In this document: positions 1-12,642 of the stretch, in pieces
Layout: every line of letters starts with the position of its first letter
How positions within the stretch are numbered: position 1 is the first letter of the stretch
Assembly: GCA_964419375.1 (NCBI GenBank)
Contig: CAYQQT010000049.1
Span: 1-12,642 of the forward strand
Direction of reading: 5' to 3'
Length of the DNA: 12,642 bases
Origin: an uncultured bacterium
GTDB lineage: Bacteria; Methylomirabilota; Methylomirabilia; Rokubacteriales; CSP1-6
Made by a program: the position numbers and the translations under genes
The notes under the pieces: generated by a model
Told to the model about the DNA's origin: nothing
What the model saw: the letters and a program-made list of their open reading frames with translations, nothing else
Database searches by the model: none

Positions 1-484
1 GGCGGAGGCGGTCGCGCGCACGCGCGCGTCGATCGCGGAGGCCGACATGCTGGTGGTGGAGGCCGAAGCCGAGCGCCAGCTCGCCGCGTTGCCGCCCGCG
101 CCGCGCGGCGAGACGCAGGTGACGCCGACGCTCGTCCGTCACGCCGGCGACCGCGAGTGGTCGCTGGTGATGGCTCCCACGATCAGCCGCCTCTTCTCCG
201 ACCGCTTCGGCCGGCCCCTGCCCGTGAGCGCCTTCGGCCAGACGCCGCTGCATGACCGCCTCGGCTTCGATCATCGCCACGCCATCGACGTCGCCGTCCA
301 TCCCGACAGCCCCGAAGGGCAGGCGCTCATGGGATGGCTTCGCGAGCGCGGCGTGTCCTACCTCGCCTTCCGCGGCCCCGTCCCCGGCGCCGCCACCAGC
401 GCCCACGTCCACATCGGCGACCCGTCGCCGAGATTGATCTCCATGGGGGCCTCGAAGGGCCCCCAATCCCCCGACGCCCGATAG
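1..484 (+). CDS. 5'-partial hypothetical protein, possibly the C-terminal part of an LAS/M15A-like (DUF882/YcbK-like) zinc peptidase
   Basis: The reading frame is open from the window edge (codons in phase with position 2), with high third-position GC, and ends at TAG 482-484. It carries an HxxxD-like segment (HRHAIDVAV) and a later HxH segment (SAHVHIGD), which resemble the zinc-ligand motifs of LAS-type or M15A peptidases. The family assignment rests on short motifs only. Confidence 0.45.
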   Translation, partial: AEAVARTRASIAEADMLVVEAEAERQLAALPPAPRGETQVTPTLVRHAGDREWSLVMAPTISRLFSDRFGRPLPVSAFGQTPLHDRLGFDHRHAIDVAVHPDSPEGQALMGWLRERGVSYLAFRGPVPGAATSAHVHIGDPSPRLISMGASKGPQSPDAR

Positions 485-574
485 CGCTAATCAATCGAGG
501 AGCGCCACGGCTTTGCCGGGGCGCTGCCGAGCGTCCGGGGGGCTTGGGGGGCCCGTCCGCGGCCCCCCATGCAC

Positions 575-580
575 TAGAAT
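575..580 (+). promoter_or_regulatory. -10-like hexamer TAGAAT, 6 nt upstream of the M20 peptidase ATG (possible leaderless start)
   Basis: TAGAAT lies at 575-580 and the ATG at 587, with no Shine-Dalgarno sequence between them. There is no convincing -35 at 17 bp spacing; TTGGGG at 544-549 is too far away. Confidence 0.3.
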
Positions 581-586
581 GGCGCC

Positions 587-1912
587 ATGATTGACTGGAC
601 CGCGCTCGGGGAAGAGACCGTCGATCTCCTTCGCCGCTATCTGAGGATCGACACGACGAACCCGCCCGGCAACGAGGTGGACGGCGCGCGCTTTCTCGCC
701 GAGGTCCTCGCCCGCGACGGGATCAAGAGCGAGACGGTGGAGTCGGCGCCCGGCCGCGCGAACCTCGTGGCGCGGCTGGGCGGCGACGGCGCGCTGGGAG
801 GGATCGTCCTCCACCATCACATCGACGTCGTGTACGCGGACCGCCGGTACTGGAGCGTCGATCCCTTCGGCGGCGTCATCGAGAACGGCTTTCTCTACGG
901 GCGCGGCGCCCTCGACATGAAGTCCACCGGCATCCTCCAGCTGGCGGCGCTGCTCGCCATCAAGCGGGCGCGGGTGCCGCTCAAGCGCGACCTCATCTTC
1001 CTCGGCACGGCGGATGAGGAGGCGGGCAGCCAGTTCGGCGCGCAGTTCGTGGCCGACCATCACCGCCACTGGCTCGCGGGCGCCGAGTACGCGCTCTCCG
1101 AGCTGGGCGGCATCGACGTCGAGCACGGCTATCGCGCGCCGCTGGCGTCCATCGTCATCTCCGAGAAGACCGGGCTGCCCCTGCGCTTCACCGCGCGCAG
1201 TAGCCCGGGGCACGGCTCCATGCCGTGGCCCGACACCGCGCCCCATCGCCTCATCCGCGCCCTCGGACGGCTGCTCGCCGCGGAGCGCCCTCCGCGGGTG
1301 CTGCCCGAGATCCAGGAGTTCTTCGCGCGCCTCGGCAGCGTGCTACCCGGGGACGAGGGCGCCGGCTTCGACGACCTCGCGGGCTCGCTGCGCGACGCCG
1401 CCTTCCGCGCGCGCTTCTTCGCGAACCGCCTGTACGCCGCGAAGGTGCGCACCACCTTCGCCGCCAACATGCTGAAGGGCAGCGAGAAGCTCAACGTCAT
1501 CCCGCCCGAAGCGAGCGCCGAGGTGGATTGCCGCATGCTGGCGGGCGAGGACCCGGACGAGATCCTCGCCTGGGTGCGCCGCGTGGTGAGCGACGAGCAC
1601 GTGACGGTGGAGTTCATCCGCCCGCCGAAGATCGCCAACCTCTCGGCGCCGGACACGGAGATGTACAAGGTCATCGCCGACACGCTGCGCGCGCGCGTAC
1701 CGGGGGCGGTGGTGGCGCCCGACATCCTCACCGGATTCACCGACAACTGGGTGTTCCGCCGCTGCGGGCTCTCCGGCTACGGCTGGAGCCCATTCGTCCT
1801 CGACGCGGGCGAGTGGACCCGGGTGCACGGCAACGACGAGCGCGTCTCCCTCGAGAATCTACGGGCGGGCGTGCGCGCCTACACCGAGACGCTACTCGCC
1901 ATCGCCGCCTGA
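587..1912 (+). CDS. M20 family metallopeptidase (ArgE/DapE/CPG2-type amidohydrolase or dipeptidase)
   Basis: A 441-aa ORF has uniformly high third-position GC. Family motifs are present: IDTTNPPGNE near the N-terminus, HHHIDVV (metal-binding His/Asp), GALDMKS (the GxxDxK motif), and the acidic cluster ADEEAGS. The stop codon is TGA at 1910-1912. Confidence 0.9.
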   Translation: MIDWTALGEETVDLLRRYLRIDTTNPPGNEVDGARFLAEVLARDGIKSETVESAPGRANLVARLGGDGALGGIVLHHHIDVVYADRRYWSVDPFGGVIENGFLYGRGALDMKSTGILQLAALLAIKRARVPLKRDLIFLGTADEEAGSQFGAQFVADHHRHWLAGAEYALSELGGIDVEHGYRAPLASIVISEKTGLPLRFTARSSPGHGSMPWPDTAPHRLIRALGRLLAAERPPRVLPEIQEFFARLGSVLPGDEGAGFDDLAGSLRDAAFRARFFANRLYAAKVRTTFAANMLKGSEKLNVIPPEASAEVDCRMLAGEDPDEILAWVRRVVSDEHVTVEFIRPPKIANLSAPDTEMYKVIADTLRARVPGAVVAPDILTGFTDNWVFRRCGLSGYGWSPFVLDAGEWTRVHGNDERVSLENLRAGVRAYTETLLAIAA

Positions 1913-1917
1913 GCACA

Positions 1918-2430
1918 ATGGCCACCACCGCCCTCACCGTGCGGCGCGGCACGGCGCGCGACGTGCCCACCATCGTGGCGCTCATCCGCGGGCTCGCCCG
2001 GTACGAGCGCCTCGCCGCGCAGATGAAGGCCACCGCGCGCGCCATCCGCCGCGACGGCTTCGGCCGGCGCCGGTACTTCGAGACGCTCATCTGCCGGCGC
2101 CGCGGCGAGCCCATCGGCTTCGCGCTCTACTTCTTCACGTACTCGACGTTCATGGGCAAGCCCACGCTCTACCTCGAAGACCTCTTCGTCGTGCCCGCCG
2201 CGCGCGGCGAGGGGGCGGGGCGCGCGCTTCTGGCCGCCCTCGCGCGCCTCGCCGTACGGCGTGGCTGCGGGCGCATGGAGTGGGCCGTGCTCGACTGGAA
2301 CCGCCCCGCCATCCGCTTCTACGAGCGGCTGGGCGCGCGGCTTCGCAAGGAATGGATCCTCACGCGGGTGACGGGCGCCGCGCTGCGGCGCCTCGCCCGC
2401 GGCGGCAGCCTCAGCGATCGAGGCCGTTGA
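1918..2430 (+). CDS. GNAT family N-acetyltransferase (spermidine/spermine-N1-acetyltransferase-like)
   Basis: The ATG at 1918 lies 5 nt after the M20 stop codon, so the two genes are probably translationally coupled. The 170-aa product has SSAT-like features: ARYERL, the acetyl-CoA-binding segment VVPAARGEGAGRALLAALARLA, and RFYERLGA. The ORF-track entry 1225..2430 is real only from position 1918 onward. Confidence 0.85.
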   Translation: MATTALTVRRGTARDVPTIVALIRGLARYERLAAQMKATARAIRRDGFGRRRYFETLICRRRGEPIGFALYFFTYSTFMGKPTLYLEDLFVVPAARGEGAGRALLAALARLAVRRGCGRMEWAVLDWNRPAIRFYERLGARLRKEWILTRVTGAALRRLARGGSLSDRGR

Positions 2431-3523
2431 GGCGCGCGCCCGCGCACTCCCACAGCAGCGGGATGGCGACGGCGACGCTGAGGCCGCGCGCGTGCGCGCG
2501 CGACTGGCCGCCCGGGGTCTCCGCGAAGTCGATCACCCGCCGAGCGGAGGGGCAGAGGTCGATGGCCGGGTCCTGGCCGAGGGCTTCCCACATTTCCTTG
2601 CTGTCCAGCGTGCGCGCCCTCCACGCGGCGGCGGCGAGCACGTGCAGCTCCATCGTGTCGCGCACGCCCGCCTTCAGCTCCGGCGCGGCCGCCACGCCCA
2701 GGTACCGGTTGACGTCGGCCTTGGCGAACGCCACGCGGCTCGAGTACACGGGGTACGGCACCGTGGGCGTGCTCACCGCCTGGATGTCCTTCAGCGCGCG
2801 GAGCGCGTCGGCGAACGCCGCGCGCTCGACCTCCGACGCGGGGGGCGGCGCCACCGCCGTGGGCGCGGCCGTCCGGGACTCCAGCCGCGCGTCCTCGTCG
2901 AGCGCCTGCAATCCAAGCCACAACACCACGCCGCCGATCACGAGCACGACCACGACCGCGCCGAACCAGAAGCGCGACGTGGTGGGGCGCGGGGCGGCGC
3001 GCGCCGCGGTCTGCGAGTCCATCGCGCGCTTCATGGCGGCGTCGAGATTCAGGCGCGGCGGGACGGGACGCTCTCGCGGGCGGGCCGGCGCCGCCGCCGG
3101 CTTCGCGGCAGGCGGCTCTGCTTCGATCGCCAGGCGGAGCGCCTCGTCGAGGTCCGGGCTGGGCGATCGCGAGGCGGCGGGCGCCGGGCGGGCCTTCGAA
3201 TCGGCCGCCTCCTCCGCCTCCAACGCCTGCCTCAGCGCTTCCTGCAGGTCGCCGCTCGGCGCGGGCGCCTTCGGCTTTTCAGGCGCCCTCGCCGCCGCAG
3301 GCCCCTTCGGCAGCGCGGGCGACGCGTCAGCGCACGGCGGCGCGCTCAGCGGCAGAGGGAGCTTGGCTTCCTCGGGCGTGATCCACCGGTCCATGGCGGC
3401 GCCGCACGCGCACGTCAGCGTGAGCAGGTAGCCGCCGCCCGTCTGCGTGGTGGCATTCGGCGTGATGCCGCCGCACGCCGCGTGGGAGCGCGCGAAGCGC
3501 TCGATATCGCCGAAGTCGCTCAC
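2411..3523 (-). CDS. Hypothetical single-pass membrane protein with Cys/His-containing N-terminus, tandem Ala/Glu/Pro-rich repeat, one TM helix and a ~160-aa C-terminal (probably periplasmic) domain
   Basis: Third-position GC is high from the GTG at 3523 down to the stop codon at 2411-2413. The GTG overlaps the TGA of the upstream gene (GTGA, 3520-3523). An alternative ATG start lies at 3394 (MDRW). The TM helix is FWFGAVVVVLVIGGVVLWLGL, at about 2900-2971. The stretch between 3523 and the ORF-track start at 4018 is Arg-rich shadow frame and is not part of the gene. Confidence 0.6.
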   Translation of the reverse strand: MSDFGDIERFARSHAACGGITPNATTQTGGGYLLTLTCACGAAMDRWITPEEAKLPLPLSAPPCADASPALPKGPAAARAPEKPKAPAPSGDLQEALRQALEAEEAADSKARPAPAASRSPSPDLDEALRLAIEAEPPAAKPAAAPARPRERPVPPRLNLDAAMKRAMDSQTAARAAPRPTTSRFWFGAVVVVLVIGGVVLWLGLQALDEDARLESRTAAPTAVAPPPASEVERAAFADALRALKDIQAVSTPTVPYPVYSSRVAFAKADVNRYLGVAAAPELKAGVRDTMELHVLAAAAWRARTLDSKEMWEALGQDPAIDLCPSARRVIDFAETPGGQSRAHARGLSVAVAIPLLWECAGARLNGLDR

Positions 3524-4233
3524 GGAAGGGGCCCGTCGACCCCGGTCACCTTCCAGGCCGCGCCGTCGGCCGCGACGTGCACGAGCAGGATCTTCGAGAG
3601 TGGCGCGAACGTGCCCTCGCGCACGGTCACGCGGAACTCGTGCCACGTGGGCGACGCCCGCACGGGTGCCACGCGCTCCCAGCAGCCGGAATCGACGAGG
3701 CGGAAGTCTTCCAGGCGCAAAATGCGCACCTGCTCCCTCCACGCAGGCGATGCCTCGCCGCCGCTCCATACCGCGTCGCCCGCCTCGCCCTTGCGCCACG
3801 CTTCCACGACGGCGAGGGCGGTGCTCAGCCCCAGCTCCTGGCCCGCGCGCGGCGGGCACGCCGTGCGCCCGAGCACGACGTTCGTAGTGGGCAGGACCAG
3901 GAGCAGCAGACCGGCGATGGCGAAGGCGAGGCCGCTCACCGCCCGCACGACGGACCGGCGCGAGGTGACGGCCACGCCCAGCACGAGGGCGACGACGAGG
4001 ACACCGACGGCGAGCCACTGCAGTGGCGCCACCATCCCTCGGTGCCCCGCGTCATCGAGCAGGCGCAGGAGGACGACCACGAACGGTGACAGGAAGACGC
4101 ACATCCACACCACGATCCACGGGTGCGCAGCCCACCACGCGAAGGGCGCCGCGTACGGCGACACCTTCTTCTTGGGACGCGGGCGCGGGCGGGGCGGGGG
4201 CGGAGGCGGCGGCGGCCGTCGGATGATGGACAC
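3520..4233 (-). CDS. Hypothetical polytopic membrane protein (N-terminal poly-Pro/Lys tract, three predicted TM helices, ~115-aa C-terminal soluble domain)
   Basis: In this frame third-position GC is high only from about 4233 downward. The GTG at 4233 lies 8 nt after a weak AGGG Shine-Dalgarno-like sequence and 10 nt after the SPFH gene's stop codon. An alternative ATG start lies at about 4104 (WMCVF). The three hydrophobic segments are WIVVWMCVFLSPFVVVLLRLL, LQWLAVGVLVVALVLGVAV and VSGLAFAIAGLLLLVLP. The stop codon is TGA at 3520-3522. I found no recognisable family. Confidence 0.55.
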   Translation of the reverse strand: MSIIRRPPPPPPPPRPRPRPKKKVSPYAAPFAWWAAHPWIVVWMCVFLSPFVVVLLRLLDDAGHRGMVAPLQWLAVGVLVVALVLGVAVTSRRSVVRAVSGLAFAIAGLLLLVLPTTNVVLGRTACPPRAGQELGLSTALAVVEAWRKGEAGDAVWSGGEASPAWREQVRILRLEDFRLVDSGCWERVAPVRASPTWHEFRVTVREGTFAPLSKILLVHVAADGAAWKVTGVDGPLP

Positions 4234-4243
4234 TAAGGGAACC

Positions 4244-5321
4244 CTATGGCCGCACGATCGAAGCGTCAAGGGGGCGACCAAGGTTGGCCGCGGCATGGGC
4301 GCCCGCGCGGCTGCCCCAGTGGTACGCCTCCTCGAAGAGCGAGAACCCGGAGAGATCGGAATGGGCGAGGTGCACGGGACCGCGCAGCGCGTCCACGGCC
4401 GCCCGTCGCGCGGCCCCGCACACGAAGCCGACCTCGGGCCGGACCATCGCGTGGCCGTAGGGCGCCACGTCGATACGGCTGGCCCATCGCCTGCCCCATC
4501 GCCACGCCCGCGCCGAGACCGACGCCGGCGCCCGCGGCGCCGTCTTCGTTGGCGGCCGCGATCGGGATCGACTGCGCGGTCTGGTACTGGGAGTAGCGCG
4601 TCATGTCGCCCACGATGCCCATGCCGATGCGCTCGTCGAGGCGCTTCCGCAGCTCCTCGGGCAGCGAGACGTTCTGCACCTGGAAGGCCTCGAGTGACAA
4701 TCCGAGATCGCCGAAGCCGGCGCGCACCTTGTCGGCAACGGCCGCGCCGAGCTCCACCTGGTTGGCGGCCATGTCGAGGAAGGGCACGCCGCTCTCGCCG
4801 AAGTGGTCGGTGAGGACGGCCACCACGGAGTTGCGCAGCTGGCCCTCGAGATCGCCGATGGTGTAGGTGTCGCGCGTGCCCGACACCTTGGTGAAGAAGA
4901 CCTGGGGGGAGGTGATCTCGAAGGAGTAGATGCCGAAGGCGCGCATGCGGACGGCGCCGAACTCCTTGTCGCGGATGGTGATGGGATTGGACGTCCCCCA
5001 CTTCTGGTTGATGCGCAGCCGCGTGAAGAAGAAGTAGACGTCGCTCTTGAAGGGCGACTCGAAGAGCTTGTCCCAGTGCGCGAGGTCGGTGAGCAGCGGG
5101 ATGTTCTGCGTCTTGATCGTGTGCTGTCCGGGCCCGAAGAGGTCCGCCGCCTTGCCCTGGTGCGCGAAGAGCGCGGCCTGCGTGTCGCGCACGATGAGCT
5201 GGGCGCCCTGCTGGATCTCGGCATCGCGCATGGGGAAGCGCCAGGCGAGAACCTCGTCGCTGTCCTCGGTCCACTGGATGATGTCGATGAACTGCTTCTT
5301 GAGGAAGTCGAGGAATCCCAT
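4244..5321 (-). pseudogene. SPFH/band-7 (flotillin-like, YdjI-type) protein gene with a +1 frameshift near 4470-4485 (either a disrupted gene or a sequence error)
   Basis: The ATG at 5321 is preceded by GGGGAGG with a 5-nt spacer. The N-terminus MGFLDFLKKQFIDIIQWTE is typical of the YdjI-like SPFH family. The domain frame has high third-position GC down to the Gly-rich linker AGVGLGAGVAMGQAMGQ, after which third-position GC collapses and the translation turns Arg-rich. Coding signal resumes one nucleotide out of phase (RIDVAPYGHAMV...IVRP) and ends at TAG 4244-4246. Confidence 0.7.
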
Positions 5322-5360
5322 GCGCACCTCCCCTCACAGACTCGACATCAGATGCTCGCG

Positions 5361-5390
5361 GGTCTAGGTGCCCGCGCGGGGAAGTGTCAA
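5361..5390 (-). promoter_or_regulatory. Candidate sigma70-type promoter for the SPFH operon
   Basis: On the minus strand there is a -35 TTGACA (5390..5385), an 18-nt spacer, and a -10-like TAGACC (5366..5361). The predicted 5' UTR of about 30 nt contains the GGAGG Shine-Dalgarno sequence. Confidence 0.35.
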
Positions 5391-5413
5391 GAAAAGGTCG
5401 GGCCGGCGCGTGT

Positions 5414-5442
5414 TTGACCGCGCGGGAGCGTTCGTGTAGATT
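5414..5442 (+). promoter_or_regulatory. Candidate sigma70-type promoter TTGACC-17-TAGATT for the histone-like gene, placing the TSS at or next to the ATG (leaderless)
   Basis: TTGACC lies at 5414-5419, followed by a 17-nt spacer, TAGATT at 5437-5442, and the ATG at 5450 (7 nt after the -10). There is no Shine-Dalgarno sequence. Confidence 0.45.
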
Positions 5443-5449
5443 CCGCGGC

Positions 5450-5680
5450 ATGAAGAAACGTGCTCCCGCGAAGAAGCAGGCTGCCGCGCGCAAGCCGGCG
5501 GCGATGAAGAAGGCCCCCTCGAAGCCCACGGCGGCGAAGTCGGCCGCGAAGAAGCCCGCCCCCCGCGCCGCCGCCGCGCCGAGCAGCAGGCGCCCGCAGG
5601 CGCCCGCGCAGAGGGCCGGGTACACCCCCCCCCCGCTGAAGACCGACGGCTTCCCGGCGTTCCGCTACCCGCCGCAATAG
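5450..5680 (+). CDS. Small highly basic Lys/Ala/Pro-rich protein (histone H1-like / nucleoid-associated type)
   Basis: The 76-aa product begins MKKRAPAKKQAAARKPAAMKKAPSKPTAAKSAAKKPAP and ends in a non-basic Pro-rich tail. Third-position GC is high from the ATG at 5450, whereas the upstream in-frame ATG at 5384 sits in sequence with low third-position GC. The stop codon is TAG at 5678-5680. Confidence 0.6.
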   Translation: MKKRAPAKKQAAARKPAAMKKAPSKPTAAKSAAKKPAPRAAAAPSSRRPQAPAQRAGYTPPPLKTDGFPAFRYPPQ

Positions 5681-5705
5681 CGCCGGGCACCCGGGGGCGG
5701 CATCG

Positions 5706-6110
5706 ATGTCCGGGCTGATCGGGCTGGCGCCCGCCGTGGCGCTCGCCTGCACGGCCCTCCCAGCGGCGGCCGCCGCCACTGCCGCGCTCACCGCCGTGAC
5801 CTTCAACCTCCTGCATGGCGGCGCCACCTCCGGTCTCACCGGCGAGGACCAGGAGCTCGAGTTGCGCCCCGACGACACCGGGGCCACGGTGTGGCAGCGC
5901 GTGGAGGCGCCCGCGCCCACCGCCTCCCGGCGCGTCGACTTCATGTTCCTCGTGCCCGGCACGCAGTACACGGCCGAGGTGCGCAGCAGCCGCGTCGTCA
6001 TCAACGCGCCCCGGCACTTGTCCGACGGCCGCACCCTCTGGCCGTCCGATCACTACGGCGTGCTCGGCGAGATGGTGATCGTCCCCCGCTCGCAGAGCGC
6101 GCGGCCGTGA
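5706..6110 (+). CDS. Small secreted protein carrying only the N- and C-terminal motifs of the endonuclease/exonuclease/phosphatase (EEP) fold
   Basis: The ORF is 134 aa with an N-terminal signal-like hydrophobic region (LIGLAPAVALACTALPAAAAA). An EEP-type first motif (VTFNLLHGG) and last motif (WPSDHYGVLGEMVI) are both present, but only about 70 aa separate them. Third-position GC is high throughout. Confidence 0.5.
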   Translation: MSGLIGLAPAVALACTALPAAAAATAALTAVTFNLLHGGATSGLTGEDQELELRPDDTGATVWQRVEAPAPTASRRVDFMFLVPGTQYTAEVRSSRVVINAPRHLSDGRTLWPSDHYGVLGEMVIVPRSQSARP

Positions 6111-6856
6111 CGCGCAGGTCGCTGACGATCATCCTCGCGCTGCTCTCCTTCGTCGGCTGCGCGGCCTTCGAGCGCACCACCGTGAACTGGTGGCAGGCGA
6201 GCCGCGAGCCGTCGGGGCAGGCGCCAAATCCGGCAATCACCCGGGAGGCGGTGGTCCAGGTCTACGCCGCGCGCACGGTGGGCTGGCGCGGAGTGTTCGG
6301 CGTCCACACGTGGGTGGCGGTCAAGCGCGAGGGGGCGGCGGCGTACCGGCGCTACGAAGTCATCGGCTGGGGCGTCGAGCGCGGCGCGCCCGCGGTGCGC
6401 GTCGATCGCACCGGTCCCGACAACGACTGGTTCGGGGCCAGGCCGGAGCTGCTCGTCGACGTGCGTGGCGCTGATGTCGACGCGCTCATCACGAGAATCG
6501 AGGCGGCGGTGGCCGCCTATCCGTATCCCTCGACCTACCGGACGTGGCCGGGACCGAACAGCAACACCTTCGTCGCCCACGTGGGCCGCGCGGTCCCCGA
6601 GCTGCGCCTGGTGCTGCCGCCCACGGCGATCGGCAAGGACTTCCTGCCCGGCGGCGCGTTGATAGCGCCGAGTCCGGCGGGACGCGGACTACAGCTTTCA
6701 TTCCTCGGGGTTGCCGGTATTCTCGCGGGCTGGGAGGAGGGGCTGGAGATCAACGTGCTCGGGCTCACCTTCGGCATCGACGTGAAAGCCCCCGCGCTCA
6801 AGCTGCCAGTGGCCGGACGGGTGGGCGTTACGCCGGCTTTACACGGAGGACGTTGA
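6107..6856 (+). CDS. Hypothetical lipoprotein
   Basis: The GTG at 6107 overlaps the upstream TGA (GTGA). The lipoprotein signal LTIILALLSFVGC contains a lipobox (FVGC). About 225 aa of mature protein follow (WVAVKREG, PGPNSNTFVAHVGR), for which I cannot name a family with confidence. The stop codon is TGA at 6854-6856. Confidence 0.6.
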   Translation: MTRRSLTIILALLSFVGCAAFERTTVNWWQASREPSGQAPNPAITREAVVQVYAARTVGWRGVFGVHTWVAVKREGAAAYRRYEVIGWGVERGAPAVRVDRTGPDNDWFGARPELLVDVRGADVDALITRIEAAVAAYPYPSTYRTWPGPNSNTFVAHVGRAVPELRLVLPPTAIGKDFLPGGALIAPSPAGRGLQLSFLGVAGILAGWEEGLEINVLGLTFGIDVKAPALKLPVAGRVGVTPALHGGR

Positions 6857-7919
6857 AGGCGCTCACCGGCTTCGAGAAGCCCTTGAGCGTGAGCTCCCCC
6901 ACCGGCTCCACCTCGACGAGGTCTTCCACCGCGCCCCACAGCCGGCGCGAGATGAGGATCTCCCCCGCCTTCGCTTCGCCGCACAGCCGCGCGGCGAGAT
7001 TGGTGACGATGCCGATGGCGCCATAGTCCCAGCGGCCTTCGAAGCCGATGGCGCCGATGGTGGCATAGCCCTGGGCGATGCCCACGCCGAAGGCGAGGTC
7101 GTAGCCGCGCTTGCGCCAGCCTCCCATGAGACGCTGCACGCCCTCACGCATGGCGAGGGCCATGCGCACCGCCCGCTCCTGCGCGTTCGGCACCGGCACG
7201 GGGTCGTTGAAGAAGATCATCATGCCGTCGCCGGTGAAGCGCTCCAGCGTGCCCTCGTGCTCGAGGATGATCCGGCCCATGGCCGCGTGGTAGTCGCGCA
7301 GCACGCCCATCACCTCTTCCGGGTCGGCCGTCTCCGCGAAGGCGGTGAACCCGCGCAGGTCGAGAAAGGCCACCGTGATGTCGCGCCGGTGGCTCTTGAG
7401 CGGATCCTCGGCGTCGCCGCTGAGGATGGCTTCCGCGAGCGCGGGCGAGAAGAACCGCTTGAGACGGCCCAGCCGCTCCAGCTGCGTCACCTGCTCCTGC
7501 ACGCGCCGCTCGAGGGTCCCGTTGAGGTCGGCGAGCCGGTCCCACAGCTCCTTGACCCGCAGCAGCGAGCGCACGCGCGCGAGCATCTCGGGCTGGTTGA
7601 TGGGCTTGGTGAGGAAATCGTCGGCCCCCGCCTCGATGCCCTTCACGCGCTCCTGCACGGGATCGAGCGCGGTCACCATGACCACGGGGAGCATGGCGGT
7701 GGCGGGATTGTCGCGCACCTTGCGGCACACCTCGTAACCGCTGAGCCCGGGCATCATCACGTCGAGCAGCACGAGGTCGGGGCGCTCGCGCTCGATCCTC
7801 TCGAGCGCCTCCACGCCGTTGGCGGCGGTGCTCACCGTATAGCCCTTCACGGTGAGGAGATCGGCGAGGAGCTTGACGTTGACGGGCGTGTCGTCGACGA
7901 CCAGGATGCGCGCGCTCAT
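6828..7919 (-). CDS. Response regulator with C-terminal class III adenylate/guanylate cyclase (CHD) output domain
   Basis: The start is ATG at 7919 (MSARILVVDD). The receiver domain contains LLDVMMPG and GADDFLTKP. The cyclase domain contains ITVAFLDLRGFT (metal-binding Asp) and RFTGDGMMIFF. The ATG overlaps the stop codon of the upstream receiver gene (ATGA). Confidence 0.85.
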   Translation of the reverse strand: MSARILVVDDTPVNVKLLADLLTVKGYTVSTAANGVEALERIERERPDLVLLDVMMPGLSGYEVCRKVRDNPATAMLPVVMVTALDPVQERVKGIEAGADDFLTKPINQPEMLARVRSLLRVKELWDRLADLNGTLERRVQEQVTQLERLGRLKRFFSPALAEAILSGDAEDPLKSHRRDITVAFLDLRGFTAFAETADPEEVMGVLRDYHAAMGRIILEHEGTLERFTGDGMMIFFNDPVPVPNAQERAVRMALAMREGVQRLMGGWRKRGYDLAFGVGIAQGYATIGAIGFEGRWDYGAIGIVTNLAARLCGEAKAGEILISRRLWGAVEDLVEVEPVGELTLKGFSKPVSAFNVLRVKPA

Positions 7920-8293
7920 GGCCGCGGCAGGGCCGCCTGCACCGCCGCCAGGAACGCCTTCACGTTGATAGGCTTGGACTGGTAGCCGTCGAAGCCCGCC
8001 GCGAGGATCTTCGAGCGGTCCGTGCTCATGGCGGAGGCGGTGACGGCCAGGACCGGGATCGCGCGCGTGGATTCGTCGGCGCGGATCTGCGCCAGCGCTT
8101 CGATGCCGCTGATGCCCGGGAGCTGGATGTCCATGAGGATGAGCGCCGGCCGCAGCTCGCGCGCGAGCCGGACGCCCTCCTCGCCCGTCTCCGCCTCCGC
8201 GAGGCGGTAGCCCTTGAAGGCGAGCACGTCGCGGACGAGCTTGCGGTTTTTCTCGTTGTCCTCGACGATCAGGATGAGCTCGCCCGCCATCAC
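7916..8293 (-). CDS. Single-domain CheY-like response regulator (receiver only)
   Basis: The roughly 125-aa product contains ILIVEDNEKNRKL, LILMDIQLPGISG and GFDGYQSKP. Its start (GTG 8293 or ATG 8290) overlaps the kinase stop codon at 8290-8292. Confidence 0.85.
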   Translation of the reverse strand: MMAGELILIVEDNEKNRKLVRDVLAFKGYRLAEAETGEEGVRLARELRPALILMDIQLPGISGIEALAQIRADESTRAIPVLAVTASAMSTDRSKILAAGFDGYQSKPINVKAFLAAVQAALPRP

Positions 8294-10641
8294 GCCACCG
8301 GGATGGTGAAGGTGAAGGTGGATCCCTCACCCACCTGGCTCTTCACCCACATGCGGCCACCGTGCAGCTCGACGAACCGCCGCGCGAGCGCGAGGCCGAG
8401 GCCGGTGCCCTCGCGCTTCTTCGCGTAGTCGGTGCCCACCTGCCGGAACTCCTCGAAGACCGCCTCCTGATCTTCGGGGGCGATACCCACCCCGGTGTCA
8501 GTGACGGAGATCTCGGCGGCGCCGTCCACCCGCGCTGCGCGCACCTGGATGCGGCCGCCCTCGGGCGTGAACTTCACCGCGTTGGACAGCAGATTCAGGA
8601 GAACCTGCTTGATCTTGCGCTCGTCGCCGCGCACGGTGCCCAGCCGTGCGTCCACCGCCGTGGCGAGCGCGAGGCCGTGCCGCGCCGCCCGCTCGCGCAC
8701 GAGGACGAGCGCGTTGTCGATGGCCTGCGGCAGATCGAACTCCGCCGCCTCCAGCTCCATGCGCCCCGCCTCGATCTTCGACAGGTCGAGGATGTCGTTG
8801 ATGAGCGACAGCAGGTGCCGGCCCGACGACAGGATGTCGTTCAGATACTCCTCCTGCTTTTCGTTCAGCTCGCCGAACATCCGCTCCAGCAGGACCTCCG
8901 AGAAGCCGATCACCGCGTTGAGGGGCGTGCGCAGCTCGTGCGACATGTTGGCGAGGAACTGCGACTTGTGCTCGTTGGCGATCTCGAGCTGCCGCGTCTT
9001 CTCCTGCGTCTCGTTGAGAAGGCGCACGTTCTCGATGGCGATGACGGCCTGGTCGGCGAAGGTCTTCACGAGGCGAACTTGCTTGTCGCTGAAGGGCCGC
9101 ACCTCCTTGCGGTGGAAGCTGAGGGCACCGACGAGCTCGCCCTCCTTCAGCATCGGCACGGCGAGAGCGGATCGCATCCCTTCGCGCCGATAGACTTCGG
9201 GCAGCGAGAATCGGGGGTCGGTCTGGACGTCGGCGCTGTGCACTGGCGCCAGCTCGAGGCCGACCCGTCGCAACGGCGTTTCGGGGCCGGGTGGGACGAC
9301 CATCGCGCGCACTTCGTCGGCGAATGGCGCCTCCGAGCTGATGGCGGCGAGACGGAAGGCGCCGTGTTCGAACCTCCACACCGCGCCGTACGCCGCCTCG
9401 CAGAGGCGCAGTGCGTTGGCGAGAATTCGGTCGAAGACGGGCTGAACGTTGGTGGGGGAGCTGGAAATGACGCTCAGCACCTCGCCCGTCGCCGTCTGTT
9501 GCTCGAGCGCCTCGGTGAGCTCGCGCGTACGCTCGTCCACCCGTTGCTCGAGGGTGGCGTACGACTCCTGCAGCTGCTCCGTCATCTGGTTGAACTGCTC
9601 GGCGAGCACCTCGATCTCGTCGCCCGTCTTCAGCTCCAGCCGCTGCCGCAGCTCGCCGGCGCCGATCTTGGCGGCGCCTTCCTGCAGCGCGCGGATGGGC
9701 TGCACCATGCGACGGGCGAGGATCAGGCTTGCCACGATGGACATGGCGACGCCGAGCACGATGAGGATGACCGTGCGCTGAATGGAGGCGCGCAGCGTCG
9801 CGAACGCCTCCCCGAGGGGCTGTTCGGCAAACACGAACCAGCGCAGCGACGGGATGTCGGCGTGCGCGGTGAGCACGCGATGCCCCTGGAGGTCGCGCGC
9901 GATGGGCACAGCGGCGGCGCCACCGCCGCCCCTGCCGCGGAAGATCGCCGCCGTGACCTGGTCGAGAGCGGCCATGTTCGTCTTCTGCAGCACGAGGCTG
10001 ATGTCGGGATGGGCCACCAGCGCCCCCGCCCCGTCCACCACGTAGGCACGGCCGGCGGTGCCGATCTTGATGCGGGAGACCACGTCCCAGATGAACTTGA
10101 GATTCACCTCCGCCACGATGACGCCACCCCCGCCCGTCTGCGCCATCGCGATGCTCATGTACGGCTCCGACTCCTTGCGGAAGTACACCGGGCCGTAATA
10201 CGTCCGTGCCGCGCGCGCCTGCTGGAACTTGGGGTCCGTGGAGAAGTCGGTGCCGCTCCCCGCCACGTCCATCGCCAGGCGCGACACGCGCAGCTGCTCC
10301 TTGCCCGCCGCATCGAGGTAGCTGAGCTCGGTGATGGCGGGCACCTGGCGCAGGAGGCGGAGGAAGTCGACCCGTCGCTGCTCGATGGCGCCGGGCGCGG
10401 GCACGAGCTGCGGCTGCGTCGTCCAGCCGATCTGCCGCTCGATCTCCTTGACGAAGCTCTCGATCTGCGCGGCGGCGGCCGCCGCCTTCTCGCGCTGCAG
10501 GCTGACGAGCGCCGCCTGGTTCTCCTGGTAGGAGAAGTAGAGCTCGAGCGCGCCGCTCGCGAGGAGGGCGCCGCTCACCAGTCCCACGAAGACGACGACG
10601 TACTTGCGAAAGAGCCGGCCGCGCGGCATCAGCGGAGGCAT
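8290..10641 (-). CDS. Sensor histidine kinase: TM, Cache-like periplasmic domain, TM, HAMP, GAF, HisKA, HATPase_c
   Basis: The 783-aa product has two hydrophobic segments (YVVVFVGLVSGALLASGAL and VILIVLGVAMSIVASLIL) flanking about 250 aa. It then has a HAMP-like linker, a GAF-like region, the H-box SHELRTPLNAV, the N-box LLSNAVKFT, and the G-boxes DTGVGI and GTGLGLALARRFVELHGG. Confidence 0.85.
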   Translation of the reverse strand: MPPLMPRGRLFRKYVVVFVGLVSGALLASGALELYFSYQENQAALVSLQREKAAAAAAQIESFVKEIERQIGWTTQPQLVPAPGAIEQRRVDFLRLLRQVPAITELSYLDAAGKEQLRVSRLAMDVAGSGTDFSTDPKFQQARAARTYYGPVYFRKESEPYMSIAMAQTGGGGVIVAEVNLKFIWDVVSRIKIGTAGRAYVVDGAGALVAHPDISLVLQKTNMAALDQVTAAIFRGRGGGGAAAVPIARDLQGHRVLTAHADIPSLRWFVFAEQPLGEAFATLRASIQRTVILIVLGVAMSIVASLILARRMVQPIRALQEGAAKIGAGELRQRLELKTGDEIEVLAEQFNQMTEQLQESYATLEQRVDERTRELTEALEQQTATGEVLSVISSSPTNVQPVFDRILANALRLCEAAYGAVWRFEHGAFRLAAISSEAPFADEVRAMVVPPGPETPLRRVGLELAPVHSADVQTDPRFSLPEVYRREGMRSALAVPMLKEGELVGALSFHRKEVRPFSDKQVRLVKTFADQAVIAIENVRLLNETQEKTRQLEIANEHKSQFLANMSHELRTPLNAVIGFSEVLLERMFGELNEKQEEYLNDILSSGRHLLSLINDILDLSKIEAGRMELEAAEFDLPQAIDNALVLVRERAARHGLALATAVDARLGTVRGDERKIKQVLLNLLSNAVKFTPEGGRIQVRAARVDGAAEISVTDTGVGIAPEDQEAVFEEFRQVGTDYAKKREGTGLGLALARRFVELHGGRMWVKSQVGEGSTFTFTIPVA

Positions 10642-10669
10642 GACCGCATTCTAGCCGGAATCAGCGGCA

Positions 10670-11152
10670 TCACTCCGCTTCGCCGAGCACCCGGTCGATG
10701 GCCTTCTCCAGGCAGCGCTTGATCTCGTCGCGGCAGGCGCGGAAGGTGTCCTCGCCCTGCCCCGCGGGGTCGCCGATGTCCCCCGCCTCGCCCGCGAGCT
10801 CGCGCAGCGTGACGACGGTGGGCGCGCCCGCCGCCGCCAGCTCGCCCACGATGCGCTTCTGCTCCACCGTCATGGTCACGATGAGGTCGGCGCCCGTAAT
10901 GAGGTCGGGGTGAGCCCGGAGCGCGGTGGAGACGACCGCATCCTCGGCCACGAGGAGACCGTCCTCCTTGAGCGCCAAACGCGCGTCGAGGGAGGCGATC
11001 ATGCCGTCACGCGCCCACGGCGCCACCCCCGCCGAGCGCACGCGCACGCGATCGCCGGCGCCGCGCGCGGCGAGCATGCGGTCGAGGAGCAGCTGCGCCA
11101 TCACGCTGCGGGCGGTGTTGGCGTGGCACACGAACAGCAGCGCTTTAGCCAC
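10670..11152 (-). CDS. Low-molecular-weight protein tyrosine phosphatase / ArsC-like (CX5R) family protein
   Basis: The start is GTG at 11152 (VAKALLFVCHANTARS), giving the P-loop C-X5-R-S. A DP-loop (IGDPAG) and a C-terminal C-X6-C pair (CRDEIKRC) follow. The GTG overlaps the 3' end of the upstream thioredoxin-fold gene by 8 nt. Confidence 0.8.
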   Translation of the reverse strand: MAKALLFVCHANTARSVMAQLLLDRMLAARGAGDRVRVRSAGVAPWARDGMIASLDARLALKEDGLLVAEDAVVSTALRAHPDLITGADLIVTMTVEQKRIVGELAAAGAPTVVTLRELAGEAGDIGDPAGQGEDTFRACRDEIKRCLEKAIDRVLGEAE

Positions 11153-12188
11153 GCGTGTCCGGCAGCGGCTTGTAGTACGGCTGGCCGCCGCCCACCCACG
11201 CCGCCAGCATCTCGCGGAACTGCGGGCCCATGGGATCGATGCCGCGCATGGGCATGCTGCCGCGCCGGATGGTGAAGTCATGCGGGGCCAGCTCGCCCGC
11301 CTTCACGAAATGGCGCTCGGCGGCGGCCTTCCTCGACTGCTGGAAGAGCCACTCCGCGAGCCCGAACTCGGCGCGCGCCTGCTGATCGGACGCGGTGGGG
11401 ACGGGCAGCAGCGCGCGCGCCTCCTTGGGCGCGAAGCCCCCGCCCTCCCCGCGCACCCACCTGCGGAGCGCGTTGAGATGGATCTCCGCGGTGAGACCCG
11501 TGATCTGCTTGTAGGTGTCGGTGCCGAAAGCGACGTCGTGGGGCCGCACGATGCGTCCCTTCTCGTCGATCCACAGCACGGTGGGAACGTTGACGATGTT
11601 GTAGAGCTCGGCGAGCGCGTGGCGCGTGTCGATCAGCGACGGGTGCGCGGGGCGCGCCGCCTCGATCCACGGCCGCGCGTCCTCCGCGCTCTTGTCGAGG
11701 GCGACCGTGATCACGGTGAAGCCGAAGCCCTTCAGCTCCTCGTACATGGCCTGCCACACCGGCAGGTCGAGGCGGCACCCTCACCAGGAGGCGTAAGCGA
11801 CGAGCAGCACCTTCTTGCCGCGATGCTCGGAGAGCGAGTGCAGCCGCCCCGCGAGATCGGGCAGCGTGAAGTCCGGCGCTTCCAGCGACCCCAGCGCCTG
11901 CGCGCGCTCGTGCGCGGACACGCCCAGGTACGCCGCCGACTCCGCCACGTCGAGCGCGAGCGGCCGGTCCAGGGCGGCCGCCAGCGCGGCGAGATCGATG
12001 CCGCGCTCGTCGGCGAGCGCGGCGGCATCCGCCACCGGCACGCACATGCTGTCGCTGCAGAGCTGGCCGCCGTGAAACTCCCAGCCGAGCGCGGTGTGCA
12101 CCGCCTCCGCGGGCACGCGCACGCGCCCGCCATCGATGGTGGCGGGCACCACCACCGCGCGTCCCTCGTCGAGAATGGTGAAGGTCAT
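11145..12188 (-). CDS. Candidate selenoprotein: cytoplasmic TlpA/ResA-type thioredoxin-fold thiol-disulfide oxidoreductase with in-frame UGA (Sec) in the redox motif and N- and C-terminal extensions
   Basis: The two ORF-track entries 11781..12188 and 11145..11759 are in the same frame and separated only by TGA 11781-11783. Third-position GC is high on both sides. The sequence around the TGA reads GKKVLLVAYASW-[TGA]-GCRLDLPVWQAMYEELKGFGFTVITV, and VPTVLWIDEKGRIV follows later, matching the TlpA/ResA pattern (FWASW-CxxC-K...P...Y...G...V..V). A SECIS-like hairpin starts 9 nt after the TGA. The start is ATG at 12188, 2 nt after the NUDIX stop codon. Confidence 0.7.
11738..11772 (-). promoter_or_regulatory. 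Bacterial SECIS-like stem-loop immediately 3' of the in-frame UGA
   Basis: The mRNA reads UGA GGGUGCCG [CCUCG] A [CCUGCC] GGUGU [GGCAGG] CCAUGUA [CGAGG]. The upper stem is 6 bp (11766-11761 with 11755-11750), with a 5-nt apical loop GGUGU 21-25 nt after the UGA. The lower stem is 5 bp (11772-11768 with 11742-11738), with an asymmetric internal loop between the stems. Confidence 0.5.
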
Positions 12189-12190
12189 GC

Positions 12191-12642
12191 TTACCCCCAG
12201 GCCCAGACGGGCTGCTCGAAGTGGTCGACACGCGTGGGACGGCCGTGGAGCACGACCTCCCGGAGCTGGAAGATCACGGCCGCGGTGGGCGCGTGCACGA
12301 GCGTGGACAGGATCGGCACCTGGATGACGGGCCGGTCGCTCTCGGGAATGCTGATGAGCCGCGGCACGTCGGGATGGTCGAGGTCGCTCACGGGCACGCG
12401 GAAGACGGCGGCCACCTCCTCGGGATTGGGTGTGAGCTCCACCGGCTCATCGCCACCCGCCCACACCACCACCGGCGTGATGATATAGCCCGAGCGCGTG
12501 CCGTAGTCGTCGAGCACGCCGAGGACCGCGCCCTCGTCGAGGGCGAGGCCGAGCTCCTCGTGCAGCTCGCGGAGGGCGGCGCGCTCGGCCGTCTCCCCCG
12601 CGTCGATGCGGCCGCCCGGCAGCGCCCACTGGCGCGCGTGCG
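12191..12642 (-). CDS. NUDIX hydrolase (5'-partial; start lies beyond the window)
   Basis: A canonical Nudix box, [24 protein letters not shown] (GX5EX7REUXEEXGU), is encoded at about 12540-12610. It lies in frame with, and upstream of, the GTG at 12517 that the ORF track lists as the start. The stop codon is TAA at 12191-12193. Confidence 0.8.

What the first reader, a model, noticed from the sequence alone, without database searches (positions are those of the whole stretch)
6828..12188. Tightly coupled minus-strand chain: Sec-thioredoxin-like gene, LMW-PTP/ArsC-like, Cache-HAMP-GAF kinase, CheY, receiver-cyclase
Five genes on one strand have junctions of -8 nt (11145-11152), 28 nt, -1 or -4 nt (8290-8293) and -4 nt (7916-7919), so they are almost certainly one transcript. 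A NUDIX gene ends 2 nt upstream. The gene content suggests, by inference, a signalling unit in which a selenium-dependent thiol oxidoreductase and a Cys-based phosphatase sit upstream of an extracytoplasmic-sensing kinase. The kinase has two cognate receivers, one of which outputs cAMP or cGMP. I do not recognise this combination (Sec-thioredoxin plus LMW-PTP plus two-component system plus class III cyclase) as a described system. It could couple redox or selenium status or tyrosine-phosphate signalling to cyclic-nucleotide production.
Basis: inference. Interest (0 to 1): 0.7.

Follow-up and report, generated by a model that had tools for sequence, protein, structure and literature searches.

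The report
Selenoprotein–phosphatase genes joined to cAMP two-component genes
In a soil Rokubacteria genome, a known but uncharacterised selenocysteine oxidoreductase gene and a small cysteine phosphatase gene sit in one tightly packed gene string with an ordinary sensor kinase, two receivers and a cyclase; the pairing recurs in this phylum, but the two halves also occur apart, so it is a modest functional lead and not a new signalling system.

Summary
All five genes, their domains and every junction are as described, and the NUDIX gene 2 nt upstream makes it at least six genes. The in-frame TGA is a real selenocysteine codon. It aligns with Cys in WCGC homologues, is TGA in 78 of 80 species loci, and is followed by a hairpin. 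TGA also ends three neighbouring genes, so the recoding is site-specific. The protein belongs to the already catalogued "UGC-containing Prx-like/TlpA" selenoprotein family. The phosphatase is closest to YwlE, a protein arginine phosphatase, and lacks the ArsC cysteine relay. The cyclase is closest to the adenylate cyclase CyaB, with a conserved Lys→Arg change.

The organism is a Rokubacteria (Methylomirabilota) bacterium. Among species loci that carry the phosphatase gene, 31 also carry the kinase–CheY–cyclase trio and 12 lack it. Sixteen loci, almost all labelled as other phyla, carry the selenoprotein gene alone. The trio also occurs upstream, 4–5 kb away behind opposite-strand genes, or in unrelated contexts.

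So this is two separable modules that are often fused and probably co-transcribed. A selenoprotein–phosphatase redox partnership is plausible. An obligatory redox-to-cAMP system is not supported.

The parts
12191..12642 (-). NUDIX hydrolase gene, CoA-pyrophosphatase-like. Its 5' end is cut by the window edge. It is the first gene of the string visible here.
   Evidence: Pfam NUDIX, E 6e-16. The best NCBIfam match is CoA pyrophosphatase PRK10707, E 7e-14, below its cut-off on this partial sequence. The stop is 2 nt before the next ATG. It lies upstream of the selenoprotein gene in most Rokubacteria loci.
11145..12188 (-). Selenoprotein gene of 347 codons. It encodes an N-terminal beta-rich domain with a conserved CX4C, a ResA/TlpA-type thioredoxin fold with a (Y/W)ASW-U-G-C redox motif, and a C-terminal helical domain. 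No signal peptide is evident.
   Evidence: Pfam AhpC-TSA 2e-17 and Redoxin 2.5e-14. NCBIfam NF041054 WAxxUGC_long scores 240 bits against a cut-off of 300. Full-length Cys homologues are 50-61% identical and carry WCGC. An AlphaFold model of the 60%-identical Cys homologue P0005 has pLDDT 94, and its core matches ResA with TM 0.8.
11781..11783 (-). In-frame TGA read as selenocysteine (residue 136).
   Evidence: It aligns with the invariant first Cys of WCGC in Cys homologues. The codon is TGA in 78 of 80 species loci across several phyla, and TGC in the Cys forms. The residues between the TGA and the next possible start codon (GCRxDLP) are conserved in frame. TGA is the ordinary stop of the phosphatase, kinase and CheY genes here.
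11750..11766 (-). SECIS-like hairpin CCUGCC-GGUGU-GGCAGG. The stem starts 15 nt after the UGA, and the loop contains GU.
   Evidence: The sequence was read. The stem bases, including the third codon positions of Leu CTG and Gln CAG, are invariant in 20 diverse Sec forms, while the loop third positions vary. Two of three Cys forms have CAA, which weakens the stem. Caveats: the local folding energy is not exceptional (z -0.23), there is no Rfam match, and the stem does not vary, so covariation cannot be assessed.
10670..11152 (-). Low-molecular-weight Cys phosphatase gene (160 aa), YwlE-like. It has the P-loop CHANTARS, the GDIGDP acid loop, and a C-terminal RACRDEIKRC pair.
   Evidence: Pfam LMWPc 1e-19. 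The closest solved structures are the YwlE arginine phosphatases 4pic (1e-13) and 1zgg. ArsC models score far below their cut-offs. The motifs are conserved in 59 orthologues.
8290..10641 (-). Sensor histidine kinase (783 aa) with the layout TM - dCache_1 (extracytoplasmic) - TM - HAMP - GAF - HisKA - HATPase_c.
   Evidence: Pfam domains and coordinates are. The two hydrophobic segments flanking dCache were read from the translation. Orthologues vary in GAF copy number, from 783 to more than 1100 aa.
7916..8293 (-). Single-domain CheY-like receiver (125 aa).
   Evidence: Pfam Response_reg 9e-26. The acceptor Asp (MDIQLP), Thr (AVTAS) and Lys (SKP) motifs were read. It lies next to the kinase gene in 75 loci and next to the cyclase gene in 91.
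6828..7919 (-). Receiver plus class III nucleotide cyclase (363 aa), a probable adenylate cyclase.
   Evidence: Pfam Response_reg 8e-32 and Guanylate_cyc 5e-17. The catalytic domain is closest to the P. aeruginosa CyaB adenylate cyclase 3r5g, 2e-36. The metal Asp residues (FLDLRGFT, GDG), the adenine-pairing Asp (WDYGAIG) and the Asn/Arg (TNLAAR) are present. The substrate Lys is Arg (LERFTGDG), as in 94 of 102 orthologues.

Best explanation
The region is one co-directional, translationally coupled gene string in a Rokubacteria (Methylomirabilota) genome. It is assembled from two evolutionarily separable modules.

Module 1 is NUDIX (CoA-pyrophosphatase-like), a UGC-type ResA/TlpA-fold selenoprotein, and a YwlE-like low-molecular-weight Cys phosphatase. 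It appears to be a cytoplasmic thiol/selenol module. The selenoprotein most likely acts as a dedicated reductant that keeps, or resets, the oxidation-prone catalytic cysteine of the phosphatase. It might instead act on the phosphatase's conserved C-terminal CX6C pair. This partnership is inferred, not shown.

Module 2 is an ordinary branched two-component pathway. A membrane kinase with an extracytoplasmic dCache sensor and a cytoplasmic GAF domain would phosphorylate a receiver-cyclase that makes cAMP. A CheY-like single-domain receiver would serve as a second acceptor, either a phosphate sink or a branch. These steps are inferred from domain content and conserved adjacency.

In this genome, and in roughly 70% of related species that have the phosphatase gene, module 2 lies in the same locus as module 1, usually directly behind it. 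The two are then probably co-expressed. The coupling is facultative and lineage-specific. Any flow of redox information into cAMP output is possible but undemonstrated.
For: - Anatomy and junctions.
- Selenocysteine. The family is known: (NF041054) and reviews PMC9312934, PMC13188914 and PMC2398784.
- Fold.
- The phosphatase is YwlE-like, with the P-loop Thr kept in all 59 orthologues. The second P-loop Cys is absent in 40 of 59.
- YwlE is inactivated by oxidation of its catalytic Cys (PMC5506225).
- The Sec->phosphatase 8-nt overlap recurs in 14 of 24 adjacent cases.
- Modularity: L001, L016 and others have NUDIX-Sec-LMWPc directly followed by DUF3750(-). The window, L005, L008, L024 and L098 have the three-gene cassette inserted at exactly that point.
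- Counts from the species scan: 31 with the trio, 12 without, 2 with selenoprotein->kinase and no phosphatase, and 16 with the selenoprotein alone, almost all labelled as other phyla.
- Cyclase-anchored scan: 12 linked (77-80% identity) against 7 unlinked (72-76%), the latter in other contexts.
- The downstream flank differs in 18 of 21 full clusters, so the cluster outlasts general synteny.
Against: - No experiment or expression data exist; the organism is uncultured.
- The selenoprotein-phosphatase partnership rests only on adjacency inside one phylum. In about 20 species an SDR gene sits between the two genes. Cys and Sec homologues in other phyla have no phosphatase neighbour.
- The string also includes a NUDIX gene and, in relatives, an aldolase gene with no obvious link. 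Tight packing may therefore just reflect a compact genome.
- A TAGAAT box lies 7 nt before the kinase ATG and the spacer has no Shine-Dalgarno sequence. This leaves room for a separate kinase transcript.
- The cyclase's nucleotide specificity is uncertain because of the Lys->Arg change.
Confidence: 0.55

Rival explanations
1. Integrated signalling system. The selenoprotein and phosphatase act on, or are controlled by, the kinase pathway, so that redox, selenium or protein-phosphate status sets cAMP output.
For: - The two halves stay near each other through four different architectures: directly fused; with an SDR gene inserted; with the trio upstream of the selenoprotein gene (L062, L085); and with selenoprotein->kinase and no phosphatase (L023, L026, L104).
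- The trio group most similar to the window's (cyclase 77-80% identical) is linked in 12 of 12 evaluable loci.
- The cluster persists where the flanks differ.
Against: - 12 species keep the selenoprotein-phosphatase pair with no trio within at least 7 kb.
- The trio exists in unrelated contexts.
- In L027, L030 and L086 opposite-strand genes lie between the halves.
- No fusion proteins and no shared regulator were found.
- The output is a cyclase, not a transcription factor, so it gives no direct route to control the operon.
Confidence: 0.2
2. No functional relation. The kinase-CheY-cyclase cassette simply landed at the 3' end of a housekeeping operon in an ancestor, and the linkage persists by phylogenetic inertia.
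For: - The cassette shows clean presence/absence at one site.
- The linkage is confined to one phylum.
- In the closer relatives the surrounding genes are also syntenic: DUF3750, the endonuclease/exonuclease/phosphatase (EEP) gene, peptidase M20 and GNAT.
- The string contains unrelated genes (NUDIX, aldolase, SDR).
Against: - The adjacency survives at 65-75% protein identity where the downstream flank has changed.
- Rearranged versions keep the modules close (L062, L085, L023, L026).
- The junctions remain overlapping or very short.
Confidence: 0.25
3. Arsenate detoxification pair. The LMW phosphatase-fold protein is a thioredoxin-coupled ArsC and the selenoprotein is its reductant.
For: There are weak NCBIfam matches to arsenate reductase models (E 2e-5 and 3.5e-5). 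Thioredoxin-coupled ArsC enzymes have the LMW-PTP fold (established knowledge).
Against: - The scores are far below the cut-offs (24.9 against 215 bits).
- The Cys82/Cys89 relay of thioredoxin-coupled ArsC is absent. The only other cysteines are at 139 and 146.
- The nearest solved relatives are the YwlE phosphatases.
- No arsR, arsB or acr3 gene is in the window or in the inspected relatives.
Confidence: 0.04
4. The TGA is a genuine stop. On this reading the thioredoxin-like gene is split or a pseudogene (135-aa and 204-aa ORFs), as automatic gene callers annotate it.
For: Public gene calls split it. The hairpin's folding energy is not exceptional.
Against: - The TGA sits exactly at the catalytic Cys position of full-length homologues.
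- It is conserved as TGA in 78 of 80 species, with both flanks under protein-level conservation, including the codons between the TGA and the next start.
- The family is a curated selenoprotein family.
- The phylum is reported to have very large selenoproteomes (PMC13188914).
Confidence: 0.02

Closest known systems
UGC-containing Prx-like / TlpA disulfide reductase family selenoprotein (Zhang & Gladyshev GOS study, PMC2398784; reviews PMC9312934 and PMC13188914; NCBIfam NF041054 'ResA-like WAxxUGC motif-containing protein')
   Same: It has an AhpC-TSA/Redoxin thioredoxin fold, a U-G-C redox motif at the CxxC position preceded by (W/Y)ASW, about 350 residues, Cys homologues with CGC, and no known function.
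   Different: It scores 240 bits against the NF041054 cut-off of 300, with U replaced by C in the query. The first motif residue is Tyr here, not Trp. I found no description of a genomic partnership with a YwlE-like phosphatase or a two-component/cyclase cassette.
YwlE, the protein arginine phosphatase of Bacillus and Geobacillus (PDB 4pic, 1zgg)
   Same: It has the LMW-PTP fold, a CX5R(S) P-loop with Thr at the position that sets phosphoarginine selectivity in YwlE, and a D-P general-acid loop. YwlE is known to be switched off by oxidation of its catalytic Cys (PMC5506225).
   Different: Similarity is modest (E 1e-13). The P-loop is CHANTARS, so the second Cys is missing in 40 of 59 orthologues. 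It has an extra conserved CX6C in the last helix. No McsB-type kinase is known in this organism. The substrate is untested.
Response-regulator adenylate cyclases of two-component pathways, such as cyanobacterial CyaC and myxobacterial CyaA/CyaB (named from memory). The closest catalytic domain is P. aeruginosa CyaB, PDB 3r5g.
   Same: A receiver domain is fused to a class III cyclase domain with intact metal, transition-state and adenine-pairing residues. It is encoded next to a sensor kinase and a second, single-domain receiver.
   Different: Arg replaces the substrate-defining Lys, and this is conserved in the lineage. The kinase is a separate dCache-HAMP-GAF protein and is not fused. The whole cassette is embedded in a selenoprotein-phosphatase operon.
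ResA/TlpA/StoA extracytoplasmic thiol-disulfide oxidoreductases
   Same: The closest solved fold is ResA (TM 0.8 to ResA), and the catalytic motif is in the same place.
   Different: It has no signal peptide or membrane anchor, so it is probably cytoplasmic. It has extra N-terminal (CX4C) and C-terminal helical domains. Its motif is a three-residue U-G-C in place of CxxC. No cytochrome-maturation genes are nearby.

Membership tests
UGC-containing Prx-like/TlpA selenoprotein family | An in-frame UGA at the position of the catalytic Cys of Cys-containing homologues, forming a U-G-C motif | tested here: met
   The motif ASW-U-GC-R aligns with the invariant ASW-C-GC-R. The codon is TGA in 78 of 80 species loci.
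UGC-containing Prx-like/TlpA selenoprotein family | A thioredoxin-fold AhpC-TSA/Redoxin domain | tested here: met
   Pfam PF00578 at 63.6 bits and PF08534 at 53.7 bits, both above their cut-offs. The model of a 60%-identical homologue matches ResA.
UGC-containing Prx-like/TlpA selenoprotein family | Reaches the curated NCBIfam NF041054 (WAxxUGC_long) score | tested here: not met
   239.9 bits against a cut-off of 300, with U written as C. It is the top hit by a wide margin. I therefore file the protein under the broader literature family and not as an NF041054 equivalog.
UGC-containing Prx-like/TlpA selenoprotein family | A bacterial SECIS hairpin shortly downstream of the UGA | tested here: inconclusive
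   A 6-bp GC-rich stem with a GGUGU loop starts 15 nt after the UGA and is invariant at synonymous sites. However, the energy z-score is -0.23, covariation cannot be assessed, and there is no Rfam match.
UGC-containing Prx-like/TlpA selenoprotein family | Sec-decoding machinery (selA, selB, selC, selD) in the same genome | not testable with these tools
   Only a 12.6-kb contig is available. A Methylomirabilota MAG is reported to carry 63 selenoprotein genes (PMC13188914).
LMW-PTP superfamily (PF01451) | A CX5R(S/T) P-loop and a D-P general-acid loop | tested here: met
   CHANTARS and GDIGDP are present. Pfam scores 71.4 bits against a cut-off of 23.2.
YwlE-type protein arginine phosphatase | Thr at the fifth P-loop position, the selectivity residue in YwlE | tested here: met
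   It aligns with the Thr of YwlE CTGNTCRS and is present in all 59 orthologues. The role of this residue is taken from the literature (PMC5506225, and from memory of Fuhrmann et al. 2013).
YwlE-type protein arginine phosphatase | Phosphoarginine phosphatase activity and a cognate McsB-type arginine kinase | not testable with these tools
   This needs an enzyme assay and the whole genome.
Thioredoxin-coupled ArsC (LMW-PTP-type arsenate reductase) | The Cys10-Cys82-Cys89 disulfide relay, and reaching the curated model score | tested here: not met
   Only the P-loop Cys and Cys139/Cys146 are present. NF010053 scores 24.9 bits against a cut-off of 215.
Two-component system with class III cyclase output | A kinase with HisKA and HATPase_c, and receivers with an acceptor Asp | tested here: met
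   The H-box SHELRTPLN and the receiver motifs were read.
Two-component system with class III cyclase output | The canonical class III catalytic set: two metal Asp residues, substrate Lys and Asp, and transition-state Asn and Arg | tested here: not met
   Five of the six residues are present. The substrate Lys is Arg (LERFTGDG against CyaB DKFVGDC), as in 94 of 102 orthologues. The domain itself is well above the Pfam cut-off. Specificity is therefore uncertain, but membership of the fold is not.
Two-component system with class III cyclase output | Phosphotransfer from this kinase to these receivers, and phosphorylation-dependent cyclase activity | not testable with these tools
   Only conserved adjacency is available, in 75 and 91 loci.

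The most novel reading that the evidence does not exclude
The YwlE-like enzyme is a phosphatase for N-linked phosphate, meaning phosphoarginine or phosphohistidine. Its activity would be gated by the neighbouring selenoprotein, and in Rokubacteria it would reset the adjacent histidine kinase or another N-phosphorylated component. Cellular redox or selenium status would then directly tune cAMP synthesis. That would give the UGC selenoprotein family its first physiological role.
Probability: 0.1. Interest if true: 0.7.

Novelty: new variant of a known kind. Interest (0 to 1): 0.35.

Why it matters
The UGC-type Prx-like/TlpA selenoproteins have been catalogued since 2008 without any functional clue. 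A recurrent, translationally coupled pairing with a YwlE-like cysteine phosphatase in a selenoprotein-rich, uncultured soil phylum gives a concrete and cheap hypothesis to test in vitro: a selenol reductant dedicated to an oxidation-sensitive phosphatase.

The frequent fusion with a dCache kinase and a receiver-adenylate cyclase suggests where that redox chemistry might meet second-messenger signalling. The practical point is that gene callers split this gene in two, so the cluster is invisible in standard annotation.

The evidence also shows that the two halves live apart in many genomes. This should be treated as a lead and not as a new class of signalling system.

Tried and rejected
- **Rfam.** Searches of the whole window and of the TGA region found no SECIS or other RNA family. 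The only matches were chance-level.
- **Single-sequence folding** of the post-UGA region was not better than shuffles. The SECIS argument therefore rests on position, loop content and invariance.
- **Covariation.** The stem never varies, so I did not compute it.
I modelled the 60%-identical Cys homologue P0005 instead. The PDB fold search was dominated by the thioredoxin core, so the N- and C-terminal domains remain unassigned.
- **ArsC reading** of the phosphatase: rejected.
- **Alternative genetic code** (TGA as a sense codon throughout): rejected, because TGA ends three neighbouring genes.
- **Literature searches** for the motif, for Rokubacteria selenoproteins and for the gene combination found only the family listings, with no description of this cluster.
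- **Fusion proteins.** I looked for fusions linking the modules among the homologue architectures and found none.
- **Promoter scan.** The sigma-70 scan found nothing in this 70% G+C DNA, which is uninformative for this phylum.

Full report
**Observation**

The window is 70% G+C. Its minus strand carries an uninterrupted string of genes whose coordinates match the finding exactly:

| Gene | Coordinates | Junction with the next gene |
|---|---|---|
| NUDIX (5' end cut by the window) | stop at 12191 | 2-nt gap |
| Thioredoxin-like reading frame, in-frame TGA at 11781-11783 | 12188-11145 | 8-nt overlap |
| LMW phosphatase, GTG start | 11152-10670 | 28-nt spacer |
| Histidine kinase | 10641-8290 | GTGATG overlap (-4 or -1 nt) |
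| CheY-like receiver | 8293-7916 | ATGA overlap (-4 nt) |
| Receiver-cyclase | 7919-6828 | none (last gene of the string) |

No terminator-like site lies on that strand. The string is at least six genes, not five. In the closest relatives an HpcH/HpaI aldolase gene sits immediately before NUDIX on the same strand.

**Source**

The best species-level match is a Candidatus Rokuibacteriota MAG contig (95% protein identity). Nearly all close relatives are labelled Rokubacteria or Methylomirabilota. The phosphatase sequence is on record from a 12,642-bp NCBI contig, which is the length of the window.

**The selenoprotein**

A database search with U written as C returned two classes of hits. One class is full-length proteins of about 345 aa, 50-61% identical. 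The other is many fragments of about 200 aa, 72-96% identical, that cover only the part after the TGA. This is the signature of selenoprotein genes split by gene callers.

- In alignment, the TGA falls on the first Cys of an invariant ASW-C-G-C-R motif.
- Across 80 species-representative loci the codon is TGA in 78, TGC in one and unresolved in one. The Sec forms occur in Rokubacteria, Binatia, Chloroflexota, Armatimonadota and others.
- TGA is the normal stop of the phosphatase, kinase and CheY genes here, so the recoding is site-specific.
- Fifteen nucleotides after the UGA lies the hairpin CCUGCC-GGUGU-GGCAGG. Its stem, including synonymous third positions, is invariant in 20 diverse Sec forms, while the loop third positions vary. 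Two of three Cys forms weaken it. Its folding energy alone is not remarkable and Rfam has no matching model.
- NCBIfam's best hit is NF041054, 'ResA-like WAxxUGC motif-containing protein', at 240 bits against a cut-off of 300.
- A Methylomirabilota MAG has been reported with 63 selenoprotein genes.
- An AlphaFold model of a 60%-identical Cys homologue is confident (pLDDT 94). Its core matches ResA with TM 0.8. It also has an extra N-terminal beta-rich domain carrying an invariant CX4C and a C-terminal helical domain.
- No signal peptide is evident, so unlike ResA and TlpA it is probably cytoplasmic (read from the sequence).

**The phosphatase**

- It is a bona fide LMWPc domain.
- Its nearest solved relatives are the YwlE protein arginine phosphatases (4pic at 1e-13, 1zgg). 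ArsC structures and models match only marginally.
- The P-loop CHANTARS aligns with YwlE CTGNTCRS and keeps the Thr that confers phosphoarginine selectivity in YwlE. The D-P loop is present.
- The ArsC Cys82/Cys89 relay is absent.
- Across 59 orthologues the P-loop is CHANT[A/C]RS, and the second Cys is absent in 40.
- A C-terminal RxCRDEIxRC pair is nearly invariant.
- YwlE is known to be inactivated by oxidation of its catalytic cysteine (PMC5506225).

**The two-component genes**

- The kinase has two hydrophobic segments flanking a dCache_1 domain, then HAMP, GAF, HisKA and HATPase_c.
- Both receivers have intact acceptor motifs.
- The cyclase domain is closest to the P. aeruginosa CyaB adenylate cyclase (2e-36). 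It keeps both metal Asp residues, the adenine-pairing Asp, and the Asn/Arg pair.
- It has Arg in place of the substrate Lys, as do 94 of 102 orthologues.
- cAMP is the likeliest product, but this is not certain.

**Neighbourhood test, anchored on the selenoprotein (80 species loci)**

| Category | Loci |
|---|---|
| Phosphatase gene within 4 kb downstream, plus the kinase-CheY-cyclase trio in the locus | 31 |
| Phosphatase gene, but no trio within at least 7 kb | 12 |
| Selenoprotein gene directly followed by the kinase gene, no phosphatase | 2 |
| Neither partner (almost all labelled as other phyla, such as Binatia, Chloroflexota and Armatimonadota) | 16 |
| Contig too short to judge | 19 |

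Cys-form homologues in other bacteria likewise stand alone.

Several architectures occur:
- **Compact form**, as in the window: L005, L008, L024 and L098.
- **SDR inserted.** An SDR gene lies between the selenoprotein and phosphatase genes in about 20 species.
- **Trio upstream** of the selenoprotein gene: L062 and L085.
- **Trio 4-5 kb downstream**, beyond an opposite-strand DUF3750 gene: L027, L030 and L086.

Close relatives such as L001 and L016 have NUDIX-selenoprotein-phosphatase followed directly by DUF3750(-) and the endonuclease/exonuclease/phosphatase (EEP) gene(-). The window has the three-gene cassette inserted at exactly that point. The downstream flank differs in 18 of 21 full clusters, so the cluster is more persistent than general synteny.

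**Neighbourhood test, anchored on the cyclase (80 metagenome loci)**

Of 19 loci with enough upstream sequence, 12 carry the selenoprotein and/or phosphatase gene. All 12 have cyclases 77-80% identical to the window's. The other 7 do not, and their cyclases are 72-76% identical. Several of this second group sit behind a zinc-ribbon-cyclase-ATPase-TPR gene of about 1100 aa, or next to unrelated genes. The trio is therefore a self-contained module that also lives elsewhere.

**Junctions in relatives**

By the aligned start positions:
- Selenoprotein->phosphatase is -8 nt in 14 of 24 adjacent cases.
- Kinase->CheY is mostly -19 to -14 nt.
- CheY->cyclase is mostly -4 to +9 nt.
- Phosphatase->kinase is -13 to +70 nt.

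**Interpretation**

What is shown: a real gene string with a real selenocysteine codon, a conserved trio, and a lineage-specific but facultative fusion of two modules.

What is inferred:
- Co-transcription.
- The kinase feeding both receivers, with cAMP as the output.
- The selenoprotein serving the phosphatase as a reductant. This rests on the tight pairing, on the known oxidation sensitivity of YwlE-type enzymes, and on the loss of the protective second P-loop Cys in most orthologues.

That idea is neither excluded nor supported. The many genomes in which the halves are apart argue against an obligatory system.

**Novelty**

Each part belongs to a known kind, and the selenoprotein family is already catalogued. 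I found no description of the recurrent selenoprotein-YwlE-like phosphatase pairing, or of its frequent fusion with a dCache kinase and receiver-adenylate cyclase cassette. I rate it a new variant of a known kind, of moderate interest. It is mainly a testable clue to the function of an orphan selenoprotein family.

Noticed in passing
window 5706-6110 (+): This is a remnant of an endonuclease/exonuclease/phosphatase (EEP) gene. It matches residues 1-54 and 226-302 of the 304-aa orthologue in L001 in a single frame. About 170 central residues have therefore been lost in frame, and there is no Pfam hit.
   Followed up: partly
window 4266-5327 (-): In this SPFH/Band_7_1 gene the last ~70 residues are Arg-rich. 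They do not match the double zinc-ribbon tail of the L001 orthologue. This could be a frameshift or a different C-terminus.
   Followed up: partly
window 6828-6856: The receiver-cyclase gene and the convergent DUF3750 gene overlap at their 3' ends by 29 nt, leaving no room for a terminator. A related contig has the same arrangement with a 32-nt overlap.
   Followed up: no
window 10642-10669 (-): The 28-nt spacer before the kinase ATG has no Shine-Dalgarno sequence. It contains TAGAAT ending 7 nt before the ATG. This might be an internal promoter giving a leaderless kinase transcript.
   Followed up: no
window 6828-7919 (-), motif LERFTGDG: The class III cyclase has Arg where the substrate-defining Lys normally sits. 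Arg is conserved in 94 of 102 orthologues, and 5 have His. Nucleotide specificity may be unusual.
   Followed up: partly
window 10670-11152 (-), residues 137-146: The phosphatase carries a conserved RxCRDEIxRC (CX6C) in its last helix. YwlE lacks it, and its role is unknown.
   Followed up: partly
L047 10815-11808, and about 20 other Rokubacteria loci: A short-chain dehydrogenase/reductase gene is inserted between the selenoprotein and phosphatase genes in many species.
   Followed up: partly
L138 3619-7062; also L128, L146 and L147: A second kinase-CheY-receiver-cyclase group (cyclase 72-76% identical) lies directly behind a gene of about 1100 aa encoding zinc-ribbon, class III cyclase, ATPase and TPR domains. 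The selenoprotein-phosphatase pair is absent there.
   Followed up: partly
window 5384-5680 (+): This is a small Lys/Ala-rich ORF with a weak histone H1-like (HC2) match, E 0.004, below the Pfam cut-off. It may be a nucleoid-type protein or an artefact of the high G+C content.
   Followed up: no
window 11145-12188 and public gene calls (L001, L165-L167): Automatic annotation splits the selenoprotein gene into ORFs of 134-135 aa and 200-208 aa. As a result the family, and this cluster, are hidden in standard annotations.
   Followed up: yes

Follow-up and report, generated by a model that had tools for sequence, protein, structure and literature searches.

Does the TGA that separates two same-frame open reading frames on the minus strand end a gene, or is it read as selenocysteine (Sec) within a longer one? 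The two frames, at 11781..12188 and 11145..11759, lie in a 12,642-nucleotide stretch of DNA (the window). Both are present in the table of open reading frames, a single TGA parts them, and the flanks of this TGA read GKKVLLVAYASW-TGA-GCRLDLPVWQAMYEELKGFGFTVITV, all as given in a preliminary description of the locus.

Gene structure

The minus-strand frame 12188..11145 was read and translated. It contains 347 codons and the TGA is its sole internal stop. The complete coding sequence (11145..12188, minus strand) begins with an ATG at 12188, carries the TGA as codon 136 and ends with a TAA at 11147..11145. Codons 136–138 are TGA-GGG-TGC, which gives a local reading of ...VAYASW-U-GCRLDLPVWQ. The TGA (11781..11783, minus strand) would encode U136, the first residue of a predicted U-G-C redox motif, and the TGC codon at 11775..11777 (minus strand) encodes Cys138, its putative partner (resolving) cysteine.

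Full-length homologues align end to end with the window protein, and tblastn matches in related genomes cover residues 1–347. Third-position GC of the coding type had been described on both sides of the TGA. This holds downstream of the TGA (0.95). The coding nature of the upstream part rests instead on conservation, since the N-terminal 135 aa used as a tblastn query return 84 related loci.

Conservation of the TGA and pairing with cysteine

A TGA is present at the homologous codon, in frame and with a conserved protein sequence on both sides, in 159 distinct 84-nt regions (160 independent loci). It occupies the same codon in 79 of 80 genome loci (84 gene copies) and in all 80 metagenome loci. 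The TGA loci share the context KKVLLVA[YW]ASW-TGA-GCRxDLP[VG]WQ. They span the Methylomirabilota/Rokubacteria, Binatia, Chloroflexota, Armatimonadota, Dormibacterota and proteobacterial MAGs. This recurrence is far beyond chance. For the window itself, the tblastn relatives and synteny point to the Methylomirabilota/Rokubacteria as the most likely lineage, rather than to a deltaproteobacterium.

Homologues that are 48–61% identical to the window protein read ASW-C-GCR where the window has U. In 44 full-length homologous proteins, C-G-C is found at the Sec position. The encoding DNA of three Cys homologues (P0013, P0025 and P0005) is confirmed as the Cys form, and four Cys-homologue loci (L075, L161, L162 and L163) carry TGC or TGT at the TGA codon. 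The Cys-form DNA was obtained by exact-protein look-up and not from the metagenome scan; that scan used a Cys-form alignment and returned Sec forms in 80 of 80 loci. The equivalent of Cys138 is invariant. It is encoded by TGC in 143 and by TGT in 16 of the 159 Sec-type sequences, and it is a cysteine in 44 of 44 full-length Cys-type proteins.

These alignments bear out several points of the preliminary description. It had placed the TGA at the position of a redox-active cysteine, where the Cys homologues indeed have the first cysteine of C-G-C. The orthologues with a cysteine at exactly this position, for which it had recommended a search, exist. The spacing of one residue between U and C, which it listed as an oddity, is real and is kept across the family. 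Termination of orthologues at the TGA with no conservation downstream, which would have spoken against a selenoprotein, is not seen; both the reading and the conservation continue past the TGA.

The family has 452 relatives in species-representative genomes. Among the best 120 database proteins, 76 are fragments of 200–208 aa that begin right after the TGA. Selenoprotein genes are usually mis-called in this way.

A conserved hairpin downstream of the TGA

A SECIS-type hairpin is located at 11750..11766 (minus strand). It consists of a 5' arm (CCUGCC, 11766..11761), a loop (GGUGU, 11760..11756) and a 3' arm (GGCAGG, 11755..11750). The hairpin starts 14 nt 3' of the UGA and its loop starts 20 nt 3' of the UGA, with 11780..11761 between. 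Bacterial SECIS elements have been described as having a 'conserved G about 20 nt downstream'. In the published consensus, the apical loop is 3–9 nt and the upper stem 4–16 bp, a G among the first two loop positions is followed by G or U, the UGA lies 16–37 nt from the apical loop, and the minimum free energy (MFE) is -7.5 kcal/mol or lower (PMC13188914). The window hairpin has a 5-nt loop and a 6-bp stem, a loop that reads G-G-U-G-U, a UGA-to-loop distance of 20 nt, and an MFE of -11.1 kcal/mol for the minimal 24-nt hairpin. The putative SECIS element thus agrees with all four constraints of this model, and SelB binding is predicted.

RNAalifold recovers the consensus stem, which is 5 bp in the consensus and 6 bp in the window. 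Across the Sec-form alignment, 98.8% of the stem pairs are paired. The pairing probability of the hairpin is 0.995 in the window and 0.007, 0, 0.005 and 0.37 in four Cys forms. Folding of the region, the check proposed earlier, is not significant alone: for 11720..11790 the MFE is no better than that of shuffled sequences (z = -0.23, in a 72%-GC context), and it is the comparison of relatives that supports the hairpin. The lack of a stable hairpin had been named as a sign against Sec insertion; a conserved hairpin is present.

The hairpin might be a by-product of the conserved D-L-P-V-W-Q sequence and of codon bias, with recoding directed by another signal. Of the six pairs in the stem, four are invariant, and the covariation amounts to 3 cells in 2 pairs; true covariation is thin because most stem positions are invariant. 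The codons CTG, CCG and CAG are preferred at a genome GC of ~70%. D-L-P-x-W-Q is often kept in the Cys forms too, and the conservation of the hairpin could in part be an amino-acid constraint on D-L-P-V-W-Q. Codon choice within the stem argues against this explanation. The Leu codon of the 5' arm is CTG in 156, TTG in 3 and CTC in none of the 159 Sec sequences, whereas a control Leu ten codons farther downstream is CTC in 74 and CTG in 69 (Fisher p = 3e-32). The Gln codon of the 3' arm is CAG in 157 and CAA in 2. All of the TTG variants remain paired, twice with CAA (a compensatory U-A pair) and once with CAG (a G-U wobble). The loop also differs between Sec and Cys forms. All 159 sequences have a G as the second loop base, followed by U in 154 and by G in 5. 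The residue that the loop encodes is Val or Gly (G-U or G-G) in every one of the 159 Sec forms, against only 28 of the 44 Cys forms (p = 2e-12). The stem is disrupted in two of the four Cys-form DNAs, where CAA is opposite CTG. It is therefore very unlikely that the hairpin is a by-product.

Loop positions 1 and 4 covary (G..C in 120, C..G in 33 and A..U in 2). The loop of the window, GGUGU, is rare, with 2 occurrences among the 159 sequences; GGUCU is the commonest loop in the family. The pattern is very uniform and specific to the family, and it can be used in searches as UGA, 14 nt, then C-CUGCC-NGKNU-GGCAG-G.

Other readings of the in-frame TGA

The UGA might be read through without selenocysteine, either by near-cognate insertion of Trp or Cys or by a lineage-specific reassignment of UGA. 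Bacterial Trp or Cys tRNAs are known to read through UGA at a low level. The genes selA, selB, selD and tRNA-Sec are not found within the 12.6-kb window, ARAGORN predicts no tRNA-Sec in the window or in 60 loci around related genes, and E. coli SelA, SelB and SelD have no tblastn match in 1.68 Mb of loci around related genes. Against this reading, of the 11 further candidate ORFs that the window contains, 7 end in TGA, so there is no general reassignment of TGA in the source organism. The site aligns to a catalytic cysteine and forms a classic Sec/Cys pair. A hairpin that fits the SelB-type SECIS model follows at the canonical distance, and the Cys forms have it relaxed. The phylum is also reported to be rich in selenoproteins; a count of 63 predicted selenoprotein genes is reported for one Methylomirabilota MAG, so the lineage decodes Sec. 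Read-through by other means is highly improbable.

Least of all is the TGA likely to be a true stop, a reading that is extremely improbable. A stop would leave a 135-aa product ending in ...YASW and a 204-aa product from the GTG at 11759 (or the ATG at 11747), or else a pseudogene or a sequencing error. It agrees with the calls of gene finders and the C-terminal fragments among the best database entries, with the ordinary use of TGA to end other ORFs in the window, and with the lack of visible Sec machinery in the window or in the loci around related genes. However, in the model the TGA falls after strand beta-1 and before the active-site helix, so that a stop there would divide one thioredoxin fold and neither half would be a folded domain. 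Error or decay is excluded because the same TGA, in the same frame and with conserved flanks, recurs in the 159 distinct sequences across phyla. The Cys homologues run on continuously through the site, and simple termination gives no reason for nucleotide-level constraint on the downstream hairpin. The comparison of sequences confirms the predicted selenocysteine codon and its candidate recoding hairpin, with Sec insertion in the source organism as the expected outcome.

Protein domains and fold

The window protein contains three domains. The N-terminal beta-rich domain (approximately residues 1–102; 11883..12188, minus strand) has a conserved G35-W36 and C44-x4-C49 (cysteine codons at 12059..12057 and 12044..12042). 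The thioredoxin-fold domain of the ResA/TlpA/DsbE type (approximately residues 103–222; 11523..11882, minus strand) carries W-U-G-C-R and is recovered by Pfam, NCBIfam and Foldseek. The C-terminal domain (approximately residues 223–347; 11148..11522, minus strand) is all-helical, with invariant H293, D304, R308, R309, G316, P337 and Y339.

In Pfam, the window protein matches AhpC-TSA (PF00578) with 63.6 bits (cut-off 26) and Redoxin with 53.7 bits. The NCBIfam matches in the thioredoxin domain are ResA, StoA and TlpA. An AF2 model of the Cys homologue P0004, which is 57% identical, stands in for the window protein (pLDDT 94.6). In this model the thioredoxin fold is unbroken across the motif, with a strand, the motif and then a helix. 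By Foldseek, the model matches ResA, DsbE and TlpA structures; its PDB matches include 3gl3, 1su9 and 1st9 (E ~1e-11, TM-score to target 0.8–0.86). The C-terminal domain is modelled as helices with a pLDDT of ~90 or higher; its matches to TPR_12 and TPR_2 are weak and sub-threshold (E 0.015–0.07). The N-terminal CX4C domain of the model has no fold match in the PDB.

The preliminary description had assigned a thioredoxin fold of the ResA/TlpA/CcmG class, which the Pfam and Foldseek matches support. The N- and C-terminal extensions of the protein (~100 aa and ~125 aa) are conserved and form folded domains in the Cys-homologue model. The description had also noted the lack of a signal peptide. 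By inspection, the N-terminus MTFTILDEGRAVVVPATIDGG has no hydrophobic segment or visible signal peptide, and in the model it forms beta strands of a folded domain. The selenoprotein is presumably cytoplasmic.

Two candidate assignments do not fit well. In peroxiredoxins, the peroxidatic motif is P-x3-[TS]-x2-C, with Thr or Ser at -3, and the TlpA/ResA-type context is W-A-[ST]-W-C. The window protein has Y-A-S-W before Sec, with Ala at -3 and Ser at -2; this is the TlpA/ResA-type context and not the motif of the peroxiredoxins (AhpC/Prx/BCP). The CX4C segment is absent from ~23 of 165 Sec copies, which weakens a role for it as the obligatory redox partner of UGC.

Genomic neighbourhood

The start codon of a neighbouring LMW-PTP/ArsC-like gene (10670..11152) overlaps the stop codon of the selenoprotein gene. 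Conservation of the Nudix and LMW-PTP neighbours is limited to the Methylomirabilota/Rokubacteria loci, so a functional link to these genes is not separable from simple synteny.

Proposed mechanism

The frame 12188..11145 is very probably a single gene. Its product would be a selenoprotein of the 'UGC-containing Prx-like / TlpA-like' family, with three domains and a location in the cytoplasm. In translation, the UGA at codon 136 would be decoded as selenocysteine. The mRNA hairpin CCUGCC-GGUGU-GGCAGG, 14 nt downstream, would present a G-U in its apical loop ~21–23 nt past the UGA, an arrangement of the kind that bacterial SelB recognises when it carries Sec-tRNA(Sec). Sec136 would lie at the N-terminus of helix alpha-1 of the ResA/TlpA-type fold. 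Because ResA/TlpA enzymes have their attacking cysteine at this place, Sec136 is the likely nucleophile. Cys138 is one residue closer than in CxxC and may resolve the intermediate through a strained U-G-C selenenylsulfide ring. The protein may then act as a fast, relatively oxidising thiol/selenol-disulfide exchanger or reductase.

The invariant polar residues of the thioredoxin and C-terminal domains are R137, R172, H190, N200, D208, R215, H293, D304, R308, R309 and Y339. Their number suggests that the protein serves a dedicated substrate and is not a general reductant of protein disulfides. A more specific proposal is speculative and rather unlikely. It holds that UGC and the C-terminal invariant His and Arg-Arg form a site for a small anionic or LMW-thiol-linked substrate in a dedicated Sec enzyme, that in the Methylomirabilota/Rokubacteria this enzyme is the cognate reductant of the LMW-PTP/ArsC-like neighbour, and that the N-terminal CX4C is an optional redox or targeting module.

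Relation to known families and systems

The 'Prx-like (UGC-containing)' selenoprotein family was described with U-G-C in an AhpC-TSA/TlpA-like fold, with Cys homologues and with a function given as unclear (Zhang & Gladyshev 2008, PMC2398784). The window gene has the features that define this family: a TGA giving U-G-C, an AhpC-TSA (pfam00578)/TlpA-like fold, sequence homology and Cys homologues. In BLASTP, the GOS read JCVI_READ_1110824 matches residues 98–339 with 45% identity (E 7e-72), which covers the thioredoxin and C-terminal domains. A second read, JCVI_READ_1091140387760, matches residues 35–147 with 50% identity (E 1e-30), which covers the N-terminal GW..CX4C domain and the motif. 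Together, these reads from the 2008 GOS supplement cover all three domains at 45–50% identity. By homology, the window gene is a member of this predicted family, catalogued since 2008, and does not differ from it in any essential way; the window member comes from a soil/groundwater-type Methylomirabilota/Rokubacteria lineage and the GOS members from marine samples. The UxC centre that the preliminary description called unusual is present but is not novel, as the UGC motif defines the family.

As a discovery, the gene adds little, as U-G-C thioredoxin-fold selenoproteins have been counted among the predicted selenoproteins of prokaryotes from 2008 on. Neither the three-domain architecture nor a family-specific SECIS element was found described in the main texts, searched by keyword, or in the GOS supplement. 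The selenoprotein literature searched by keyword yielded no 75Se labelling, mass spectrometry or activity for any family member. Literature searches with 'UGC motif' plus selenoprotein, with 'WAxxUGC' and with the string GCCGGUCUGGC gave no match. The domain architecture and invariant residues documented here make a widespread predicted selenoprotein a concrete target for biochemistry.

The best NCBIfam match is NF041054.1, 'WAxxUGC_long' (ResA-like WAxxUGC motif-containing protein, equivalog; E 4.8e-71). The similarity to NF041054 takes in the N-terminal domain and the thioredoxin fold with its xAxxUGC motif (profile positions ~5–205; the window protein itself aligns to 7–205). However, the window protein scores 239.9 bits and nine other clade members (Sec and Cys forms) score 252–281 bits, all below the curated cut-off of 300. 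Profile positions 206–354 (of 354) are unmatched by the window protein or by the nine clade members, and the C-terminal 106 aa of the window protein alone have no match to NF041054. These scores and the unmatched C-terminal half of the profile indicate that the clade is a sister group whose C-terminal domain differs and which NF041054 would not name. The literal W-A-x-x-U-G-C is also lacking in the window, which reads Y-A-S-W-U-G-C; W-A-S-W-U-G-C is present in 12 of 80 genome sister loci. The nearest curated model thus misses the whole clade by 20–60 bits. Mis-annotation of the three-domain clade is widespread, as the truncated entries (76 of the best 120) illustrate. With a new or retrained model, hundreds of genes would be recovered, counting the relatives in species-representative genomes alone.

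The family hairpin resembles that of E. coli fdhF and the bSECIS model. It is a short hairpin directly after the UGA, with a G followed by U or G in the apical loop, ~20 nt from the UGA. The majority loop of the family and its 3' flank form the same GGUCUG string as in the fdhF SECIS (read from NC_000913.3). The stem sequence is different from that of fdhF, the spacing is longer (20 nt against 18 nt), and the family has a 5-nt loop with covarying first and fourth positions and no bulged U identified. The SECIS element of Moorella thermoacetica may share the core GCCGGUCUGGC.

ResA, TlpA, CcmG (DsbE) and StoA belong to the same thioredoxin-fold subclass as the window protein and share its active-site context, W-A-[ST]-W-C. 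They contain C-x-x-C with two cysteines, whereas the window protein contains U-G-C, which is one residue shorter and has Sec (C-G-C in the Cys forms). These enzymes, either anchored in the membrane or exported, take part in the maturation of cytochrome c or Cu centres; the window protein has no export signal that can be seen and two extra domains. The YphP pair is thioredoxin-like, with an unusual C-G-C site, and reduces S-bacillithiolated proteins; the redox potential of YphP is high (-130 mV; PMC4360819). The pair belongs to DUF1094, a different family for which no sequence relationship is claimed, and serves as a functional precedent for a CxC/UxC centre. These proteins are single-domain, lack Sec and are restricted to bacillithiol producers, whereas the window protein has three domains and a predicted Sec.

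Reading frame and conservation of the TGA

The selenoprotein gene lies on the minus strand (12188..11145) and forms a single 347-codon frame from an ATG at 12188 to a TAA at 11147..11145. Its only internal stop is a TGA at 11783..11781 (codon 136), around which the translation reads GKKVLLVAYASW-*-GCRLDLPVWQAMYEELKGFGFTVITV. The two same-frame ORFs that the preliminary description saw split by this TGA are both present in the mechanical ORF table, and the local translation agrees. GC3 downstream of the TGA is 0.95. TGA is a normal stop in this organism, because it ends 7 of the 11 other candidate ORFs of the window.

In a protein search with the U of the window protein replaced by C, the matches form two populations. 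The full-length matches (340-356 aa, 48-61% identity to the window protein) all contain C-G-C (44/44) and read ASW-C-G-C-R. Their first Cys aligns exactly on the TGA, the position at which the preliminary description expected Cys orthologues to align. The short matches (200-208 aa, 72-96% identity) begin a few residues past the TGA (MYEELK..., VWQA..., MDLPVWQ...). Such short "proteins" are the usual signature of selenoprotein genes halved by gene callers, and those of the window clade are split on a large scale. Among the best 120 database entries (P0001-P0120), 76 are C-terminal fragments of 200-208 aa labelled "hypothetical protein" or "AhpC/TSA family".

The species-representative genome scan returned 80 loci, 79 with TGA at the homologous codon and one with TGC. 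The 79 TGA loci hold 84 gene copies, some of them tandem pairs in Tepidiformaceae, and share the motif KKVLLVA[YW]ASW-TGA-GCRxDLP[VG]WQ. In metagenomes, a scan seeded with Cys forms added another 80 loci, all with TGA (80/80). In total, 159 distinct 84-nt sequences have the TGA in frame and encode conserved protein both before and after it, so related genes do not simply terminate there. The contigs are labelled Methylomirabilota/Rokubacteria, Binatia, Chloroflexota, Armatimonadota, Dormibacterota and proteobacterial MAGs. The Cys form is genuine in the DNA of the three homologues checked (P0013, P0025 and P0005). Because the TGA is conserved in frame across loci and the Cys forms are genuine, a pseudogene, a sequencing error and a pair of separate genes are all excluded.

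The tandem paralogues are about 1.1 kb apart in five Tepidiformaceae loci (L044, L048, L058, L071 and L076, about 9230-10400 per locus), and both copies carry a TGA of their own with the same hairpin. Two contigs that carry the selenoprotein gene are probably mis-binned. L010 (DASRWT010000029.1) bears an archaeal label, "Candidatus Nitrosocosmicus sp.", and its NUDIX and LMW-PTP synteny is that of Rokubacteria-labelled loci; L054 (CAMAVY010000027.1) is labelled as a "Klebsiella pneumoniae" MAG.

Neither sel genes nor a tRNA-Sec turned up in the window or in the fetched loci of related genes. A Methylomirabilota MAG with 63 predicted selenoprotein genes has been reported, which supports Sec decoding at the phylum level.

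The SECIS-type hairpin

A hairpin, CCUGCC-GGUGU-GGCAGG, is located 14 nt past the UGA (11766..11750, minus strand). Folding the whole region, as the preliminary description proposed, gives a result no better than shuffled sequence (z = -0.23). Within the 66 nt from the UGA onward, however, the hairpin forms with a pairing probability of 0.995; the minimal hairpin reaches an MFE of -11.1 kcal/mol. RNAalifold picks the same stem from 149 Sec-type sequences, with 98.8% of cells paired. A stable hairpin, the absence of which would have counted against selenocysteine, is thus both predicted and conserved.

Most stem positions are invariant, and the main evidence for the hairpin is therefore constraint at synonymous sites. 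Among the 159 Sec forms, the Leu codon of the 5' arm is CTG in 156, TTG in 3 and CTC in none. At a control Leu of this alignment, ten codons further on, the counts are 74 CTC and 69 CTG (Fisher p = 3e-32). Gln in the 3' arm is encoded by CAG in 157 and by CAA in 2. TTG occurs twice with CAA, a compensatory change from C-G to U-A, and once with CAG, which leaves a G-U wobble. The second loop base is always G (159/159) and the next is U (154) or G (5). These bases force Val or Gly at that residue, which is found in 159/159 Sec forms versus 28/44 Cys forms (p = 2e-12). Loop positions 1 and 4 (columns 24 and 27 of A3, the alignment used for the hairpin; window 11760 and 11757) covary as G..C (120), C..G (33), A..U (2) and other (4). 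The window has a rare G..G here, flanking the invariant G-U/G. A pair closing a 2-nt loop is sterically unusual and may mirror G-U extrusion in SelB-bound loops.

The element is relaxed in the four Cys-form DNAs. CTG and CAA occur together in 2/4, Val is replaced by Ala or Ser in 3/4, and the hairpin pairing probabilities are 0.007, 0, 0.005 and 0.37.

The bacterial SECIS consensus, as outlined in PMC13188914, combines a loop of 3-9 nt on a stem of 4-16 bp, an MFE no higher than -7.5 kcal/mol, G within the first two loop positions with G/U next, and a spacing of 16-37 nt. The window hairpin agrees with all four constraints, with a spacing of 20 nt. It also agrees with PMC4605307, which places the conserved loop G some 20 nt after the UGA. 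In E. coli fdhF (NC_000913.3, read directly), the UGA is followed by 18 nt and GGUC; its sequence is GCA-GGUC-UGC, versus the majority form GCC-GGUCU-GGC in the window family. Judged from sequence, the window gene truly encodes a selenoprotein and has a canonical bacterial SECIS that is strongly conserved. The preliminary reading of a Sec-encoding TGA in a thioredoxin-fold protein is backed by the DNA of relatives, the Cys homologues and the hairpin.

Protein domains and proposed mechanism

Residues 103-221 match Pfam AhpC-TSA (63.6 bits) and Redoxin (53.7 bits), and TPR matches at 268-304 are below threshold. The AlphaFold2 model is of a Cys homologue, P0004 (57% identical), which stands in for the window protein, and is confident (pLDDT 94.6, pTM 0.92). 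It contains a beta-rich N-terminal domain, a thioredoxin fold and, at the C-terminus, a seven-helix bundle. The N- and C-terminal extensions noted earlier are thus distinct domains. In the thioredoxin fold, the motif is preceded by a strand and followed by the long helix alpha-1. The peroxiredoxin context is P-x3-T-x2-C. W/Y-A-S-W precedes Sec, which is the TlpA/ResA context and not that of peroxiredoxins.

Sec136 would occupy the site of the attacking Cys in ResA/TlpA. Since Cys138 is one residue nearer than in CxxC, oxidation would give a strained U-G-C selenenylsulfide. A functional precedent for this centre, and not a family assignment, is the C-G-C site of the bacilliredoxins BrxA and BrxB, the best-studied CxC thioredoxin-like proteins. 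YphP/BrxA has a high redox potential (-130 mV), and BrxA and BrxB reduce S-bacillithiolated proteins (PMC4360819). Many polar residues of the thioredoxin and C-terminal domains are invariant (R172, D187, H190, N200, D208, R215, H293, D304, R308, R309 and Y339), which by inference points to a specific substrate.

A Sec-type subclade from Rokubacteria-labelled loci has a short N-terminal domain and lacks the GW...CX4C segment, so the CX4C cysteine pair is dispensable. This domain is 57 aa in L024, L029, L030, L032, L033, L035-L037, L039, L045, L047, L051, L055, L066-L068 and L073, and about 77 aa in L060, L064, L074 and L077.

Gene neighbourhood

The loci closest to the window gene (65-75% identity) are from MAGs labelled Methylomirabilota or Rokubacteria. 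The order NUDIX, selenoprotein, low-molecular-weight phosphatase (LMW-PTP) and sensor kinase is found in the window and in about 40 loci with these labels; NUDIX/LMW-PTP/kinase synteny is absent from related loci outside these groups. The window therefore most probably belongs to this lineage and not to a deltaproteobacterium. The selenoprotein ATG is 4 bases past the TAA of the upstream NUDIX gene. The LMW-PTP gene (10670..11152, minus strand; Pfam LMWPc, 71 bits) has a GTG start and an 8-nt overlap with the selenoprotein stop codon (GTGGCTAA), an arrangement suggestive of translational coupling. It comes immediately after the selenoprotein gene in about 15 Rokubacteria-labelled loci and is 1-2 kb further downstream in about 25 others. 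In its P-loop, C-H-A-N-T-A-R-S, the second Cys of the usual CxGNxCRS is missing.

A minus-strand signalling cluster (6828..10641) lies downstream of the LMW-PTP gene and comprises a dCache-HAMP-GAF-HisKA-HATPase sensor kinase (8290..10641), a lone receiver (7916..8293) and, at 6828..7901, a fusion of a receiver with an adenylate/guanylate cyclase. In 24 related loci the sensor kinase is found in synteny with the selenoprotein gene.

The SPFH/Band_7_1 gene (4266..5327, minus strand; 241 bits, residues 29-237) has an Arg/Gly/Pro-rich tail of roughly 75 aa that is unlike coding sequence of the SPFH family and may reflect a frameshift or a mis-assigned stop. The stretches 1912..4266 and 5333..6828 contain several long overlapping ORFs on both strands with similar GC3. 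One ORF from these stretches (5706..6110) had no match in a Pfam search.

Relationship to known families

The closest named model is NCBIfam NF041054, "ResA-like WAxxUGC motif-containing protein", the top match of the window protein (E 4.8e-71). The window protein scores 239.9 bits and nine other members of its clade score 252-281 bits, under the cut-off of 300. The clade matches only profile positions of about 5-205 of 354, and the C-terminal 106 aa of the window protein had no match to the model. From these partial matches, the window clade appears to be a sister group of NF041054 with a different C-terminal domain, not named by that model. This fits the truncation of most database entries of the clade.

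The GOS survey of Zhang & Gladyshev 2008 (PMC2398784) lists a family "Prx-like (UGC-containing)" (pfam00578, motif UGC) and counts 46 Sec sequences and 855 Cys homologues for it. Reads from its supplement align with all three domains of the window protein, at 45% identity for the thioredoxin and C-terminal domains (E 7e-72) and at 50% identity for the N-terminal domain together with the motif (E 1e-30). The window protein is therefore assigned to the same three-domain family. Its value lies in annotation repair, in a sharp SECIS pattern and as a target for the first biochemical characterisation. Because the family has been predicted computationally since 2008, the window gene is an additional member of it and not a novel kind of system.

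Follow-up and report, generated by a model that had tools for sequence, protein, structure and literature searches.

The SECIS element of Escherichia coli fdhF is among the closest described counterparts of the hairpin reported here. Its minimal upper stem-loop spans 17 nt and exposes a G and a U (G23/U24), the 5′ strand has a bulged U17, the stem begins 11 nt after the UGA codon, and the loss of pairing in its lower region cuts read-through by about 25% (PMC8659212). In the formate dehydrogenase gene of Moorella thermoacetica, the SECIS takes the form of a short, GC-rich hairpin, and SelB recognises its loop through the C-terminal winged-helix domains (SECIS/SelB WH3-4, PDB 1WSU, cited in PMC4605307). 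A general consensus for bacterial SECIS (bSECIS) elements is given by the bSECISearch model of Zhang and Gladyshev, as summarised in Figure 2A of PMC13188914; in this model, the hairpin lies directly downstream of an in-frame UGA, with a loop of 3–9 nt, a stem of 4–16 bp, 16–37 nt between the UGA and the loop, and a minimum free energy (MFE) of −7.5 kcal/mol or lower. On the protein side, a "Prx-like (UGC-containing)" selenoprotein family has been described, in which an AhpC-TSA/TlpA thioredoxin fold is combined with a U-G-C motif (PMC2398784, PMC13188914). A Methylomirabilota MAG is reported to have 63 predicted selenoprotein genes (PMC13188914).

The window analysed here (the whole stretch of DNA, 12,642 nt) carries on its minus strand a gene (11145..12188) whose translation gives a frame of 347 codons with one in-frame UGA (11781..11783, minus strand), the sole internal stop. 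The UGA is the predicted Sec codon and occupies the catalytic position of a U-G-C redox motif. The resolving Cys of the motif is encoded by the UGC codon at 11775..11777 (minus strand, read from the sequence); among 85 TGA-carrying orthologues this codon is TGC in 82 and TGT in 3. The motif W-U-G-C-R can be read directly in the window sequence. Upstream, a NUDIX-like gene (12191..12642, minus strand, recognised from the sequence) is cut by the window end and ends 2 nt ahead of the selenoprotein ATG, and a NUDIX-like homologue precedes the Sec gene in 41 of 80 loci. Downstream lies a low-molecular-weight phosphotyrosine phosphatase/ArsC-like gene (10670..11149, minus strand; Pfam LMWPc, 2.6e-19), which overlaps the selenoprotein stop codon and whose start is approximate; an LMWPc-type gene follows the Sec gene in 44 of the 80 loci. 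No tRNASec or sel genes were found within the 12.6-kb window. From its relatives, the source organism is presumed to be Sec-competent, and its genome would presumably carry selA, selB, selC, and selD.

Is the UGA codon a stop codon or a Sec codon? The Sec/Cys-pair criterion of Zhang and Gladyshev (PMC1088965) looks for an in-frame TGA that is aligned with Cys, with conserved flanks on both sides. It was found that ASW-U-GCR of the window protein is aligned with ASW-C-GCR in 15 full-length Cys homologues. A further 83 Cys-form DNA segments were recovered, and the Cys-forms carry TGC or TGT at the UGA column. The 85 TGA-carrying orthologues span several phyla, and TGA is kept in 78 of 80 genome loci as well as in 6 tandem paralogues. 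Public gene callers cut the gene at the UGA into products of 135 aa and 200 aa (e.g., L175), and the database has hundreds of 200–208 aa "proteins". If the UGA were a genuine stop, owing to an assembly error, a split gene, or a pseudogene, the region would yield two separate products, one of 135 aa and one of about 200 aa, as these automatic calls suggest, and the neighbouring genes do normally end at TGA. However, there is next to no chance that this is the case: 85 orthologues drawn from several phyla have their TGA exactly at the column of the catalytic Cys, the frame is intact and conserved on both sides of it, a product of the 3′ part would have only half of the thioredoxin fold and no catalytic residue, and the synonymous constraint and the loop covariation downstream of the UGA (described below) would be left unexplained. 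A global reassignment of UGA was ruled out, since five neighbouring genes stop at TGA.

As judged from its sequence, the gene product is a TlpA/Prx-like thiol-disulfide oxidoreductase with a UGA-encoded catalytic residue. An N-terminal domain is followed by a TlpA/AhpC-TSA/Redoxin thioredoxin fold with the active site W-U-G-C and then by a C-terminal domain, and the Pfam matches to AhpC-TSA (2.1e-17) and Redoxin (2.5e-14) both pass the cutoffs. With this fold and its U-G-C motif, the family is the already published Prx-like (UGC-containing) family. The best NCBIfam match is NF041054 (WAxxUGC_long, an equivalog model for the "ResA-like WAxxUGC motif-containing protein"), at 239.9 bits and 4.8e-71, and the match is strongest across profile positions 5–205 of 354. 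The window protein shares with the members of this model the AhpC-TSA/Redoxin thioredoxin fold, the U-G-C active site, the existence of Cys homologues, and the long three-domain architecture, but it has Y-A-S-W-U-G-C instead of W-A-x-x-U-G-C. Its whole-protein score stays below the cutoff of 300 bits, as do those of four orthologues (247.5–277.3 bits). Thus, the soil and groundwater clade (Rokubacteria, Binatia, and Chloroflexota) is treated here as a sister subfamily and not as a member of the NF041054 equivalog. The nearest relatives of the window protein belong to Methylomirabilota/Rokubacteria. A literature search on "WAxxUGC/ResA-like" found no papers.

The hairpin lies in the coding region just after the UGA (numbering from the U of UGA as +1; all coordinates on the minus strand). 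Its 17-nt core CCUGCC-GGUGU-GGCAGG (11750..11766, minus strand) consists of an upper 5′ arm CCUGCC (11766..11761, +18 to +23), an apical loop GGUGU (11760..11756, +24 to +28), and an upper 3′ arm GGCAGG (11755..11750). Below it are an unpaired A (11767) and a 7-nt internal loop (11749..11743), followed by a lower helix of CCUCG (11772..11768, +12 to +16) with CGAGG (11742..11738), which is present in the window and is unsupported as a conserved element. The stem starts 14 nt after the UGA, and the loop sits 21–25 nt past its A. The isolated 35-mer folds in this way at −14.9 kcal/mol, and the 17-mer alone at −10.0 kcal/mol; once the 5′ region up to +9 to +15 is removed, which mimics a ribosome on the UGA, the stem has a pairing probability of 0.98–1.0. 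An earlier note on this DNA had drawn the same hairpin and read it as a SECIS at this distance from the only in-frame stop; its coordinates and sequence on the minus strand, the spacing, and the single stop all proved correct.

How does this hairpin compare with the described elements? It lies directly downstream of the in-frame UGA in the continuous 347-codon frame, its loop of 5 nt, stem of 6 bp, and 20 nt between UGA and loop are all within the bSECIS ranges, and both MFE values are below the required energy. The loop has a G within positions 1–2 and then a U, where the consensus usually has G or U. The bSECIS consensus pairs the first loop base one base further 3′ (N1-G-[G|U]-N-N2), whereas in this family its partner is loop position 4, so that the paired bases enclose only G-U, and a U on the 3′ side stays unpaired. 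As in fdhF, a 17-nt minimal upper stem-loop exposes G-U, here at G25/U26. On the other hand, the hairpin of the window has no counterpart of the bulged U17, and the single U that it leaves unpaired lies 3′ in the loop, where it is the first base of a Trp codon; the stem begins three nucleotides later than in fdhF, the lower helix is not conserved, and the two stems have unrelated primary sequences. The E. coli fdhF loop is GGUC, which is contained in the commonest loop of the present family, GGUCU. The Moorella element, from a different gene and a different organism, resembles the hairpin as a short GC-rich stem-loop. The apex of the crystallised Moorella RNA is reportedly ...GCC-GGUCU-GGC..., nearly identical to the family consensus CUGCC-GGUCU-GGCAG, which is a lead rather than a result. 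A literature search on the loop sequence CCGGUCUGG and its variants returned only unrelated papers. When the whole window was scanned against Rfam (E<=10), no SECIS family turned up anywhere, nor any other credible RNA family at the site. The bacterial SECIS models of Rfam are lineage- and gene-specific, and the miss therefore argues only against membership in those particular families.

The earlier note had also argued that coincidence was unlikely for so good a hairpin at exactly this distance from the stop, which is overstated. The window has a GC content of 71%, and a stem of at least 6 bp with a GU-containing loop within the SECIS distance range occurs at 5.9% of its positions, or about 1 position in 17. 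Among the 35-nt segments of the window, 12–13% fold at −14.9 kcal/mol or lower. The MFE z-scores of the 61-nt and 131-nt contexts are unremarkable (−1.28 and +0.30, respectively), and neither MFE structure contains the hairpin. Moreover, the arms are partly set by the peptide L-P-x-W-Q, and 55% of the Cys-forms have a 5-bp stem. At this GC content, single-sequence thermodynamics is not useful evidence, and by the window alone the hairpin is only marginally beyond chance. Its significance rests on comparative data, which are decisive, and not on the single sequence.

In the 85 Sec-forms, the inner five base pairs CUGCC/GGCAG (11765..11761 with 11755..11751) are invariant, synonymous sites included, and the outer C:G pair of the upper stem is present in 70, even though the rest of the gene has diverged to a median Jukes–Cantor nucleotide distance of 0.45. 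Leu+6 is CUG and Gln+10 is CAG in all 85, so that, of 128 conserved degenerate codon columns, these two show the least synonymous variation. Wobble sites nearby (Gly+1, Arg+3, Ala+11, and Leu+16) vary freely. As a control, 83 unique Cys-codon homologues with the same peptide DLPxWQ were examined. The stem is intact in 46 of the 83 Cys-forms (55%) versus 85 of 85 Sec-forms (Fisher p=2e-14; such p-values are optimistic because the sequences are phylogenetically non-independent, and most orthologues are MAG contigs). The Leu codon of the Cys-forms is CTG in 53, CTC in 17, CTT in 8, and CTA in 4; in 28, Gln+10 is CAA or a different residue; position +8 holds A/G/L and others in place of V; and most of them lack the GU loop. 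In the Cys-forms nested within the Sec clade, the GU loop or a stem pair is gone. The hairpin is thus under RNA-level purifying selection specifically in UGA-carrying genes. I also asked whether the motif is shared with other genes; about 1 Mb of examined DNA contains 105 occurrences of CTGCCNG[TG]NTGGCAG, all of them in this gene family. RNAalifold proposed an extra 4-bp hairpin over the UGA (UGGU/GCCG), which is invariant but uninformative, since the invariant W-U-G-C-R residues leave almost no choice of bases there.

The apical loop is GGUCU in 55 orthologues, CGUGU in 23, GGUGU in 3, CGGGU in 3, and AGGUU in 1, giving a near-universal consensus N1-G-U-N4-U. All 85 carry G at position 2; at position 3, 81 have U and 4 have G. 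The bases N1 and N4 form G:C in 55, C:G in 26, and A:U in 1, and are unpaired in 3. They are the top mutual-information pair of the alignment (0.81 bit) and switched about 11 times on the tree, both sites together. In Val-containing Cys-forms, N1:N4 is paired in only 8 of 16. The window itself has GGUGU, a rare loop variant in which N1 and N4 are G.G and do not pair. The covariation across orthologues and the conservation of the stem in genes that keep the UGA, which the earlier note had named as a check on its reading, are both seen, in the loop (positions 1 and 4) and in the inner stem, respectively.

Could the hairpin be a passive by-product of the peptide D-L-P-x-W-Q, which in GC-rich codons (CUG CCN ... 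UGG CAG) would self-pair without any function? The 46 Cys-forms that keep the 5-bp stem without needing a SECIS, the abundance of comparable hairpins at 5.9% of window positions, and the non-significant single-sequence z-scores are all in line with this idea. It is nevertheless very improbable, as Leu is CUG in 85/85 Sec-forms against 65% of the Cys-forms, Gln is always CAG, Val or Gly is fixed at +8 and gives G-U or G-G in the loop, and the two wobble positions N1 and N4 covary, and all these constraints are relaxed in the Cys-forms, including those nested in the Sec clade. Another idea is a recoding independent of a SECIS, in which a near-cognate tRNA for Trp, Cys, or Arg reads the UGA and the hairpin is a generic stimulator and not a SelB site. 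Downstream hairpins can stimulate stop-codon read-through in general, and the part of SelB is presumed here. However, the fixed G-U with its covarying flanks suggests that the loop is recognised by its sequence and is not a mere roadblock, the UGA occupies a redox-active Cys/Sec position, the family has already been listed among the selenoproteins, and the lineage is selenoprotein-rich, which together leave hardly any room for such a recoding. The 17-nt hairpin is, from its sequence and its comparative record, very probably a bacterial SECIS within the coding region of an oxidoreductase whose catalytic residue is encoded by UGA. The SECIS reading of the earlier note is thus supported by the invariance in 85/85 Sec-forms, the relaxed constraint in the Cys-forms, and the agreement with the bSECIS model.

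The lower helix that the earlier note had added to this SECIS is a different matter; CCUCG/CGAGG is present and forms in the isolated 35-mer, but it is not conserved across the orthologues. It was considered whether the functional SECIS is the full two-helix structure, with the lower stem contributing as the fdhF lower helix does. The fold of the 35-mer at −14.9 kcal/mol agrees with this, as do the codon preferences of Leu at residue +4 (CUC in 43/45) and Tyr+13 (UAC in 54/57), some U:G/U:A alternation at columns 25:57, and the read-through loss of about 25% seen in E. coli when lower-region pairing is lost (PMC8659212). Over the 85 orthologues, however, only 77.6% of the lower-stem cells are paired, without real covariation; four of the five pairs are broken in 13–34 sequences each, and only the innermost G:C is broken in as few as 4. 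No mutual-information signal was found for the lower stem in the 85-orthologue alignment, and RNAalifold drops it. Its pairing probability in the window is at most 0.09 in every context reaching +75, and about 0.5 only if the sequence is cut at +60, because a stronger, non-conserved downstream hairpin captures the 3′ arm. In addition, the 5′ arm (+12 to +16) would probably be in or at the edge of the ribosomal mRNA channel with the UGA in the A site. An alternative extension with a bulged A (G28:C47 and C27:G48) does no better; it is paired in 68/85 and 42/85, respectively, and is unconvincing. A contribution of the lower helix is therefore unlikely, and the upper stem-loop is taken as the SECIS.

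By analogy with E. coli and Moorella, the SECIS hairpin would form just outside the mRNA entry channel as the ribosome nears. The C-terminal winged-helix domains of SelB, in complex with GTP and Sec-tRNASec, would bind the apical loop via the exposed G25/U26. When the UGA enters the A site, the tethered SelB would deliver Sec-tRNASec in competition with RF2, and the ribosome would then melt the hairpin while translating D-L-P-V-W-Q-A. SelB binding and the selenium dependence of UGA decoding are presumed here from these analogous systems.

With the enzyme family and the type of signal both already known, the hairpin is a correct observation of an ordinary kind; it leaves the present picture of bacterial Sec insertion unchanged, and the conceptual advance is modest. 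I tentatively suggest that the family may have a discrete, ultra-conserved SECIS subtype, CUGCC-N1-G-U-N4-U-GGCAG, in which the Watson–Crick pair N1:N4 would present a G-U platform to SelB with the 3′ U unpaired, and which would have been exapted from a proto-hairpin imposed by D-L-P-x-W-Q in Cys-type ancestors. This suggestion is possible but may well turn out to be wrong. If true, it would explain the success of the Cys-to-Sec conversion and the function of one identical SECIS across at least five phyla, and the roughly 11 natural N1:N4 swaps, with rare G.G intermediates such as that of the window, would serve as a mutational series for loop recognition by SelB. Recognition of the SECIS restores a 347-aa U-G-C selenoprotein from a split public annotation. 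It also adds one more selenoprotein to a Rokubacteria/Methylomirabilota-type genome, and this lineage has recently drawn attention for the very large selenoproteomes predicted in it. The 85 Sec-forms and 83 Cys-forms constitute a clean natural experiment on RNA-level selection overlaid on a coding sequence; their comparison indicates that a hairpin imposed by the peptide can be recruited as a SECIS, and that the constraint is relaxed after reversion to Cys.

On the minus strand of the window, the mRNA around the UGA reads ...GCC UCC UGG UGA GGG UGC CGC CUC GAC CUG CCG GUG UGG CAG GCC AUG UAC GAG GAG..., which is translated across the UGA as A S W U G C R L D L P V W Q A M Y E E. With the U of the UGA (11783..11781, +1..+3) numbered +1, a lower 5′ arm CCUCG (11772..11768, +12..+16) and an unpaired A (11767, +17) are followed by an upper 5′ arm CCUGCC (11766..11761, +18..+23), a loop GGUGU (11760..11756, +24..+28), an upper 3′ arm GGCAGG (11755..11750, +29..+34), an internal loop of 7 nt (11749..11743, +35..+41), and a lower 3′ arm CGAGG (11742..11738, +42..+46). 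It was confirmed that every coordinate of this SECIS-like structure, drawn in an earlier note from the sequence alone, is correct, and that the UGA is the sole internal stop of a 347-codon frame (ATG 12188 to 11145). The isolated 35-mer folds into the identical structure (MFE −14.9 kcal/mol), and the 17-nt upper hairpin by itself has an MFE of −10.0 kcal/mol. After removal of the 5′ region up to +9..+15, which mimics a ribosome on the UGA, the upper stem pairs with a probability of 0.98-1.0.

The earlier note regarded such a hairpin at this offset as unlikely to be coincidence. In this window of 71% G+C, a stem of at least 6 bp with a GU-containing loop occurs at SECIS distance after 5.9% of positions (both strands), and 12-13% of 35-nt segments are as stable or more. 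The MFE z-scores were unremarkable (−1.28 in a 61-nt context and +0.30 in a 131-nt context), the hairpin was absent from the MFE structures of both contexts, and an Rfam search of the window gave no match at the hairpin site. Thus, the single sequence is insufficient for that claim, which required independent evidence.

Translated through the UGA, the protein contains an AhpC-TSA/Redoxin thioredoxin fold (residues 103-221). Among NCBIfam models, its best match by a wide margin (E=4.8e-71) is NF041054, a curated selenoprotein model named "ResA-like WAxxUGC motif-containing protein". The window protein scored 239.9 bits and four orthologues scored 247-277 bits, all under the 300-bit cutoff, which would make their clade a sister subfamily to NF041054. 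The protein's family has been described before under the name "Prx-like (UGC-containing)", and in the GOS data it numbers 46 sequences with Sec and 855 homologues with Cys (PMC2398784). The protein search returned two populations: hundreds of fragments of 200-208 aa (72-96% identity), which are gene calls beginning just past the UGA, and full-length proteins of about 345 aa (50-61% identity). The full-length homologues have Cys precisely at the UGA column (ASW-C-GCR), which reads as the classical Sec/Cys signature. Gene callers routinely split the selenoprotein at the UGA into ORFs of 135 aa and about 200 aa (L175, a Logan SRR6868923 contig of 3139 bp; protein matches P0001-P0120), and hundreds of such C-terminal fragments are databased as "hypothetical protein" or "AhpC/TSA family".

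Scanning the representative genomes of GTDB yielded 80 loci, mostly from Candidatus Rokubacteria/Methylomirabilota, with others from Binatia, Chloroflexota (Tepidiformaceae, Dehalococcoidia), and delta- and gamma-proteobacterial MAGs. TGA occupies the active-site codon at 78 of the 80 loci, and a second tandem copy, with TGA too, exists at six Tepidiformaceae loci. These tandem paralogues lie about 1.1 kb apart (L045, at 2268 and 3396, L050, L051, L062, L070, and L076), each copy having an in-frame TGA and an identical CUGCC-GGUCU-GGCAG hairpin. Two contigs, L010 labelled "Candidatus Nitrosocosmicus sp." (an archaeon) and L058 labelled as a "Klebsiella pneumoniae" MAG, are most likely mis-binned rather than real occurrences. 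That the TGA is a true stop or the mark of a pseudogene is contradicted by 85 genes that retain it at the catalytic column between stretches of conserved coding sequence; global reassignment of UGA is excluded, as TGA is the stop of five neighbouring genes.

In these 85 genes (Sec-forms), the inner stem CUGCC/GGCAG is identical throughout, while the rest of the gene shows a median nucleotide distance of 0.45 substitutions per site. At the sixth pair, 70 genes have C:G, 2 have U:A or U:G, and 13 have no pair. I threaded the codons on the protein alignment and compared per-column codon entropy with gene-wide usage over 128 conserved degenerate columns. Counted in codons after the UGA, Leu+6 (CUG 85/85) and Gln+10 (CAG 85/85) have the lowest entropy gene-wide, and these are precisely the two degenerate codons of the stem; Asp+5 (GAC 81/85) is likewise near the minimum. 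That the stem codons are the least variable while the flanking wobble sites (Gly+1, Arg+3, Ala+11, and Leu+16) vary as normal indicates selection on the RNA, beyond the protein alone. A dispersed repeat was rejected, since all 105 occurrences of the pattern CTGCCNG[TG]NTGGCAG in the roughly 1 Mb of retrieved DNA fall in this TlpA/Prx-like gene family.

The apical loops of the Sec-forms are GGUCU (55), CGUGU (23), GGUGU (3, the window type), CGGGU (3), and AGGUU (1). Loop positions 1 and 4 (N1 and N4), each a codon wobble site, are G:C in 55, C:G in 26, A:U in 1, and unpaired in 3. In an all-against-all scan of the 75-column alignment, N1:N4 had the highest mutual information (0.81 bit), and the runner-up pair (0.47 bit) is non-complementary. 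On an NJ tree made with the hairpin region left out, there were 11 changes at each of N1 and N4 and 12 for their joint state, against 26 with shuffled tips; the two positions have switched repeatedly and in concert. The covariation points to a likely apex in which the 5-bp stem is topped by N1:N4 as the closing pair, with the G-U exposed and a U left unpaired on its 3′ side. The window and two other sequences have G.G at N1:N4, and the window is placed among C:G relatives, as expected for an intermediate.

The conserved peptide L-P-x-W-Q encodes the arms and self-pairs with GC-rich codons, so the same peptide without the UGA was needed as a control. I analysed 83 unique DNA segments of homologues with a Cys codon at the active site (Cys-forms), obtained by a metagenome pattern scan and three look-ups. 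The 5-bp stem is intact in 85/85 Sec-forms but in 46/83 Cys-forms (Fisher p=2e-14, which is optimistic as the sequences are phylogenetically non-independent). The Leu+6 codon, always CUG in the Sec-forms, is CTG in 53, CTC in 17, CTT in 8, and CTA in 4 Cys-forms, while position +10, always CAG in the Sec-forms, is CAG in 54, CAA in 7, and another residue in 21. Residue +8 is V (81) or G (4) in the Sec-forms and A (29), G (15), V (16), L (10), or others in the Cys-forms; thus, the G-U loop is mostly missing there. N1:N4 is paired in only 8 of the 16 Val-containing Cys-forms (p=8e-6, optimistic owing to the same non-independence). In a joint tree, the Sec-forms are essentially one cluster, with about five Sec/Cys switches. 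In the Cys-forms nested in the Sec cluster (L080, L083, L170, L081/L151/L166, and L084), either the GU loop is gone (Val to Ala/Ser) or a stem pair has changed (CAG to CAA). This looks like relaxation, and is consistent with a fossil SECIS decaying once Sec had reverted to Cys. As judged from these sequences, the peptide predisposes to the hairpin, which is held fixed only in the UGA-genes.

The earlier note proposed a SECIS of two helices. The lower stem CCUCG/CGAGG is 77.6% paired over the orthologues, with four of its five pairs broken in 13-34 sequences; the mutual-information scan of the alignment gave no signal at the lower stem, and the RNAalifold consensus did not keep it. It thus lies outside the conserved element, and the functional unit is very probably limited to the apical hairpin of 17 nt rather than comprising both helices. 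Extending the stem in another way, through a bulged A, was no improvement. In the window context, the probability of the lower stem is at most 0.09 when the sequence reaches +75 and about 0.5 only if it is cut at +60, because a stronger, non-conserved hairpin (about +40..+72) takes its 3′ arm. This hairpin (about 11712-11744, minus), which lies in the E-L-K-G-F-G-F codons (GGAGCUGAAG...CUUCGGCUUC), is the dominant fold of this window past the SECIS; since its region is variable among orthologues, it is probably incidental. The codon bias in the lower-stem region (Leu+4 = CUC 43/45, Tyr+13 = UAC 54/57) is compatible with a lineage-specific contribution of the lower stem. RNAalifold also gave a 4-bp hairpin spanning the UGA (11773-11786, minus; UGGU with GCCG, loop GAGGNU). 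It hardly varies (85/85 for two of the pairs, 82-83 for the others) but is uninformative, because its bases are almost wholly set by the invariant W-U-G-C-R residues.

The Moorella SECIS crystallized with SelB (PDB 1WSU) presumably has the apex ...GCC-GGUCU-GGC..., which I take only as a lead. The window hairpin agrees with all four criteria of the bacterial SECIS consensus (PMC13188914, Fig. 2 legend): an apical loop of 5 nt (3-9 nt required) on an upper stem of 6 bp (4-16 bp), a G within the first two loop bases with U after it, an MFE of −10.0 or −14.9 kcal/mol (−7.5 or lower), and a loop 20 nt from the UGA, inside the 16-37 nt range as the earlier note had placed it. The upper stem-loop of the E. 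coli fdhF SECIS is 17 nt long, begins 11 nt past the UGA, has G23/U24 as loop bases, and has U17 bulged out (PMC8659212). The window stem-loop is likewise 17 nt with a loop G-U (G25/U26), whereas it begins 14 nt past the UGA and is without the 5′ bulged U. In SECIS hairpins in general, a 6-8-bp stem carries a loop whose conserved G lies about 20 nt past the UGA, and SelB binds the hairpin with WHD3/4 at the mRNA entrance (Itoh et al., PMC4605307).

Since neither tRNASec nor sel genes were found within the 12.6-kb window, I infer the Sec competence of the host from its relatives and from a Methylomirabilota MAG for which 63 selenoprotein genes are reported as predicted (PMC13188914). The apparent gene order at 6828-12642 (minus) is NUDIX, Sec-TlpA, LMW-PTP/ArsC-like (PF01451), HAMP/GAF histidine kinase, and response-regulator adenylate/guanylate cyclase. 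The Sec gene is flanked by NUDIX in 41/80 loci and by LMWPc in 44/80, sometimes with an extra gene of about 1 kb between. The position of a thioredoxin-fold selenoprotein beside an ArsC/LMW-PTP-type enzyme suggests that the two may be redox partners. Elsewhere, at 2400-5700, long ORFs overlap (2492-4813 plus, 773 aa; 3520-5625 minus, 701 aa; 2411-4018 minus, 535 aa), with no Pfam match at 1e-5.

In summary, the hairpin is real, and very probably serves a UGC-type TlpA/Prx-like selenoprotein as its functional SECIS. Both this protein family and elements of this type were known before; the analysis makes three small additions, namely the contrast between Sec-forms and Cys-forms, the covariation of the pair that closes the loop, and the evidence that a proto-hairpin imposed by the peptide may have been recruited as a SECIS.
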